A stretch of DNA of 64,000 nt from an uncultured Acidimicrobiia bacterium (GTDB lineage: Bacteria > Actinomycetota > Acidimicrobiia > Acidimicrobiales > AC-14). Position numbers and translations under genes: made by a program. Of this stretch, positions 1-64,000 are shown one piece after another. How positions within the stretch are numbered: position 1 is the first letter of the stretch; every line of letters starts with the position of its first letter. The notes beneath the pieces were generated by a model, which was not told the origin of the DNA, did no database searches, and saw only the letters and a program-made list of their open reading frames with translations. Location of the stretch: NCBI GenBank assembly GCA_963836205.1, contig CAWIIV010000022.1, positions 1-64,000 on the forward strand, given 5' to 3'.

Positions 1-3
1 ACG

Positions 4-1669
4 GTGACGGCGGCCGTGATGTTCGGTTTGCACGACGGTCATCCTGGCCATCCGGCTCCAGTAGGAGCTCCCTCGCAGCCCCCCCGTCGCCTTCGCGTCG
101 TCGCCCTGGTGGCGGCGATGGTCCTCGTGGTGGCCGGCTGTTCCAAGGGCGACCCGTCCGACCCGGACGGCGTCGGCGGCTCGGGCGGCGCCGTCTCCCC
201 CGGAATCCTGCGGGTTGGCATCGAGCGGCCGCAGTCCCTCGACCCGGCCCAGGCCCGCTCGCCCTCCGAGTTGTTGGTGGCCGAGCAGCTCTTCGACTCG
301 CTCACCGGCTACGACGCGGCCACCTCGGTCGTGGTGCCGGCCATCGCTGCCAGCTGGACGTCGAGCCCCGACCAGGCCAACTGGCAGTTCACCCTCCGGC
401 CCGGCGCCACGTTCGCCAACGGGCGTGCCGTAAAAGCGGCCGACGTGAAGTACACGCTGGAGCGGATCGCCCGCAAGGGCAGCTCGTCGCCGGCGGCAGC
501 CCTGCTCGACGTCGTCGCCGGCTTCCGGGCGTTCAACCTGGAGGGGAAGTCGGAGGAGCTGGCGGGCGTCACCACCCCCGCGGCCAACGTGGCCTCGATC
601 GCCCTCGACCAGGGCCAGGCCTCGCTGCCCGCCATCCTCGGCCACCCCGCCTTCGGCATCGTCCCCCGGGAGGCGGTGGAGGCGGCGGCCCCCAGCTTCG
701 CCGAGGCGCCGGTGGGCAGCGGGCCGTTCCTGATCAAGAGCCGCACCGACGACGTCGTCCGCCTGGTGCCGGCGCCGGGGGTGGACGCCGCCCTCCGGGG
801 CGTCGACCTGGAGGTGCTGCCCGACGCCACCGCTGTCCTACGACGCCTTCCTCGACGGCCGCCTGGACTGGACGGCGGTGCCTCCCGACCGGGTCGAGCA
901 GGTGGCCGAGCGCCACGGGCGGAGCGAGTTCCGGCCCTACCTGGGCCAGCTGTTCTACGGGTTCAACCTGAAGAACCCCAAGTTCGCCGACGTTCGCTTC
1001 CGGGAGGCGATCGTGCGGGCCGTCGACCGCGACGCCATCGTGCGGGCCATCTACGGTGCCGCCGCCCAACGGCTCGACGGATTGGTGCCCGACGGCGTGC
1101 CCGGGTTCCAGCCCGACGCGTGCGGCGAGCGGTGCCTGTACGACCCCGAACGGGCCAGGGCGCTCTTGGGCGAGGTCTTCGGCGGCCAGCCCGCGCCCGA
1201 GGTGGCCCTCGACTTCGACGACACCGGCACCCAACGGGCGGTCGCCGAGGCCATGCAGGCCAACCTCCAGGCCGTCGGCATCCCGGCCACGCTTCGTTCG
1301 CATCCGTTTGCGGATTACCTGAAGTTCGCCGTCAGCGGGGCGCAGGAGATCTTCCGGCTCGGCTGGATCGGCGCCTATCCGACCGCGGACGGGTACCTCA
1401 CCCCGCTTTTCCACAGCGGCCTGCCCGACAACATCACCGGGTTTACGTCCACTCCGGTCGACGACCTACTCGACGCGGGCCGGGGCGAGGGCGACGAGAC
1501 CAGGCGCACCGCCAGCTACCAGCAGGCGGAGAAGCTGGTGCTGGAGCAACTCCCGGTCATCCCCCTGGCCCAGTACGCCTTCCACTCGCTGGTGAGCGCC
1601 CGGGTGGCGGGCCTGGTGATGTCAGGACTGGGGACGTTCGACGCCACGAAGGTGCAGGTGGGCGGGTAG
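4..1669 (+). CDS. ABC transporter substrate-binding lipoprotein, family 5 (OppA/DppA-like); frameshift near 835
   Basis: Lipobox VVAGC, SLDPA, FTLRPGATFANGR, PVGSGPF in ORF 4..; C-terminal half (FNLKNPKFADVRFREAI, EQLPVIPL) continues in frame of ORF 878..1669. Start uncertain. Confidence 0.85.
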
Positions 1670-1682
1670 GATCGGTTCCCAC

Positions 1683-1770
1683 GTCGGAGTGGCGGAATAG
1701 GCAGACGCGCCAGGTTGAGGGCCTGGTGCCCGCATAGGGCGTAGGGGTTCAAGTCCCCTCTCCGACACCA
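1683..1770 (+). tRNA. tRNA-Leu (anticodon GAG)
   Basis: Acceptor stem GTCGGAG/CTCCGAC, D-loop GGAATAGG, anticodon arm CCAGG-TTGAGGG-CCTGG, long variable arm, GGTTCAAGTCC T-loop, encoded 3' ACCA. Confidence 0.97.
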
Positions 1771-1937
1771 AGAAGGGCAGGTCAGACGGGGTGCGGCGGG
1801 TGCTCCGGAGGGCAGTTTGTCCGCGATTGTCGCCTGCTTCGCCCATTGTTGCCGCGTCCAACATCCGCCGCATGCCGCGAGTGGCTGGGAGGCCCTCCGC
1901 CTCGCGGACCCGATGCCGTGGGATTCTCTAGCGCTAG

Positions 1938-3086
1938 CTATTCCGCATCGCCGATCAGGATGTCGCGGATCTCATGCGCGACCCACCGGTTCGACCGGCC
2001 CGGTATCCGTGGGAGCGGACTCAGAATCGACTCAGCCTGGAGGGAGCGGAGCAGGTTGGTGGCCCCCTGAGGGCTGATGTTGAGGCGGCGTGCCGTCTGG
2101 GACGTCGTCACGAACGGGTTTTCCAGCACAGAGTCGAGGATCTCATGGGCTCGACTGCGCTGGCCTCTTAGCCGCTCCCGGTAGGTCTCACGAAGGTCGA
2201 TGAGGCGCTCGGCTCGCGACAACGCATCGGTCGCTTGCATGACCACCGCGGCCAGGAAGAACGTGAGCCATCCATCGATGTCACCGCGCTCTCGAACGGC
2301 CTGGAGGCGGTCGTAGTACTCGCCCTTGTGGTGCTCGAAATACGAGCTGAGGTATAGCAGCGGAGCCGGGAGCAGCCCTTCACTGACGAGGTAGAAGATG
2401 ATCAGCAAGCGACCGAGGCGGCCATTCCCGTCGAGGAAGGGATGGAGCGTCTCGAACTGGTAGTGGAGCAGCGCACATCGGATGAGCGGCGGCATCGTCA
2501 GCTCGGCGTGGATGAACTGCTCCCAGTCGCTTAGACCGATGACCATCTCATCGGCCGGCGGCGGGACGAAGATCGCTGTCGTCGGTCTGTTGTCGGGCGA
2601 GCCGATCCAGTTCGGTGAGGATCGAATCCGCCCTGGCTGCATCGCCTGACCTCGAACACCCTCGAGGAGGACGGAGTGGATCTCCTCGATGAGCCGCTTG
2701 GATATGGGCAGCGAGGTGAGGCGTCGAAGGCCGACGTCCATGGCTCGGATGTAGTTGACGACCTCCTTGATGTCACCACGGAGGTCGCCCCTCGATTCGG
2801 CGTCGAAGACCTCCGACAGCGTGGCCTGCGTACCTTCGATGCGCGAACTGGAGACGGCTTCGCGGCGGATGTAGGCGTTCACGAGCAGATGCGGGTTGGG
2901 CAGAAGTCGACCTGCGCCCGCGAGTCGCCCGAGAGCACGGTCGGCATCCGAGAGGTGTGCGACCGTGGCTTGTCCCAACTGGAGGCAACGGGGCAGCGGC
3001 TTCGGGAGAAACGTGTAGAAGCCGTGCGGTCCGGGTGTCTTGACGACCTCGCCGAAGTCCGTGGTGCGAAAGGATGCTGGCTCCAC
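1938..3086 (-). CDS. Fic family protein with N-terminal inhibitory helix and C-terminal HTH
   Basis: Canonical HPFLDGNGRLGR motif; SSRIEG (S/T)xxxE(G/N) motif; C-terminal HTH-like segment. Confidence 0.93.
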   Translation of the reverse strand: MEPASFRTTDFGEVVKTPGPHGFYTFLPKPLPRCLQLGQATVAHLSDADRALGRLAGAGRLLPNPHLLVNAYIRREAVSSSRIEGTQATLSEVFDAESRGDLRGDIKEVVNYIRAMDVGLRRLTSLPISKRLIEEIHSVLLEGVRGQAMQPGRIRSSPNWIGSPDNRPTTAIFVPPPADEMVIGLSDWEQFIHAELTMPPLIRCALLHYQFETLHPFLDGNGRLGRLLIIFYLVSEGLLPAPLLYLSSYFEHHKGEYYDRLQAVRERGDIDGWLTFFLAAVVMQATDALSRAERLIDLRETYRERLRGQRSRAHEILDSVLENPFVTTSQTARRLNISPQGATNLLRSLQAESILSPLPRIPGRSNRWVAHEIRDILIGDAE

Positions 3087-3119
3087 AACCCGGGAAGCTA
3101 CAACAAAGAGGCCTATTTA

Positions 3120-3176
3120 GTTGGGACTCCTACCGAAACCCCAACCAACGTTGGGGCTTCGCGGGAAGCCCCAACG
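3120..3176. promoter_or_regulatory. Paired inverted repeats upstream of fic (candidate autoregulatory operators)
   Basis: Perfect 12-bp IR CGTTGGGGCTTC-N4-GAAGCCCCAACG at 3149-3176 and a related GTTGGG...CCCAAC at 3120-3145. Confidence 0.5.
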
Positions 3177-3308
3177 AGAAACGCCACGGCGTTGGGTCTC
3201 GGCCGAAAGCAGGAAACGTTTCTTGGTGCTCACGTGGCGCGAACGAAGCGACCAGGGCCGCCGCCGGTGCCGCTGGGTCCCGACGAGCGGAGAATCGGAG
3301 CTCCAGAG

Positions 3309-3650
3309 TCAGTTCTGAGGCATGCCGAAGATCGATCTTGCGACCCGCTCGGCGGCGTCGCGCTGCATCGGCGGGGTGACGAGGGCGTGGATCTCTCGGC
3401 TCACGTGGGGCAGACGCACGGCGCGCCAACTCCGGAGCCTGGTGGCGGTCACCGCGTCGAGACGCACGACGTGGGGCCCGCTTGGTCTTCGTCTGGCTTG
3501 ATGCGGAGTTGGTGATCGATGGTCGTCACCTTGCGACAGCGCGGCGCTCGCCGCTCCAGGTCGAGGTCCTTCCCGTCCACGCCGAGGCACTCACCCCGGC
3601 GACAGCCTGTCGCGGCGAGGAACATCCAGGGCGCCAGTTTGCGGCTCGTC
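3309..3650 (-). pseudogene. Probable tyrosine integrase relic
   Basis: Fragment ending EIHALVTPPMQRDAAERVARSIFG resembles the YxHV-P-MQ-xAA C-terminus of actinobacterial integrases; points toward the tRNA 3' end; no intact ORF. Confidence 0.45.
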
Positions 3651-3740
3651 GCGACGAAGTCGAGCTAGCGGCGCGGCGGGGTTGCCTGGGTGGCGTCGGG
3701 GGTACTCAGACCCCGATCGACGCCCCGAAAAGGAGTCCCA

Positions 3741-3917
3741 ATGACCGACATCATCCCCGACGACGACCCCACGCACGATCCCACCAGGACCAGAGGCGAG
3801 GACTATGCGGAGCCGGCCACGGAGACCCAGGGTCCGACCGACCGGCCGGTGGGGCAGGTCGAGGGCGACCCCATGGAGCCCAATGACTCGGGTTCGGGGA
3901 CGTCAGACGTCGACTAG
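3741..3917 (+). CDS. Small acidic hydrophilic protein (58 aa)
   Basis: AGGAG RBS before ATG 3741; host-like codon use; D/E/T/P/G-rich. Confidence 0.65.
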   Translation: MTDIIPDDDPTHDPTRTRGEDYAEPATETQGPTDRPVGQVEGDPMEPNDSGSGTSDVD

Positions 3918-3955
3918 AGGCAGCCTGGGCAGGTGACGGCTCACACCGCCGGGGG

Positions 3956-4591
3956 GTGAGCCGTCGGACTACCGTACGGACGTCTGCTCGCGATCGCCGA
4001 GCCCGTCGATGGCCCGGCGCCGCCGCCAAGAGCGCTAACCATGAACCTTGGGAGGCTCTTCCCCCCGGCCGAGTGACGGGCGGTCCGAAGTCCCGTTCGG
4101 TCGACCTCAGGCGGCAGCGGCGGCCCCGGCAGCACGGATGTTGGGACCATCTCGTCGCCGCGCCCCTTTGGGTCGCGTACGACGCCAACCTCGGCACCCT
4201 GCTGCGCACGTGCGACGCGGTCGGCGCCTGCATGGCGGTCCCCGACACGCCCCACTACCGCCAGGCCCTCCAGCGGGGCGACACCTTGCCCCGCCGGCCG
4301 CACGTCCATTGGCTCGATTGCTCCAAGGTGGGGTGGATCACGCGTGAGCGCGAGCGGGGCAGCGTGATCCTGGCCGTGGAGCTGGCCGATGACGCCACGC
4401 CCCTCGCCCGGCTCGCACCGGCCGGGGCCCGAACGATCGTCCTTCTCGGCCACGAGCACAACGGGGTGCCGGACGAGGTGTGGTCCCTTCTCGACGACGT
4501 GGTCCAGATCCCGATGGTCGGCCGCGGCGCCAGCCTCAACGTGGCCGTTGCCGGTTCCCTGGTGCTCTACCGGTTGGCGGGACTCGCCTGA
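3956..4591 (+). CDS. TrmH/SpoU family RNA methyltransferase
   Basis: NLGTLLRTCDAVG, LLGHEHNGV, IPMVGRGASLNVAVA SPOUT motifs. Confidence 0.9.
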   Translation: MSRRTTVRTSARDRRARRWPGAAAKSANHEPWEALPPGRVTGGPKSRSVDLRRQRRPRQHGCWDHLVAAPLWVAYDANLGTLLRTCDAVGACMAVPDTPHYRQALQRGDTLPRRPHVHWLDCSKVGWITRERERGSVILAVELADDATPLARLAPAGARTIVLLGHEHNGVPDEVWSLLDDVVQIPMVGRGASLNVAVAGSLVLYRLAGLA

Positions 4592-4699
4592 CCACCGTTG
4601 GGCGCTCCGCCGTTACCTCGGGGTGTGTCCCGGCTGCCGGCGATCGGGCCACGGACCCGAGGAGAACGCCTGTTCGCACGGCTGGGTAGACTGGCCGGG

Positions 4700-5326
4700 A
4701 TGGCCGCGGCCTGGCAGCGCTCCCTCTTCGAGACCGCCGACGACCTCGGGCTGCGGCCGCTCGACGCAATCCGCCGTACCCGGTTGGCCCACGGGGCGTG
4801 GGTCGACTTCCTCCCCGGATGGCTCACGGGCGCCGACCGGCTCTACGACCGGCTGGCGGCGGTGGTGCCGTGGCGGGCCGAGGAGCGGCCCATGTACGAC
4901 CGGGTGGTGGCGGTGCCCCGACTCCTCGCCTTCTACGACGCCGACGATCCCCTGCCCGACCCGATCCTCGACCAGGCCCGAGTCGCGCTCGACGACCACT
5001 ACGCCGAAGAGCTCGGGGAGCCGTTCCGGACGGCCGGGCTCTGTTACTACCGCGACGGCCGCGACAGCGTCGCCTGGCACGGCGACACCATCGGCCGGGG
5101 GAGCACGGAGGACACCATGGTGGCCATCGTGTCGGTCGGTGCCCCCCGGGAGCTGCTCCTCCGGCCCAAGGGCGGTGGCGAGACCATTCGCCATGCCCTG
5201 GGCCACGGCGACCTACTGGTCATGGGTGGCTCCTGTCAGCGAACATGGGAGCATGCCGTCCCCAAGCGGTCCCGCCCGGTCGGACCCCGCATCAGCATCC
5301 AGTTCCGCCCCCGTGGCGTCCGCTGA
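4700..5326 (+). CDS. AlkB-like 2OG-Fe(II) oxygenase
   Basis: YRDGRDSVAWHGD, WEHAVPK, RISIQFR motifs. Confidence 0.9.
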   Translation: MAAAWQRSLFETADDLGLRPLDAIRRTRLAHGAWVDFLPGWLTGADRLYDRLAAVVPWRAEERPMYDRVVAVPRLLAFYDADDPLPDPILDQARVALDDHYAEELGEPFRTAGLCYYRDGRDSVAWHGDTIGRGSTEDTMVAIVSVGAPRELLLRPKGGGETIRHALGHGDLLVMGGSCQRTWEHAVPKRSRPVGPRISIQFRPRGVR

Positions 5327-5393
5327 CCCGCTCAAGGTCGGGCGGCCGGATGCCGATGTTGAAGGGGTCCGACGCCTGCAAAGAGGGAAACCA

Positions 5394-6290
5394 ATGGCTG
5401 CCACGTCAGCGGCGAAGAAGTCGAGTCCCGCACACCTGCCGATCGAGGACTACGACCGCCTGTCCATCAAGCAGATCCTGCCTCTCCTCAAGGCCCTGAG
5501 CAGTCGGGATCTCAAGGCGGTGACGGCGCACGAGAAGGCCGGCAAGAACCGGGTCACGCTCCTGCGCGGCATCCGCAAGGTCGAGCTCGACCGGGAGGCG
5601 GCGGCCTCGAAGCGCCCGGCCAAGGCCCGCCTCGCCGTCGTCGAGGGTCCCGTCTCGGTGGCGCCTGTCTCTGAGCCCGCGGCCGCAGTCACCCAGGCCA
5701 CCTACGTCGACGAGATCGACGACATCGACCGGATCGACGAGCTCGACCCTATCGACGAGATCGACCGGATCGAGTTCGGCCGGATCGACCGGGCCGACCG
5801 TGCCGAACGGATCGCCGACCTCGACGACGTCTCCGATGTCGCCGACTTCGACGAGGTCTCCGAGGTCGACGAAGTCTCCGATGTCGCCCCCGCGGCGGCC
5901 AAGGTCATCCCCGCCAAGAAGCGCCGCTCCCGGCCGGCCGTCAAGGCCGCCACCTGGGAGGAGGAGCTCCGCCCGCAGCTGCCGAAGCGGTACCAGTCGT
6001 CGGCCTTCGACGACCTCGACCCGCCCGTGATCGCCGTGGAAGAGTCGTCGCCGGCACTGATCCCCACCCCCGCGGCCTCGTCCATCGCGGCGAAGACGGC
6101 CAAGGTACCTTCCCACCGGCCCCGGATGACCAAGCGGTTCGAGAGCGCGGCGCTGGTGATGGCCGCCATCCTGGCCGTGCTCCTCGGACTCGCCATCGGC
6201 ACCGTCCTGGCCCGCAGCGGGTCGTCGGGCGCCAGCCCGGCACCGACGAGCGTGGCCATCGAGGCTGCGTCCGTCCCCGCCGGCGGCTGA
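5394..6290 (+). CDS. Hypothetical membrane-anchored protein with acidic low-complexity repeat
   Basis: GAGGG RBS; N-terminal helical motif LPIEDYDRLS...HEKAGKNRVTLL; D/E-x-I/V repeats; one C-terminal TM helix. Confidence 0.75.
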   Translation: MAATSAAKKSSPAHLPIEDYDRLSIKQILPLLKALSSRDLKAVTAHEKAGKNRVTLLRGIRKVELDREAAASKRPAKARLAVVEGPVSVAPVSEPAAAVTQATYVDEIDDIDRIDELDPIDEIDRIEFGRIDRADRAERIADLDDVSDVADFDEVSEVDEVSDVAPAAAKVIPAKKRRSRPAVKAATWEEELRPQLPKRYQSSAFDDLDPPVIAVEESSPALIPTPAASSIAAKTAKVPSHRPRMTKRFESAALVMAAILAVLLGLAIGTVLARSGSSGASPAPTSVAIEAASVPAGG

Positions 6291-6370
6291 CCGTCCCCCC
6301 GCCGGCCCCGCCGGCCCACCGGCGCGCTGACCGTCCCCCCGCCGGCCCCGCCCGGCGCGCTGACCTTCCC
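6286..6370. repeat. Direct repeat spanning a stop codon
   Basis: GCTGACCGTCCCCCCGCCGGCCCCGCC identical at 6286 and 6326, partial copy at 6359. Confidence 0.8.
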
Positions 6371-6417
6371 GACGCCGGTTCCCCCCGGCCGCCCGCCTCG
6401 GGCCCCCACGGGCGTGG

Positions 6418-6783
6418 TTGACTTCACCCGTGCCCGAGCGCTACGACCAGAATCAGAACGTCCACTTCGAGTTGCGGGTGCCGCCCGAGTTGGAGGGCGG
6501 CGTCTACGCCAACTTCCTGGGCGTCTGGCACACCGCCCACGAGTTCACCCTCGACTTCAGCGCCACCATGCCGGCGGAGCCCACCGAGGCGCCTGAAGGG
6601 GGGACGGTGATGCATGTCCCCTGCCGGGTGACGTCCCGGATCAAGGTCCCGCCGACGCTCGTCTTCGACATCATCCGCGCCCTCAACGACAACCTCACCG
6701 GGTACGAGGAGAAGTTCGGCGCCATCCGCCGTCCGGGCGGCGATGAGCCCCTCTTCGTCCCCGACGACTCGCCCGAGGCCTGA
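6418..6783 (+). CDS. DUF3467-like protein
   Basis: GVYANFLGVWHTAHEFTLDF and SRIKVPP motifs. Confidence 0.8.
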   Translation: MTSPVPERYDQNQNVHFELRVPPELEGGVYANFLGVWHTAHEFTLDFSATMPAEPTEAPEGGTVMHVPCRVTSRIKVPPTLVFDIIRALNDNLTGYEEKFGAIRRPGGDEPLFVPDDSPEA

Positions 6784-6891
6784 ACGCCCCCTGCTGCCGA
6801 TTCGTCGGCGATGGTTGACAGCCCGCCGGGAATCGCCGAATACTGCGTAGGAGACGGCTGGGGACCTTTCGGCGAGTGGGAAGGAAACCAA

Positions 6892-8640
6892 ATGAAGAGC
6901 GGGTTGAGGCCTTTGGCGGTGTCCTTCCTCCTCCTGGCGGCCGCGTGTACGAGTTCGGACACGCCCTCCACGTCGCCGCCCCCGACGTCGCCGGGTTCGA
7001 CGTCGGCCACCACCGGCCCGCCCCCGCCCTACACCGGCGGTCCGTGTCCCTACGACGCCATCGATCCGGCCAAGCCCGGCGTGGGTCTGCAGGACTTCCA
7101 GAATCCCCCGGACGAGCGGTTCACCGACGGGTCGAAGACCCTGACCGTGCGGTACTCGGACGAGAACACCATGCTCGGCGGCTGCGTGGTGACGCTCCGG
7201 TCGTACAACGGGAAGCTGGTCGGCCCCACTATCCGGGCCAAGCCGGGCGAGACCATCGACTTCCACCTCAAGAACGACCTGCCGCCAAACAACACCGAGC
7301 ACGACGTCCACCAGGAAGAGGCGGCCGCCCACCTGGTGATGACCCCGAACGCCTACAACACGACCAACGTCCACACCCACGGCCTGCACGTGTCGCCCAA
7401 CGGCAACAGCGACAACGTCCTGCTCGCGCTCGAGCCTGGCATCGATTTCCACTACGAGATCAAGCTGCCCCCCGACCACGCCCCGGGGACGTTCTGGTAC
7501 CACGCCCACGCCCACGGCTCCACGGCCATCCAGGTGGGCAGCGGCATGGCCGGCGCCCTCATCGTGGAGGACGACGAATCGAAGCTCCCCCCGCCGCTGC
7601 TGGAGGCGACCAAGCGGGAGAAGATCATGGTCTTCGAGTCGATCCTCTACGACACGAACGGGAAGATCGACAACATCGCCGCCTTCTTCCCCGACAGCCC
7701 GACCACCGCCGGCTTCTGCGCCCAGGGCCTCGACACGTGCACCTGGCAGAACTCGAAGCGGCGCACCACCGTCAACGGCCAGATCGTGCCCCGCATCCAC
7801 ATGCAGCCGGGCGAGGTGCAGCGCTGGCGGATGATCGACGCCACCTTCCGGGAGTCGCTGAACATCAGGCTGTCCGGCCACCCCCTCCACGAGATCGCCC
7901 TCGACGGGCTGTACACCGGCCAGGTCGACACGTGGGGCGAGGACCAGAGCGTCGCCCTCGAGTCGGGCTATCGGAGCGACGTGCTCGTACAGGCCAGCTC
8001 GACGCCGGGGACCTACCTGCTGACCGACGAGGGGACGTCGGCCGGGATCGCAGTGCGGGCCGTGGCGGAGGACGCCGTCACGCTGGCCGAGGTGGTCGTC
8101 GCGGGCGACCCTCTCCAGATGACCCTGCCGACCGATGCCCAGATGGAGCCGCTGGGCTATCGAGTCGACGTCGACCTGCGCAACACCGCAGTGGGCGTGC
8201 AAGAGGTGTCGTTCAAGATCGGGAGCGACCTGGCCGCCGAGAAGAACTACTTCCAGGTCAACGGCGAGTCGTTCGACGAGGAGAACATCCGCTACGTGCC
8301 GCTGAACGGCATCCAGACGTGGAAGCTCACCACGGTGGGCGACCCCCCGGGCGTACCCAGGGCAGGTGGTGGGATTCCGCCGGTGCCTCACGTCTTCCAC
8401 ATCCATGTCAACCCGTTCCAGTGGGCGCGGGACGACCCGGATGGAAACGAGGAGCTGGTGTGGAAGGACACGTTGCTCGTGCCCCCGGCCGCGGCTGACC
8501 TCTTCGTCTACACCGAATACCAGGACTTCACCGGGACGTTCGTCATGCACTGTCACATCCTCGACCACGAGGACCTGGGGATGATGGAGGTGGTCGAGGT
8601 CGTCGACCGGCTCCCGATCGACATGGAGCAGCCCGACTAG
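6892..8640 (+). CDS. Multicopper oxidase, lipoprotein
   Basis: Four Cu motifs HTHG, WYHAHAH, HVFHIH, HCHILDHEDLGMM; lipobox LAAAC; AAGGA RBS. Confidence 0.93.
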   Translation: MKSGLRPLAVSFLLLAAACTSSDTPSTSPPPTSPGSTSATTGPPPPYTGGPCPYDAIDPAKPGVGLQDFQNPPDERFTDGSKTLTVRYSDENTMLGGCVVTLRSYNGKLVGPTIRAKPGETIDFHLKNDLPPNNTEHDVHQEEAAAHLVMTPNAYNTTNVHTHGLHVSPNGNSDNVLLALEPGIDFHYEIKLPPDHAPGTFWYHAHAHGSTAIQVGSGMAGALIVEDDESKLPPPLLEATKREKIMVFESILYDTNGKIDNIAAFFPDSPTTAGFCAQGLDTCTWQNSKRRTTVNGQIVPRIHMQPGEVQRWRMIDATFRESLNIRLSGHPLHEIALDGLYTGQVDTWGEDQSVALESGYRSDVLVQASSTPGTYLLTDEGTSAGIAVRAVAEDAVTLAEVVVAGDPLQMTLPTDAQMEPLGYRVDVDLRNTAVGVQEVSFKIGSDLAAEKNYFQVNGESFDEENIRYVPLNGIQTWKLTTVGDPPGVPRAGGGIPPVPHVFHIHVNPFQWARDDPDGNEELVWKDTLLVPPAAADLFVYTEYQDFTGTFVMHCHILDHEDLGMMEVVEVVDRLPIDMEQPD

Positions 8641-10322
8641 CCGCGGCCCGGGCCGGGCGGACCCGGGTGCCACTGCTCGACATCGACCGAGCGGGTGGTG
8701 CGCACTGCCTCCAGCAGGCGCCGGTCGTGGCTGACCAGGAGCAGGGTGCCGTCGTAGCCGTCGAGCGCCTGCTCCAGCTGCTCGATGGCGGGCAGGTCGA
8801 GGTGGTTGGTGGGCTCGTCGAGGACGAGGCAGTTGGCCCCGCCGGCCATCATCAGGGCAAGCGACGCCCGCGTCCGCTCCCCGGGGGACAGGCTCGACCC
8901 GGGCCGTTCGACGTGCTCGCCGGTGAGGCCGAACTTGGCCAGCAGCGACCGCGTGGCCTGCACCAGCAGCCCGGACGCGGCCGCGAACGTCGTCACCAGG
9001 GGTTCGTCGCCCAGGAACCGGCGCCGGCCCTGGTCGAGCTCGCCCACCACCACGCCCGGCCCGAGGTAGCGCTCGCCGCCGGCCAACGGGATCTGGCCCA
9101 GCAGGGCGCGGAGCAGGGTGGTCTTGCCCGAGCCGTTGGGGCCGGTGATGGCCACCCGCTCCGCCCACCGCACCTCCAGGTCGACCGGCCCCAGGGTGAA
9201 GGTCCCCCGCTCGACCACGGCCCGATCGAGCCTGGCCACCACGTCACCGCTGCGGGACGACGGGGCCAGCTCCATGTGGAGGTCCCACCCTTCCCACGGC
9301 TTGTCGACCACGTCCAGCCGGGCCAGGGCGGTTTCGGTGATCCGGACCTTGGCCGCCTGCTTCTCGGTGCGGTTGAGCTTGAAGCCCTGCTGGGCCTTGT
9401 CGTGGTCGGTCGCCTTCTTCTTGACGTTGCGGGCGCCGGTTACCGCCCACTGGCGCTGGATGCGGGCCCGCTCCTCCAGGTCGCCCTTCTGCGACGTGTA
9501 CCGCTCGTGGGCCTCCTCCGCGTGGCGGCGGGCGGTGGCCTTGGCGTCGAGGTAGCCCAGCCAGCCGCCGCCGAACTCGGTGCCGGTGCGATCGTGCTCG
9601 TCGAGCTCGAGGACGCGGTCGACGGTGGCCTCCAGGAACGCCCGGTCGTGGGAGACGACGACCAGGCCCCCGTCGGACTCGTGGATGAAGCGCTCGAGGC
9701 GGGCCAGGCCGGCGAAGTCGAGGTCGTTGGTGGGCTCGTCGAGGAGGAGGACGTCGAAGCGGGAGAGGAGGATGGCGGCCAGCGCGGCCCGGGCCGCCTG
9801 CCCGCCCGAGAGCTGGCCCACCTCAACTGCCATCCGGTCGGCGGGCAGACCAAGGTCGTCGCACACCGCCTCGGCCCGGGACTCGAAGTCGGGACCGCCC
9901 AGAGCCAGGTAGCGCTCGAGGGCCACCGAGTAGCGCTCGTCGCCATCGGCGTCGGCCATCGCTTCGGCGGCCGCTTCCAGCTCTACCTCGGCCGCGGTGA
10001 CCCCGGTGCGGCGGCCGAGATAGGCGGCCAACGACTCGCCGGCCCGGGCCTGGGACTCCTGGGGGAGGTAGCCCACGGTGAGGTCGGGCGGGGCCGCCGC
10101 CAGCTTGCCGCCGTCGGCCGGCTCCAGCCCGGCGAGGATGCGGAGGAGGGTGCTCTTGCCGACGCCGTTCGGGCCCACGACGCCGATCCGGCTCCGGGGA
10201 CCGATGGTGAGGTCGACGCCGTCGAGCACGACGAACGTCCCGTGGGAACGGGTGATGCCCGTGGCGACGAGGGTGGCGAGGGGGTGGGCGGGCGACATCG
10301 GTTCCCACGCTGCCATGTCCAC
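8637..10322 (-). CDS. ABC-F family ATP-binding protein
   Basis: Two ABC domains (GPNGVGKST/LSGGQ/DEPTNDLD; GPNGSGKTT/LSPGE/DEPTNHLD), no TM segments. Start could be a few codons downstream. Confidence 0.92.
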   Translation of the reverse strand: MDMAAWEPMSPAHPLATLVATGITRSHGTFVVLDGVDLTIGPRSRIGVVGPNGVGKSTLLRILAGLEPADGGKLAAAPPDLTVGYLPQESQARAGESLAAYLGRRTGVTAAEVELEAAAEAMADADGDERYSVALERYLALGGPDFESRAEAVCDDLGLPADRMAVEVGQLSGGQAARAALAAILLSRFDVLLLDEPTNDLDFAGLARLERFIHESDGGLVVVSHDRAFLEATVDRVLELDEHDRTGTEFGGGWLGYLDAKATARRHAEEAHERYTSQKGDLEERARIQRQWAVTGARNVKKKATDHDKAQQGFKLNRTEKQAAKVRITETALARLDVVDKPWEGWDLHMELAPSSRSGDVVARLDRAVVERGTFTLGPVDLEVRWAERVAITGPNGSGKTTLLRALLGQIPLAGGERYLGPGVVVGELDQGRRRFLGDEPLVTTFAAASGLLVQATRSLLAKFGLTGEHVERPGSSLSPGERTRASLALMMAGGANCLVLDEPTNHLDLPAIEQLEQALDGYDGTLLLVSHDRRLLEAVRTTRSVDVEQWHPGPPGPGRG

Positions 10323-10451
10323 GCCCCGCCGCCGCCCAGTTGGGCTCGCGGATTAAGTGGAAGCTGACATACCTACCCTCGATCGACAGCCTCCAAACGG
10401 CCTCCACAGGCGGAAAAGTGCTGGTCGTGAGGCTGCTAGCCTTGTCAGCAT

Positions 10452-10975
10452 ATGGTTAATTCAGGAACGTACAAGCTTGGGCCCCAGAACGGGCACCTCA
10501 CGGTCAAGATCGACCCCGAAGGCATCGGCAAGGGGATGGCCCACGCCCTCACCCTCGAGGTCAAGGACTGGAGCGCCGACGTCACCGTCGCCGACGACGC
10601 CAGCGCGTCGACCGTCTCCGTGACGGCGAACCTTGGTTCGCTCGAGGTCATCAAGTCGTCCGGCAACGTGTCCGACAAGGACAAGGCCGACATCAAGAAG
10701 AACACCGAGAAGACGATCAAGGGCGCCACCGCCACGTTCAAGTCGACCAGAGCGTCTCCGGCGACGACAAGCGGGCCACGGTGCAGCGGCGACCTGTCCC
10801 TCGGCGGCAGCAGTGGGCCGGTCACCATGCAGCTCACCTTGAACGACTCGAAGGCTCGGGCAGCATATCGTTCAACCAGTCGACCTTCGGAATCAAGCCC
10901 TTCTCCGCCATGATGGGCATGCATCGAAGGTCAAGGACAACGTCACTGTCGAGGTCGAGGGCGACCTCGAAGTAG
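10452..10975 (+). CDS. YceI-like protein, frameshifted in 3' half
   Basis: GTYKLGPQNGHLTV...AHALTLEV N-terminus; QSTFGIKPFSAMMG and VKDNVTVEV in other frames. Confidence 0.7.
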
Positions 10976-10990
10976 TCCGCGGGGGCTTGC

Positions 10991-13324
10991 CTAGCCCTGC
11001 CAGCGGGCGGCCACGGCCGCCTGCCCGATGCTCACCCCGCCGTCGTTGGGCGGCACTCGGGAGTGGACGAGCACCTCCACTCCCGATGCGGTGAGCTCTC
11101 GTTCCACGATCTCGGTCAGCCGGGCGTTCTGGAACACACCGCCGCTGAGGGCGACGGTTCCTACGCCCGCGTTCGCGGCCAGGTCGCGGGCCATCGCCGC
11201 CACCGACCGGCCCAGGGCGGCGTGGAAGGCGGCCGCCACCGCCGGCACGGTCGCCCCCCGGTCCCGGGCCGCCACCACGTGGGCCACGAGGGGTGACGGG
11301 TCGAGCACCGCGCTCCCGTCGTCGTCGGCAGTGATTGCGGCGTCCCACCCGTCGGCCACCGGGGTGTCCAGAGGCTCACCGGCGGCCGCCGCCTCCAGCT
11401 CGATGGCGGCCTGGGCCTCGTAGGTGACCGTGGGCCGGATGCCGAGGAGGGCGGCCACCCCGTCGAACAGGCGCCCGGCACTCGTCGTGCGCAGGCTGTC
11501 CTCCCGCTCGACAATCGCCAGGATCGACGGCCACCGCTCGTCGACCGACCGCCCGTAGCGCTCCGCCTCCTCCCGGCCGAGGGCGGTGCGGGCCCAGGCC
11601 AGGGCCATCCGCCACGGCTCCCGGATGGCCCGCACGCCGCCCGGCAGGGCCACCGCGGCCAGGTGCCCGACCCGCTCGTACGACTCCAGGTCGGCCACCA
11701 GGAACTCCCCGCCCCAGATGACCCCGTCGGTACCCATGCCCGTGCCGTCGAAGGCGATCCCCAGCACCCGATCGTCGCGGCGGTGCTCGGCCAGGCAGGA
11801 GGCGATGTGGGCGTGATGGTGTTGCACCCCGATCGCGGGCAGGTCGAGGTCGGCCGCGAACTTGGTCGACAGGTACTCCGGGTGGAGGTCGTGGGCCACC
11901 ACCTCGGGGACCACGCCGGTGAGGTGGCACAGGTGGTCGACGGCCTGCAGGAACGACTTGTAGGCGGCCAGGTGCTCGAGGTCGCCGATGTGGTGGCTGG
12001 CGATCAGGTTGGTGCCCTTGGCCACCGTGACCGTGTTCTTGAGCTCCGCCCCCACGGCCAGGACCTGGTGGTTGGTGGGCATGATCAGCGGGATCGGCGC
12101 CGGTGCGTAGCCCCGGGACCGGCGCAGCATCTGCACCGGCTTGCCTGCGGGACGAGCCCGCACCACCGAGTCGTCGCAGCGGATGTGGATGGGCCGGTCG
12201 TGGGTGAGGATGGCGTCGACCATCGGGCCCAGGCGGGCGAGGGCGTCGGTGTCGTCGTGGGCGATGGGCTCGTCGGACAGGTTGCCGCTGGTCATCACCA
12301 GGGGGCCGCCGAAGCGGTGGAGCAGGAGAGTGTGGAGCGGGGTGTACGGCAGCATGAGGCCGAGTTCGGGCAGGCGGGGGGCGATGCGGGGGGCGAGGCC
12401 GGAGTCGTCCCGGCGGGGGACGAGCACGATCGGGCGCCGCACCGACCCCATCTCCGCCTCCGCCGCCTCGCTCAGGTGGGCCACCCGGCGGGCCTCGTCG
12501 AGGTCGCGCACCATCACCGCGAACGGCTTGTCGTCGCGGGCCTTGCGCCGGCGCAGCTCGGCGACGGCGTCCGGGTTCCCGGCGTCGACGGCCAGGTGGT
12601 AACCGCCCAGACCCTTGATGGCCAGGACCTTTCCCGCCGCCAGCAGGGCAACCGTCTGGTCGAGGGCGTCGTCGGCCTTGGCCACCAGGTCGCCCTCGGC
12701 CGAGAGCAGGGAGAGCTGGGGCCCGCAGACAGGGCAGCACACCGGCTCGGCGTGGAAGCGGCGGTTGGCGGGGTCGGTGTACTCGGCCCGGCAGTCGTCG
12801 CACAGGACGAAGCCGGCCATGGTGGTCGACGGCCGGTCGTAAGGGATCGACGTGATGATCGTGTACCGGGGCCCGCAGTTGGTGCAGTTGATGAACGGGT
12901 AGCCGAAGCGGCGATCGGCGGGGTCGAGCATCTCCCGGGTGCAGTCGGCGCACGTGGCCACGTCGGGGCTGACCGCCACCGCCGGCGCCCCTTCCACCCG
13001 GCTGTCGACGATGGAGAACGTGGCCGCACCGAGGGGTTCGTCCACCGACTCGACGGTGAGCGACTCGATGTGGGCCAGGGGCGGCAACTCGGCCACCAGC
13101 CGGGCGGCGAACAGTTCGAGGGCGGCCGCCGGCGCCTCGACGTCGATGATCACGCCCCGGCTGTCGTTGGCCACCGAGCCTGTCAGCCCCAGCTCCACTG
13201 CGATCCGGTAGACGAACGGGCGGAAGCCGACGCCCTGGACCGTGCCCGTGACGCGCAACTGGTGACGTTCTCGGGGGTCCTGGCCCCCAGAAACGTCACC
13301 AGTTGCGTCGTGCGGGTTCAGCAA
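10991..13324 (-). CDS. hypF: Carbamoyltransferase HypF
   Basis: VTGTVQGVGFRPF acylphosphatase domain, zinc fingers (CADC, CTNCGPR, CDDC, CPVCGP), KGLGGYHL, QHHHAH, PPNDGG. TTG start overlapping hypE stop is inferred. Confidence 0.95.
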   Translation of the reverse strand: MLNPHDATGDVSGGQDPRERHQLRVTGTVQGVGFRPFVYRIAVELGLTGSVANDSRGVIIDVEAPAAALELFAARLVAELPPLAHIESLTVESVDEPLGAATFSIVDSRVEGAPAVAVSPDVATCADCTREMLDPADRRFGYPFINCTNCGPRYTIITSIPYDRPSTTMAGFVLCDDCRAEYTDPANRRFHAEPVCCPVCGPQLSLLSAEGDLVAKADDALDQTVALLAAGKVLAIKGLGGYHLAVDAGNPDAVAELRRRKARDDKPFAVMVRDLDEARRVAHLSEAAEAEMGSVRRPIVLVPRRDDSGLAPRIAPRLPELGLMLPYTPLHTLLLHRFGGPLVMTSGNLSDEPIAHDDTDALARLGPMVDAILTHDRPIHIRCDDSVVRARPAGKPVQMLRRSRGYAPAPIPLIMPTNHQVLAVGAELKNTVTVAKGTNLIASHHIGDLEHLAAYKSFLQAVDHLCHLTGVVPEVVAHDLHPEYLSTKFAADLDLPAIGVQHHHAHIASCLAEHRRDDRVLGIAFDGTGMGTDGVIWGGEFLVADLESYERVGHLAAVALPGGVRAIREPWRMALAWARTALGREEAERYGRSVDERWPSILAIVEREDSLRTTSAGRLFDGVAALLGIRPTVTYEAQAAIELEAAAAGEPLDTPVADGWDAAITADDDGSAVLDPSPLVAHVVAARDRGATVPAVAAAFHAALGRSVAAMARDLAANAGVGTVALSGGVFQNARLTEIVERELTASGVEVLVHSRVPPNDGGVSIGQAAVAARWQG

Positions 13325-14421
13325 ATGCGCGGCAGCGGGTCCCCGACGAGCATGTCGACGATGCGGGTGCCGCCGAAGCCGGTCTGGAGCACGACGATGC
13401 CCGGGGGCTCGGCCGTGACCTCGCCGATGATGGCGGCGTCGACCCCGTACTTGTGCGCCCGCAGGGCGGCCAGGGCGGCGTCGGCCTCCTCGGGGGGCAC
13501 GACCGCGACCAGCTTGCCCTCGTTGGCGACGTACATCGGGTCGATGCCGAGGATCTCGCACGCCCCGTTGACCACGTTGCGGACCGGGATGGCCTGCTCC
13601 ATGATCCGGACGCCGACCTCGGCCTCCTTGGCCATCTCGTTGAGCACGGTGGCGACGCCGCCCCGGGTGGGGTCACGCATGAACCGGACTCCCGGCGCCG
13701 CCTCGAGCAGCTGCTCGACCATCTCGTTGAGGGGGGCGGTGTCGGACGGGATGTCGGCCTCGAGGTTGAGCTCGCCCCGGGCGATGAGGACGGCCACGCC
13801 GTGGTCGCCGATCTTGCCCGACACGATGATCTTGTCGCCCGGCTTCACCGACTTGGAGTCGAGGTGGATGGAGGCGGGCACCACGCCCACGCCGGCGGTG
13901 GTGATGTAGCAGCCGTCGGCCGCCCCCCGGTTGACCACCTTGGTGTCGCCGGTGACGATCTGGACCCCGGCCTCGGCCGCGGCCTCGGCCATGTCGGCCA
14001 CGATCTCCCGCAGCTCGATGATCGAGAAGCCGTCCTCCAGCACGAAGGCGGCCGAGATCCACTGGGGCCGGGCGCCCATCATCGACAGGTCGTTGACCGT
14101 GCCGCAGATGGCCAGGTGGCCGATGGACCCGCCCGGGAAGCGGCGGGGCTTGACCACGAACGAGTCGGTGGAGAAGGCGATGCGCTCGCCCGAGGGCAGC
14201 TCCATGACGGCCCCGTCGGACATGCCTTCGAGGGTCTTGTTGCGGAACGCCTCCAGGAACACGGCGTCGATGAGCGCCGCCGACGCCTTGCCGCCCGCGC
14301 CGTGGGCCGAGTTGATGAACTCGTCCTTCAGCTTGGGCCGGCGCTTGCGGAACTCCTCGATGCGCTGCATGACCTGCTCTTCGCGGTCGCCTCCGCCGTG
14401 CTCCCCCTCAACGACGGTCAT
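13318..14421 (-). CDS. hypE: Hydrogenase maturation protein HypE
   Basis: AHGAGG, STDSFVV, GDTKVV, MRDPTRGG, C-terminal LPRIC; ATGA overlap with hypD. Confidence 0.96.
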   Translation of the reverse strand: MTVVEGEHGGGDREEQVMQRIEEFRKRRPKLKDEFINSAHGAGGKASAALIDAVFLEAFRNKTLEGMSDGAVMELPSGERIAFSTDSFVVKPRRFPGGSIGHLAICGTVNDLSMMGARPQWISAAFVLEDGFSIIELREIVADMAEAAAEAGVQIVTGDTKVVNRGAADGCYITTAGVGVVPASIHLDSKSVKPGDKIIVSGKIGDHGVAVLIARGELNLEADIPSDTAPLNEMVEQLLEAAPGVRFMRDPTRGGVATVLNEMAKEAEVGVRIMEQAIPVRNVVNGACEILGIDPMYVANEGKLVAVVPPEEADAALAALRAHKYGVDAAIIGEVTAEPPGIVVLQTGFGGTRIVDMLVGDPLPRIC

Positions 14422-15563
14422 GCGGGGGCGTTCGCTCCGACCTTCACCGGGATCTTGGTGAAGCGGCCGTAGTTGTAATAGGCGGCGCAGGCTCCCTCGG
14501 ACGACACCATGCAGGTGCCGATGGGCGTCTCCGGCGTGCAGGCGGTGCCGAACACCTTGCACTCCCAGGGCTTGATGACGCCCTTGAGGACCTCGCCGCA
14601 CTGGCAGGCCTTGGGGTCGGCCACCCGGATGCCGGGCACCGCGAAGCGCAGCTCGGCGTCGAAGTCGGCGTAGTCGGCGTTGAGCTTGAGCGCCGACTGG
14701 GAGATGAAGCCCAGGCCCCGCCACTCGAAGTGGGGGCGCAGCTCGAACACTTCCTGGAGGATGGCCAGGGCCCGGGGGTTGCCCTCGTCGGACACGGCCC
14801 GGGTGTACTGGTTCTCGACCTCGCAGCGGCCCTCGTTGATCTGCTTGAGCAGCATCTCGATGGACTGGAGGATGTCGAGGGGCTCGAAGCCGGCGGTGAC
14901 CAGGGGCAGCCCGTACTGGGCGGGCACGAACCGGTAGGGCCGGTTGCCGATCACGGTGGAGACGTGGCCTGGGCCGAGGAACCCGTGCAGGCGCAGGTCG
15001 GGGGACTCGAGGATGGCCTTGAGGGGCGGGACGATCGTGACGTGGTTGCAGAAGACAGAGAAGTTCTTGACGTTGCGCTGGCGGGCCTTGAGGACCGTGA
15101 CCGCGGTGGAGGGGGCGGTGGTCTCGAACCCGACGGCGAAGAAGACGACTTCCTTGTCGGGGTTGGCCTCGGCGATGCGCAGGGCGTCCAGCGGGGAGTA
15201 GACCATCCGCACGTCGGCGCCCTGGGCCTTGGCCTCGAGCAGGTTCTCCTTGCCGCCGGGCACCCGCATCATGTCGCCGAAGCTGGTGAAGATCGTGTTC
15301 GGCGTCTTGGCCACGGCGACGGCGTCGTCGACCCGGCCCATGGGGATGACGCACACCGGGCAGCCGGGACCGTGCACCAGCTCGACGGTGGGGGGCAGGA
15401 CGTTCTCGATGCCGTGCTTGTAGATGGTGTGGGTGTGGCCGCCGCACACCTCCATGAACTTGAACGGTCCGCCGTTGGGCGCACCGTCGGCCGCCCGCTC
15501 CGTGATCTTCTTGATGGCGGCCTTGGCCGCGGCCGGGTCGCGGAACTCGTCGACGTACTTCAC
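14418..15563 (-). CDS. hypD: Hydrogenase maturation protein HypD
   Basis: MEVCGGHTH, GPGCPVC, GFETT, PGHVS, CMVSSEGACAA. Confidence 0.97.
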   Translation of the reverse strand: MKYVDEFRDPAAAKAAIKKITERAADGAPNGGPFKFMEVCGGHTHTIYKHGIENVLPPTVELVHGPGCPVCVIPMGRVDDAVAVAKTPNTIFTSFGDMMRVPGGKENLLEAKAQGADVRMVYSPLDALRIAEANPDKEVVFFAVGFETTAPSTAVTVLKARQRNVKNFSVFCNHVTIVPPLKAILESPDLRLHGFLGPGHVSTVIGNRPYRFVPAQYGLPLVTAGFEPLDILQSIEMLLKQINEGRCEVENQYTRAVSDEGNPRALAILQEVFELRPHFEWRGLGFISQSALKLNADYADFDAELRFAVPGIRVADPKACQCGEVLKGVIKPWECKVFGTACTPETPIGTCMVSSEGACAAYYNYGRFTKIPVKVGANAPA

Positions 15564-15838
15564 AGCTGGGCCTCCTGCTTGAAATCTGTCATTTCCTGCT
15601 CGTAGACGTCGCCCAGGCCCCGCATGTACTGGAGGGTCTCGGCCGCCTCCTGCTCGCCGATCTTGCTCATGGCGAACCCGACGTGGATCAGGACCCAGTC
15701 GCCGACCTCGACGGTGCCGCCTTCGCCGGAGACCAGGCGGATGTTGATCTCACGGCGTACGCCGTCGACGTCGACGATGGCGCGATGCTCCGCCAGGTCG
15801 ACGATCTCGACCAGCTGGCCGGGGATGCCTAGGCACAT
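15560..15838 (-). CDS. hypC: HypC/HybG chaperone
   Basis: MCLGIPGQ start; VGDWVLIHVGFA. Confidence 0.96.
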   Translation of the reverse strand: MCLGIPGQLVEIVDLAEHRAIVDVDGVRREINIRLVSGEGGTVEVGDWVLIHVGFAMSKIGEQEAAETLQYMRGLGDVYEQEMTDFKQEAQL

Positions 15839-15864
15839 AAGAACGGTCCTCCCGAGTACGACCT

Positions 15865-15929
15865 TGTTTCGATGAATGCAGGGTGTTCGATGCATTGCCG
15901 GGTGTTCGATGAATGCAGGGTGTTCGATG
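15865..15929. repeat. 18-19 bp tandem repeat upstream of hypC
   Basis: GGGTGTTCGATGAATGCA-like unit, about 3.5 copies. Confidence 0.8.
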
Positions 15930-16128
15930 TGTTCGGTCACAGTCTCGCGCCAGGGCAGCCCTGGCACGACATTCCTTCGCCCGGGCGGCCGAGCCAACCC
16001 GGATGCGATCTCAACCAGGATACGTCGGTCGTGGCGCTGTGCCTATAAGGACGTCTCGCCTATACCGACGGGACCACGAGTGGATCCTGTTGCGGGCGCG
16101 CCAGCGTCGGCTTCACTGCCGCGGATGT

Positions 16129-16545
16129 TCAGGGGATGATCTCCACGCCGTCGTCGCGGGCGGCCGGGGCCTGGTCGCCGTCGTCGACGATGCGGTCGTA
16201 GCGGCTGAGATAGGCGGAGAGGTAACGGCGACCCTCGCGCAGGGCGCCGGCCCAGGCATGGAGCCACTCGACGCCCTCTTCGGTGAGGCGGTAGCTGCGG
16301 CGGGCGGGCCCGGCGGTGGAGTGCTCCCACCACGAGGCGACCAGTCCGTCCTGCTCCATCACCCGCAGGGCCCGGTAGAGGCCGCCGGGGTCGACGTTGC
16401 GCAGGCCCAGCTGGGCGATCTGCTCGAGGAGGTCGTAGCCGTGGGCCGGGGTCTCGGCGATGAGCAGCAGCAGGCTGGCTCGGAGGTAGTTGCGGGGGAG
16501 CCCGCCCTGGGGCTCCTCGGTGGAGGTGCGCGTCGGCTGCTTCAT
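16129..16545 (-). CDS. PadR family transcriptional regulator (PhaQ-like)
   Basis: LLLLIAETPAHGYDL, GGLYRALRVMEQDGLV, GPARRSYRLTEEG. Confidence 0.92.
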   Translation of the reverse strand: MKQPTRTSTEEPQGGLPRNYLRASLLLLIAETPAHGYDLLEQIAQLGLRNVDPGGLYRALRVMEQDGLVASWWEHSTAGPARRSYRLTEEGVEWLHAWAGALREGRRYLSAYLSRYDRIVDDGDQAPAARDDGVEIIP

Positions 16546-16783
16546 ACGGCCCGTCCCGAGGCGCCAGGTCCCGAGGCGGGGGCTCCGGAAGTCCACGACT
16601 GCGCCCTGCCGGCACGGCACCGACGCCGGAGCGACGGCACCCGGCAGGGCAGTGGATCGACCATTTCGGACAACCAGGCCTCCAAAGTCATACGGCTGAA
16701 CTCCTACAGGCAACCGCACAGGGGCTTGCGCCCACACCCCTCATGGCCGACGGATGGCGGATACCGCTCCTGTCGCAGCCAGA

Positions 16784-16802
16784 TAGGTGCATTGTACACC
16801 TA
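16784..16802. promoter_or_regulatory. Inverted repeat in padR / coiled-coil operon intergenic region
   Basis: TAGGTGCA-TTG-TACACCTA, 8-bp arms with one mismatch, in a locally AT-richer patch. Confidence 0.4.
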
Positions 16803-17100
16803 GCCGGACACCAAAAACGGGCCGACTTGGTCGGAGGCCCGTCCCGAGGGGGTCGGGCGGCCAGGCGGCGGCCACTGGGGGCTCGACGGGGCCGAGCCGC
16901 CGACGTCGACCAGGGGCGGGCCACTGACCGTGGCGAAATTGAACGCCCAGAGCGCCAAAGAGGGTGTTGCACCGCGGGCGGCCGTGCCATACAGTCCCCG
17001 TCACATCCGTGGTATCCGTACGGGGTCTTTCGACACACGCCGCAGCTCTTTTCGTCGCAGCCTGCCGCTGGTCCCCGGCCCAACGACTCAGGGGGAAAGC

Positions 17101-17643
17101 ATGACCAAGCGGTGGAGGTCTGCCGCCGACGAACGGGGACAGGCCACGTTCTCGCTCATCATCGTTCTTGTGGTGGTGGCGATTGCAGTGGTTCTTCTCC
17201 AGCGGACGGCGTCGACCGCAGAGAGCATCAATGACAAGGCGGGCACTATCTCCAGTTCGGCCACTGGCATCAACGAGAGCACGAAGGCGGTGCTGAAGCT
17301 CGACACGACCAACAACCTGGCCGGCTCGATCCTCGCCACCGCTCAGCCGCTCGAAGGCGCGCTGAACGAGGTAATTCGCCTGGCTCAGTCGATCGACGGC
17401 CTCGCGACCTCGATCAACGACTCGGCCAGCACCATCAACGGTACGGCCAACGGCATCAACGGCACGGCAACGACGATCCTGAACACCGCCCGTCACATCA
17501 ACGACGGCGTCGCCCAGATCAACACCAACCTCGACACGACGTTGGCCGTTGCCGCTTCCATCAAGGCTGACACCGGCGACATCCGTGGCCGGGCCGACCG
17601 TACGACCCAACTTGCCGCCGCCATCGACGCGGCCCTCCCGTAA
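17101..17643 (+). CDS. Membrane-anchored heptad-repeat (coiled-coil) protein 1
   Basis: GGGGGA RBS; DERGQA then hydrophobic helix; about 20 heptads with Ile/Val/Leu every 7 residues. Confidence 0.88.
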   Translation: MTKRWRSAADERGQATFSLIIVLVVVAIAVVLLQRTASTAESINDKAGTISSSATGINESTKAVLKLDTTNNLAGSILATAQPLEGALNEVIRLAQSIDGLATSINDSASTINGTANGINGTATTILNTARHINDGVAQINTNLDTTLAVAASIKADTGDIRGRADRTTQLAAAIDAALP

Positions 17644-17659
17644 GGAAAGGAGCGAACTC

Positions 17660-18361
17660 ATGACTTCAACCATGGCAGCGCGGCGCTCGCGTAGTGGCCC
17701 CGCACCCGCTCCTCGTCCGGCAAACGACCAGACCACGTTCCTGTCCCGGTGGCTCAAGGTGTGGGTGATCCTGCTCACCGTCGTCACCCTGGTGGTCGTG
17801 GTGTACCTGGTGATCATCACCAACTCCCTGGCCAACATCAACGGCAACCTGGCCACGGCCGACCGGGCCGTCAGTGGCGCCGGTGGCGACGTCCGCACCC
17901 TGCCCAACCAGGTAGACCGGATCAACGGCGCCCTCGACGGCATCGACAAGGCCCTCAAGCCCATCCCCGCCCAGGCCGGTGAGATCGTCACCGTCCTGAC
18001 CTCGGTCAACGACAAGCTCACCTCGGTCGACGCCTCGCTGAAGGACACGTCTGCGGTCCTCAGCACGGTGCTCAGCTCGGTCAACAGCGTCAGCACCACC
18101 CTTATCGACGCTGACGACCCGGCCGACAGGCTTGGCGTCCAGAACATCCACCACCGGGTAGCTGCGATCAACGGCGCCAACTCGCCGGCCAGGGTCGCGG
18201 GCGGTGGCGGTCCGGGTCCGTTCGCTACGGGTGGCAACCTGAGCGCAGCCGAGACTGACGCACGAGCGATCGTGGGCAGCCTTGACTCGATCAACACCCA
18301 CCTGACGGGCGTCTGCCAGTCGAGCCTGGTGCTCGGCACCGTCCTCGGGTGCTCTGCATGA
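17660..18361 (+). CDS. Membrane-anchored heptad-repeat protein 2
   Basis: AAGGAG RBS; single TM helix; heptads; C-terminal Cys pair (GVCQ...GCSA). Confidence 0.88.
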   Translation: MTSTMAARRSRSGPAPAPRPANDQTTFLSRWLKVWVILLTVVTLVVVVYLVIITNSLANINGNLATADRAVSGAGGDVRTLPNQVDRINGALDGIDKALKPIPAQAGEIVTVLTSVNDKLTSVDASLKDTSAVLSTVLSSVNSVSTTLIDADDPADRLGVQNIHHRVAAINGANSPARVAGGGGPGPFATGGNLSAAETDARAIVGSLDSINTHLTGVCQSSLVLGTVLGCSA

Positions 18362-18987
18362 GCGTCAGCGGCGACAGCCGCCTGAGAGGGCAGCGCGGCA
18401 TCGTCGGCCTCAACTTGGCCCTCGTCATCGCCTTCGCTCTGTTCGCCGTGATCGAACTGTCCAGGGTCACCCTGGCCGCGAAGCAGATCGACGACAGGGT
18501 GGAGCAGATCACCACCGACGTCGGCCCCGGTTCCAACGTGTCGCAACTCGACCAGACGGCGAAGCTTGACGACGTCGCCCAGAAGGCCGAGGACATCCTC
18601 AAGGCTGCGGCGCCGCTTTCGGGCCAGGCCGGGGTCATCCTCGACACGGTCAAGAACATCGACGCCACGGCATCGAGCATCCTCACCAACGCGGAGTCGA
18701 TCAACGGCTCGGTGAACAGCATCAACTCGACGGCCAGCGCCCTGCTGCCCGTCGTGCAGGCCATCCACGGCAGCGGTGGGAAGGGTGGTGGTGGTGTTGA
18801 AGCCATCAACATCCGGGCCTCCGAAGCCTTTGGTCCGGTCGCGGGCATCCAGGGTGACCTGGCCCGTGTCATCTCTGTCGCCGGCCCCGCCGGTGCCGGA
18901 GGGCATGTCGCGGGCACGATCCATGCGTCCGTGAACGGCATCAACTGTGCAATCGCGTTGATTCCCAACGTGGGTTGCGGCGGCTAG
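18358..18987 (+). CDS. Membrane-anchored heptad-repeat protein 3
   Basis: ATGA overlap with gene 2; RGQRG then hydrophobic helix; heptads; C-terminal Cys pair (INCA...GCGG). Confidence 0.88.
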   Translation: MSVSGDSRLRGQRGIVGLNLALVIAFALFAVIELSRVTLAAKQIDDRVEQITTDVGPGSNVSQLDQTAKLDDVAQKAEDILKAAAPLSGQAGVILDTVKNIDATASSILTNAESINGSVNSINSTASALLPVVQAIHGSGGKGGGGVEAINIRASEAFGPVAGIQGDLARVISVAGPAGAGGHVAGTIHASVNGINCAIALIPNVGCGG

Positions 18988-19026
18988 CCGTCGTCCCAAA
19001 CCCCGTCAGGGGACAGCAAGTCCACA

Positions 19027-19058
19027 GCGAAGGCCCGGGGGAAACCCCGGGCCTTCGC
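19027..19058 (+). terminator. GC-rich hairpin after the three-gene operon
   Basis: Perfect 14-bp stem GCGAAGGCCCGGGG-GAAA-CCCCGGGCCTTCGC; no U-tract. Confidence 0.75.
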
Positions 19059-19457
19059 CGTTGGCGGCGTCGATCGGCCAATCGCTCGCCGAACGGCAGG
19101 TCGCTGGCCGCGGCAGAGGTCGGGGGTCGCGGGCGACGAGGTGATGACCCGGCCGCGCCCAGGTGCGGCGGTCGGCTTGTGGGCAGGCCTCCGGCGTGTC
19201 AGGAAGGGCAGTGTCGGAAGGCGCCGTCGCCGGACCGGTTGTGCGCCGAGGAGGGGCTCACTGGTCCCGGCCGGGTTGCCGATGTGCGCGTGGTTACCCC
19301 TGATGTACCACTGGAGCTGGTCACCCGCGACGTGCCTTCGGTCGTGGGCGGCTCACCCGCCACGGCTCCACGCCATCGCACGCCCTGGCGCGTCGGCGTC
19401 GGCGCCGGAAACCTGGTCCCACGACGGCCCAGGCGACCAGGCCTGGGAGCGGCCGGA

Positions 19458-20601
19458 TCAGCCGACGGTGGTTGGGGTGGCCTCGGGGACGGCGGTGGTC
19501 TCGGGGGCGGGGGCCAGGTCGGGCTCGGTCTCGAAGCTCGTCGCCATCTGGTCGAAGATGCTGCTCAGGCGGGCGAAACCCTCCTCGGGGAGCGCCTGGA
19601 ACACGAGGGTGTACATGTTCCGGCCTCGGAAGAGGAAGTAGTGGGCGTGGGCCCCGGTGGCGCCCGTCTCCGCGCTCGGTGAACGTGTACAGGTAGTAGT
19701 AGCCCGGCATCCCGTTCAGCAGGATCGGCTGCACCTTGAGGATCACTGCCGATTTGACGGTGCCGACGATGCCGTCGGTGACCGCTTTGAGGTTGACCAG
19801 GTTCTCGGGGGTGGTCGGAACCTCGGTGCGCGTGAACTTGCGGGCGCTGACGAGGTCGTACTCGTTCTCTCGGGTCTGCACGACGAGCTCACCGTCGTCG
19901 GCCTTCCCCGCCTGCCAGTCGGTCGGGTACTTCATGGTGAAGCCCATCTCGGGACTGGTGTAGGAACCGAAGGCCGACTCGGGCAGGGTGGGTCCGGGGG
20001 CCTCGGGGTCGACCGTGGTGGTGGTCTGGGCGCCCTGGCCGGAGGTGACCGTCGCCGCCGGCCGGAGGACGAAGGCCCAGACGATGAGGCCGATCACGAC
20101 CACGGTGAGGACGGAGAGGATGACGACCATCGTGTTCTGGGACGGGGCAGGGCGCCCACGGCCGGGACGTCGGGGGCCGGCCGTGACGGGGGACGGGGCC
20201 GCGGCCTCGGCGGGCGCCGGTCGCCCGGGTCGGGCGGAGGACCGGCCGCGGGCAGGTCTGGGCTCGGTCGCCTGTCGGGAGGTGGTGCGGGACGCGGACG
20301 GGCGGGCGGCGGCCTCACGTTCAGCGGCGGCCCCTCGGGCGGCTGCCGCGCCGCGGGTGGCGCCGGCGGCCCCTCCTGCACCCCCGCGGGTGCCGGCCTC
20401 GCACGTGGCGCGGGCCGCGGCCCCCGGGGCACCGGCGCGGCGAGCCCCGCGGGCCGCGCCGGCGGACCCCCTGGCACCGGTGCGGGCAGCAGCCCCTCGG
20501 GCGGCGGAGCGGCGGGGGCGGCCGGACGAGGCCGGTCGGGGCCGGGACGGCCGCGGGCCGGGGGCGTCGGCCGGGGTCTGGTCGTGCGGGCGGTCGCCCA
20601 T
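19458..20601 (-). CDS. Pro-rich single-pass membrane protein with PsbP-like extracellular domain; frameshifted
   Basis: AAGGAG RBS; TM VVILSVLTVVVIGLIVWAFVL; YTSPEMGFTMKYPTDW; C-terminus (HYFLFRGRNMYTLVFQALP...FDQMATSF) in another frame after about 19670. Confidence 0.65.
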
Positions 20602-20707
20602 GGCGGTGGTCTCCTTCGAACGGCGACGGTGGGCAGTCGAGCCAGCCCGTGCCACCGGGAACCGGTCTCTCGGCGGTGGCGGGTGCGCCAGTGCAACCTT
20701 ATTGCGG

Positions 20708-20800
20708 CCCTGGGTGTTTGTGACCCTCGGTGTTTGTGACCCTGGGTGTTTGTGACCCTGGGTATTGTGACCCTGGGTATTGTGACCCTGGGTATTGTGA
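20708..20800. repeat. Tandem repeat, three 16-bp plus three 15-bp units
   Basis: CCCTGGGTGTTTGTGA x3 (one substitution) then CCCTGGGTATTGTGA x3, ending 7 bp before the HAD start codon. Confidence 0.93.
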
Positions 20801-20807
20801 CATTGCC

Positions 20808-21551
20808 GTGGGTCTCTCCGCCGTCGTGTTCGACGTCGACGGCACCGTGGTCGACAGTGAGCGGGACGGCCACCGGGTGGCGTTCAACCGGGCCTTCGCC
20901 GATTTCTCCCTTCCCTACGAGTGGGACGAGGAGGTCTACGGCCGCCTGCTGCGGGTGACCGGGGGCCAGCGGCGCATCGACGGTTACCTGGCCGAGCAGG
21001 GGGTGGCCGAGGGCGAGCGGGCCCGGTTGGCCCCCGCCCTCCACCGGCACAAGACCGACCTCCTGAAGCGCATGATCGGGGAAGGGGCGCTCAAGCCGCG
21101 CCCGGGCGTCACCCGCCTCGTCACCGAGCTCACCGCCGAGGGGTGCCGCCTGGCGGTGGCGACCACCGGCAGCCGGGGGTGGGTCGACCCCCTCCTCGAG
21201 CGCCTGCTCCCCGGGATCGCCTTCCAGGTGGTGGTGACGGGGGACGAGGTCGCGGGGCGCAAGCCCGATCCCGAGGCCTACCTCGTCGCCCTCGAACGGC
21301 TGGGGACGACGACGGCCGACACGGTGGCGGTGGAGGACTCCCACGAGGGCCTGGCCGCGGCCAAGGCGGCCGGACTGGCGTGCGTGGTGGTGACCAACGG
21401 CTACACGGCCGACCACGACCTGGCCGGCGCCGATCTCGTCCTCGACGGCTTCGGCGAGCCGGACCGCCCGGCCCGGGTGACGGCCGATCCCCGGGCGATC
21501 GGGTGCGACGGAGTCCTCGGCGTCGAAACCCTGCGCCGCCTCGTCCGGTAG
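20808..21551 (+). CDS. cbbY: CbbY-like HAD-IA hydrolase
   Basis: FDVDGTVVDSERDGHRVAFNRAF, LLRVTGG, KPDPEAY, AVEDS typical of the CbbY subfamily. Confidence 0.8.
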   Translation: MGLSAVVFDVDGTVVDSERDGHRVAFNRAFADFSLPYEWDEEVYGRLLRVTGGQRRIDGYLAEQGVAEGERARLAPALHRHKTDLLKRMIGEGALKPRPGVTRLVTELTAEGCRLAVATTGSRGWVDPLLERLLPGIAFQVVVTGDEVAGRKPDPEAYLVALERLGTTTADTVAVEDSHEGLAAAKAAGLACVVVTNGYTADHDLAGADLVLDGFGEPDRPARVTADPRAIGCDGVLGVETLRRLVR

Positions 21552-21566
21552 ATCGCGGAAAGGGGC

Positions 21567-21600
21567 GGGAAGGGGCTTCGACTGGCGGAAGCCCCTTCCC
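21567..21600. terminator. Hairpin between convergent genes
   Basis: 13-bp arms GGGAAGGGGCTTC / GAAGCCCCTTCCC. Confidence 0.65.
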
Positions 21601-21686
21601 GGGAGGGGGGTTTCACACCGCGTCACGGTGCGATGAATGGCCTACCCCGAGCCCGGAGCGGTCCAAACCGGTCTCTCCGAACTTTT

Positions 21687-24230
21687 CTACTCGTGGCTGA
21701 TGGCCTGCAGGATGTCGAGCCGGGCCGCCCGGCGCGCCGGGAGGAGGGCCGCGATCACGCCCAGGATGCCGGCCACGACGACGTAGGTGATCAGCTGGCC
21801 GACTGGGATCACCAGCTCGCTCAGGCCCTCGCCCGAGAAGTCGGCCACCAGGGCCCACCCGAAGAGGACGCCGACGGCCAGCCCGATGATCGCCCCCATC
21901 ACCGAGATGATCACCGACTCGCCCCGGATCATGGACCGGACCTGGCGGCGGGCCATCCCCACCGCCCGCAGCAGCCCGAGCTCGCGCGTGCGCTCGAACA
22001 CCGAGAGGGCGAGGGTGTTCACGATCCCGAGGAAGGCGATCACGACGGCCAGGCCCAGCAGGGCCGACACCAGCCCGAGGGCCTGGTTGATCTGGCGTTT
22101 CTGCTCGGCCTTGAACTCGACCTGGTCGCGCACCTCCACGTTGGGGAAGTCGTCCGCCACCCGGTCGACCGCGGCCCGGGCCGCGGCGGGGGAGACTCCG
22201 GGGGCGGCCTTGGTCAGGACCACGAAGTCGAGCTGCTCGGAGAAGTTGGCCAGGTAGGTCTCTGTGGAGACGGTGTAGGTGCCCAGGAGCTGGTTGCGCT
22301 CGTACGTCCCTGCCACCCGGAGCTCCTTGTCACCGGTGCGGGCGAACGTGACCGGCAGGATGTCGCCCACCGCCACGCCCCGGTCCTCGGCCTCCTTCTC
22401 CTCCACGATGGCCTCGCCCGGACCCAGGCCGGCCAGGTCGCCCGTCACCATCTCGACGTTGAGCAGCTGGGGCAGGGTGGCCGGGTCGCCCGCGTAGAGA
22501 GACGTCGTCGAACCCTCGACCTTGAACTCTCCGGTCTTGAGGCCGGTGACTGCCCCCAGCTCGGGCTGCTCCGACAGGCGCTCGGAGACCGCGGTGCTGA
22601 TGGTGGGCGTGAACTGCTCGGTGCTGACGATGTAGTCGGCGGCCAAGGCCTTGTCGATGATGGCGGCGCCCGACTCCACGATCGAGGCGGCCAGCACGGC
22701 TACGCAGCCGACCAGGCCCAGGCCGATGGTGAGGGCGGCCGCGGTCGACGCCGTGCGCCGGGGATTGCGGAGGGCGTTCTCCCGGGAGAGCTTGGCCGAG
22801 ATGCCCCGCACGAAGAAGATCCACGGCAGGGGCCGGCCCAGGACCCGGGCCATCGGTCCCGCGAACAGGGGCATGAGGAGGGCCACCCCGATGAAGGTGA
22901 GGCCGGCGCCCAGCCCGACCAGGGAGATGCCTCCGTCGCCGACCAGCCCTCCGGCCAGGGCGGCCACACCCGCGGCCAGGACCAGCGCCCCGGCGAGGGT
23001 GCGCCGCCGCAGCGAGCCGCCGCCTTCGGTGCCGGCCCCGCCCAGGGCGGCCATCGGCGGCAGCTTGGACGCCCGCCGGGCGGGTCCCACCGCCGCCACC
23101 AGGGTGACCAGCTCGCCGACGACCATGGAGATGATCACGGTGCGGGGCTTGACCACCAGCCCGCCGCCGGGGAGGTCGACGCCGAAGGCCCCCAGGAGCG
23201 CCTTCAGCCCCATGGCGACCAGGATCCCGAGCCCCACCCCGGCGGCCGACGCCACCAGTCCCACGATGGCGGCCTCGCCCACGACCGACGTCAGCACCTG
23301 GGCCCGGCTTGCCCCCAGGGCCCGGAGGAGGGCAAGCTCCCGAGTGCGCTGGGCCACGAGGATGGAGAAGGTGTTGAGGATCATGAAGGCGCCCACGAAC
23401 AGCGAGATCCCGGCGAAGACCAGAAGGAACGTGCTGAAGAACCCGAGGGCGTCCTTGATCTGGCTCGACTGCTCGTCGGCCACCTGGCTGCCGGTGAGGG
23501 CCTCGAAGCCGTCGGGGAGCGCAGCCTGGACCCGGTTGCGCAGGTCGAGCGGCGGGAGGGTGCCGTCGCCGACCGCGTCGATTGTGTCGAAGCGGCCCAC
23601 CTTGTCGAGCACCCGCTGGGTGGTGGGTGTGTCGAAGACGGCCAGGGTGGCGCCGGCCAGGTTGTCGGCCGCCCCGAAACCGGCGACGCCGACGATGGTG
23701 AAGTCGCCCGGCGGTCCCTGGAAGAGGAGGCGGACCTTGTCACCGACCCCGAAGTCGTACTTCTTGGCCGTCCCCGCGTCCATGAGCACTTCGCTCGGCC
23801 CGCTCGGCGCCCGGCCGTCGCGCAGCCGGAGGGGGTTGAGCTCGGGCACGTCGGTCCAGTTCACGCCCAGGGTGGGGGCGCCGCCGGTGGTCACCGCCTT
23901 GCCGTCCTTGTCGACGTACTGCGCATACCCGGCCAGGGATCCGTCCGCCGCCTTGACCCCGTCGACGGCCGTCACCACCGCCACCAGATCCTCGGGGACC
24001 GTGTCCCGCCCGGTGACGAGGCTGGTCTCGTCACCGAAGCCGGACTCGGCTCGCACCGAGACGTCGACCCCCTGCGTGACCTCGTCGAAGAGGTTGTCGA
24101 AGGTGGCGTTGAGGGTGTCGGTGAGGACGTAGGTGCCGGCTACGAAGCCCACGCCGAGCACGACGGCGAGGGCGGTGAGGAGGAGCCGGATCTTGTGGGC
24201 GAGGACGCCCTTGAGCGTGGCCTTGAGCAT
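21687..24230 (-). CDS. FtsX/MacB-like ABC transporter permease (duplicated domain)
   Basis: QRTRELALLRALGA and ERTRELGLLRAVG motifs; multiple TMs. Confidence 0.92.
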   Translation of the reverse strand: MLKATLKGVLAHKIRLLLTALAVVLGVGFVAGTYVLTDTLNATFDNLFDEVTQGVDVSVRAESGFGDETSLVTGRDTVPEDLVAVVTAVDGVKAADGSLAGYAQYVDKDGKAVTTGGAPTLGVNWTDVPELNPLRLRDGRAPSGPSEVLMDAGTAKKYDFGVGDKVRLLFQGPPGDFTIVGVAGFGAADNLAGATLAVFDTPTTQRVLDKVGRFDTIDAVGDGTLPPLDLRNRVQAALPDGFEALTGSQVADEQSSQIKDALGFFSTFLLVFAGISLFVGAFMILNTFSILVAQRTRELALLRALGASRAQVLTSVVGEAAIVGLVASAAGVGLGILVAMGLKALLGAFGVDLPGGGLVVKPRTVIISMVVGELVTLVAAVGPARRASKLPPMAALGGAGTEGGGSLRRRTLAGALVLAAGVAALAGGLVGDGGISLVGLGAGLTFIGVALLMPLFAGPMARVLGRPLPWIFFVRGISAKLSRENALRNPRRTASTAAALTIGLGLVGCVAVLAASIVESGAAIIDKALAADYIVSTEQFTPTISTAVSERLSEQPELGAVTGLKTGEFKVEGSTTSLYAGDPATLPQLLNVEMVTGDLAGLGPGEAIVEEKEAEDRGVAVGDILPVTFARTGDKELRVAGTYERNQLLGTYTVSTETYLANFSEQLDFVVLTKAAPGVSPAAARAAVDRVADDFPNVEVRDQVEFKAEQKRQINQALGLVSALLGLAVVIAFLGIVNTLALSVFERTRELGLLRAVGMARRQVRSMIRGESVIISVMGAIIGLAVGVLFGWALVADFSGEGLSELVIPVGQLITYVVVAGILGVIAALLPARRAARLDILQAISHE

Positions 24231-24236
24231 GGCCGC

Positions 24237-24989
24237 CTACTTCTCGCCCGAGAGCGTCTTCATCTCGTCGAGGACGCGGTCGGGGGTGGGGTCGCGCATC
24301 TCGTCGACGATGCGGCCGTCGACGAGGAACACCGCCCGCTCGGAGTAGCCGGCGGCGACGGGGTCGTGGGTGACCATGACGATCGTCTGGCCGAAGTCGG
24401 TGACCGACTGGCGCAGGAAGCCGAGGACCTCCGACGACGCCTTGGAGTCGAGGTTGCCGGTGGGCTCGTCGGCGAAGACGATGGCCGGCTTGCTGGCCAG
24501 GGCCCGGGCCGCGGCCACCCGCTGCTGCTGGCCGCCCGAGAGCTGCGACGGCAGGTGCGACAGCCGCTCCCGCAGCCCGACGGTGTCGATGATCTTGTCG
24601 AGCCAGGCCTGGTCGGGATCGCGCCCGGCGATGTCGAGGGGAAGGGTGATGTTCTCCAGGGCGGTAAGCGTGGGCACCAGGTTGTAGGCCTGGAAGACGA
24701 AGCCCACCTTGTCCCGCCGGAGCCGGGTGAGCTCCTTGTCGGGCAGGTGGCTGACCTCGGTGTCGCCGATGAACACCTGGCCGCCGGTGACGACGTCGAG
24801 GCCGGCCATGCAGTGCATGAGGGTGGACTTGCCGGATCCCGACGGTCCCATGATGGCGGTGAACTCGCCGGTGGCGAACTCCACCGTCACCCCGTCGAGG
24901 GCCTTCACCGCGGTGTCACCGTGGCCGTAGACCTTGGTGAGGCCGACGGCGCGGGCGGCGGCAGTCGTCGAGGGTGCGGCAGCGGTCAT
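24237..24989 (-). CDS. LolD/MacB-type ABC ATP-binding protein
   Basis: GPSGSGKST, LSGGQQQRV, ADEPTGNLD. Confidence 0.93.
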   Translation of the reverse strand: MTAAAPSTTAAARAVGLTKVYGHGDTAVKALDGVTVEFATGEFTAIMGPSGSGKSTLMHCMAGLDVVTGGQVFIGDTEVSHLPDKELTRLRRDKVGFVFQAYNLVPTLTALENITLPLDIAGRDPDQAWLDKIIDTVGLRERLSHLPSQLSGGQQQRVAAARALASKPAIVFADEPTGNLDSKASSEVLGFLRQSVTDFGQTIVMVTHDPVAAGYSERAVFLVDGRIVDEMRDPTPDRVLDEMKTLSGEK

Positions 24990-25765
24990 CGTTCGTTCTC
25001 CCATTTGAAGAGGCGAAGGGCAAGGACGGCGGCGATGAGGGTCCAGGCGGCGAGGACGGCGAGGTCGCCGCCGTTGACGCCGGGGGCGGCGGTGCGGGGG
25101 TCGAAGGCGTACTGGAGGCCGTTGGCCAGGTGCTGGACGGGGAACAGCTTGGCCAACGACTGCAACCACGACGGGGCGTCGTCGATCGGGAAGAAGATCC
25201 CGGACACGAAGACCAGGGGGAAGAGGAGGAAGTTGACGATGGCGGGGGCGGCGTCGCCGTTGGGGCAGAGGCCGCTGACGGCCAGCCCGAGGGCGCAGAA
25301 GCAGGCCGCCCCCAGGGCCAGGGTGGCCGCCAGCCCGCCCACGGTGTCCCACCGGAAGTCGACGTCGAAGACGAGGACGCCGGCAGCGACGGTGATGGCG
25401 ACCAGCTCGACGGCGGTGACGATCGACGAGCCGACCTGGCCGGCCAGATAGGCCCACGGCGGCACCGGCGTGCCCCGGATCCGCTTGAGGATGCGCAGGT
25501 CGCGGGAGATGGCCATCTTCATGGCGATGTTCGTGTAGCAGGCGGAGATGACGCCGAAGGCCACGATCCCGGGGACGAAGAAGGTGACGAAGCTGATCCC
25601 GCCCCTCGACTCGAGCTCCCCGCCCGAGTTCAGGCTGGAGAAGACGAAGAGGAACAGCAGCGGGAAGGCGAAGGTGAACACGGCCGCCGCCGGATTCCGC
25701 CAGAACGCCTTCTGCTCGTACCGCACCTGGCGGGCGGCGATGGCGATATCACTCATCTGGGTCAC
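24986..25765 (-). CDS. ABC-2 type permease
   Basis: Six TMs; FWRNP, LKRIRGTP, SGIFFP. Confidence 0.9.
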   Translation of the reverse strand: MTQMSDIAIAARQVRYEQKAFWRNPAAAVFTFAFPLLFLFVFSSLNSGGELESRGGISFVTFFVPGIVAFGVISACYTNIAMKMAISRDLRILKRIRGTPVPPWAYLAGQVGSSIVTAVELVAITVAAGVLVFDVDFRWDTVGGLAATLALGAACFCALGLAVSGLCPNGDAAPAIVNFLLFPLVFVSGIFFPIDDAPSWLQSLAKLFPVQHLANGLQYAFDPRTAAPGVNGGDLAVLAAWTLIAAVLALRLFKWENER

Positions 25766-25781
25766 TCATGCCGGACTGCTC

Positions 25782-26723
25782 TCATGCCGGGTCGCTGACC
25801 GGCGGATCGCCCACCGGCGGGGCTGCGGCCTTGGTCAGGGCGAGGTAGACGTCCTCCAGCCTCGGGCGGGTGACGGCGAGGTCGGGGAGGGTGACGCCCC
25901 GGCCCAGGGCCCAGCCGGTGACGGTGTTGACCGTCTGGGTGGGGTCGGCGACGGTCACCCGCACCGAGTCGCCCTCGACGACGATCTTCGCCGCCGGCGG
26001 CAGGTCGGGGAGGGTGTCGATCCCGGTGTCGGGCGGGAGGGTGAAGCGGACCTCGGTGGCCGACTCCCGGCCGGCCAGGTCGTCGGGAGGGCCCTCGGCC
26101 ACGATCACGCCGTCGACGATCACCGCCACCCGGTCGGCCAGCACCTGGGCCTCGTCCATGTAGTGGGTGGTGAGCAGGATGGTCTTGCCCAGCTCCCGCA
26201 GACCCTTGATCACGTCCCACGCCCCCCTGCGGGCGGTGGGATCGAACCCGGTGGTGGGCTCGTCGAGGAACAGCAGCTCGGGGTCGCCGGCCAGGGCGAG
26301 GGCTAGGTCGAGCCGGCGCCGCTGGCCGCCGGAGAGGGTCTTCACCCGCTGGTCGCGCTGGGCTTCGAGCCCGGTGAGGGCCAGCAGCTCGGCCGTGGGA
26401 CGGGACTTGCGGTAGTAGCCCCGGTACAGGTCGACGACCTCGGTGACGTTGAGGTAGCGCTCGACACCCGTCTCCTGGAGGACGATCCCGATGCGTTCCT
26501 TGAGGTCGCGCTCGTTCTTGGCCGGGTCGTGGCCCAGCACCGACACCTCACCCGCCGAGCGGGGCCGGTAGCCCTCGAGGATCTCGACGGTAGTGGTCTT
26601 GCCCGCGCCGTTGGGGCCGAGGAGGCCGAAGACCTCGCCCTCGGCCACCTCGAGGTCGATGCCGCGTACCGCCTCGATCGCGCCGTACGACTTGCGTAGC
26701 CCCCGCACGTGGATGGCCGCCAA
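25782..26723 (-). CDS. ABC-2 (DrrA-like) ATP-binding protein
   Basis: GPNGAGKTT, LSGGQRRR, DEPTTGFD, TTHYMDEA. Confidence 0.93.
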   Translation of the reverse strand: MAAIHVRGLRKSYGAIEAVRGIDLEVAEGEVFGLLGPNGAGKTTTVEILEGYRPRSAGEVSVLGHDPAKNERDLKERIGIVLQETGVERYLNVTEVVDLYRGYYRKSRPTAELLALTGLEAQRDQRVKTLSGGQRRRLDLALALAGDPELLFLDEPTTGFDPTARRGAWDVIKGLRELGKTILLTTHYMDEAQVLADRVAVIVDGVIVAEGPPDDLAGRESATEVRFTLPPDTGIDTLPDLPPAAKIVVEGDSVRVTVADPTQTVNTVTGWALGRGVTLPDLAVTRPRLEDVYLALTKAAAPPVGDPPVSDPA

Positions 26724-26784
26724 CGGACACCCCCCCTGACTCTGCAGTTAGCCCGCCGACGTGTCCCCCAGCCCGGGGACGAGC

Positions 26785-29322
26785 CTAGCCGTCGGCCAGC
26801 TCGATCTTGACCGCGAGGGCGTCGCCGTCGGCGAGGACCAGGTCGGCGATCCGTCCCGCCTCCTGCACGTCGGCCGCGGCCAGGCGGAGGGCGGCCAGCC
26901 GCTCGGGGGTGTCGGTGACGACGGCCCGGCCGACCTCGGCACGCATCGACTGGTGGGCCTCGCTCTTGGCCTTGCGCACCTCACCCAGGACCGCGGCGGC
27001 CACGTCGAGGACGGCCCGGTCGGCCCCGTCGCCGGCCGCGGCCCGCAGCTCGTCGGCCTCAGGCCACGCCGCCCGGTGCACCGAGCCGTCCTGCCACCAC
27101 GACCAGACCTCCTCGGTGACGAACGGCAGGAAGGGGGCGAACAGGCGGAGCATGGTGGACAGGGACAGGTTGAGGGCGCGGTCGGCCGACGCCTGGGCCT
27201 CCGGCCCCTGGCTCCCGTAGGCCCGACCCTTCACCAGCTCCAGGTAGTCGTCGCAGAATCGCCAGAAGAACGTCTCCGTGCGCTCCAGGGCGCGGGCGTA
27301 GTCGTAGCCCTCGAAGCCGGCGGTGGCCTCGGCCACCAGGTCGGCCAGCCCCACGAGCATGGCCCGGTCGACCGGGGCGGTGACCTCGCCGGTGGCGGGC
27401 CCGGCCTCGCCCACCCGCGACAGGACGAACTTGGAGGCGTTGAGGACCTTGATGGCAAGCCGCCGGCCGACCTTCATCTGGCCCTCGTCGAAGGTGGTGT
27501 CGACGCCCGGACGGCCGGAGGCGGCCCAGTAGCGGACGGCGTCGGAGCCGTACTGGTCGAGCAGGCGGATGGGCGTGACCACGTTGCCCTTCGACTTCGA
27601 CATCTTCTTGCGGTCGGGGTCGAGGACCCAGCCGGAGATGGCGGCGTCGGACCACGGCAGGCAGCCGTGCTCGTAGTGGCCCCGGACGACCGTCGAGAAC
27701 AGCCAGGTGCGGATGATCTCGTGGGCCTGGGGGCGCACGTCCATGGGGAAGGTGCGGGCGAAGAGGTCGGGGTCGTCGGCCCAGCCGGTGGCGATCTGGG
27801 GCGTGAGCGACGACGTGGCCCACGTGTCCATCACGTCGGGGTCGCCGGTGAAGCCGCCGGGCCGGTCCCGCTGGCCGGCGGTGTAGCCGGGCGGGACGTC
27901 GGTGGACGGGTCGACCGGCAGGTGATCCTCGTCGGCGGGGATGGGGTGGTCGTAGTCGATCGTGCCGTCGCCGCCGAGCGGGTACCACAGGGGGAAGGGG
28001 ACGCCGAAGAAGCGCTGGCGGCTGATCAGCCAATCGGAGTTGAGCCCGTTCACCCACGACTCGTAGCGGGCCTGCATGTAGGGCGGGTGCCAGCGCAGCT
28101 CCCGGCCCCGCTCCAGCAGCTCGTCGCGGTGGTCGAGGGTGCGGATGAACCACTGCCGGCTGGTGACGATCTCCAGGGGCCGGTCGCCCCGCTCGTAGAA
28201 CTTGACCGGGTGGGTGATGGGCTTGGGCTCGCCGATGAGCTCGTCCGACTCCCGCAGCAGTTCGACGATGCGGGTCTGGGCGGCGTTGATCTTCAGCCCG
28301 AGCAGCTCCTCGAACGGACCGCCTTCCAGCCCCGGCGGGGTCTGCGTGATCCGCCCGTCGCGGCCCACGATGGCGTGGACGGGCAGGTGCAGCTCCCGCC
28401 ACCAGATGACGTCGGTGACGTCGCCGAAGGTGCAGACCATGGCCATCCCGGTGCCCTTGTCGGGGTCGGCCAGGGGGTGGGCGACGATGGGGACGGGCTT
28501 GGCGAACAGGGGCGTGGTGGCCGTCTGCCCGAACAGCTTCTGGAACCGGCTGTCGTCGGGGTGGGCGACGAGGGCCACGCACGCGGGGAGCAGCTCGGGA
28601 CGGGTGGTGTCGATGTCGAGGGGGCCGCCGTCAGGGTCGCGGAAGCGCAGGCGGTGGTAGGCGCCGGGCCGTTCCCGGTCCTCCAGCTCGGCCTGGGCGA
28701 CCGCGGTCTGGAAGTCGACGTCCCACAGGGTCGGCGCCTCGGCCTGGTAGGCGAGCCCGTCCCGGAGGTGGTGGAGGAATGCCTTCTGCGACGTGCGCTG
28801 GGCCCGCTCGCCGATGGTGGTGTAGGTCTGCGTCCAGTCCACCGACAGGCCCAGGTGGCGGAACAGCTCCTCGAACGCCTTCTCGTCCTCGATGGTGAGC
28901 CCGGTGCAGAGGGTGACGAAGTTGGGGCGGGAAATGGAGATCGCCCGCTTGGCCGGTCCTTTCTCACCATTTGGGGGCGCCTCGAAGTCGGGGTCGTAGG
29001 GGAGTGACGGGTCGCAGCGGACGCCGTAGTAGTTCTGCACCCGCCGCTCGGTGGGCAGGCCGTTGTCGTCCCAGCCCATGGGGTAGAAGACCTGGCGGCC
29101 CCGCATCCGCCAGAAGCGGGCGATCGTGTCGGTGTGGGTGTAGGAGAACACGTGGCCCACGTGGAGCGACCCGCTCACCGTCGGCGGCGGGGTGTCGACG
29201 GCGTAGACCTGGTCACGCGTCGCGGTGCGGTCGAAGCGGTAGGTGCCGTCGGCCTCCCACCGGGCGCCCCATTTGGCTTCCAGTCCTTCGAGGCCCGGTT
29301 TCTCCGGCACGTTGGGTGTCAT
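26785..29322 (-). CDS. valS: Valine--tRNA ligase (type 2)
   Basis: DTPPPTVSGSLHVGH, GWDDNGLPTE, ISRQRFFG, KMSKSKGN. Confidence 0.97.
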   Translation of the reverse strand: MTPNVPEKPGLEGLEAKWGARWEADGTYRFDRTATRDQVYAVDTPPPTVSGSLHVGHVFSYTHTDTIARFWRMRGRQVFYPMGWDDNGLPTERRVQNYYGVRCDPSLPYDPDFEAPPNGEKGPAKRAISISRPNFVTLCTGLTIEDEKAFEELFRHLGLSVDWTQTYTTIGERAQRTSQKAFLHHLRDGLAYQAEAPTLWDVDFQTAVAQAELEDRERPGAYHRLRFRDPDGGPLDIDTTRPELLPACVALVAHPDDSRFQKLFGQTATTPLFAKPVPIVAHPLADPDKGTGMAMVCTFGDVTDVIWWRELHLPVHAIVGRDGRITQTPPGLEGGPFEELLGLKINAAQTRIVELLRESDELIGEPKPITHPVKFYERGDRPLEIVTSRQWFIRTLDHRDELLERGRELRWHPPYMQARYESWVNGLNSDWLISRQRFFGVPFPLWYPLGGDGTIDYDHPIPADEDHLPVDPSTDVPPGYTAGQRDRPGGFTGDPDVMDTWATSSLTPQIATGWADDPDLFARTFPMDVRPQAHEIIRTWLFSTVVRGHYEHGCLPWSDAAISGWVLDPDRKKMSKSKGNVVTPIRLLDQYGSDAVRYWAASGRPGVDTTFDEGQMKVGRRLAIKVLNASKFVLSRVGEAGPATGEVTAPVDRAMLVGLADLVAEATAGFEGYDYARALERTETFFWRFCDDYLELVKGRAYGSQGPEAQASADRALNLSLSTMLRLFAPFLPFVTEEVWSWWQDGSVHRAAWPEADELRAAAGDGADRAVLDVAAAVLGEVRKAKSEAHQSMRAEVGRAVVTDTPERLAALRLAAADVQEAGRIADLVLADGDALAVKIELADG

Positions 29323-29345
29323 CCGCTGGGTACGGTAACCGGGCG
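29323..29345. promoter_or_regulatory. Candidate bidirectional promoter for valS and cysS
   Basis: 23-bp spacer; TACGGT (+, 29331-29336) and TACCGT (-, 29337-29332), each 9 nt from its ATG; no SD. Confidence 0.6.
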
Positions 29346-30707
29346 ATGCGACTCCACGACACTGCATTGGGACATCCGGCCGAGCTCGTCCCCCGCCGGC
29401 CGGGGCAGGTCTCCATGTACGTGTGCGGGCCGACGGTGTACGACCACCCCCACGTGGGCCACGGGCGTTTCCTCCTCGTGTTCGACGTGCTGCGGCGGTA
29501 CCTGGAGTGGTGCGGCAACGAGGTCGTGTACGTCTCCAACGTCACCGACATCGACGACAAGATCATCAACCGGGCCAATCGGGAGGGCCGGACCCCGGAG
29601 GACGTGACCGTCGAGTTCGAGAAGGCCTGGTACGACGCCGTCGACCGGCTGGGGGTGAAGCGGCCCAGCCACGATCCCCACGCCACCGCCTACGTGGCCC
29701 AGATGGTGGCATGGGTGGAGGCCCTGGTGGCCGCCGACGTGGCCTACGAGACGTCGGACGGCTTGTACCTGTCGGTGGCCGCGGTGCCCGACTACGGCCT
29801 GCTGAAGAACCAGTCCCTCGACGACATGCAGGCGGGCGCCCGGGTCGAGGTCAACGAGGAGAAGCGCTCGCCCCGTGACTTCGCCCTCTGGAAGAAGGTC
29901 AAGCCGGGGGAGCCGTCGTGGCCGTCGCCCTGGGGACCCGGACGTCCGGGGTGGCACACCGAGTGCGTGGTGATGGCGCTCGACCTGCTCGGCGAGGGCT
30001 TCGACCTCCACGGCGGGGGTCAGGACCTGGCCTTTCCCCACCACGAGAACGAGCGGGCACAGGCGGTGGCCGCAGGCAAGGAGTTCGCCCGCCGGTGGGC
30101 GCACAACGGCTTCGTCGTCGTCGGCGGCGAGGGCGGTGCCGTGAAGATGTCGAAGTCGCTGGGCAACTTCACCACCCTCACCGACCTCCTTGCCGCCAAC
30201 GACCCCCGGGCCTACCGGCTGCTCGTGCTCCAGTCCCACTACCGGGCGCCGGTGGAGGTCACCCCGTCGACCCTCGAGCACGCCTCGGCCACGCTGCGGG
30301 GCCTGGACGACTTCGCCCGCCGCACGGCCGACCTGGCGGCCGCGTCGCCCGATCCGACGGCCGTCGAAGCGTTCCGGGCGGCGATGGACGACGACATGGC
30401 CACGCCGGCGGTGGTGGCCCTGCTGTCCGACCTCCGGCGACGGGCCAACGTCCACCTCGACGAGGGTGACGCCGACGCCGCCGGGCCCCTGGCCGCGGCC
30501 GTCCGGGAGATCGCGGGGGCTGTCGGTCTGGCGCTCGGTCCCGCCGGTGCCGAGGAGATCCCGGTCGACATCCTTGGCCTGGTCGCCCGCCGTGACCAGG
30601 CCCGGGCCGACCGGGATTTCGCGGCCGCCGACGCCCTCCGCGACGAGCTGGTGGCGAGGGGTTGGGTGGTCGAGGACACCGCCGGCGGGACCAAAGTTCA
30701 CCAGTGA
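29346..30707 (+). CDS. cysS: Cysteine--tRNA ligase
   Basis: MYVCGPTVY, HVGH, GRPGWHTEC, FPHHENE, KMSKSLGN. Confidence 0.97.
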   Translation: MRLHDTALGHPAELVPRRPGQVSMYVCGPTVYDHPHVGHGRFLLVFDVLRRYLEWCGNEVVYVSNVTDIDDKIINRANREGRTPEDVTVEFEKAWYDAVDRLGVKRPSHDPHATAYVAQMVAWVEALVAADVAYETSDGLYLSVAAVPDYGLLKNQSLDDMQAGARVEVNEEKRSPRDFALWKKVKPGEPSWPSPWGPGRPGWHTECVVMALDLLGEGFDLHGGGQDLAFPHHENERAQAVAAGKEFARRWAHNGFVVVGGEGGAVKMSKSLGNFTTLTDLLAANDPRAYRLLVLQSHYRAPVEVTPSTLEHASATLRGLDDFARRTADLAAASPDPTAVEAFRAAMDDDMATPAVVALLSDLRRRANVHLDEGDADAAGPLAAAVREIAGAVGLALGPAGAEEIPVDILGLVARRDQARADRDFAAADALRDELVARGWVVEDTAGGTKVHQ

Positions 30708-30838
30708 CGCGGAGCACCCTGTTTGCTAGCGTTTTGGCCCGAGGGAATTGGCTTTCTGCACGGCACTGTGAAACCAACTGGGCACGGCTCGGCAGTCCCC
30801 TCTCATGTATTAGCTGATCAAGAAGGGGGATCGCCACC

Positions 30839-31108
30839 GTGGCGACCGGCACCGTGAAGTGGTTCAACGCCGACAAAGGATTCGGCTTCATCTCGCAGCA
30901 GGACGGGGCGGACGTGTTCGTTCACTTCAGCGCCATCCAGAAGCCCGGCTATCGCACCCTCGAAGAGGGCGAGAAGGTCGAGTTCGAGGTGCAGCAGGGT
31001 CCCAAGGGCCTGCAAGCAGCCAACGTCCAACCAGTGGGCGGCGGCGGAGGAGGCAGCGGAGGCGGCGGAGGTCACCAGCCCCATGGGGGACCGCCCCGAC
31101 ACAGGTAG
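30839..31108 (+). CDS. cspA: Cold-shock protein with Gly-rich tail
   Basis: [34 protein letters not shown]. Confidence 0.95.
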
Positions 31109-31131
31109 TCGAGTCCGAGATCCGGGTTAAG

Positions 31132-31165
31132 CGACGCCGCCTTTCGGGGCGGCGTCGGCTTTTTT
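31132..31165 (+). terminator. Intrinsic terminator after csp
   Basis: CGACGCCGCC/GGCGGCGTCG stem followed by T6. Confidence 0.85.
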
Positions 31166-31176
31166 CGGAGTCGCCT

Positions 31177-32283
31177 CTAGAAGACGATCACCGACCTCGA
31201 CAGCGGTGTCGTCGACATCTCGTCGAGGGCCTGGTTCACCTCGTCGAGGGTGATGCGGCGGGACACCAGTTGGTCGAGGTGGAGGGTGCCCTCGCGATAG
31301 TGGTCGACGAGGACGGGGATGTCGCGGCGGACGTCGGACGAGCCGTACCAGCAGCCTTTGACCGTGCGCTCGGCCATGACCAGGGCGAGCATCACGGGGA
31401 GGGTGAGCATCACGTCCATGCGGGGGATGCCGACGAGGATGGCCTGGCCGCCGCGGCGGGTGAGGGTGACGGTCTGCTCGATCGTGGGGCCGGTGCCGAT
31501 GGCCTCGAAGGCGACATCGGCGCCCCGTTGGCCGGTGAGGTCGAAGACGGCGCCGATCGGGTCGGTGGACGAGGCGTCGACGGTGGTGGTGGCGCCCATG
31601 GCCCGGGCCATCTCCAGCTTGGCCGGGTGGATGTCGACGGCCACGATCTCGCCCGCCCCGGCCAGGCGGGCACCCTGGACCACGTTGAGGCCCACGCCGC
31701 CGCAGCCGACGACGACCACCGTGTCGCCGGGGGTGATGGACGCGGTGTTGAGGGCGGCGCCGACGCCGGTGAGCACGGCGCAGCCGAGGAGGGCGGCCAC
31801 GCTCAGGTCGAGGTCGCGGGGAACCTTCACCACCGCGGTGGCGGCGACCACGGTCGTCTCGCAGAAGGTCCCCGTCCCGAGCGCCTGGTGCAACGGCGCA
31901 CCGTCGAGCCGTAGCCGGGGATGGCCGTCGAGGAGCCCGGCGGTGAGCAGCACCGCGTCGCCCGTCCGGCAGAGCTGGGGCTGCCCGTGGGTGCAGAAGA
32001 AGCACTCCCGGCACTGGGGGACCCAGGAGATCACCACGTGGTCGCCGGGGACGACGTCGGTCACCCTCTCGCCCACCTCCTCCACCACCCCTGCCCCCTC
32101 GTGGCCGATCACCGCCGGGAGCGTGATCGGCAGGGTGCCGTTCTGGAAGGACCGGTCGGAGTGGCACACCCCCGACGCCACCATCCGCACCCTCACCTCA
32201 CCCGCGTGGGGATGCTCGACCTCGACGCCGTCCCGGATCGTGAGGGCTGCGTCGAGGGCCGTGAGGACGGCGGCCCGGGTCAT
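31177..32283 (-). CDS. Zn-dependent alcohol dehydrogenase (class III-like)
   Basis: GVCHSD, GHEGAG, CRECFFC...C, GCGGVG. Confidence 0.93.
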   Translation of the reverse strand: MTRAAVLTALDAALTIRDGVEVEHPHAGEVRVRMVASGVCHSDRSFQNGTLPITLPAVIGHEGAGVVEEVGERVTDVVPGDHVVISWVPQCRECFFCTHGQPQLCRTGDAVLLTAGLLDGHPRLRLDGAPLHQALGTGTFCETTVVAATAVVKVPRDLDLSVAALLGCAVLTGVGAALNTASITPGDTVVVVGCGGVGLNVVQGARLAGAGEIVAVDIHPAKLEMARAMGATTTVDASSTDPIGAVFDLTGQRGADVAFEAIGTGPTIEQTVTLTRRGGQAILVGIPRMDVMLTLPVMLALVMAERTVKGCWYGSSDVRRDIPVLVDHYREGTLHLDQLVSRRITLDEVNQALDEMSTTPLSRSVIVF

Positions 32284-32531
32284 CGGCCGGCCCGACGGTC
32301 GTCGCGCTCGGCGGCCCGGACGCCGTAGCCGATGATGATGGTGGGGACGAGGAGGACGGAGCCCACGGCCAGGCAGGTGACCACGATGGCCACGATGGCC
32401 GGGGTGAACCTCCCCGCGGCGCCGATCCCGAAGACGACGATGGCCACCAGGAAGAGCAGGTAACCGGCCCGCCGGGCGGACTGGTTGATCTTGGCGATCC
32501 GGGCCCGGCGGGCCCTCACCGGGTCGGTCAC
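32280..32531 (-). CDS. Small two-TM membrane protein
   Basis: Two hydrophobic helices; ATGA overlap with the dehydrogenase. Confidence 0.75.
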   Translation of the reverse strand: MTDPVRARRARIAKINQSARRAGYLLFLVAIVVFGIGAAGRFTPAIVAIVVTCLAVGSVLLVPTIIIGYGVRAAERDDRRAGR

Positions 32532-32549
32532 CGCTTCATGATGCCAGGC

Positions 32550-33605
32550 TCATTCCGGCAGCCAGCCGGCGTCGCCGAGCAGCCGGCGCAGTCGCCGCTC
32601 GACAGCGGCCAGCGAGAAGTGGCGGCGGGCGATGGCCAGGTTGGCGTCGTGGAGGGCCGGATCGGGGTGGTCGAGCCAGACCCGCAGCGGGCGGGGGTCG
32701 TGCGCCGGGAACCACCGGAAGCCGAAGGCTGCGATCTCGCGGGCCACGGGGTAGTCGCCGATGGCGAGCGGCCGCCGGTGGACGGCGGCCTCGATGGTGG
32801 CGTTGCCGAACCCCTCCCACGTGGACGGGAGGGCGACCGCGTCGGCGGCGGCGTAGGCGTCGGCGAGCGAGATCCCGTCGGGCGTCCCCCGGACCACGGG
32901 TACCGCCGCCGCGGCCAGGATGCGGTCGAGCTCGGGGCCGTAGCCGTCCTCCGCCGGGCCGAGCAGCCAGTAGGTGGCGTCGAGCCCCTCGGCCAGGGCG
33001 ACGGCTCCGGGGACGTTCTTGCGGGGGATGGCCCGGGTGGGGTGGACGAGGAGGCGGTCGTCGGGGGCGAGGCCGAGGAGAGCCCGGGTGGCGTCCCGGT
33101 CGCCGCCGGGCGGGGTGTCGGTGTCGAAGCCGTTGGGGATGGTGACCGCGGCCACACCCCGGTCGGCCAGCTGGCGCCGGCTGAGGTCGTTGATGGTGAC
33201 GTGGCGCCAGGCAGGGTCGTCGGGCGGGAAGTCGGTGATGGCGGCCAGGTGGGCCCGTTGCCAGGCGAGGTCGTGGTGGTGCAGGATCGCGGGCCGGCCC
33301 CGGAGGCAGGCGGCGACCGCCCGTCCCGCGGCCGGGTTGAGTGGGAGCGAGCACAGGTTCTCGACCACCACCAGGTCGGCGTCGGCCAGGGCGGCGTCGA
33401 GCGCCGCCCGCCCCGGCGGCTCGCGGTCGGCGATGCCGAGCCCGGGCACCAGCCGGTCGGCCCCCTCGGCGGCCACGGTGAAGGTGTGGAACCCGAGCCC
33501 CCGGAGGATGCCGGCCCACTTGCGGGTCTCCACCGAAACGCCGTCGGTGGGCCCGAACCGGAACGAGAGGAGGGCGACGGTGCGGGCAGCCACGGCCGCC
33601 ACCAT
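32550..33605 (-). CDS. Glycosyltransferase family 4
   Basis: DGVSVE, HHHD, PTRAIPRKN, PSTWEGFGNATIEA (E-x7-E). Confidence 0.88.
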   Translation of the reverse strand: MVAAVAARTVALLSFRFGPTDGVSVETRKWAGILRGLGFHTFTVAAEGADRLVPGLGIADREPPGRAALDAALADADLVVVENLCSLPLNPAAGRAVAACLRGRPAILHHHDLAWQRAHLAAITDFPPDDPAWRHVTINDLSRRQLADRGVAAVTIPNGFDTDTPPGGDRDATRALLGLAPDDRLLVHPTRAIPRKNVPGAVALAEGLDATYWLLGPAEDGYGPELDRILAAAAVPVVRGTPDGISLADAYAAADAVALPSTWEGFGNATIEAAVHRRPLAIGDYPVAREIAAFGFRWFPAHDPRPLRVWLDHPDPALHDANLAIARRHFSLAAVERRLRRLLGDAGWLPE

Positions 33606-33651
33606 GGCACGGTCCTCAGGCCTTCCACGACGTCCGGCGGGCGGTGGGACC

Positions 33652-36546
33652 CTACGAGGTCACGAGCGACCGGGTCGCGCGGTGGGCCCGGGCCCACAGC
33701 CCGGTCCAGCCGGCCGAGGCCGTCCACGCCGCGGGGACCAGAAGGTGGCGGCCGGGCGCGTCGGCCATGACGTGGTCGAGGCGGGTCGCGGTCGAGTCCA
33801 TCTCCAGGGCCGCGCCCCGGGCGGTGACCCACGGGCCGTCTGCGTCCCGCACCGACGAGCGGGGACGGCCGGGAAGGGCGCCGTCGAGGGCGACGGGCAC
33901 CCAGTCGACGGGCTGGACGACCCGACTGTCCCGGGCGGTGAGGATGAGGACCGCGGCCGTCACGAACCCGACGTGAGGCCGGTCGACCGCAGCCCGGTCG
34001 AGGACGGGATCGGCCGCCACCAGCAGCTCGGCCAGGGCCACCCGCACCCGCCGGGCGGCCAGGTCGACCGTGCGGGCGGCCCGGACCCGCGGGTCGCGCA
34101 GGCCGAGGCGGAGGGCGGCGGGGATGGTGGTGTCGACCAGGCGGCGGATGTCGACCTCGGGCTCGGGCAGCCGCTCGATGGCGGCGGCCAGCGGGCGGGT
34201 GGAGGTTGCCTGCCAGAGCTCGGCCAGCGGGCATCCCGAACCCAGCGCCCGGCCGGTGGCGGCGGCCAACGGCCCTGAAGCCCGGGGCCGGGCAATGGCG
34301 ACGAACGGGGCCAGCCAGCCGTCGTCGGCCCCGTCCCGGCCGCCGTGGCCGCGGTCGCCGTGGCCGGACCCAGCCGCCCAGCCCAGCTCCCTTGCGATCG
34401 GGGCCAGCGCGGTGGCCATCCGGGCCATCTCCTCGCTGCCGGCCAGAGCGGCGAGCTCGTCGCCCAACCGGGCCGCGGTGCGGGCCAGGCGGTCGCGGGC
34501 GGGCGGGCGCCGGCCGCCGGGTGACGCCCGGCGGGGACGGGTGGCCGTCCTGGTTCCGGGGGCGGCGGTGGCCACCGGGATCTGATCGACCCAGGTGCCG
34601 ATGCACGACCGCAGATCGGGCGCCAACTCCTCGTTGAACCGGGCCAGGGCCTCGGAGACGACCCATCGCCGGGTCCCGCGCCCGAGGCTGATGTTTGCGA
34701 CCAGCGTGCCGGTGGGATCCCGCAGCGCGACCAGGGCGAAGCGGGGGCCGGCCTCGTCGGAGTACTCGGCGATGCAGTTGCCCATGTAGTTGCCCCACTC
34801 GGCCAGCTGACGAGGGGTGCGGCCGACCTCGATCGTCAGATGGGTGCCGGGCAGCGGCGCGCGGTCGGTGGCCGCCACCCCTGGGGCGACGCGGAAGGGC
34901 TCGTCGAGGCCGAGGTTCTCGGCCGCGGTGACGAGCGCCGCCACCAGCGCCGACCACGCCTTGGGACGCGACGGCGGCGCGGCGCCCATGGCCCGCAGCT
35001 GGGCGGCGCCGGCTGCGGCCAGGGGCACCGAGTCGAGCAGGGGGACACGGACGTCGCCGTCGGCAACCGGCTCGGCGGGGTCGACGACGATGCAATCGAG
35101 GGCGTACACGTCGGCCTGCTGGTGGCCGTACCAGGCGGCGAGGGCGTCGGCCAGGTCGGCGATCCACAGGCCGTCGTCGAGCATCTCCGCGGTGGCCGCC
35201 GCGACCGGATCGTCGGTCTCCAGGCGGTGGGCCAGCGGCAGGACGGGGGACAGGCTGAGGAACTGGTACGCCCAACTGTTCGGGGGGCGAGCGGGCCCGT
35301 AGCCGGCGACGGCGCGCCACTCGGCCAGGGCCGGGCTCGACAACGGCTGGGCACCGGCGGCCACCGGCTGCCGTTGTATGGCGACCGCCAGGTCCGTCGC
35401 CGCCAGGAGCGTGGCGTGGGCCAGCACCGATGTGCCGCGCAGCTGGGTCGCGAGCAGGCGGCCGAGGTCGCGCCCACCGAGCCGATCAGTGCCCGAGGGT
35501 GCGTCCGGCGCGCTGCCCAGGGCCACCGTGGACGCGAGCAGCGCCGCCCGCCGGGCGGCCGGTCCCTCCTGGTCACCGGACCGGCCGGAGTGGTCGAGGG
35601 CGTCGAAGTGGGCCAGAACCGCTTCGTCGGACGGTTGGTCCTCGGCGGCCAGCGCCGTCCGGAGGAGCACGGTGGCAGCCGCGCACTCGTGGAACGCCCG
35701 CACCATGGCGTTCAGCCACACGTCCCGTCCCGGCCGCCACGTCGCCAGGGCCATCGCATCGGGCGGGCCCCCCAGCTCGCGCGCGGCGCGGGCCTCCCAC
35801 CAGGCGGCGTCCACCTGACGGAGCTTCTGGTACCAGCGGCCGACCGCGGGGGCGGACGCCTGCCGGCGCCGGGCCCGGCCCCGGGCGATGGCCGACAGCT
35901 GCCAGCCGACGACGTCGTCCCAGAGCGACAGGAGGAGGTCCACCCGGCGGCGCGAGGTGTACGGGCCGAGAATCGACGCCAGGTGGCCGCCCAGGACCAG
36001 GGCGTCGCCCTTCGGCACCGGCTCGATTCCGAGCGGCGACCGCAGGGCGAGCACCGTCTCCAGCTGTTCCGGCCCGAGCAGGTCGCTGGCGGCCACCGCC
36101 AGCCGGAGCGACGACGGTTGCCCGGCGGCGAGGGCGTCGAGGGCCGCGGTGCCGACCCGCTTGGTCGCCCGGACGCCGAAGAGGGCGACCAGGACCGACG
36201 CGGTGTCGCCGATCCGGTGGAGCCCCTTGCTGCCCAGGACCTCGACCGCCGCCAGCACCGCGTCCCGGCGGGATTCGGTGCTCCCCTCCAGCCGGGCCGT
36301 CCGGAAGCCCTTGGCCGTGAGCTCGACCCCGGCTGCGGCCACGAGGGGCCCACCGACCGCGACCAGCCGACGAGCCTCCCGGCGGGCGCGGTCGACCTGC
36401 GCCAGCGTCGCCTCCCGAGGACCGACGACCACCGGCGCCCCCGGGAACCGGCGCGCCTCGTCGACTTCGTCCCCCGGCTCGGCGGCCAACCACACCCTGC
36501 GGTCGTCCTCGAGCACGATGCCGCCGCCGCAGCGGATGCTGGCCAT
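33652..36546 (-). CDS. Large hypothetical protein with a PcfJ-like motif
   Basis: About 960-aa Ala-rich ORF; QLAEWGNYMGNCIAEY followed by LVALRD...ANISL...ARFNE. Start uncertain (36546 or 36555). Confidence 0.65.
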   Translation of the reverse strand: MASIRCGGGIVLEDDRRVWLAAEPGDEVDEARRFPGAPVVVGPREATLAQVDRARREARRLVAVGGPLVAAAGVELTAKGFRTARLEGSTESRRDAVLAAVEVLGSKGLHRIGDTASVLVALFGVRATKRVGTAALDALAAGQPSSLRLAVAASDLLGPEQLETVLALRSPLGIEPVPKGDALVLGGHLASILGPYTSRRRVDLLLSLWDDVVGWQLSAIARGRARRRQASAPAVGRWYQKLRQVDAAWWEARAARELGGPPDAMALATWRPGRDVWLNAMVRAFHECAAATVLLRTALAAEDQPSDEAVLAHFDALDHSGRSGDQEGPAARRAALLASTVALGSAPDAPSGTDRLGGRDLGRLLATQLRGTSVLAHATLLAATDLAVAIQRQPVAAGAQPLSSPALAEWRAVAGYGPARPPNSWAYQFLSLSPVLPLAHRLETDDPVAAATAEMLDDGLWIADLADALAAWYGHQQADVYALDCIVVDPAEPVADGDVRVPLLDSVPLAAAGAAQLRAMGAAPPSRPKAWSALVAALVTAAENLGLDEPFRVAPGVAATDRAPLPGTHLTIEVGRTPRQLAEWGNYMGNCIAEYSDEAGPRFALVALRDPTGTLVANISLGRGTRRWVVSEALARFNEELAPDLRSCIGTWVDQIPVATAAPGTRTATRPRRASPGGRRPPARDRLARTAARLGDELAALAGSEEMARMATALAPIARELGWAAGSGHGDRGHGGRDGADDGWLAPFVAIARPRASGPLAAATGRALGSGCPLAELWQATSTRPLAAAIERLPEPEVDIRRLVDTTIPAALRLGLRDPRVRAARTVDLAARRVRVALAELLVAADPVLDRAAVDRPHVGFVTAAVLILTARDSRVVQPVDWVPVALDGALPGRPRSSVRDADGPWVTARGAALEMDSTATRLDHVMADAPGRHLLVPAAWTASAGWTGLWARAHRATRSLVTS

Positions 36547-36596
36547 GGGGCCCATGATGCCCGTGCCGGCCCCGCGGGCGGCAGTGATTCTCCTCG

Positions 36597-37118
36597 CTAG
36601 GCGAGCGCTTCCACCGAGAACCCGGCACCGTCGGCGGTGATCAGCACGCCCGCGCCCTTGCCCATGGGATCGACCAGCCGCCCCGTCAGCCCGAGCACCG
36701 CCGCCTCGTTGGTGGGGCTGTGACCCACGACGAGCGCCCGACCACCCTCGGCGAGCGCGTCGAAGACCCGTCGGAGGGCGTCGCCCAGGATGCGGGCCTC
36801 GCCGTCGACAAAGTCGGGCTCGAGGTCGCGAAACGCCGCCAGGCCGCCTCCCGACGCCCTCCCCGCGAGCTCCCTCCAGCGGTCCTCGAAGTCGGAGCGC
36901 AGGCCGGGTTCCACGGCCACACCGTCGCGCACCCGCCGGCCCAGGCCCGCCAGCATGCACGCCGCGGCCTGGGTGGCCCGTTGCGCGCCCGTCGACACCG
37001 CCAGCTGGTAGTCGCCGGCGAGGCCGCGACCGATCTCCACCGCCGCCCGAACACCCTCGGCGGTCAGGAAATCGCCGTCGTTGTCCGTGTGTCGCCGCAG
37101 CTCGACCGTCTTGGCCAT
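36597..37118 (-). CDS. Histidine phosphatase (phosphoglycerate mutase-like) family protein
   Basis: ELRRHT, LTAEG, RATQAA, LVVGHS. Confidence 0.75.
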   Translation of the reverse strand: MAKTVELRRHTDNDGDFLTAEGVRAAVEIGRGLAGDYQLAVSTGAQRATQAAACMLAGLGRRVRDGVAVEPGLRSDFEDRWRELAGRASGGGLAAFRDLEPDFVDGEARILGDALRRVFDALAEGGRALVVGHSPTNEAAVLGLTGRLVDPMGKGAGVLITADGAGFSVEALA

Positions 37119-37160
37119 GTTCCGAATGCTAAGCTCCGATGCTCCGGAAGGGTGGCGGCC

Positions 37161-37694
37161 GTGCCTGATGCGCTTGTGTATGCAAATCTGGCAGTCGGCG
37201 AGTTGGGCGCAGATGTTGCGAGTGTTCACCTCAACGATGACTTCGATCCCGACGCGCAGCAGCTACCTGGGCTTGAGGTCCTGACCGGTGCCGGGGTCGC
37301 ACTGGCATCAGCGTTCTTCTCTGGTGTCGTGGCTGGAATGGCGAGAGAACTGCGAAGCTGGGGCGATAGCGTCGGGTCGACGCTGGTTCGAAAACTCCGA
37401 GGGATAGTCCGTGCCTTGACCGCGCGCCGTGAATCGCCCTCTCCCGCAGTGTCGGTAACCCGAGCAGTCATCGTCGAGGAATACCGGGAGGTAGTCCTCG
37501 GCCTGATTGATCCCACCACTGGAGTGCTCGCGGATTCGGCGAATGCGCGATTCCTCAGAACCCCAGAAGTCCTTCTTGAGGTCACGAGCGCCCTGCTGGC
37601 GCTCGGGATAGACGAACATCGAGTCGAGGTGCTGGCCCCGCGGATCGTTGGAGCGCTAGCGACCCAAGCGCTACAAGCGTCGGACCAGCATTGA
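37161..37694 (+). CDS. Hypothetical protein, first gene of low-GC insert
   Basis: 3' part of ORF 36720..37694; GTG after GGAAGG; one hydrophobic helix; stop overlaps next start. Confidence 0.55.
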   Translation: MPDALVYANLAVGELGADVASVHLNDDFDPDAQQLPGLEVLTGAGVALASAFFSGVVAGMARELRSWGDSVGSTLVRKLRGIVRALTARRESPSPAVSVTRAVIVEEYREVVLGLIDPTTGVLADSANARFLRTPEVLLEVTSALLALGIDEHRVEVLAPRIVGALATQALQASDQH

Positions 37695-39091
37695 TGGAAG
37701 ATTTGCGTCAACTACAGACATACCAGCTTCTGCTACTTCGGGAGACCTTCCGAATGTGCCTTGGCCAAGACCCCCCGACAGCCGAGACAATGATTCTCGC
37801 GATAGGCTCGGAAGAACTGGAATCAATGATCGAGGCGGGAAACGGAATCGTGCGGGTCGTCGCCGCGGATGGCATCACTACTGGGTATATCTCTGTCCGC
37901 GATGGGCACCGTGAGACCACGGCCAGTCTGCCCTCATGGGCGAAACCGGAAGAGGTCCGAGATGCCCACATCCCGGCCCCAGGCCGTGCCGTGTATTCTA
38001 AATTGGTTGATCGTGCCGCAATAATTCGCTCCACCCAAGAGGATCTTTTCGCCGGCTTAGGTCTTGAGCTTGGAATGACCACAGTCTCTCGGTATTACGA
38101 TAGCGACGCCGACTCGCAATCTCTAGTGCGGCTTATCGAAGTCGCCAGCGCCATGGAGTTGAACGAAAAGCTGCGCCTGGATAGGGAACGGTTTGCGTCC
38201 TGGGGCTTTGACGCCATGAACGATCTAGTGCGCGAGTACTCGCAGTTCCGACTCTCGGGCGAATCGTTGCGTTTAGCGCTTAGCACGTTGAGTATCCTCT
38301 GGATGGCTGGTGAGAGCGGAGTCGCGGCAATCGAAATCGCTCATTTGGCTGGACAAAAGATAGCGGGGGAAACCGCGGTTTTCTCAATTGCCGACATCGA
38401 CTTCTACTGTAGAGCGCTCGACGTATCGACGAACGGCTATACATGGCGGATGGCTTTGGGGGCTGCGAGAGGGATGCGGGAGTATGGCGACGACGCTCGC
38501 GATGAAGCGAACGCTTCCTTAACCTTCGAAGACTTTCACGGTCATTTGTATCGGGCGCTTGCATTTTACCTGGCAGCGCAAACGCTCTATAGGATCGCCA
38601 ACACAAACCGAGATAGCAGTGCGCCTCCTCAACTCGCTTACGAGGCCATAAAGGGAAATCACTTCTGCGAAGAAATGCGCGTACGAATCTTGGTATCGTT
38701 TGCTTGGGCTGCAGATTTCACCACTCATGGCAATAACTTCATATTGCCGGACGTGCTGGAGTGGTGGCTCGTCACGAGAAGTGCGCGCAACATGGACGTC
38801 ATGGAGCATCGCGTGCTGAACCAGTACACCCAGCTCACCTTCCCATCCGTTATCAGAGATCTTGCCTTGGCGCGAGTCCGAACGTTTGGAGCGGAAACCC
38901 GAGCGTTGGGGATGCAGCAACTCGATAGCGTTGTCTCGAAAATGAGGGCGCAGCAGAGTCGACTCGATGCTCTTGACCAAGGGGTATTCCTGCAATACGC
39001 GCTTGCGGCTCGGGACCAGGCGGAGACATGGTTGGCCGAACCCTCTTTGGCAACTGAATATCTGAGAGTGGGCCGCGCCGCGAGTCCGTAA
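37694..39091 (+). CDS. Hypothetical alpha-helical protein, low GC
   Basis: 465-codon ORF in DNA where other frames are frequently closed; TGATG overlap with the upstream gene. Confidence 0.8.
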   Translation: MEDLRQLQTYQLLLLRETFRMCLGQDPPTAETMILAIGSEELESMIEAGNGIVRVVAADGITTGYISVRDGHRETTASLPSWAKPEEVRDAHIPAPGRAVYSKLVDRAAIIRSTQEDLFAGLGLELGMTTVSRYYDSDADSQSLVRLIEVASAMELNEKLRLDRERFASWGFDAMNDLVREYSQFRLSGESLRLALSTLSILWMAGESGVAAIEIAHLAGQKIAGETAVFSIADIDFYCRALDVSTNGYTWRMALGAARGMREYGDDARDEANASLTFEDFHGHLYRALAFYLAAQTLYRIANTNRDSSAPPQLAYEAIKGNHFCEEMRVRILVSFAWAADFTTHGNNFILPDVLEWWLVTRSARNMDVMEHRVLNQYTQLTFPSVIRDLALARVRTFGAETRALGMQQLDSVVSKMRAQQSRLDALDQGVFLQYALAARDQAETWLAEPSLATEYLRVGRAASP

Positions 39092-39412
39092 TGGATGTGA
39101 CTCTGAACCGCCTGGAAGTTCGCGCGCGTTCCACGCTCAGAGCGGAACCGAGAGGGTTTCCTCGCATACCTGGCGTGACGTTCGCAGACTGGGCCGCCGA
39201 GGGGCGACTGAAGTCTTGCCGGACCGCCAACTGCGGAAGCGGCCGGGCCCATGGGCATTCGGTCCCGGGTCCCACCCCTCCAGTCTCAGCTTGGTTAGGC
39301 CGGCGCGCCAGGAGCCGGGTCCCGGCGGGGGCGTGATGCTGGTCGGCTCGGAGATGACGGAGGCGGCCAGCGGTTGGCGCTGGCCGTCCCCGTCTCCGTC
39401 ACCGTCTCGGCG

Positions 39413-41032
39413 TCAGGGACAGTTGCCGATGTCGCTCTCGGACGAGGCCACCACGATGTTGGTGACGGCCAGGCCGACGACGTTGACCCGCACATGGATG
39501 GCGTTGACCGTGAGGCCCATGTCCGGCGTGGTGAATGGGATCTGCTCGTTGAGCATGAGGCTGACCACGCCCACCGTGATCCCGGTGTTGGGCGGGATGT
39601 TGGTCGGTGTCGCGATCACCACGGTGCCGCCTACCTTGAGGAAGGCGATCGTGGTGGTGCCGGTCGAGCCGGCGCACGTGGTGGTCGATGTCGACTGGAC
39701 CGTCCTGATGGTGACCGCCGGGATCGTCGGGACGCCAACGGCGGCGTCGGCGAGAGAGGCGGTGGCCGTCGAGGTGCCCGGGGGGGCGACGGTGGTCACG
39801 TTGGCGCACAGCACGTGGGCGCTCACCAGGCCGGGAAGGGTGGCCCGGCACGGCGTGGTGGTCGTCGACGATGCCGACGTGGAGATGTTGCCCGTGTCCG
39901 GGGTCGGCGCCACGTTGACGAGGGGAATGCCGGCCAGGGTGGCGGTCGCCGTCAACCCGAAGGCCCGTCCGGTCATGATCGGGGCGGTGACGATCACCGT
40001 CTCGCTCCCGCACCCGGAGACGGCGGACGCGTTGTTGGCGTCACCCTCGTAGGTGGCGACCCAGTCGTACGTGCCTTCCCCGGTCACCGTGACGTCGCCC
40101 GACGACGCCGTCCGGGCCGCCAACGTGCCCGTGGTGGAGGTGAAGGTTCCGGTGCACAGGGGGTCGGCCGGACCGAAGAGCTGGAAGGTGACGTCGCCGG
40201 AGGGCGACAGCCCACCGCTCACGGTGGCCGAGTCGGAGATGGTTCCGCCGACGGTGCCGTTGCCCGACGGGGTCGTCGAGATGCCCAGGGGCGGCGGCGG
40301 CGGGATCTCGCCCGAGCAGGTGCTGACGTGGCTGGTGTCCATCGTCACCGCGCCGGTGTGGGCGTACAGGCTGCCGGTGCTGTTGGCCCCGGTGGCGAGC
40401 GTGATCGAGGTGTTGGCAATGATGTTGCCCAGGAAGATCGATCCGGAGCCGACGGTGGCGCTGCTGCCGATCAGCCAGGTGACGTTGTTGCCGCACTGCG
40501 ATCCGCCGTTGACGAGCACGACGGCGGCGTCGCTGGCGGTGGTGAGGGCGCTGGTGACCTGGAACAGCCACTTGGCGGTGGGGCTGCCCTGGGCGTCGAG
40601 GCGGAGGACGCCGGTGAGCTGGGCCGAGCTGTCGAAGCAGTAGACGGCGGGAGGAAGGGTCATGCCCCCGAGGTCGAGGCCGCTGAGGTTGGTGTCACAC
40701 GGCTGCCCGACGGCGTGGCCGTAGGCGGTGCCGATGTCGGCCTGGGCCGCGGTGGAGACCGGTGTGCTCTGGACGATACCGCCGACGACGGCGCCGGGCG
40801 GGAACCCCGAGATCGACGAGCCGGGGCTGACCCCGAGGTCGCCGGTGACGACCGTCGCCCCGGTGTTGCTCACCGCGCTGCCGCCGAGCACGGCGAACGT
40901 CGCCGCCGTCCCGAGGGGCGGGTTGACTGCTGCCGCCGCCGCCGGCTGGGCGAGGACGAGTGGGAAGAGAAGCAAGCCCGCGGCGAGGGCGGGAAGCATT
41001 CGGTGGGCGAGGCGAGATCGAGTTCGGGTCAT
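39413..41032 (-). CDS. Secreted ice-binding family protein (DUF3494) with Ig-like and C-terminal beta-rich domains
   Basis: Signal peptide; LGTAATFAVLGGSAVSNTGATVVTGDLGVSPG, LGGMTLPPAVY, WLFQVTSALTT, WLIGSSAT, FLGNIIANTSI. Confidence 0.9.
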   Translation of the reverse strand: MTRTRSRLAHRMLPALAAGLLLFPLVLAQPAAAAAVNPPLGTAATFAVLGGSAVSNTGATVVTGDLGVSPGSSISGFPPGAVVGGIVQSTPVSTAAQADIGTAYGHAVGQPCDTNLSGLDLGGMTLPPAVYCFDSSAQLTGVLRLDAQGSPTAKWLFQVTSALTTASDAAVVLVNGGSQCGNNVTWLIGSSATVGSGSIFLGNIIANTSITLATGANSTGSLYAHTGAVTMDTSHVSTCSGEIPPPPPLGISTTPSGNGTVGGTISDSATVSGGLSPSGDVTFQLFGPADPLCTGTFTSTTGTLAARTASSGDVTVTGEGTYDWVATYEGDANNASAVSGCGSETVIVTAPIMTGRAFGLTATATLAGIPLVNVAPTPDTGNISTSASSTTTTPCRATLPGLVSAHVLCANVTTVAPPGTSTATASLADAAVGVPTIPAVTIRTVQSTSTTTCAGSTGTTTIAFLKVGGTVVIATPTNIPPNTGITVGVVSLMLNEQIPFTTPDMGLTVNAIHVRVNVVGLAVTNIVVASSESDIGNCP

Positions 41033-41236
41033 GGGTTCCCCTGTGGCGAAGTGATGGTGCGGACATGGAGCAACATCCCGGCTGTGGTTGCGCGGGTGTC
41101 TGCTCGCTGCCCGATCGTCACTCGCCCATCTCCCCTCAGCGTCGTGGATCGCTGACGCTGCCGGGGTCCGGGGCAGGTGGGGCACGTCTACGCCCACCAG
41201 GACGGTGCCCTTTCAGGCACTCATCCTACGGTTCAT

Positions 41237-41266
41237 AAACTAGTCATACACCGTAACGACTGTCAA
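41237..41266 (-). promoter_or_regulatory. Housekeeping-sigma promoter for the ice-binding gene
   Basis: TTGACA-N18-TAGTTT on the minus strand in an AT-rich patch, about 200 nt upstream of the ATG. Confidence 0.6.
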
Positions 41267-41391
41267 TTTTGGTTCATTTCATGTCATTCCGAATCGGAAC
41301 GCTCCGGGAGCGTCCCGATCCGGCGCAGGTCTTGGGTCGGAAAAGGGGTGCTGCGCGGACCTTTTCGTGCCCACGACCGGCGCTGTCGGCG

Positions 41392-41850
41392 TCATGCCGG
41401 CGCTTCTGGCGAATTCTCGGGTGAAGGTACGCGGAACGGACTGACGATCACCAGATCGTCGAACCGGCGGCCTTCCTGGAGATCCTCAGTGAGCAGGGCT
41501 CGTGCTCCCGAGCGGCGGGCGGAGACGATGATGAGCGAGTCCCAGAACGACAGGTGATGCCGTTCCTCGAGCCCCGAAGCGGCGATGACGTCGTCGACGT
41601 CCGGGCGGTGGATCGGCCAAGTCCCGTAGGTGGCGACAACTTCGCCGGCGGTCCCTCGTGGCAGCGGTCGGCTGAGCTTGCGGGTGACAGTCACGTAGAA
41701 CTCCTGAAGCACCTGCGTGCTCAGGAGGCCCGATTCGTCCTCCCATAACGTCTGCAGCCACGCTCGTGCGGCAAGGTGCTTGTCGCCCGCGTCGGCGTCG
41801 TATGCGTACACGAGCACGTTGGCGTCGACGAAGGTCGGCTCACCGCTCAT
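41392..41850 (-). CDS. vapC: PIN-domain (VapC) toxin
   Basis: FVDANVLVY, STQVLQEFY, SFWDSLI, LLTEDLQ. Confidence 0.92.
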   Translation of the reverse strand: MSGEPTFVDANVLVYAYDADAGDKHLAARAWLQTLWEDESGLLSTQVLQEFYVTVTRKLSRPLPRGTAGEVVATYGTWPIHRPDVDDVIAASGLEERHHLSFWDSLIIVSARRSGARALLTEDLQEGRRFDDLVIVSPFRVPSPENSPEAPA

Positions 41851-42073
41851 GGAGTGTGTCTCGATCAGGGAGGCTTCCGCCGCCGAGGTGGAATCCCCGG
41901 TTCAGCTGGGCCAATGCGGTCGACTTGGCCCGCCGGTAGGCATCGTCCTCACCGACCAGCCTGTGGATCTCGTGCGCGACGAGCTTGCTCACAGAGGTCG
42001 AACGTCTCGCCGCCAGCACCTTGGCTTTTGCGACCGTGTCCTCGTCGAGCTGGACCGTGAGGTTTCGCTTCAT
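41840..42073 (-). CDS. vapB: RHH-type antitoxin (DUF6364-like)
   Basis: MKRNLTVQLDE, TSVSKLV, RDTLHER; overlaps toxin start. Confidence 0.88.
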   Translation of the reverse strand: MKRNLTVQLDEDTVAKAKVLAARRSTSVSKLVAHEIHRLVGEDDAYRRAKSTALAQLNRGFHLGGGSLPDRDTLHER

Positions 42074-42085
42074 GCGCCCGATGAT

Positions 42086-42116
42086 ACGTAAGTCACGTGC
42101 GGCACGTGACTTACGT
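42086..42116. promoter_or_regulatory. Perfect palindromic operator of TA pair 1
   Basis: ACGTAAGTCACGTGC-G-GCACGTGACTTACGT, 12 bp upstream of the antitoxin ATG. Confidence 0.75.
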
Positions 42117-42129
42117 GGTGCGATTCGGC

Positions 42130-42612
42130 TCAGTCGACTTGGGGGCGTGCAGTTATTCGGAAACCTGTCGAGTACTCCTCGGAGAAGGGGTCCTTCACCG
42201 TGATGCCGCTGAACTTGCGGAGGTCGCGGTCGTGGCTCCAGATCGTCGACACCCCGTGTTCCCGCATGAGCGCGACGAGATGCGCATCGGGAACGACGTT
42301 GCCTCGCGGCTTCACGTCCGCCGCGACCCTTCGGAACGACGTCCAGAAGTCGTCGCCCTCGCCGACGACGCGGACGTGTGACGGCGCGAGGACGGCTTCG
42401 ACATTCGAGACGGCCTCGTCGGTCGACAGCGGCGTTCCGAGGATCGCTGGATGCGTGACGATTCGCAGGTATCCGAGGACGGCCGGCCAGAGGAGGTAGG
42501 CGAGGCTGGGACCGGCGACGAGGTGCTCGACAAGCGCACGGGCCCGCTCATGGAAGGGGCTCCCGGTGTGGCTGGCGTACACCAGAACGTTGGTGTCGAC
42601 GGTCTGGCTCAC
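42130..42612 (-). CDS. vapC: PIN-domain (VapC) toxin
   Basis: VDTNVLVYA, YLRIVTHP, GNVVPDAHLVAL, SHDRDLRKF; GTGA overlap with antitoxin. Confidence 0.92.
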   Translation of the reverse strand: MSQTVDTNVLVYASHTGSPFHERARALVEHLVAGPSLAYLLWPAVLGYLRIVTHPAILGTPLSTDEAVSNVEAVLAPSHVRVVGEGDDFWTSFRRVAADVKPRGNVVPDAHLVALMREHGVSTIWSHDRDLRKFSGITVKDPFSEEYSTGFRITARPQVD

Positions 42613-42836
42613 GGCTCGTCGAGGATGGACCAGACCGCGTCCTTGTCGTCGAGGTCGACGCGCGGCCGAAGATCCTTCGCGACCCACTCGAACGGTGGCG
42701 CAGGCTCGTCCTCCGACTCGATTGCCTTGGCCACGAGCTCGGATACGAGTTGTCCCAGCGGCTTCCGCTCGCGCTCCTGTCGCTTTTTCAGCTGGCGGAG
42801 AACGGAGGCATCGATGTCGATGGTGGTCCTGGGCAC
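42609..42836 (-). CDS. vapB: VapB-type antitoxin
   Basis: MPRTTIDID, LGQLVSEL, VDLDDKDAVW. Confidence 0.88.
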   Translation of the reverse strand: MPRTTIDIDASVLRQLKKRQERERKPLGQLVSELVAKAIESEDEPAPPFEWVAKDLRPRVDLDDKDAVWSILDEP

Positions 42837-42869
42837 GCATCTGATGCTATCAGCGCGAACATCAGATGC
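42837..42869. promoter_or_regulatory. Inverted-repeat operator of TA pair 2
   Basis: GCATCTGATG-N13-CATCAGATGC abutting the antitoxin start codon. Confidence 0.7.
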
Positions 42870-43465
42870 AAGTGCTGCTGGTCGACTGGGAGAACGCGGC
42901 TATTCCAACCATGTCGAATGCCTGGCGACGGGCCCCCGTGGTGCCCCACCCGGTGCCGAGTGACAGCTCCCAGCGGCATCATGTTCCAATTTCAGCGAAC
43001 CGCAGGACGACCGCCGTTGACCGGCTGGTGGAGCGGGTGCCTCCCCCGATCCGAATCGGGCTGTGGGTCCTCTGGGCGGTGGCGATCATCGCCATGCGGT
43101 GGGACGGCGTGGACGGTCATGCCTGGTCGCCCATCTCTTGGGGGTTCGTCTGGCTCGGCGTCGGCGTTTGGCTGATCCTTCGGCTCAACCATCTCGTTGC
43201 GACCTTCGGGGATGCCGCTCGCCCCCCGCTCGATCTGCTTTCTCTTGATCGGGAAGCAGCTCTTCTGGTCCTGGCGACTGGAGGGCTCCTGGTCGTGGGC
43301 CCCTGGTGGGTGCTGGACGGCGACCCCTCGACCAACCCCCTGATCGGCGGGGCCCTTTTCCTGGTCGGGCTGGTCCTGACGTGTCTGTTCGTCCGCTACC
43401 TGCTCAAGCCCGTCCGGGGCGGGGCCGGTCCGGCCTCCCCCTGGCGGGCGAAGGGCCCTTGGTAG
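42866..43465 (+). CDS. Hypothetical four-TM membrane protein (true start probably downstream)
   Basis: Four hydrophobic segments in the C-terminal two thirds. Confidence 0.55.
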   Translation: MQVLLVDWENAAIPTMSNAWRRAPVVPHPVPSDSSQRHHVPISANRRTTAVDRLVERVPPPIRIGLWVLWAVAIIAMRWDGVDGHAWSPISWGFVWLGVGVWLILRLNHLVATFGDAARPPLDLLSLDREAALLVLATGGLLVVGPWWVLDGDPSTNPLIGGALFLVGLVLTCLFVRYLLKPVRGGAGPASPWRAKGPW

Positions 43466-43530
43466 GAAACGCAGAACCTGCCGAAGGCCCATCGTCGGCG
43501 CGGGGAGCGTGGCGCGGCAACAGTTGCGCC

Positions 43531-43836
43531 GTGGGCCTCTTGAGAAAGCTTGACGATCTCGACCGGCGCTTCGGTGCCCGAGCGGCCCACACGACTGACT
43601 GGGAACAGCGCCCAGCCGTGGCCAACCGAACGCCGTTGTGGCTGATCGCTGGATCGGTGGCGCTGCTCATCGTGCCAGCGATGGCGATCCTTCTCGTTCA
43701 GACAGTGCGGAACCAGCAGGAGGACAACAACGTCCGGGCGGAGCTCGAGCCGGGACGGTGCCCTGGCGGTCGGTGCCGCCACCGATTTCAAGCGCCCGAC
43801 TCGCGGGCACGTCTTCCCAGCCGTGATGCGCGTTGA
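43531..43836 (+). CDS. Possible small single-TM protein or fragment
   Basis: GTG start, LWLIAGSVALLIVPAMAILLV helix; 3' part looks non-coding. Confidence 0.3.
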   Translation: MGLLRKLDDLDRRFGARAAHTTDWEQRPAVANRTPLWLIAGSVALLIVPAMAILLVQTVRNQQEDNNVRAELEPGRCPGGRCRHRFQAPDSRARLPSRDAR

Positions 43837-44032
43837 GTTCATGACAGACACGGGAATGTCGCAGGCGACGAGACACCCCACCGCGACCGGTGGATCATCG
43901 CCGCGGGCTGGGGACCCACGTTCTTGGTCATCATGGTCGTGGTCCTGGGGCTGACAGAGGGCTTTCGACGGGAGTCGGCTGAGCCCTGACCGGCCCTGTG
44001 GGGTCAGACGGGATTTCGCCTAGTTGGTTAAG

Positions 44033-44950
44033 TTAGATGTTCGACGGGAGGAGGCGGGCGAAGTTCTCGAAGAAGACGAACAGGACGCCGAGGAAGATCG
44101 GGGTGCCGACCAGGTAGGCCATCCAGCCCCGGTCCCAGAGGCGGGACAGCCACCAGGTGGCCAGCCACACGGCGGCGCACAGGATGCCCCAGCCCACGGC
44201 GGGGCCGCGGGCGGCCGAATCGCCCGAGAGGCCGGCGAGGCCGTCGGCGGCCAGCTCGGTGGGGGGCGTGACGACGGAGCCTTCGGGGGGCGGGGGAGGG
44301 GTGACCGGCGTGGTCACCAGCCTGGCGCTCACGATGAGCCGTTCGGCGGCGGAGTACCGCGGGTTGCAGGTGGTGAGCGTGAGCCGGTTGTCGTCGGTGG
44401 GGTTGAGGACCTCGACCGCGTCGGGCGAGACGATCTGCGTGTCGATGACCTCGTACCGGAACTCCCCCACGCCGGTGGTGACCATGATGGAGTCGCCGAG
44501 CACGAGGTCGCTCAGGTCGTAGAACGGGGCGCCGTAGGTGGTGCGGTGCCCGGCGATGGCGGCGTTGCCGGGCTCGCCCGGCATCGGGGTGCCCGGGTAG
44601 TGGCCGGGGGCCTTCTTGAGGTCCTCCACGCCGACGCCCTCGACGATGTACTTGTCGATGTTGGCCTTGGGGATGACGATGCGGCCGATGGCATCGCCCA
44701 CCTGGGGCGGCAGGGTGGTCGGTGGGATCGTCGGTTCTGTCGTCTGCGCCGACGGCACCGTGGTGGGCACCGAGATCCGGGAGAAACTCTCCTCCAGGTC
44801 GTTCTGGGCCCGGGCCTCGTGGAGGCCTGTCCCCCACAGCTGGTAGGCCACGAAGAGCAGGATCAGGACCCCGGACGAGATCAACGTCTTGCCGGTGCCG
44901 CGCACCACTTGCCTGAGCATTGGCGGTGAACTTACTGCCGCTTGGACCAT
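44033..44950 (-). CDS. Class E sortase with extra C-terminal TM helices
   Basis: LLFVAYQLWGT, IAGHRTTYGAPF, LTLTTCNPRYSAAERLIV (His/Cys/Arg triad). Confidence 0.92.
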   Translation of the reverse strand: MVQAAVSSPPMLRQVVRGTGKTLISSGVLILLFVAYQLWGTGLHEARAQNDLEESFSRISVPTTVPSAQTTEPTIPPTTLPPQVGDAIGRIVIPKANIDKYIVEGVGVEDLKKAPGHYPGTPMPGEPGNAAIAGHRTTYGAPFYDLSDLVLGDSIMVTTGVGEFRYEVIDTQIVSPDAVEVLNPTDDNRLTLTTCNPRYSAAERLIVSARLVTTPVTPPPPPEGSVVTPPTELAADGLAGLSGDSAARGPAVGWGILCAAVWLATWWLSRLWDRGWMAYLVGTPIFLGVLFVFFENFARLLPSNI

Positions 44951-44976
44951 CGTTCCTGGTCGCCGGTACCGTGGAC

Positions 44977-45744
44977 ATGGTCCCGATGACCCCGATCACC
45001 CCCCCAGGCGAGGAAATCACTCCTCCGAACTTCGCCGTCCGCTTCCGCTCCGCAGTGTCGCTGCTGGGCCGGTTCCCTGCCCTGGCGGGCGTCGATCTCG
45101 ACGTCGCCGCGGGGGAGGTGGTCCTCGTCCGGGGACCCAACGGTGCCGGCAAGACCACCCTGCTGCGAGCGTGCGCGGGCCTGGTGGGCATCTCCTCGGG
45201 GGAGGCCGAGGTCCTCGGGCACGACCTCAGGGCCGACCGCCGGGCCATCCGCCGCCGGGTGGGCCTGCTGGGCCACGCCGCCTTCCTCTACGACGACCTC
45301 ACCGTGGCCGACAACCTTCGCTTCGCGGCCCGGGCGTCGGGGTCGTCGAAGGCGGCGGCCGACGCCGCCAGTGCCCGCCTGGGCCTCGACGGCCGCCTGC
45401 GTGATCTCCCCGCGGCCAAGCTCTCCGCCGGGCAGCGGCGGCGGGTGGCCCTGGCCGCGGTCGTCGCCCGCCAACCCGACCTGTGGCTGCTCGACGAGCC
45501 CCATGCCGGCCTCGACGCCGCCGGGCGCGACCTCCTCGACGAGCTCGTCCGGGAAGCGGCCGCCGCCGGCGCCACCGTCCTGCTCGCCTCCCACGAGCTG
45601 GAGCGGGCGAGCGCCCTCGCCACCCGGTCCGTCGTCATCGCCGGGGGACGGATCCGCGACGGCCTTCTGCCGCCGCCGACGTCGCCCGGGCCGCCGCCGA
45701 TTTCGCCCCCGGCCACCGGCAAGGAGCCCGTCCATGTGGCGTGA
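44977..45744 (+). CDS. ccmA: Heme ABC exporter ATP-binding protein CcmA
   Basis: GPNGAGKTT, LSAGQRRRVAL, LWLLDEP; heads the ccm operon. Confidence 0.88.
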   Translation: MVPMTPITPPGEEITPPNFAVRFRSAVSLLGRFPALAGVDLDVAAGEVVLVRGPNGAGKTTLLRACAGLVGISSGEAEVLGHDLRADRRAIRRRVGLLGHAAFLYDDLTVADNLRFAARASGSSKAAADAASARLGLDGRLRDLPAAKLSAGQRRRVALAAVVARQPDLWLLDEPHAGLDAAGRDLLDELVREAAAAGATVLLASHELERASALATRSVVIAGGRIRDGLLPPPTSPGPPPISPPATGKEPVHVA

Positions 45745-46402
45745 CGCGGCCCTGGTGGCGGGCAAGGACCTGCGGGTGGAGGCCCGGTCGCGGGTCGGTG
45801 TCAACCAGGTGGTGCCCTTCGCCCTGCTCATCCTGGTCCTGTTCGCCTTCGCCCTCGACTCCGACCGCGAGGTGCTGACCAAGGTCGGGCCCGGCCTGTT
45901 CTGGGTGGCGGTTATGTTCTCCGCCCTCCTCGGAATCCAGCGATCGTTCGTCATCGAGGCCGACGACGACGCCCGCGACGCCCTGCGCCTGTCCGGCCTC
46001 GACGGGGCCGGCATCTTCCTGGGCAAGGCGGGGGCGGTGGCGGTGCAGCTGGTCGTGCTGGAGGTTGTGCTGGCGGTGGGGGTGATCGTCCTCTACGACG
46101 TCCACCTGCAAAGCCCGATCCTCCTCCTGCTCACCTGCCTGACCGCGACGATCGGGCTGGCCGCCGCCGGTACGGTCTACGGCATCATCGCCGCAGGTCT
46201 CCGGGTGCGCGACACCCTCCTCCCGCTGCTCGTCCTGCCCGTCCTGGCCCCGGTGCTGCTGGCCGCGGCCCGGGCCTGCGACGCCGCGCTCGCCGGCACC
46301 CCGTCCGACGGCTGGCCCTGGGTCCGGCTCCTCGGCGTGTTCGCCACCATCTATGTCGCCTTCGGTGTCGTCGCCTTCGGCGCCCTCTTGGAAGAAGCCT
46401 GA
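45734..46402 (+). CDS. ccmB: Heme exporter protein CcmB
   Basis: KDLRVEARS, PGLFWVA, IFLGK, LLPLLVLPVLAPV. Confidence 0.92.
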   Translation: MWRDAALVAGKDLRVEARSRVGVNQVVPFALLILVLFAFALDSDREVLTKVGPGLFWVAVMFSALLGIQRSFVIEADDDARDALRLSGLDGAGIFLGKAGAVAVQLVVLEVVLAVGVIVLYDVHLQSPILLLLTCLTATIGLAAAGTVYGIIAAGLRVRDTLLPLLVLPVLAPVLLAAARACDAALAGTPSDGWPWVRLLGVFATIYVAFGVVAFGALLEEA

Positions 46403-47280
46403 TGAGAACCCGCGCCACCCGCATCCTGGGGTGGGCGACCGCGCTGTCGCTCGCCCTCACCGCCGTCCTCGCCCTCGCCGTGTCGCCGGCCGACGTCAAC
46501 CAGAAGGACGCCGTCCGGCTGCTCTACCTGCACGTTCCCACCGCCTGGCTGGCGATGTACGTGTCGTTCGGGGTCACCAGCCTGGCCAGCGCCCTCTACC
46601 TCTGGCCCCGCACCCGCAGCCGCTTCTGGGACCTCACCGCGGGGGCGTCGGCCGAGATCGGCGTCGTGTTCCTCGGCCTGACGCTCCTCATCGGGTCGAT
46701 CTGGGGCCGCACCACCTGGGGCGTGTGGTGGACGTGGGACGCCCGCCTGACGACGACCGCGGTCCTGTTCGTCCTTTACCTCGGCTACCTGGCCGTGCGC
46801 CGGGTGGTGGCCGACCCCGAGGTGGCGGCCAAGCGGGCCGCCATCGTGGCCATCGCCGCCTTCCTCGACGTCCCCCTCGTCCACAAGTCGGTGGAGTGGT
46901 GGCGCACCCTCCACCAGCCGGCCAGCCTCTTCGACCAGCGACGGCTGCTCGACCCGCAGATCACGGGCGTCATGCTCCTCACCCTGCTGGTGGCGGTGTT
47001 CGCCTTCACCCTCCTCTACGCCTGGCTGCTGGTCCACCGCTTCCGGCTGGCGTGGCTGGAGGACCGGGCCGGCGACCGGCGCATGGAGGTGGCCCTGGCC
47101 GAGCGCCACGCCGAGGCGGGGATGGCCGACGGGGCCGGACTGGCCGACGGGGCCGGACTGGCGGATGGGGCCGGACTGGCGGACGGGGCCGGACTGGCCG
47201 ACGGGGCCGGATTGGCCGTCGGGGCCCCGACCGAGCCTGGGACGAGCCTGCCCCGTGCCACCCTGGAGCCCACGCCATGA
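46402..47280 (+). CDS. ccmC: Heme chaperone-loading protein CcmC
   Basis: LYLHVP, WWD motif [30 protein letters not shown]. Confidence 0.94.
47124..47217 (+). repeat. 18-bp in-frame repeat encoding (ADGAGL)x5 in the CcmC tail
   Basis: GGCCGACGGGGCCGGACT units with synonymous variation. Confidence 0.9.
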
Positions 47281-47423
47281 CCCACGCCGCTTACATCTTC
47301 GCCGGCTACGGCCTCACCACTGCTGTCCTCGCCGGCTACGCGGCCTGGGTGGTCAGCCGCCGCCGGAGCCTGGCTCGCGCCCTCGGGCTCGACCACGGCT
47401 CGCGGGCCTCCTCCTCTGAGTGA
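47277..47423 (+). CDS. ccmD: CcmD-like small membrane protein
   Basis: 48 aa, YIFAGYGLT TM then basic tail, between ccmC and ccmE. Confidence 0.75.
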   Translation: MTHAAYIFAGYGLTTAVLAGYAAWVVSRRRSLARALGLDHGSRASSSE

Positions 47424-47436
47424 CCGGTAGCAGAAG

Positions 47437-47844
47437 GTGAGCAGGCGCAACTGGATCGCGGTGACGCTGGTGCTCGCCGCCCTCGCGTTCCTCGTGTACC
47501 AGGGCCTGGGCAACGCCACCCTGTACTTCCGCACGGCCGACGAGGCGGTGGCCCAGCGGGAGGAGCTCGGCGACCGCCGTTTCCGCATCGAGGGCAATGT
47601 CCTCGATCCGGTGGCCCAGGAGGGAGAGTTCGTCCGCTTCCAGATCGAGTCCAACGGGGTCGAGGTGCCGATCACCCACAAGGGTGACCCGCCGGAGCTG
47701 TTCCAGCCGGGCATCCCGGTGGTGCTCGAGGGCCGGTTCCAGGGGGAGGGCTTCTCCAGTGACCGCATCCTGGTGAAGCACTCGGAGACCTACGTGGCCG
47801 AGAACCCCGAGCGGGTCACGACGGTCCCCGGCACCAGCCCGTGA
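47437..47844 (+). CDS. ccmE: Heme chaperone CcmE
   Basis: LYFRTADE, PPELFQPG, ILVKHSETY (HxxxY). Confidence 0.93.
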   Translation: MSRRNWIAVTLVLAALAFLVYQGLGNATLYFRTADEAVAQREELGDRRFRIEGNVLDPVAQEGEFVRFQIESNGVEVPITHKGDPPELFQPGIPVVLEGRFQGEGFSSDRILVKHSETYVAENPERVTTVPGTSP

Positions 47845-49871
47845 ACGCGGTCGTAGGGACGGCCGCGGTGGCGCTCGCCCTGGCCGGCTCGATCCTCGGG
47901 GTCATCACCCTGGCCATCGGGCTCAAGCGGGCCGACGTCCGGCTCCTGCGGCTGGGTCACCGCTACGCCTGGGTGGTGCTGGCCGGCGCGGTGCTCGCCA
48001 CCATCGCCATGCAGTCCGCCCTCATCGGCCACGACTTCTCCGTCGCCTACGTGGCCCGCAACGGCAGCCGGAGCACACCGCTGCTCTACACGATCACCGG
48101 CATGTGGTCGGCCCTGGAGGGCTCGATCCTGCTGTGGGGGCTGGTGCTGGCCGGCTACCTGGCGGTGATGGCCCGCCACTTCCGCACCCGGGCGTCCGAC
48201 CCGCTGGTGGCATGGGCCACCCTCACCGTCCTCGTCGTGGTCGCCTTCTTCTTCCTGCTCCTGGCCGGGCCGGCCAACCCGTTCAGGATCGGCTCGGGGC
48301 CGACCCCCCTCGACGGCATGGGGCCCAACCCGCTCCTCCAGAACCACCCGCTGGTGGCCTTCCACCCGCCCATGCTCTACCTGGGCTACGTCGGCTTCAC
48401 CATCCCCTTCGCCTTCGCCATCGCCGCCCTCGCCACCGGCCGCCTGGGCGAGGGGTGGCTGATCGAGACCCGCCGCTGGACCCTGTTCGCCTGGGGCTTC
48501 CTCACCCTGGGGGTCATCCTCGGCGCCTGGTGGTCGTACGAGGTCCTCGGCTGGGGCGGGTACTGGGCGTGGGACCCGGTGGAGAACGCATCCTTCCTGC
48601 CGTGGCTGACGGCGACGGCCTACCTCCACTCGGTGATGGTTCAGGAGCGGCGGGGGATGCTCCGCGTCTGGAACCTGTCCCTGCTGGTGGCCACCTTCTC
48701 CCTCACCATCCTGGGCACGTTCCTCACCCGCTCGGGCGTGCTCGACTCGGTCCACGCCTTCTCCGAGTCGGCCATCGGACCCATGATCCTGGCCTTCTTC
48801 GCGGTGGTCGTGGCGGTGTCGGTCGGACTCATCGCCTGGCGGGCCGACCGGTTGCGGTCGCCGGGGACGATCGACTCGCCCGTCTCCCGGGAGGGCGCGT
48901 TCCTGGCCAACAACGTGGCCTTCGGGGCCTTCGCCTTCGTGGTGCTCCTGGGCACCATCTTCCCCCTGATCGCGGAGGCCGTCCGGGGCGACCGGCTGTC
49001 GGTGGGGGCGCCCTACTTTGAGCGCATGACGATGCCCGTCGGCTTCACGCTGCTCTTCCTCATGGCCGTGGCCCCCGCCCTGCCGTGGCGGCGGGCGTCC
49101 ACCGAGGTGCTGCACCGGCGGCTGCTGTGGCCGGCGTGGGCGGGCACCCTCACCGTGGTGGCCTGTGTGGCGTTCGGGTTGCGGGGCTTCGGGGCGCTGG
49201 TGGCGTTCGGGCTGTCGGCCTTCGCGGGGGCCGCCGCCATCCGCCAACTGGTCCTGTCGGTAGGGGGCGCCCGGGCCCAGGGCACGCCGTTGTGGCGGGG
49301 ACTGGTGGGGCGGGCCAACGGGGGGATGATCGTCCACCTCGGCGTCGTGCTCATCGCCTGCGGCTTCGCCGCCAGCTCGTCGTTCGGCCACAGCCACCAG
49401 TTCCGGCTGGCGCCGGGGGAGTCGGCCAGCCTGGCCGGGCACACCGTCACCTACCTGGGCTTCGACGTGATCGACCAGCCCAACAAGACCACCTACCGGG
49501 CTCGGGTCCGCATCGACGGCGGCAAGGTCTACGCCCCCGCCCTCCACCAGTTCCCCGGGGCCAGCCTGGCCATCGGCTCGCCCTCGGTGCGCAGCGGGCC
49601 CATCGACGACGTCTACCTCACCCTGGTGGCCGCCCCCGACGCCTCGGTCGGCGACGGCACGGCCGTGATCGGGGTCAACATCCAACCCCTGGTGGCCTGG
49701 CTGTGGCTGGGCGGGGCGGTGATGGGCTTCGGGACGCTGCTGGCCGCCTGGCCCCGCGACCGCCGCCGCCGGACTCCGCCCGCGGACGGCGCGGGCGCGG
49801 AGCCGCCGGCCGCGACCGTCCCCGAAACGGTTCCCGTCCCCCGTCCCGAGCCGGCGGAGGTGCCCGGATGA
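47841..49871 (+). CDS. ccmF: Heme lyase CcmF
   Basis: EGSILLW, NPLLQ, HPPMLYLGY, WGGYWAWDPVENAS, SVHAF, HLG. Confidence 0.96.
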   Translation: MNAVVGTAAVALALAGSILGVITLAIGLKRADVRLLRLGHRYAWVVLAGAVLATIAMQSALIGHDFSVAYVARNGSRSTPLLYTITGMWSALEGSILLWGLVLAGYLAVMARHFRTRASDPLVAWATLTVLVVVAFFFLLLAGPANPFRIGSGPTPLDGMGPNPLLQNHPLVAFHPPMLYLGYVGFTIPFAFAIAALATGRLGEGWLIETRRWTLFAWGFLTLGVILGAWWSYEVLGWGGYWAWDPVENASFLPWLTATAYLHSVMVQERRGMLRVWNLSLLVATFSLTILGTFLTRSGVLDSVHAFSESAIGPMILAFFAVVVAVSVGLIAWRADRLRSPGTIDSPVSREGAFLANNVAFGAFAFVVLLGTIFPLIAEAVRGDRLSVGAPYFERMTMPVGFTLLFLMAVAPALPWRRASTEVLHRRLLWPAWAGTLTVVACVAFGLRGFGALVAFGLSAFAGAAAIRQLVLSVGGARAQGTPLWRGLVGRANGGMIVHLGVVLIACGFAASSSFGHSHQFRLAPGESASLAGHTVTYLGFDVIDQPNKTTYRARVRIDGGKVYAPALHQFPGASLAIGSPSVRSGPIDDVYLTLVAAPDASVGDGTAVIGVNIQPLVAWLWLGGAVMGFGTLLAAWPRDRRRRTPPADGAGAEPPAATVPETVPVPRPEPAEVPG

Positions 49872-50320
49872 CCCGGCGGGCGGTCTGGGCGGTGATGGCG
49901 GTGGTGCTGGTCGGCGCCCTGGCCATCGGCTCGCAACGGGACGGGCCGGTGACGGCGGAGGCCCGCGTCCGCCGGATCGGGTCCGACCTCCGCTGCCCCA
50001 CCTGCCAGGGGATGTCGGTGGCCGACTCGGAGGCGCCGGCCGCAGTCGGGATCCGGGAAGAGATCGGCCGCCGGGTGGCCGAAGGCCGGGAGACCGACGG
50101 TCAGATCAAGGACTTCATCCTCGGCCTCTACCCGAACATCAGCCTCCGCCCGGAGACCCGGGGCCTGGGACTGGTCGTGTGGGCGCTACCGGTGGTGGCC
50201 GCCGCCGCCGTTGTGTGCGGGTTGGCGGTTGTCCTCGTGCGCCGCCGGCGGGTTGCCGAGCAGCCGGGGCTGTCCGACGACGACCGCCTGCTGGTCGAGG
50301 AAGCGCTGCGGCAACCGTGA
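49868..50320 (+). CDS. ccmH: Cytochrome c biogenesis protein CcmH
   Basis: LRCPTCQG motif; WALP TM. Confidence 0.92.
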   Translation: MTRRAVWAVMAVVLVGALAIGSQRDGPVTAEARVRRIGSDLRCPTCQGMSVADSEAPAAVGIREEIGRRVAEGRETDGQIKDFILGLYPNISLRPETRGLGLVVWALPVVAAAAVVCGLAVVLVRRRRVAEQPGLSDDDRLLVEEALRQP

Positions 50321-51520
50321 GCGGCGACGATCTGGCCGCCCTCCGGGAGCAGCGCGACGTGCTGCTCAGGTCGATCCGCGACCTGGAGCAGGAGCGGTCG
50401 GCAGGGGAGATCGGCGACGACGACTACGCCGCCCTGAAGGACGACTACACCGCCCGCGCCGCGGCCGTGCTGCGGGCCATCAAGGCGGTTCGACCCTCCG
50501 GTGCGAGGGGGACTCGACCCCGACCGGCGGGTTCCCGACCCATCCGCCGCCCGCCCGGAGCCGGCCCGACCCGCCGGTCGCCGGGCACCCGGCCCAGGGG
50601 ACGGCCGTCGTCGCGAACCCCCCCGTCGGACGCCGATCGCCGCACCGCCGCCGATAGGAGTACCGCCACCAACGGGCCTGCCGCAGCCGACGGGCCATCG
50701 GCGGCCAACGGAAGTCCCGCCGAACGCCGTACCGCCCGAGCCCGCCGTCCCGCGGCCGTCCGACGTCCCGGCGCCGACGGACGTCGCACCGCCCGCCGTC
50801 CCGCCACCAATCGCCGTGCCACCGCCACACAATCGCCGTGCCACCGCCACCAATCGCCGTGCCGCCGCCGCCGCCCGTGCCGCCGCCGCCGGCGGCGGCG
50901 GTCCCGCCACCGACCGTCTGCCCGCCTCGCAGGGCGCTCGTCGGCACCGACCGGCGGTCAACCCTCCGGTCGGGCGTCGCCAGCGGTCGCTCGCCGTCAG
51001 CCTGGTGGTGGCGTTCGCGATCGCGGCGCTGGCCGGGATCTCGGTGGTACTCCTCTCTGGCAGCCGCAACCCGGGGGAGCCCGTCACCGGCTCCGTGCCC
51101 GGAGGAGAGGCGGCGGCGGAGGTCAACCGAGTCGACGAGGCGCTCGCCCTCGAGGCCGATGGGCGGGCGGTCGACGCCCTCAAGGTCTACGACGAGATCC
51201 TCGCAGGCGATCCCGACGACGTCGAGGCCCTCGCCTACCGGGGCTGGCTCCTCAAGCGGGCGGGGCTGCCGGACAAGGCCATGGAGTCCCTCGACCGCGC
51301 CGTCACCATCGAACCCACCTTCCCCGACGCCCACTTCTTCCGGGGTATGGTCCTCTTCCAGGACCGAAACGACCCCGACGGGGCGGTCGTGGAGTTCAAG
51401 GCGTTCCTGGCCAACAACCCGCCGCCCGACTTCGTCGAGGCCGTCCAGGAGGTGCTGGCCAACGCCGAAGCGGCGGCCGCGGCCAAGGCCGCGGGCGCGA
51501 CCACGACGGTCGCGCCCTAA
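50317..51520 (+). CDS. CcmI-like TPR protein with Pro-rich linker; frameshifted
   Basis: LLRSIRDLEQE...GEIGDDDY...L..DY N-terminus; TM and TPRs (EALAYRGW, PDAHFFRG) in frame of ORF 50501..51520. Confidence 0.75.
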
Positions 51521-51566
51521 CCGAACCCGGGGGAAACGGTCTGCCCGGCCGAGCGGTCGGACCACC

Positions 51567-52970
51567 ATGGCCCTTCTCCCGGTACGCACCCCTCGGCGGG
51601 CGGCGGCGGCCGCACTGGTCGCCCTGGTCCTCCTGGCCCCGTCGCCGGCGGACGCCCGCCAACCGCAGACCCCGGCCCAGGACGCGGCCGTCGAGGGTGT
51701 CGTCACCCACCAGGACGGCTCCCCGGCGGAGGGCGTGCCGGTGCGGGTGGTCGGTTATGACGACCCCGGCCTGGTGGGGGCCCTCACCTTGGTCTTCAGC
51801 CTCGGCCTGGCGTGCATCGCCGACTTCTCCATCTGCGGGGGCGACTCGACCGGTGGCACGGGTGCCACCACCGGTGCCGACGGCGGCTACCACGGCTCGC
51901 TCCCCGGGTCCTACGTCGCCGGCACCGAGACCGATACCGACTGGACCGTCACCGCCACCCTCCCGCCGGCCGCGGGCCAGGTCCGGGGTCCGAGCTCGGC
52001 GTTCGAGTTCGAGGTCAACATCGCCCTCCAGGCCGCCCCCCCGCTTCCCCTCTGGGAGCAGACCCCGTCGTTCTCGGTCGACGGCTGGGAGGCGACGGTG
52101 TCGGTCGACGGACGACCCCCCGCCGGCACCGGGGAGACCACCGTCGCCATCACCACGACAGGGGGAACGATCAGCGTGCCGGGATCGTCGGCCACCGTCG
52201 ACCTGCGCCGGCTCGAGGCGGTCGACAGCGACCCCGGGACGGCGCAGCCCCACGGTTACGCCACCGCCTACGCCGACGTGCGCGTCCCCCACGCCAACGG
52301 CCGCACGATCTACCACCAGGCCGTCACCACCGGCGTCGTGGCCCTCCCTCCCGTCGACCTGACCCCGCCGTCCCGGTGGGCGCCGTGCTCGATCGTCACG
52401 ACCGACGGCACCGTGACGGCGATGCCCCGTGAGCGGTGCGCGGCCACCGACGGCCGCCGGTCGGGCTTCGGCGCCACCGGGACGGCGTCGGTCACGGTGG
52501 AACTCGAGTCGCCGGTGGAGGTGGCCGATGTCTTCGTGGTCGGCTGCCTCGACCACTGCACCGTCGAGGCGTCGGCCGACGGCGCCACCTGGACGGCGCT
52601 GACGAACGGGTGGACCGACGCCTCGTCCAGCGCGGCGTCGTACAACGACCTCCTGGTGGCCTCGCCCGCGGCCCCCCTGGCGTCCCGTTTCGTCCGGGTC
52701 AGCGCGCCCGGAGGCATCGAGGACGTGACCGAGGTCTCGGTCTGGCCCGGTCCGGCCGCGCTCGTCCCTCCGACGACGGTCGCCCCGGTGACGGTCCCGG
52801 CGCCGGTGACGGTCGGCATCAGCCCGACGGCACCCGTCCTGCCCGCTCCGCACGACGACGGCGGCGGCGGGACCAGCACCGCCTCGTTGGCCGTGGTGGC
52901 TGTCGTCGCCCTCGCGGTGGCGGGGGGTGCCGTCGCCATTGCGATGGCGAAGGGCCGGCGCCAGGGGTGA
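51567..52970 (+). CDS. Secreted beta-rich protein with C-terminal membrane anchor
   Basis: Signal peptide; carboxypeptidase-regulatory-like start (VEGVVTHQDGSPAEGVPV); discoidin-like VEASADGATW / RFVRV / EVSVW; C-terminal TM plus KGRR. Confidence 0.75.
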   Translation: MALLPVRTPRRAAAAALVALVLLAPSPADARQPQTPAQDAAVEGVVTHQDGSPAEGVPVRVVGYDDPGLVGALTLVFSLGLACIADFSICGGDSTGGTGATTGADGGYHGSLPGSYVAGTETDTDWTVTATLPPAAGQVRGPSSAFEFEVNIALQAAPPLPLWEQTPSFSVDGWEATVSVDGRPPAGTGETTVAITTTGGTISVPGSSATVDLRRLEAVDSDPGTAQPHGYATAYADVRVPHANGRTIYHQAVTTGVVALPPVDLTPPSRWAPCSIVTTDGTVTAMPRERCAATDGRRSGFGATGTASVTVELESPVEVADVFVVGCLDHCTVEASADGATWTALTNGWTDASSSAASYNDLLVASPAAPLASRFVRVSAPGGIEDVTEVSVWPGPAALVPPTTVAPVTVPAPVTVGISPTAPVLPAPHDDGGGGTSTASLAVVAVVALAVAGGAVAIAMAKGRRQG

Positions 52971-53009
52971 TTCGAGCAGACGCAATCGGCTCCGGGGCAT
53001 GCTTGGCGT

Positions 53010-53270
53010 ATGGAAATTCTGAGCGTCATCTTGAGCCTCGTGATCGCGGGCATCGTCTTCGGCTTCCTGGGTCGCCTGGCCATTCCGGGGCCGAACCCGA
53101 TGAGCGTCGGAATGACGATCCTCGTCGGCATCGGCGGTTCGTTCCTCGGGACGATCGTGGGGGTCATCCTCGGTGCCCGCCCGGAGCACAACGTGTGGCT
53201 GTTCTTCGTGCTCCAGGTCCTCGGCGCGGCCGCCATCGTCTGGTTCATCAGCCGCCGCTCGAGGCGCTGA
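53010..53270 (+). CDS. GlsB/YeaQ/YmgE family membrane protein
   Basis: GFLGRLAIPG, TILVGIGGSFLG, VLGAA. Confidence 0.85.
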   Translation: MEILSVILSLVIAGIVFGFLGRLAIPGPNPMSVGMTILVGIGGSFLGTIVGVILGARPEHNVWLFFVLQVLGAAAIVWFISRRSRR

Positions 53271-53324
53271 CCGAGCACGCGTTTGCGGCTGGCAGACTGA
53301 GGCCGGTCGAGACCAGGAGGCGAG

Positions 53325-53528
53325 ATGACGGACGTGCACCGATCCAAGCCTCCTCACATTCCGACACCCCGTGCCGACCTTGATGATCTCGTCCGGGCGA
53401 AGGGCCTTATGCCACTCCGGTCGATCGGGGATCTGGCTGCGTTTGCCGCCGACATCTGGGACTCGGATGCCGATCTGGACGACTTTCTGGCGGACGTTCG
53501 CACCAGCCGTGACGCCGATGTCGCCTAA
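53325..53528 (+). CDS. Probable antitoxin
   Basis: AGGAGG RBS; 67 aa, acidic C-terminus (IWDSDADLDDFLADV); precedes PIN gene. Confidence 0.7.
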   Translation: MTDVHRSKPPHIPTPRADLDDLVRAKGLMPLRSIGDLAAFAADIWDSDADLDDFLADVRTSRDADVA

Positions 53529-53533
53529 CCGAC

Positions 53534-53939
53534 GTGCCCGTCGTCGTCCTCGACACTGACGCCGCCTCTCTCGTTCAGTGAGAGCGCCTCGACCCCACCT
53601 ACGGGCGCCACCTCGTCGGCAACGTTCTCGGGATCACGTTCGTGACGCTGGCCGAGTTCCACAAGGGTATGGAGATCCGCTCATGGGGGGCGTCTCGTCG
53701 CCGTGATCTCATCGATTGGGGTCGACCGCCTCATCGTGCTGCCGTATGGCGAAGCGGTTTCCGAATCATGGGGACGACTAGCGGCGAGGGCGCAGCAGCG
53801 GGGTCGGCCGCGTCCGGTCAACGACATGTGGATTGCCGCGTGTTGCATCGCGGAGGACGTGCCACTGCTGACCCTGAACCGCAAGGACTTCGACGACTTC
53901 GCCCGGTTCGACGGCCTCCGCCTGCTCGGTGCCGCCTGA
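53534..53939 (+). pseudogene. PIN-domain toxin pseudogene
   Basis: VVLDTD, TLAEF, NDMWIAA, LLTLNRKDF; in-frame TGA at 53579-53581 and frameshift near 53718. Confidence 0.8.
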
Positions 53940-53945
53940 GAGGGG

Positions 53946-55060
53946 TCAGGAGCGCAGCGACCGCAGGCGGGCGACCACCTGGGGGAAGGCCTGGGCAAAG
54001 GCGTCGACGTCGGCCTCGGTCGTCGACCAGCCCACCGACACCCGTAGCGACCGCTCGGCGGGCACGCCCATGGCCTCCAGCACGGGTGAGGGTTCCAGCG
54101 ACTCCGACGAGCACGAGCTGCCGGAGTGGACCGCTACTCCAGCCTGGTCGAGCCCGAGCAGGACGGGCTCCGCCTCCACCCCCTCGACGCCGAAGCAGAC
54201 CAGGTGGGGGACCCGGTGGTCGACGTCGCCGAAGGGCTCCACGCCGGCGACCCCGAGCGCGGCGGCCACGACCGCGTCGGTCTGCGACCGGTTGCGTACC
54301 GCCTCCGACGCCAGCGTGCCCGGTGCGGCCAACACCTCGGCCGCGGCCCCGAAGCCGACGATGGCGGGCACGTTCTCCATCCCCGCCCGCCGGGCCCGCT
54401 CCTGCTCCCCCCGACCAGCAACGGGCGCAGGCGCAGCCCCCGGCGAACCAACAACGCCCCGATCCCCTGCGGCCCCCCCAGCTTGTGGGCGCTCACCGAC
54501 AGCAGGTCGGCGTCCAGGCCGACGAAGTCGATGGGGACGTGGCCGGCGGCGGCGGCCGCGTCGACGTGGACGAGGACCCCCCGCGTCCGGCAGGCGGCGA
54601 CGATCTCGGCCACCGGCTGCAACGTCCCCACCTCGTGGTTGGCCCACTGCACGTGCACCAACGCCGTCGAACCGGGCTGGATGGCGGCCACCACCTCGTC
54701 CGGGTCCACCCGCCCCATCCGGTCGACGCCCACCGTCGTCACCTCGAAGCGGGCCGACGCGTCCCGTACCGCCGAGTGCTCCACCGCCGGCACCACCATG
54801 CGCCCACCCCGCTCGCCCGCGCCCCAGACGGCGGCGGCGATGGCCTCGGTGGCCCCGCTGGTGAACACCACCTCCCGCGACCGGGCCCCGAACAGGGCCG
54901 CCACCCGTTCCCGGGCATCCTCCACCACCGCCCGGGCGATCCTGCCCTCGGTGTGCACCCGCCCCGGGTCGGCCGCCCCCGACAACCACGGGAGCATGGC
55001 CTCCACCGCCTCCGGCCGTGCCGGCGAGGTCGAGGCGTGGTCGAGGTAGTGGCGAGTCAG
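53946..55060 (-). CDS. Cysteine desulfurase (IscS/NifS type); frameshift near 54410
   Basis: YLDHASTSP, FTSGATEA, NHEVGT, SAHKLGGPQG, then RAGMENV and HSGSSCSS in the next frame; apparent start is CTG. Confidence 0.88.
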
Positions 55061-55070
55061 GGTTGGAAGC

Positions 55071-55781
55071 TCAGACGAACGTCACGCAGACGGAGTCGCC
55101 CTGGGGCCGGGAGGCCGACGTCTCGGGCACCGTGTCGCCGTAGAGCGTGGCCAGCATCCCCTTCACGATGCCCCGGTCGACGGCGCAGATCACCGGGTGC
55201 TGCACCGCCGCCTCGCCGAAGGGGCACTGCTCGGAGATGATGGCCAGCGCCCCCTCGCGGGACTGGGTGTGGGCGGCGAACCCATGGGCCGTCAGAGCGT
55301 CGGCCACCGTGTGCAGCGCCACCTGGAGCGACCGGTGGCCCTCGTTGGGGGCCATGGTGGCGGCCAGCGACCGCCCGTAGGCCTGCCCGACCTCCTCGGC
55401 CATGGCCTCGGCCGCCTCCAGGGGCACGAGGGCGAGGGTGCGGGCCAGCAGGGTGACGAGCAGGTCGTCGCGCCGGGCCGGGAACTCCAACCGCATGTCC
55501 TTGGCCACCGTGCGGTAGTGCTTCGACGGCCGTCCCGCCCCCGAATGCTCGGCCCGCTCGACGGCGACCACCAGGTACCCGCCGCCGGCCAGCTTGTCGA
55601 GGTGGTGCCGGGCCACGTTGGGGTGCAGCTCGAACCGCTCGGCCACCTCGGCTGCGGTGACCCCGTTGTCCGAGTCGTGGGCGAAGAGGTAGATCTCCCG
55701 CCGGGTGGGGTCGCCGAAGGCGCTGGTGACCGCGCTGACCGCAGCGCTGAACTCATCCGCCGTCAGAGCAGGTTGAGCCAC
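55071..55781 (-). CDS. HTH regulator with Cys-containing C-terminal domain (SufR/ArsR-like)
   Basis: FGDPTRREI, HPNVARHHLDKL, GRPSKHY, CPF...ICA...C; TAGAAT 6 nt upstream of GTG. Confidence 0.85.
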   Translation of the reverse strand: MAQPALTADEFSAAVSAVTSAFGDPTRREIYLFAHDSDNGVTAAEVAERFELHPNVARHHLDKLAGGGYLVVAVERAEHSGAGRPSKHYRTVAKDMRLEFPARRDDLLVTLLARTLALVPLEAAEAMAEEVGQAYGRSLAATMAPNEGHRSLQVALHTVADALTAHGFAAHTQSREGALAIISEQCPFGEAAVQHPVICAVDRGIVKGMLATLYGDTVPETSASRPQGDSVCVTFV

Positions 55782-55831
55782 CCCGGTATTCTACCTACAG
55801 CCATAGGAGAAATCGGAGTCCCGCCCGTCCC

Positions 55832-56977
55832 ATGCCTGAAAAGACGCTGCCTACCGAAGCCGACATCCTCGAGGCGCTCCGGCCGGTGCAGGACCCTGAG
55901 CTCTATCGCAGCATCGTCGACCTCGGGATGGTCAAGGCCATTCGTATCGAGGGCGGACGGGTCGGTGTCACGGTGGCCCTCACCGTCGCCGGCTGCCCCC
56001 TGCGGGCGGAGATCACCCAGCGGGTGACGGCCGCGGTGCAACCCGTCGAGGGGGTCGACCACGTCGAGGTCGAGCTCACCGTCATGACCGACGAGGAGCG
56101 GGCCGCGGTCCGGGGCCAGCTCCAGTCCAGCCAGCCCCCGCCCGGGCCGCCGCAGGGCGACCACGGCCATGCCGCAGCCGCCATCCCCTTCGGCGAGGGC
56201 TCCCGCACCCGGGTCCTCGGCCTCTCGTCGGGCAAGGGCGGGGTCGGCAAGTCGTCCACCACTGTCAACCTGGCCGTCGCCCTCAGCCGCCTGGGCCACG
56301 AGGTGGCGGTCCTCGACGCCGACGTCTACGGCTTCTCCATCCCCCGCATGCTCGGCATCACCCAGGAGCCGGTGGTGATCGACGGGATGATCGTCCCGCC
56401 GGTAGCCGCCGGTCTGAAGGTGATCTCCACCGGGTTCTTCGTCCCCGACGACCAGGCCGTGATCTGGCGGGGACCGATGCTGCACAAGGCCCTCGAGCAG
56501 TTCCTCACCGACGTCCTGTGGGGCGAGCCCGACTACCTGCTGGTCGACATGCCGCCCGGCACCGGCGACGTGGCCCTGTCGATGGCCCAGTTCCTGCCCC
56601 GGGCGGAGGTGCTGGTGGTCACCACGCCCCAGCCCGCGGCCCAGCGGGTGGCCCAGCGCTCGGCCCTGATGGCCCGCAAGGTGAAGCTGCCGGTGCGGGG
56701 CGTGGTCGAGAACATGAGCTGGTTCACCGGCGACGACGGGAAGCGCTACGAGATCTTTGGCTCCGGCGGCGGCCAACTGCTGGCCGACGACCTGGGCGTG
56801 CCCCTGCTGGCCCGGATCCCGCTGGTCACGGCCCTGCGGGAGGGTGGCGACGAGGGCCGGCCCATCACGGTCACCGACCCCGGCTCGGAGGCGGCGCTGG
56901 CCTTCGAGGCCCTGGCCAAGGCGGTCGAGAGCATGGGCCCCAGCCGCATCTACAAGTCCGAGCTCAAGATCGGCTGA
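55832..56977 (+). CDS. mrp: Mrp/NBP35 ATP-binding protein with N-terminal DUF59 domain
   Basis: DPEL...IVDLG, GKGGVGKS, DADVYGFS, WRGPML, DMPPGTGD, ENMS. Confidence 0.94.
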   Translation: MPEKTLPTEADILEALRPVQDPELYRSIVDLGMVKAIRIEGGRVGVTVALTVAGCPLRAEITQRVTAAVQPVEGVDHVEVELTVMTDEERAAVRGQLQSSQPPPGPPQGDHGHAAAAIPFGEGSRTRVLGLSSGKGGVGKSSTTVNLAVALSRLGHEVAVLDADVYGFSIPRMLGITQEPVVIDGMIVPPVAAGLKVISTGFFVPDDQAVIWRGPMLHKALEQFLTDVLWGEPDYLLVDMPPGTGDVALSMAQFLPRAEVLVVTTPQPAAQRVAQRSALMARKVKLPVRGVVENMSWFTGDDGKRYEIFGSGGGQLLADDLGVPLLARIPLVTALREGGDEGRPITVTDPGSEAALAFEALAKAVESMGPSRIYKSELKIG

Positions 56978-57022
56978 CCGCGCCCTCTGGCCCCGGCCAG
57001 GGTCCCCGCTCGGCTAGACAAG

Positions 57023-58003
57023 GTGACGGTGTTCGGCCTCCTCAGCGCCCTCGCGGCCATCTCCTACGACCCGTTGGTGCGGATCAACATCGGGCCGCTG
57101 TCGATCTCGCCCCACGGGATCGGCATCGCCGTCGGGTTCCTGCTCGGCGCCCGGTTCATGCTGCCCGAGTCCCGCAAGCGGGGGATTCCCGACGAGGAGG
57201 TCTACCCCCTCTTCACCCGGGCCGCCATCGGGGCCATCATCGGCGCCCGGGTGGCCTACGTCGTCAACCACCTCGGCGACTACGAATCGGTGCTCGACAT
57301 CCTGCGGGTGTGGAAGGGAGGCATCTCCCTGCTGGGCGGGATCACCGGCGCCGTCCTCCTGGCCGTCCCCCGGATGAAGATGCGGAAGCTCTCGTTCTGG
57401 AAGATCATGGACTCCGCTGCCCCCGGCCTGGCCCTCGGCATCACCGTCGGCCGCATCGGCGACCTCATCATCGGCGACCACCTGGGCAAGACCACCGAGT
57501 TCTTCCTCGGGTATCGGTGCCCGCCCGGCAGCGTCGAGGTGGGCTCACCGTGCGAACCGGGCACGATCGTGCACCAGACGGCCCTGTACGACCAGATCGG
57601 GGCCTTCGTGCTGCTCCTGGTGCTCCTCCGCCTGCGCAAACGAGTCCACTACGACGGGTTCCTGGCCCTGGTGTTCGTGGCCTGGTACGCCACCAACCGC
57701 ATCATCGAGGACTTTCTCCGGGAGGACCTGCGCCACTTCGGCCTCACCGGCAGCCAGTGGTGGGCCCTCACCATGCTCACCCTCAGCCTGGGCGCCCTTC
57801 TCTTCCTCCGTCGCACGCCGAAGTGGGGGCGGTGGGACGCCGAGCCGCCACCGCCGTCCGCGGGGCCGCCTACCCTGAGCGACGACGAGCCTGAGATCGA
57901 CGAGGACATCGGTGGCGTTGACCGCCCCGAGGAAGGAGAACGCAGTGGAGATCCGGATCGGGGTCATTCAGTCCCCGAGGGAGATCGAGATCGATATGGG
58001 TGA
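57023..58003 (+). CDS. lgt: Prolipoprotein diacylglyceryl transferase
   Basis: IIGARVAYV, VWKGGIS, GRIGD, HQTALYD, RIIEDFLR. Confidence 0.9.
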   Translation: MTVFGLLSALAAISYDPLVRINIGPLSISPHGIGIAVGFLLGARFMLPESRKRGIPDEEVYPLFTRAAIGAIIGARVAYVVNHLGDYESVLDILRVWKGGISLLGGITGAVLLAVPRMKMRKLSFWKIMDSAAPGLALGITVGRIGDLIIGDHLGKTTEFFLGYRCPPGSVEVGSPCEPGTIVHQTALYDQIGAFVLLLVLLRLRKRVHYDGFLALVFVAWYATNRIIEDFLREDLRHFGLTGSQWWALTMLTLSLGALLFLRRTPKWGRWDAEPPPPSAGPPTLSDDEPEIDEDIGGVDRPEEGERSGDPDRGHSVPEGDRDRYG

Positions 58004-58187
58004 CGACGTCGACGGCGAGAAGCTGATCGAGGACATCCAGGAAGCGATGAGCGGCGACTCCGACGCCAACATGCTGTGGTTCACCGACCGCCGGGGCAAG
58101 CGCATCGGGGTCGTCACCGAAAGGCTGGCCTACGTCGAGGTCGGCCCGACCGGCGAGCAACGGCACGTGGGGTTCTCGGCCGTCTAG
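57945..58187 (+). CDS. DUF3107 family protein
   Basis: AAGGAG RBS; MEIRIGVIQSPREI, LAYVEVG, VGF. Confidence 0.88.
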   Translation: MEIRIGVIQSPREIEIDMGDDVDGEKLIEDIQEAMSGDSDANMLWFTDRRGKRIGVVTERLAYVEVGPTGEQRHVGFSAV

Positions 58188-58280
58188 AGGCGGCGAACTG
58201 GGTGACAGTTCTCGGGGCTGGGACCCCGGGAATCGTCTCCAGTTCGGAGCGGCGGCGGCGTCCGTACACTTGGCGTCCGA

Positions 58281-59813
58281 ATGGCCACCCTTGCCGAGAT
58301 CGCCAGCCAGACCGCCCTCGAGGGGCCGGGGCTGGCCCACCTCCAACGATTGGTGGGCACGTGGGGCCTGCTCTCCGACCTGTGCTTCGCCGACCTGCTC
58401 CTGTTCGTCCCGGTCGACGACCCGTCGTCGGGCCGGTTCGTGATCCTGGGCCAGATCCGGCCCACCACCAGCCAGACGCTCTACCGCGAGGACCAGATCG
58501 GCAAGGTCTTCGACTCCTTCGACCGTCCCCTGGTGGCCCGCGCCTGGCGGCTCGGAGACATCATCGACGGCGAGGTCGACATCACCCCGGCGGGGGAGGT
58601 GGCGGGGGTCCAGTGCATCCCCGTGCGGTGGAAGGACTCCCTCCTGGGTGTCCTCACCCGGGAATCGGCCCCCTCCGTCGGTCGGCGCCCGGGCGACCTG
58701 GAGCGGGTCTACGTCGAGATCTTCGACCGTTTCGCCCGCATGATCATCGCCGGCGAGTTCCCGTTCGGGGCGGAGGAGACCGAGCCCGACGAGGCCCCGC
58801 GGGTGGGCGACGGCGTGGCCCGCCTCGATGCCCAGTCGAGGGTCGACTTCGCCTCGCCCAACTTCGTGTCCGTCCTGCACCGCATGGGCATCCATCGCAA
58901 CACCCACGGCGCCCGCCTGGGCGAGATCGGCTTCGACGAGTCGACGGTGCGGGCCGCCTTCGCCATCGGCTTGCCCATCACCGAGGAGATCGAACGCCGT
59001 GACGTGGTGGTGCTGGTGCGCTGCATCCCGTTCCTCGAACACGGCCGGGTGACGGGGGCGATGGTCGTCATGCGCGACGTCTCCGACCTTCGTCGCCGGG
59101 ACCGGCTGCTCATCTCCAAGGACGCCACCATCCGTGAGATCCACCACCGGGTGAAGAACAACCTCCAGACGATCTCGTCGTTGCTCCGGCTCCACGCCCG
59201 CCGCCTGGAGCATCCCGAGGCCCGGGCCGCGCTGGAGGAGTCGGTGCGGCGGGTGCGGTCGATCGCCCTGGTCCACGAGACCCTGTCCGAAGGCGCCAGC
59301 CAGGAGGTGGAGTTCGACCAGATCGTCCGGCCCCTGGTGCGGATGGTGGAGGAGGGGCTGGGCTCGGAGGAGCGCCCGGTGCGCCTGGAGGTGGAGGGCG
59401 ACGCCGGCGAGCTCCGGGCCGAGATCGCCACCCCCCTGGCCGTGGTCCTCACCGAGCTGCTCCAGAACGCGGTCCAGCACGGCTATCCCACCGAGGACGG
59501 GAGCGGGCACCACGCCTTCCCGTCCGGCGACCTCGACGCCGAGCCCCCGCCGCCCCGACCCACGGGTCGAGTGGTCGTGTCGTTCACCAACGACGGCAGC
59601 GAGCTGGTCGTGCGGGTTCGCGACGACGGGGTGGGACTTCCCGAGGGCTTCACCATGCACGGGCCCCGGCTCGGGCTCACCATCGTCCGCACCCTGGTCA
59701 CCACCGACCTCGGGGGGACGATCGACATGCGCAACGACAGGGGGACGGTGGTGGAGCTGCGCATACCGGTGAGCGCCGGCACCGCCATGGAGGCGACTGC
59801 GCCGGGCGACTAG
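58281..59813 (+). CDS. pdtaS: PdtaS-like cytoplasmic sensor histidine kinase
   Basis: WGLLSDLCFADLLL, QIRPTT, PRVGDG, EIHHRVKNNLQ, ELLQNAVQHG, DDGVG. Confidence 0.92.
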   Translation: MATLAEIASQTALEGPGLAHLQRLVGTWGLLSDLCFADLLLFVPVDDPSSGRFVILGQIRPTTSQTLYREDQIGKVFDSFDRPLVARAWRLGDIIDGEVDITPAGEVAGVQCIPVRWKDSLLGVLTRESAPSVGRRPGDLERVYVEIFDRFARMIIAGEFPFGAEETEPDEAPRVGDGVARLDAQSRVDFASPNFVSVLHRMGIHRNTHGARLGEIGFDESTVRAAFAIGLPITEEIERRDVVVLVRCIPFLEHGRVTGAMVVMRDVSDLRRRDRLLISKDATIREIHHRVKNNLQTISSLLRLHARRLEHPEARAALEESVRRVRSIALVHETLSEGASQEVEFDQIVRPLVRMVEEGLGSEERPVRLEVEGDAGELRAEIATPLAVVLTELLQNAVQHGYPTEDGSGHHAFPSGDLDAEPPPPRPTGRVVVSFTNDGSELVVRVRDDGVGLPEGFTMHGPRLGLTIVRTLVTTDLGGTIDMRNDRGTVVELRIPVSAGTAMEATAPGD

Positions 59814-59868
59814 GCCCCGCCCGCCGACGACGGGCAGAGGACCGGGTTCAGCTGGCCCGCGATCGCTG

Positions 59869-60159
59869 TCAGCTGGCGCGGCGGCGCTTGGCCAGCCAGG
59901 CCTTGCGCAGCTTGCGCCGCTCCTCCTCCGACGTGGCGCCCCAGACGCCGGCCTCCTGGTTGGTGGCCAGTGCGAACTCCAGGCACTCGTGCCGGGCCTC
60001 GCACGCCCTGCACACGATCTTGGCCGCCTCGATCTGGTCAAGGGCCGACCCGGTTGTGCCCACCGGGAAGAACAGGTCGGGATCGGTGTCGCGGCAGGAC
60101 GCCTTCTGCCGCCAATCGTCGACGTCCCACTCATAGGGCCGGTTCCACGTCAGTGCCAC
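59869..60159 (-). CDS. whiB: WhiB family regulator (WhiB1-like)
   Basis: CRDTDPDLFFPVG, CRAC...C, GVWG, EEERR; GAGGAG RBS 5 nt before GTG 60159. Confidence 0.95.
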   Translation of the reverse strand: MALTWNRPYEWDVDDWRQKASCRDTDPDLFFPVGTTGSALDQIEAAKIVCRACEARHECLEFALATNQEAGVWGATSEEERRKLRKAWLAKRRRAS

Positions 60160-60172
60160 GAACACTCCTCTT

Positions 60173-60188
60173 TGTGAAGTTGTTCACA
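60173..60188. promoter_or_regulatory. CRP/GlxR consensus site upstream of whiB
   Basis: TGTGA-AGTTGT-TCACA, a perfect TGTGA-N6-TCACA. Confidence 0.8.
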
Positions 60189-60284
60189 AACTGGGCCACT
60201 ACGAATGGGGAAAGAAGACTTGCATCTTGTCGCCCGGAAGACCGTACTTCCCCTACCCCCACCGAACAAGGGGTGAGCCGGGTT

Positions 60285-61217
60285 TCAGCCTCCTCCCTCC
60301 CGCGGGGGAGGCGCCACCACGACCAGGGCGTCGGGCTCGTAGGAGAAGGCCAGCTCCTCGGTCAGGCCCAGGTAATCGCCGTCGACCTGGTACGGGAACG
60401 GGCCCCGGCCGGTGACGGTGAAGGCGAGCAGGTCGGGGCGGTGGTCGACCTGGGGGTTCGACCGCAGCCGCTTGCCGCTCCCCATGGCCGAGGTCAGCAG
60501 GCCGACGACGGCGGGCAGGTGCATGGTGCGGACGGTGACCGCCACCAGGCCCCGCCCCGGCACGGCGTCCTCGGTCAGGTTCAGCGGGATCCGGCCCAGG
60601 TAGGTGTAGGGGTCGGAGTTCATGACGATCGAGTAGGCGCCGGGGACGTCGGCCCCCTGCCCGAACTCCATGGTGAAGTACGAGCGGCGGAGGTCGAAGT
60701 GGCGGGCCAGGGTGGTGAGGGTGGCGTAGACGAACGCGGTCTGGCCCAGCCGGTGCTTGAGGGCGGGGTGGCGCTCGACCTGGCCGACGACAGCGGCGTC
60801 GAAGCCCAGGCCGGCGTGGAACAGGAACCGGCGGCCGTTGACGTCCCCGAGCGGCATGCGCCGGATGGCGCCGGCGGCCAACGAGGCGTCGAGTTGGGCG
60901 ACGGCCTTGGTCAGGTTGTTGGGCACGCCGATCGTTCGGGCGAAAACGTTGGTCGACCCGCCCGGCAGGGGCGCCAGGGCGGTGCCGGTGCCCACCAAAC
61001 CGTTGGCGGCCTCGTTCAGGGTGCCGTCCCCCCCCAACACGACGACCACCTCGGCTCCCCCGGCGGCGGCCTCGGCGGCCAGGGTGGTGGCGTGGTCACG
61101 GCACGCGGTGCAGACCACGGAGAGATCGTGGCCGGCGGCCAGCATCTCCTCGGCCAATCGCTGCTTCTTCGCCGACATCGACGAGGCGTAGGGGTTGACG
61201 AGCAGCGTGACCCTCAT
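60285..61217 (-). CDS. Diacylglycerol kinase family lipid kinase
   Basis: VNPYAS, GGDGTLNE, PGGSTNVFAR, GLGFDA, QVDGDYLG. Confidence 0.92.
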   Translation of the reverse strand: MRVTLLVNPYASSMSAKKQRLAEEMLAAGHDLSVVCTACRDHATTLAAEAAAGGAEVVVVLGGDGTLNEAANGLVGTGTALAPLPGGSTNVFARTIGVPNNLTKAVAQLDASLAAGAIRRMPLGDVNGRRFLFHAGLGFDAAVVGQVERHPALKHRLGQTAFVYATLTTLARHFDLRRSYFTMEFGQGADVPGAYSIVMNSDPYTYLGRIPLNLTEDAVPGRGLVAVTVRTMHLPAVVGLLTSAMGSGKRLRSNPQVDHRPDLLAFTVTGRGPFPYQVDGDYLGLTEELAFSYEPDALVVVAPPPREGGG

Positions 61218-61308
61218 ACCCGCGAGGCGTTCATGACCGCGAGGCCTTCATGCCCGCGAGGCCCTGATGACCGCGAGGCCCTCATGACCGCCCGGCTCTC
61301 ATGACCGC
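61214..61308 (-). repeat. 17-bp tandem repeat, six units, each centred on ATGA (one ATCA)
   Basis: TCAT/TGAT at exactly 61214, 61231, 61248, 61265, 61282 and 61299; links the sigma stop to the kinase start. Confidence 0.92.
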
Positions 61309-62072
61309 ACGACTTCGTCGTCCCCCGTTTCCTCGGCCTGGGAACGCAGCTGGGCCAGGCTGCGGGCCAGCAGGCGGGACACGTGCATCTGGCTGATGCC
61401 GAGGCGGCCGGCGATCTCCGACTGGGTGAGGCCCTCGAAGAAGCGCAGGTGCAGGATCATGCGCTCCCGGGGCGGGAACTGGGCGATGAGGGGCGACAGG
61501 GTGACCCGGTGCTCGGAGTCGATCAGGTTCTGGTCCTCGGAGCCGAGCTGCGACGAGAGCGAACCGTCGTCGTCGCCGCCGGCAGGGGCGTCGAGCGACG
61601 TGAAGCGGTAGGCGTGGCCGGCTTCGATCGCCTCCAGCACCTCCTCCTCCGACACCGCCGCCGCCTGGGCGATCTCGCCGATGGTGGGCGAGCGGCCCTT
61701 TTCCTGCGACAGCGTGCTCACCACCGACCCGAGGCGGAGGTGCAGCTCCTGGACCCGGCGGGGCACGCGCACTGCCCAGCCCTTGTCGCGGAAGTGGCGC
61801 TTGAGCTCGCCCACGATGGTGGGGGTGGCGTAGGTGGAGAACTCCAGGCCCCGCTCCGGGTCGAAGCGGTCGACGGCCTTGAGCAGCCCGAGGGCCGCCA
61901 CCTGGACCAGGTCGTCGAGGGGCTCGCCCCGGTTGGTGAAGCGGCGGGCCAGGTACTCGGCCAGGCCCATGTGGGCCGTCACCAGCTCGTCCCGCAGGCC
62001 GCGGTCGCGGCTCTGAGCGTACTCGTGGAACTTGCGTCGGAGCTCGTCGCGCTCGCGGGCGTCGAATGGCAT
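61299..62072 (-). CDS. SigB/SigF/SigG family sigma factor
   Basis: DDLVQVA, KAVDRFDP, YATPTIVGELKRHFRD, VRVPRR, GISQMHVSRL. Confidence 0.95.
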   Translation of the reverse strand: MPFDARERDELRRKFHEYAQSRDRGLRDELVTAHMGLAEYLARRFTNRGEPLDDLVQVAALGLLKAVDRFDPERGLEFSTYATPTIVGELKRHFRDKGWAVRVPRRVQELHLRLGSVVSTLSQEKGRSPTIGEIAQAAAVSEEEVLEAIEAGHAYRFTSLDAPAGGDDDGSLSSQLGSEDQNLIDSEHRVTLSPLIAQFPPRERMILHLRFFEGLTQSEIAGRLGISQMHVSRLLARSLAQLRSQAEETGDDEVVRS

Positions 62073-62077
62073 CGGCG

Positions 62078-62455
62078 TCAGGCCGGCCGCAGCCGCTTGA
62101 CCATGCGGAACGTCGGTCCTTCGGGTCCCGTGCCCAGATGGACCTCGTCGACCATGGCGCCCAGGATCTGGCTCGACATCGGTGACAGCTTCGGCTCACG
62201 GGACCCGTCGTCGGTGAACCGGCCGGTGCCCTCAACCGCCAGCCCGTCGGCGAGCATCTCGTACCGGAGGGCGACGGTGCCGGCGCGGCCCTTGCCGACG
62301 AGGGCGAAGCACAGCTCGTCGATGGCGATGCGCAGGTCTTCGACGTCGTCGAGGGTGAACCCGATCCTGCTGGCCACGCCCGCGACCATGATCCGGGTGA
62401 TGCGGAGGAACTCCGGCGACGCCGGCACTTCCAGACGCACCTCTCCAGTGGCCAA
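62078..62455 (-). CDS. rsbW: Anti-sigma factor, RsbW-like
   Basis: LEVPASPEF, GFTLDDVEDLRIAIDELC, ILGAMVDEV; GAGGGG RBS before TTG; directly upstream of the sigma gene. Confidence 0.85.
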   Translation of the reverse strand: MATGEVRLEVPASPEFLRITRIMVAGVASRIGFTLDDVEDLRIAIDELCFALVGKGRAGTVALRYEMLADGLAVEGTGRFTDDGSREPKLSPMSSQILGAMVDEVHLGTGPEGPTFRMVKRLRPA

Positions 62456-62806
62456 CCGTTTCCCCTCGCGTTCGTGACCGGCTGAAAGGCGCGGCGCAGA
62501 CGCCCACAGTAAGCCGTCGCCCACGCGAACAAGGAACAGAAGGACCGAACCGGCGGGAGCCCCCACCCGCGCTCGCATCTGCGACCTGCGCTTTCCTGGT
62601 GGTCACCGCTGGTCGGCGTCGATCCGGTCACGACGATTTGGGTGATCCGAAGGATTCGTGCGACTGGATCGTCGTGAATCCGCCCCACGTTTCATGGCGA
62701 TTTGAGTGATCCAAATGCCTGTGGCTGCCGCGCCAACGGGGGGACGGCCCCTGCCCTCGGCCCGGCCGCTGGCGGGGTCAGCTGGGAGGATCGGGGGCCG
62801 CCCGGC

Positions 62807-63066
62807 TCAGGCGTGGTGGTGGGTCGCACCGCCTACGCTCGGCCTCGGGACTCGTCCTCTGGCGTGGTCGGTGGCTCGCAACCGCCCACGACCGGCCCCC
62901 GTCCTCGTGCTCAGGCGTGTTCGGTGGCCCGCCGGCCCACGCCCGGCCCCCGTCCTCGTGCTCAGGCGTGTTCGGTGGTCCGCCCGCCCACGCCCGGCCC
63001 GGAGTACTCGTCCTCAGGCGTGGTCGGTGGCTCGCACCGCCCACGCCCGGCCCCGGTACTCGTCCT
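62807..63066 (-). repeat. Five diverged 51-53 bp tandem units; the rightmost is the 3' end of the adjacent gene
   Basis: Units start at 62807, 62858, 62911, 62962 and 63014 with TC(A/T)GGCGTG. Confidence 0.88.
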
Positions 63067-63976
63067 CCACCGCCAGTCGGAGCGACCAGCCGGTGGCCGG
63101 TTCGCCCGCATCCCACCGGTGCCAGCGCAGGTCGGCGGCCGCCTCGCCCATCTCGTCGGGGTCGAACGGCCAGTCGTCGAGTCCCCCGGCCAGCGCCGCA
63201 ACCGCCCACCACGCCGAGAACCTCCCGTAGGCCATCCCCCGGCGCCGGCCGTGGGCCCCGCCGCTGGCCGCGGCCCAGGCCATCACGGCCAGGGCTTCGG
63301 CGGGCGACACCTCGGCCAGTCGCAGGCCGTCGACCGCCGCGAGGGTGGCGATCGCAGCGGTGACGTCGCCCGCCACGCAGGCGGTGTCGACGGTGCCGTT
63401 CGATTCCTGCTTCCACGCCGCCGCCAGCTCGGCCAGTGCCCGCGCCGCCTCGGGGTCGTCGACGGGCGTGGCCGCCGCGGCCGCCTCGGCCACCGCCACC
63501 GGGTGGAGCGGCGGCGGGGCGACGTCGGGCACCTCGATCTTGTGGGCCCGGTAGGTGGCCAGGGGGTAGTCCGGCTCCCACGGTTGGAGGCGGAGCGGCA
63601 GTTCGAGGGTGGTGCGGTCGATGCCGTCGTCGCCGGTGAGGTCCTCTCCCCGGACGACCCGCTCGTGGGCGACCATCCCCGCGTCGGGCGAGGCCTCGAG
63701 GTGGGGGCGGAGCTCAGCCCAGGTGTGGGTCGACGCCGCCACCTCGGCCAGCGGGCCGAGGGCGAAGCGCCCGGTGCCGCCCACGAGCACGGCCGCCGCC
63801 TCCCGGCCCGGCGCCTCCAGGGCCAGCCGGTACTCGGCGTGGCTGGCCGCCGGCCACAGCTGGCGGCCCCGATCGATGGCCCGCCGGCAGCGGTCGCGCA
63901 GGTCGAGGACGCCGGCCCAGTGGCGGTCGGCGCACAGGTGGTCGATGCGGATGAGGAGGGCGTCGAGGTCGCCCAT
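63014..63976 (-). CDS. Hypothetical protein (DUF6183-like); may start beyond the window edge
   Basis: AEYRLALEA, LGPLAEVAA, ELPLRLQPWEP, AAASGGAHGRRRG; reading frame stays open to position 64000. Confidence 0.7.
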   Translation of the reverse strand: MGDLDALLIRIDHLCADRHWAGVLDLRDRCRRAIDRGRQLWPAASHAEYRLALEAPGREAAAVLVGGTGRFALGPLAEVAASTHTWAELRPHLEASPDAGMVAHERVVRGEDLTGDDGIDRTTLELPLRLQPWEPDYPLATYRAHKIEVPDVAPPPLHPVAVAEAAAAATPVDDPEAARALAELAAAWKQESNGTVDTACVAGDVTAAIATLAAVDGLRLAEVSPAEALAVMAWAAASGGAHGRRRGMAYGRFSAWWAVAALAGGLDDWPFDPDEMGEAAADLRWHRWDAGEPATGWSLRLAVEDEYRGRAWAVRATDHA

Positions 63977-64000
63977 GTCGACCAGGTCGGCCGTCGTCAG

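Follow-up and report, generated by a model that had tools for sequence, protein, structure and literature searches.

Three adjacent genes in a 64,000-nucleotide stretch of DNA from an uncultured Acidimicrobiia bacterium (hereafter the window) appear to encode elongated relatives of the HylTM proteins known from hydrogenase gene clusters. We put at about 55% the probability that these are indeed proteins of the HylTM kind, belonging to a five-protein membrane module that holds a cytosolic hydrogenase, with their long rods directed outward. The other two members of the set are sm1 (83 aa) and sm2 (90–94 aa), encoded directly upstream of the three genes in relatives.

The three-gene unit and its surroundings

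Gene 1 (17101–17643, plus strand, ATG at 17101) encodes 180 residues with a basic N-terminus, a single membrane helix and a long heptad helix. Gene 2 (17660–18361, plus strand, ATG at 17660; 233 residues) has an Arg-rich N-terminus, a highly conserved membrane helix, segmented helices and a Cys pair (C219/C231), while gene 3 (18358–18987, plus strand, ATG at 18358; 209 residues) is a gene 1 paralogue that carries a Gly-rich break and, at its C-terminus, a Cys pair. Genes 1 and 3 are referred to as subtype A and gene 2 as subtype B. The tight linkage described in an earlier note on this DNA, with a 16-bp gap, an ATGA overlap and a 14-bp hairpin, was found in place. GGGGGAAAG lies 2 nt upstream of the gene 1 ATG, the 16-nt gap between genes 1 and 2 contains GGAAAGGAG ahead of the gene 2 start, and the stop of gene 2 overlaps the start of gene 3 as ATGA (18358–18361). 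The start codons are backed by N-terminal alignments of 39, 38 and 37 sequences for genes 1, 2 and 3 respectively (window copy plus homologues), and the stop-to-stop frames have a GC3 of 0.81–0.82. An extension of gene 1 to a GTG at 16930 is ruled out by one-base indels among congeners in that stretch, and a selenocysteine or other genetic code inside genes 1–3 was dropped, the frames being open under table 11.

Searches at E<=1e-3 returned 369, 462 and 398 homologues for genes 1, 2 and 3. In each of the 37 species-level loci extending 1.9 kb or more past the gene 1 start, genes 2 and 3 follow gene 1; the triplet is one unit. RNA-library contigs of three soil studies map to each of the three genes and bridge both gene junctions. 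These contigs give no cover at 16500–16969 or past 19037 save a trace in one run, a pattern that says nothing on transcript ends. One RNA-library contig begins at 17015 beside adapter letters, which hints at a 5' end weakly at best.

Divergent from the triplet lies a gene for a PadR-family regulator (16129–16737, minus strand; PF03551, E 7e-18), and beyond it the [NiFe]-hydrogenase maturation genes hypF-hypE-hypD-hypC (minus strand, approximate limits 10991–15838; Pfam HypF_C_2 7e-75, AIRS 7e-24, HypD 1e-157, HupF_HypC 2e-26). A Pfam scan of the neighbours found no hydrogenase subunit gene near the triplet in the window. Beside the PadR start is an operator-like palindrome, TAGGTGCATTGTACACCTA (16784–16802), identical in 7/7 genus-level genomes and occurring once in the window with a chance expectation of 0; it may be an operator. 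A PadR orthologue with 86% identity over residues 75–184 is divergent from and upstream of the hydrogenase small-subunit gene in genome G020 (locus L050), where it faces hydS-hydL across a related palindrome, TAGGTGTAGAGTACACCTA (12120–12138).

The region ahead of gene 1 contains a promoter-like element, TGTTGC(AC), 17 nt and TACAGT (16965–16995, plus strand), conserved in 8 genomes of 7 genera and kept whether gene 1 comes after sm2 or after PadR. A sigma-70 consensus scan did not call it as a promoter; it is a candidate promoter of the triplet. It is followed by a conserved leader (16996–17100, plus strand) containing the block CCGTGGTATCCGTACGG and the ribosome-binding site GGGGGAAAG (17091–17099), which is nearly invariant in 7 genus-level genomes where the dS of the genes is 0.25–0.46. 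The leader can be considered non-coding because one-base indels occur in it among genomes, and it matches no Rfam family at E<=1. A hairpin follows gene 3 (19027–19058, plus strand; inner 14 bp perfect, loop GAAA), with arms at 19024–19040 and 19045–19061 that are 94% complementary overall. It has no T-tract and is therefore absent from the terminator scan output, but is likely a terminator.

Linkage to hydrogenase gene clusters

A contig scan with the gene 1 alignment found 57 loci, located in Actinomycetota-labelled MAGs and on one short contig labelled Gemmatimonadaceae, with no cultured carrier among the 57. Matches in the ESM Atlas are in Actinomycetota clusters only. A hydrogenase subunit, hyp or CooC-type gene is present in 32/57 loci, and one of these or sm1/sm2 in 40/57. 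Of the loci, 21 have 5 kb or more upstream and 3 kb or more onward; 16 of these hold a hydrogenase-related gene, 19 such a gene or sm1/sm2, and 2 neither. A link to H2 metabolism, which the earlier note had raised, is thus real, and is founded on five gene orders and not on the window alone: PadR-hypCDEF|g1g2g3 (6 loci), hydL...CooC-sm1-sm2-g1g2g3 (17 loci, one with PadR replacing CooC), sm1-sm2-g1g2g3 (11 loci), hypF-hypE-g1g2g3-sm1'-sm2' (4 loci) and g1g2g3...CooC...hypCDEF (2 loci). In related Acidimicrobiia, a [NiFe]-hydrogenase cluster ends in a set of five genes, the first two encoding ~85-aa single-helix proteins and the last three being the triplet. Profile comparison identifies sm1 and sm2 as remote paralogues of genes 1/3 and of gene 2, respectively.

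Linkage is not universal. The well-flanked loci L086 and L103 have no hydrogenase-related gene within 10 kb, the former lying ~25 kb from a 1m-like large-subunit gene and the latter ~870 kb from the only one found. In one family the closest large-subunit gene is 24–25 kb from the triplet, and G339 (97% complete) has a strong triplet and no PF00374 match. The gene 1 profile is found at E<=1e-5 in 17/301 genomes of the phylum, 15 of which have a PF00374 match compared to 156/301 overall. In a set of 41 close relatives, each of the 18 gene 1 carriers has a PF00374 match, which in G021 falls below the family cut-off; the 9 genomes lacking such a match also lack gene 1. This phyletic pattern is weak when taken alone, since PF00374 is common to begin with (52% of the phylum sample) and these genomes share ancestry. 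In many loci the triplet adjoins a gene for a membrane-anchored PsbP-like protein (domain match in two relatives, E 2e-6 and 5e-5); this gene is frameshifted in the window.

The hydrogenase of the relatives fits group 1m, as judged by cluster content and visual comparison with one reference sequence. The available portion of the group 1m description (Ray et al., ISME J 2022, PMC9561532) gives a cluster of adjacent subunit genes, HybD, an FeS-assembly protein, a CooC-type ATPase and a TPR protein, and also lists two single-helix proteins of 82–92 aa, to which sm1 and sm2 correspond. That portion of the text does not mention the three longer genes, although the gene map of the same report may show them. 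Hairpins after an in-frame TGA are present in the CooC-type genes, and are not better than those of shuffles (z -1.0 to +0.9). The small subunits of these hydrogenase clusters have no twin-arginine signal, and the enzyme is therefore cytosolic; it follows that an outward-facing rod could not touch it directly.

A different situation is seen in the genus of the window. Neither 1m-like subunit genes nor a CooC-type gene nor adjacent sm1/sm2 were found there, and matches to the 1m-like large subunit reach only 42–46% in the window's genome, 7 congeners and G016. The only hydrogenases found in the genus are group-1h-like. The large subunit on contig 6 of G000 matches the group 1h structure 5AA5 with 1036 bits, and sm1'/sm2' close that group 1h hydrogenase operon. 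Three genomes with the hypF-hypE-g1g2g3-sm1'-sm2' order likewise have only 43–46% matches to the 1m-like large subunit.

Protein architecture and candidate functions

Each protein has Ile heptads behind one N-terminal membrane helix, a periodicity pointed out in the earlier note and found here to exceed what chance would give. Counts of Ile-Ile pairs spaced 7 residues apart (lag 7) are 9, 5 and 7 for genes 1, 2 and 3, compared to 0–1 at lags 1–6, and the lag-7 count of each gene was matched by 0/2000 shuffles. The best 19-residue hydropathy window averages 2.5–3.1 and is near the N-terminus in all three families. Paralogy is clear for genes 1 and 3 (E 1.5e-10, 33% identity), while gene 2 resembles gene 1 only weakly (in four relatives, at E 1e-4 to 1e-3). 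The KLD..A..IL..A.PL.G and (E/Q)RG motifs of genes 1 and 3 are conserved alignment columns. The C-terminal Cys pairs are also conserved: at least 2 Cys occur within the last 45 residues in 119/120 homologues of both gene 2 and gene 3 and in 102/120 of gene 1, although the window copy of gene 1 has lost its pair. AlphaFold2 monomer models consist of a single helix for gene 1 (residues 13–178, mean pLDDT 83) and of helices 23–75, 78–99, 101–152, 160–171 and 192–220 for gene 2 (mean pLDDT 65). Complex prediction for genes 1+2+3 with alignments gave scores of 0.28 and 0.18 against a mark of 0.32, with no controls alongside; these were counted neither for nor against assembly. Assignment to DUF948 (PF06103; 17.7, 10.2 and 12.1 bits compared to a cut-off of 37.2) or to MCE (domain or TIGR00996; gene 2 16.3 bits compared to 140.5, helical part only) was rejected. 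DUF948/YoxC and MCP proteins do share the general plan, a heptad-rich helix behind an N-terminal membrane helix, which explains automatic names from some sources.

Three sequence indicators agree with the extracytoplasmic preference suggested earlier. With 120 homologues for each gene, Lys+Arg are more frequent ahead of the helix than behind it in 78 for gene 1, 112 for gene 2 and 56 for gene 3, with the reverse in 8, 2 and 16; the 20 short proteins examined all have 0 Lys/Arg before the helix and 1–4 after. Glu+Lys+Arg make up 8–11% of the soluble parts of the long proteins compared to 21% in 13 short ones, and Asn+Ser+Thr 22–26% compared to 12%. This suggests genes 1–3 face outward, opposite to the short HylTM-type proteins.

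The HylTM1–5 proteins, named in Hymenobacter roseosalivarius, are short, five in number and predicted to span the membrane; they belong to group 1l [NiFe]-hydrogenase clusters. The accessible parts of the reports describe five ~100-aa membrane proteins whose genes separate that of the small subunit from that of the large one (Ortiz et al., bioRxiv 10.1101/2020.08.06.239558; Nat Commun 2026, PMC13554262). The published AlphaFold3 model, as far as it is described there, is an intertwined tube-like membrane scaffold with the helices placed in the cytoplasm (PMC13554262). The co-assembling stalk or tube imagined in the earlier note had therefore already been proposed for related proteins in the accessible parts of that report, and the triplet is no stand-alone system but three-fifths of a conserved five-protein set (sm1, sm2 and genes 1–3).

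Four genomes of another family (G152, G310, G245 and G284) connect the two layouts, with the order CooC, hydS, a ~2-kb interval and hydL, and hypFCDE next in the three with enough contig. The interval was read in three genomes and holds four to five ~100-aa single-helix ORFs in each, with all five types seen. With a broad gene 1 profile, three of the five proteins interposed in G152 score 43–51 bits, and one of these also matches sm1 (41 bits). A fourth interposed protein (G310) gives 25 bits with gene 2 and with sm2, whereas the gene 3 profile yields no more than 11 bits. Because of these profile matches, both the interposed five and the sm1-sm2-triplet layout can be read as three A-type plus two B-type proteins. 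Genes 1–3 share with HylTM a single N-terminal membrane helix followed by helical segments, and an occurrence in sets of five in a high-affinity hydrogenase cluster. They differ in being about twice as long (180–233 aa, the short proteins having ~90–105 aa), in their basic N-terminal extension, C-terminal Cys pairs and low-charge Asn/Ser/Thr-rich composition, and in lying after the subunit genes with their own promoter-like block instead of between these genes. The window, moreover, holds three such genes instead of five, and no subunit genes. We infer that genes 1–3 are elongated relatives of the HylTM kind, linked to it by the Actinomycetota proteins in the HylTM position.

A possible functional analogue is HucM of the Huc hydrogenase of Mycobacterium smegmatis, which reportedly forms a helical stalk tying the cytosolic high-affinity enzyme to the membrane. 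HucM is a single protein that forms a homo-oligomer, whereas five different proteins would be involved here, and no HucM chain was among the matches at E<=10 for gene 1 and two profiles.

In the proposed scenario, the ancestral cluster would have comprised adjacent group-1m-like small and large subunit genes with genes for a protease, a NifU-like protein, a TPR protein and a CooC-type nickel ATPase, continuing with sm1 and sm2 (~85-aa single-helix proteins) and then genes 1–3 under their own promoter, and with PadR and hypCDEF divergent and upstream. The stretch from the small-subunit gene through sm2 would have been lost in the window's genus, leaving PadR-hypCDEF directly beside genes 1–3, while a second sm1/sm2 pair elsewhere in the genome ends a group-1h hydrogenase operon. 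Gene linkage and homology suggest the five proteins most likely bundle their membrane helices into one module tethering the cytosolic hydrogenase. Within it, the charged helices of the short proteins would extend into the cytoplasm, and genes 1–3 probably provide low-charge, Cys-capped heptad rods on the outside. A further step, which we regard as tentative, is a two-sided module in which inverted, elongated HylTM paralogues combine a cytoplasmic docking arm with a ~20-nm disulfide-capped heterotrimeric envelope rod. Such a module would not be limited to groups 1l/1m and could be the missing group 1h tether in these lineages, given that the window's genus and three other genomes carry it with group-1h-like hydrogenases only.

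The outward indicators, together with the conserved promoter-like block of the triplet and its conserved membrane-anchored PsbP-like neighbour, would also fit a disulfide-capped extracytoplasmic coiled-coil rod (an appendage, wall spacer or stress protein) that is independent of hydrogenase and merely travels with hydrogenase islands. Some triplets indeed have no nearby hydrogenase gene, one genome has none at all, and the triplet survives in a genus where hydrogenase genes are not adjacent. We nevertheless consider this unlikely, as hydrogenase, hyp, CooC or sm1/sm2 genes repeatedly neighbour the triplet, in five gene orders, and as it is homologous to proteins encoded between hydrogenase subunit genes and is accompanied by a hydrogenase in 15/17 carrier genomes.

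Considerably less probable is a sensor or regulatory module whose coiled coils relay a membrane or redox signal, in an MCP- or anti-sigma-like manner, controlling hydrogenase genes via PadR. PadR adjacency does recur, many homologues are named 'methyl-accepting chemotaxis protein' by JGI, and among solved structures the top profile hit is the cytoplasmic domain of an MCP (2CH7, E 3.8e-7). The same profile, however, matches trimeric adhesin stalks and designed coiled coils about equally, and the MCP similarity is therefore ascribed to generic heptad composition. MCPsignal (PF00015) is far under its cut-off (gene 3 15.7 bits compared to 34.6; genes 1 and 2 no match), no output domain is present, and the cytoplasmic part is only 12–35 residues.

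The earlier comparison to Tad/Flp leaders fared poorly, and we think it very improbable that these are pseudopilins whose (E/Q)RG leader is cut by prepilin peptidase and whose helices polymerise into a fibre. Genes 1 and 3 do have a conserved (E/D)xGQ or RG motif ahead of the helix, and the genome encodes one A24 prepilin peptidase on another contig, but the motif is absent from gene 2, no Glu is found at +5 after the cleavage Gly (Ser in gene 1), and no TadE, Flp or Tad Pfam match was obtained at E<=1. The neighbouring genes scanned, both in the window and in relatives, include no tad genes, and the proteins are all-helical and far longer than pilins.

Persistence in the genus of the window

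The dN/dS values relative to genus-level orthologues are 0.17–0.22, 0.23–0.40 and 0.18–0.41 for genes 1, 2 and 3, similar to those of the neighbouring HAD gene (0.21–0.27). The frames are open in the window and the six congeners compared, with the exception of gene 2 of G003, which aligned only to residue 169. The triplet persists in the window's genus under purifying selection. A decaying, functionless remnant left after loss of the 1m-like hydrogenase genes would be in keeping with the missing 1m-like subunit genes, CooC-type gene and adjacent sm1/sm2 and with the frameshifted PsbP-like neighbour, but is strongly disfavoured by the open frames, the dN/dS of 0.17–0.41, the almost invariant leader and the RNA-library contigs on all three genes.

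Group 1h, 1l and 1m hydrogenases oxidise atmospheric H2, a process of major importance in soils. To our knowledge, Huc is the only case in which the membrane attachment of such a cytosolic enzyme and its electron transfer to the respiratory chain have been solved. The current tether candidates are the small membrane proteins of group 1l, which in the accessible parts of the published accounts are known from gene maps and models only. What looks new here is the double length, the outward-pointing features and the retention beside PadR-hypCDEF, the idea of a tube-like scaffold being already published for HylTM1–5 in the accessible account. The group-1m-type clusters of Acidimicrobiia have five such membrane proteins, not two; three of the five are long and show signs of a disulfide-capped rod that faces outward. 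A genus in which only group-1h-like enzymes were found has kept the five-protein set, divided between two loci. If the group 1h link holds, the set would offer a handle on a missing membrane tether.

Anatomy and conservation of the triplet

Three ORFs on the forward strand, gene 1 (17101–17643), gene 2 (17660–18361) and gene 3 (18358–18987), encode proteins of 180, 233 and 209 residues. The earlier note had described three linked membrane-anchored heptad genes with operon signals, an observation that was confirmed, and its operon anatomy is correct: genes 1 and 2 each have a strong ribosome-binding site and lie 16 nt apart, an ATGA overlap joins genes 2 and 3, and a perfectly paired 14-bp hairpin (GAAA loop) is located 3' of gene 3. 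The heptad pattern greatly exceeds chance, with 9, 5 and 7 Ile-Ile pairs at lag 7 in genes 1–3 respectively, reached by 0 of 2000 shuffles. Genes 1 and 3 are clear paralogues (E = 1.5e-10), with gene 2 a remoter relative. AlphaFold2 predicts a single helix spanning residues 13–178 for gene 1 (mean pLDDT 83) and five helical segments for gene 2 (mean pLDDT 65).

The source genome (4.05 Mb, 25 contigs, 88.6% complete) has close relatives labelled Acidimicrobiia or Acidimicrobiales. The three genes are real and constrained, as judged by a GC3 of 0.81–0.82 (GC of the window is ~70%), by database homologues at E ≤ 1e-3 (369, 462 and 398 for genes 1–3), by invariant membrane-helix and motif columns in the alignments, and by dN/dS values of 0.17–0.41 against congeners. 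RNA-library contigs from three soil studies (90–99% identity to the window) cover genes 1–3 and cross both junctions; as these stem from relatives and DNA carry-over is possible, they lend weak support to expression.

Pfam and NCBIfam searches with genes 1–3 returned DUF948, MCPsignal and the helical part of MCE, all sub-threshold and of composition type, and no curated family fits. Similarly weak matches to an MCP cytoplasmic domain, trimeric adhesin stalks and designed coiled-coil barrels were obtained when solved structures were searched with gene 1 and two profiles; the chain of HucM, the Huc hydrogenase stalk, was absent from these matches. Such generic coiled-coil or composition matches explain why homologues are named 'methyl-accepting chemotaxis protein', 'YoxC' or 'FtsL' in some sources.

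Five-protein sets in hydrogenase clusters

In remoter members of the same family, a CooC/MinD-type ATPase gene is followed on the same strand by two short single-helix proteins, sm1 (83 aa) and sm2 (90–94 aa), and then by genes 1–3; several such contigs start within a [NiFe]-hydrogenase large-subunit gene. Two contigs of one relative, G020, display the wider cluster. Contig C29 runs through a further sm1''–sm2'' pair, hypFEDC, PadR, a second CooC-type gene, PadR and the small and large subunit genes, terminating where the large-subunit gene ends. Contig C6 opens with the final residues of a large-subunit gene, followed by a protease, a NifU-like protein, a TPR protein, a 438-aa protein, the CooC-type ATPase, sm1, sm2 and genes 1–3, with a convergent PsbP-like membrane protein and a HAD hydrolase beyond.

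The large subunit adjoining the five-gene set in G013 finds its best solved relative in the group 1h structure 5AA5 at only 442 bits, compared to 1036 bits for its contig-6 counterpart in the window's genome (G000), and the two share 42% identity. Group 1m of Actinobacteriota is described as having adjacent subunit genes, HybD, an FeS-assembly protein, a CooC-type ATPase and a TPR protein, and in the portion of that account covered here its two small single-helix proteins match sm1 and sm2 in description (PMC9561532). A reference group 1m stretch in the covered part of the Ray et al. supplement is, in a by-eye comparison only, closer to G013 than the adjacent group 1l sequence. Given cluster content and this likeness to one reference sequence, the relatives' enzyme can provisionally be called 1m-like. 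The three longer genes are not mentioned in the covered group 1m text of Ray et al. (PMC9561532).

A broad gene 1 profile found matches in 17 genomes of a 301-genome phylum sample. Four genomes of another family (G152, G310, G245 and G284) have a CooC gene, a small subunit gene, a ~2-kb interval and a large subunit gene, the last encoding a protein with 52–56% identity to the 1m-like one; where the contig extends far enough, in three of them, a protease, a NifU-like gene and hypFCDE lie downstream. The interval, in the three genomes examined, holds 4–5 single-helix ORFs of ~100 aa each, with all five types represented across them. Scored with locally built profiles of genes 1–3, sm1 and sm2, three of the five interposed proteins match gene 1 at 43–51 bits, one of these also matching sm1 (41 bits); the fourth matches gene 2 (25.3 bits) and sm2 (24.5 bits), and the fifth weakly matches both. 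Both layouts thus comprise three A-type (genes 1, 3 and sm1) and two B-type (gene 2 and sm2) proteins. From this comparison, made through the interposed proteins, we conclude that sm1, sm2 and genes 1–3 are the likely counterpart of HylTM1–5, the five short predicted membrane proteins of group 1l clusters, which have been modelled as a tube-like membrane scaffold (Ortiz et al., 10.1101/2020.08.06.239558; PMC13554262).

To gauge generality, one genome per species was scanned with the gene 1 alignment, yielding 57 loci, all in MAGs. At all 37 loci with at least 1.9 kb beyond the gene 1 start, gene 1 is succeeded by genes 2 and 3, and five distinct gene orders surround the triplet. Thirty-two of the 57 loci carry a hydrogenase subunit, hyp or CooC-type gene, a count rising to 40/57 if sm1/sm2 are included; among 21 well-flanked loci the corresponding counts are 16 and 19, with neither at two. 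At L063 (G187) the triplet lies immediately upstream of a small-subunit gene. Counting against the linkage are a strong triplet in G339, where a large-subunit match was not found, a distance of ~870 kb to the only large-subunit gene found in the genome of L103, distances of 24–25 kb to the closest such gene in G197 and G249, and a PF00374 (large-subunit family) base rate of 52% in the phylum sample. The tallies over close relatives and the phylum sample include unpublished-flagged genomes (G008, G009, G015, G017, G021, G023, G058, G088, G159, G187 and G278), four of which supply layout examples: G008 (L032), G015 (contig 157, L051), G017 (L036) and G187 (L063). Every layout class and conclusion also occurs in unflagged genomes (L027, L028, L031, L035, L050, L057–L059 and L067–L121). 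The whole triplet occurs twice in tandem at L092 and L095, from two species-level genomes, and in G344 a further 1m-like large-subunit gene has a second triplet ~25 kb away.

The earlier note's interpretation was partly right. Its link to H2 metabolism and its scaffold idea both stand, but for the short relatives both were already in print.

Separately, 10 genes for the CooC-type P-loop ATPase of these clusters contain an in-frame TGA: L028:7106–7864 (TGA at 7415–7417) and those at L027, L031, L032, L035, L057, L058, L059, L062 and L066. The TGA occupies the first position of an x-C motif (AG-TGA-TCG or AG-TGA-LC), which is filled by Cys in three paralogues or orthologues. SelA was found in 5/5 genomes checked; hairpins are present 3' of the TGA, yet fold no better than shuffles. 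The ATPase is a candidate selenocysteine (U-x-C) nickel-insertion protein, and a literature search on CooC, selenocysteine and selenoprotein gave nothing obviously on such a protein among the matches listed.

Probable cluster loss and triplet retention in the window's lineage

Upstream of the triplet in the window, a PadR regulator, hypC, hypD, hypE and hypF occupy the opposite strand, an order that G016 and the six congeners compared share beside the triplet. The window order is that of the G020-type cluster lacking everything from the small-subunit gene through sm2. A PadR-side palindrome, TAGGTG-N7-CACCTA, is found both in the window and before the G020 small-subunit gene. Upstream of gene 1, a promoter-like TGTTGC, 17 nt, TAnAGT, together with a conserved CCGTGG..ACGG block and the RBS, is kept in eight genomes, whether sm2 or PadR precedes gene 1. 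Both features are consistent with a deletion in the window's lineage.

Other details of the region were noted. For hypD (14421–15563), dS among congeners is 0.10–0.19 compared to 0.18–0.68 for genes 1–3, PadR and HAD; the hyp block may have undergone recent exchange or homogenisation, or be under stronger codon constraint. The conserved convergent gene at 19321–20655 (reverse strand) encodes a Pro-rich membrane protein whose C-terminal domain, in relatives, is PsbP-like. Four congeners have it as a single open frame, while the window match shifts from frame -2 to -3 at ~19670–19676, reflecting either a frameshift or an assembly error. At ~20730–20800, before the start of the HAD hydrolase gene, CDPGY and TLGIV each occur three times in ORF translations of two frames, indicating a short intergenic tandem DNA repeat.

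A 1m-like large subunit was not found in the window's genome, seven congeners or G016 (best matches 42–46% identity), nor was a CooC-type gene in the window's genome. The only sm1/sm2 relatives in that genome, sm1' and sm2', lie on contig 6 and close a group 1h operon that encodes, in turn, the small subunit, the large subunit, a NifU-like protein, DUF6084, a 544-aa protein, a protease-like protein, a HypC-like protein and one small membrane protein. In four other species, hypF-hypE-g1-g2-g3-sm1'-sm2' lie on a single strand. The three of these genomes searched contain only 43–46% matches to the 1m-like large subunit, and in two a 1h-like large-subunit gene lies ~24–26 kb away on the same contig; hence the five-protein set also occurs with 1h-like enzymes only. 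This suggests that the set is not specific to groups 1l and 1m.

Also in the window's genome, three large-subunit matches with identical scores (C3:2385–3956, C4:12649–14220 and C5:5949–7520, on contigs of ~26–29 kb) share 66% identity with the contig-6 group 1h large subunit, and are either true repeats or assembly duplicates. Two small single-helix ORFs on the forward strand of contig 6 (L041:8034–8327 and 8328–8597), opposite to the adjoining sm1'/sm2', may form a further sm1/sm2-type pair, one being weakly sm2-like (12 bits).

Probable orientation of the long rods

The hydrogenase small subunits of these clusters lack a twin-arginine signal, so the enzyme is cytosolic. In all 20 short proteins examined, Lys/Arg residues are absent before the helix and number 1–4 after it, a pattern that fits cytoplasmic helices and the published HylTM model. 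For genes 1–3, Lys and Arg are more numerous before than after the helix in 78, 112 and 56 of 120 homologues, tied in 34, 6 and 48, and reversed in 8, 2 and 16. A C-terminal Cys pair is present in 102/120, 119/120 and 119/120 homologues respectively. The soluble parts contain 8–11% Glu+Lys+Arg and 22–26% Asn+Ser+Thr, versus 21% and 12% in 13 short proteins, and a membrane-anchored protein carrying a PsbP-like domain is a conserved neighbour of the triplet. On balance, these sequence properties favour long rods facing outward, to which we assign a probability of roughly 0.6. Such outward rods conflict with the simplest picture of a stalk leading to the enzyme.

In the literature covered on HylTM, group 1l transmembrane proteins and group 1m, an earlier description of the long form was not found. 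Three points remain new: three of the five proteins take a long and probably outward-facing form, 1m-type clusters carry the five-member set, and this set is retained where only group 1h-like hydrogenases were found.
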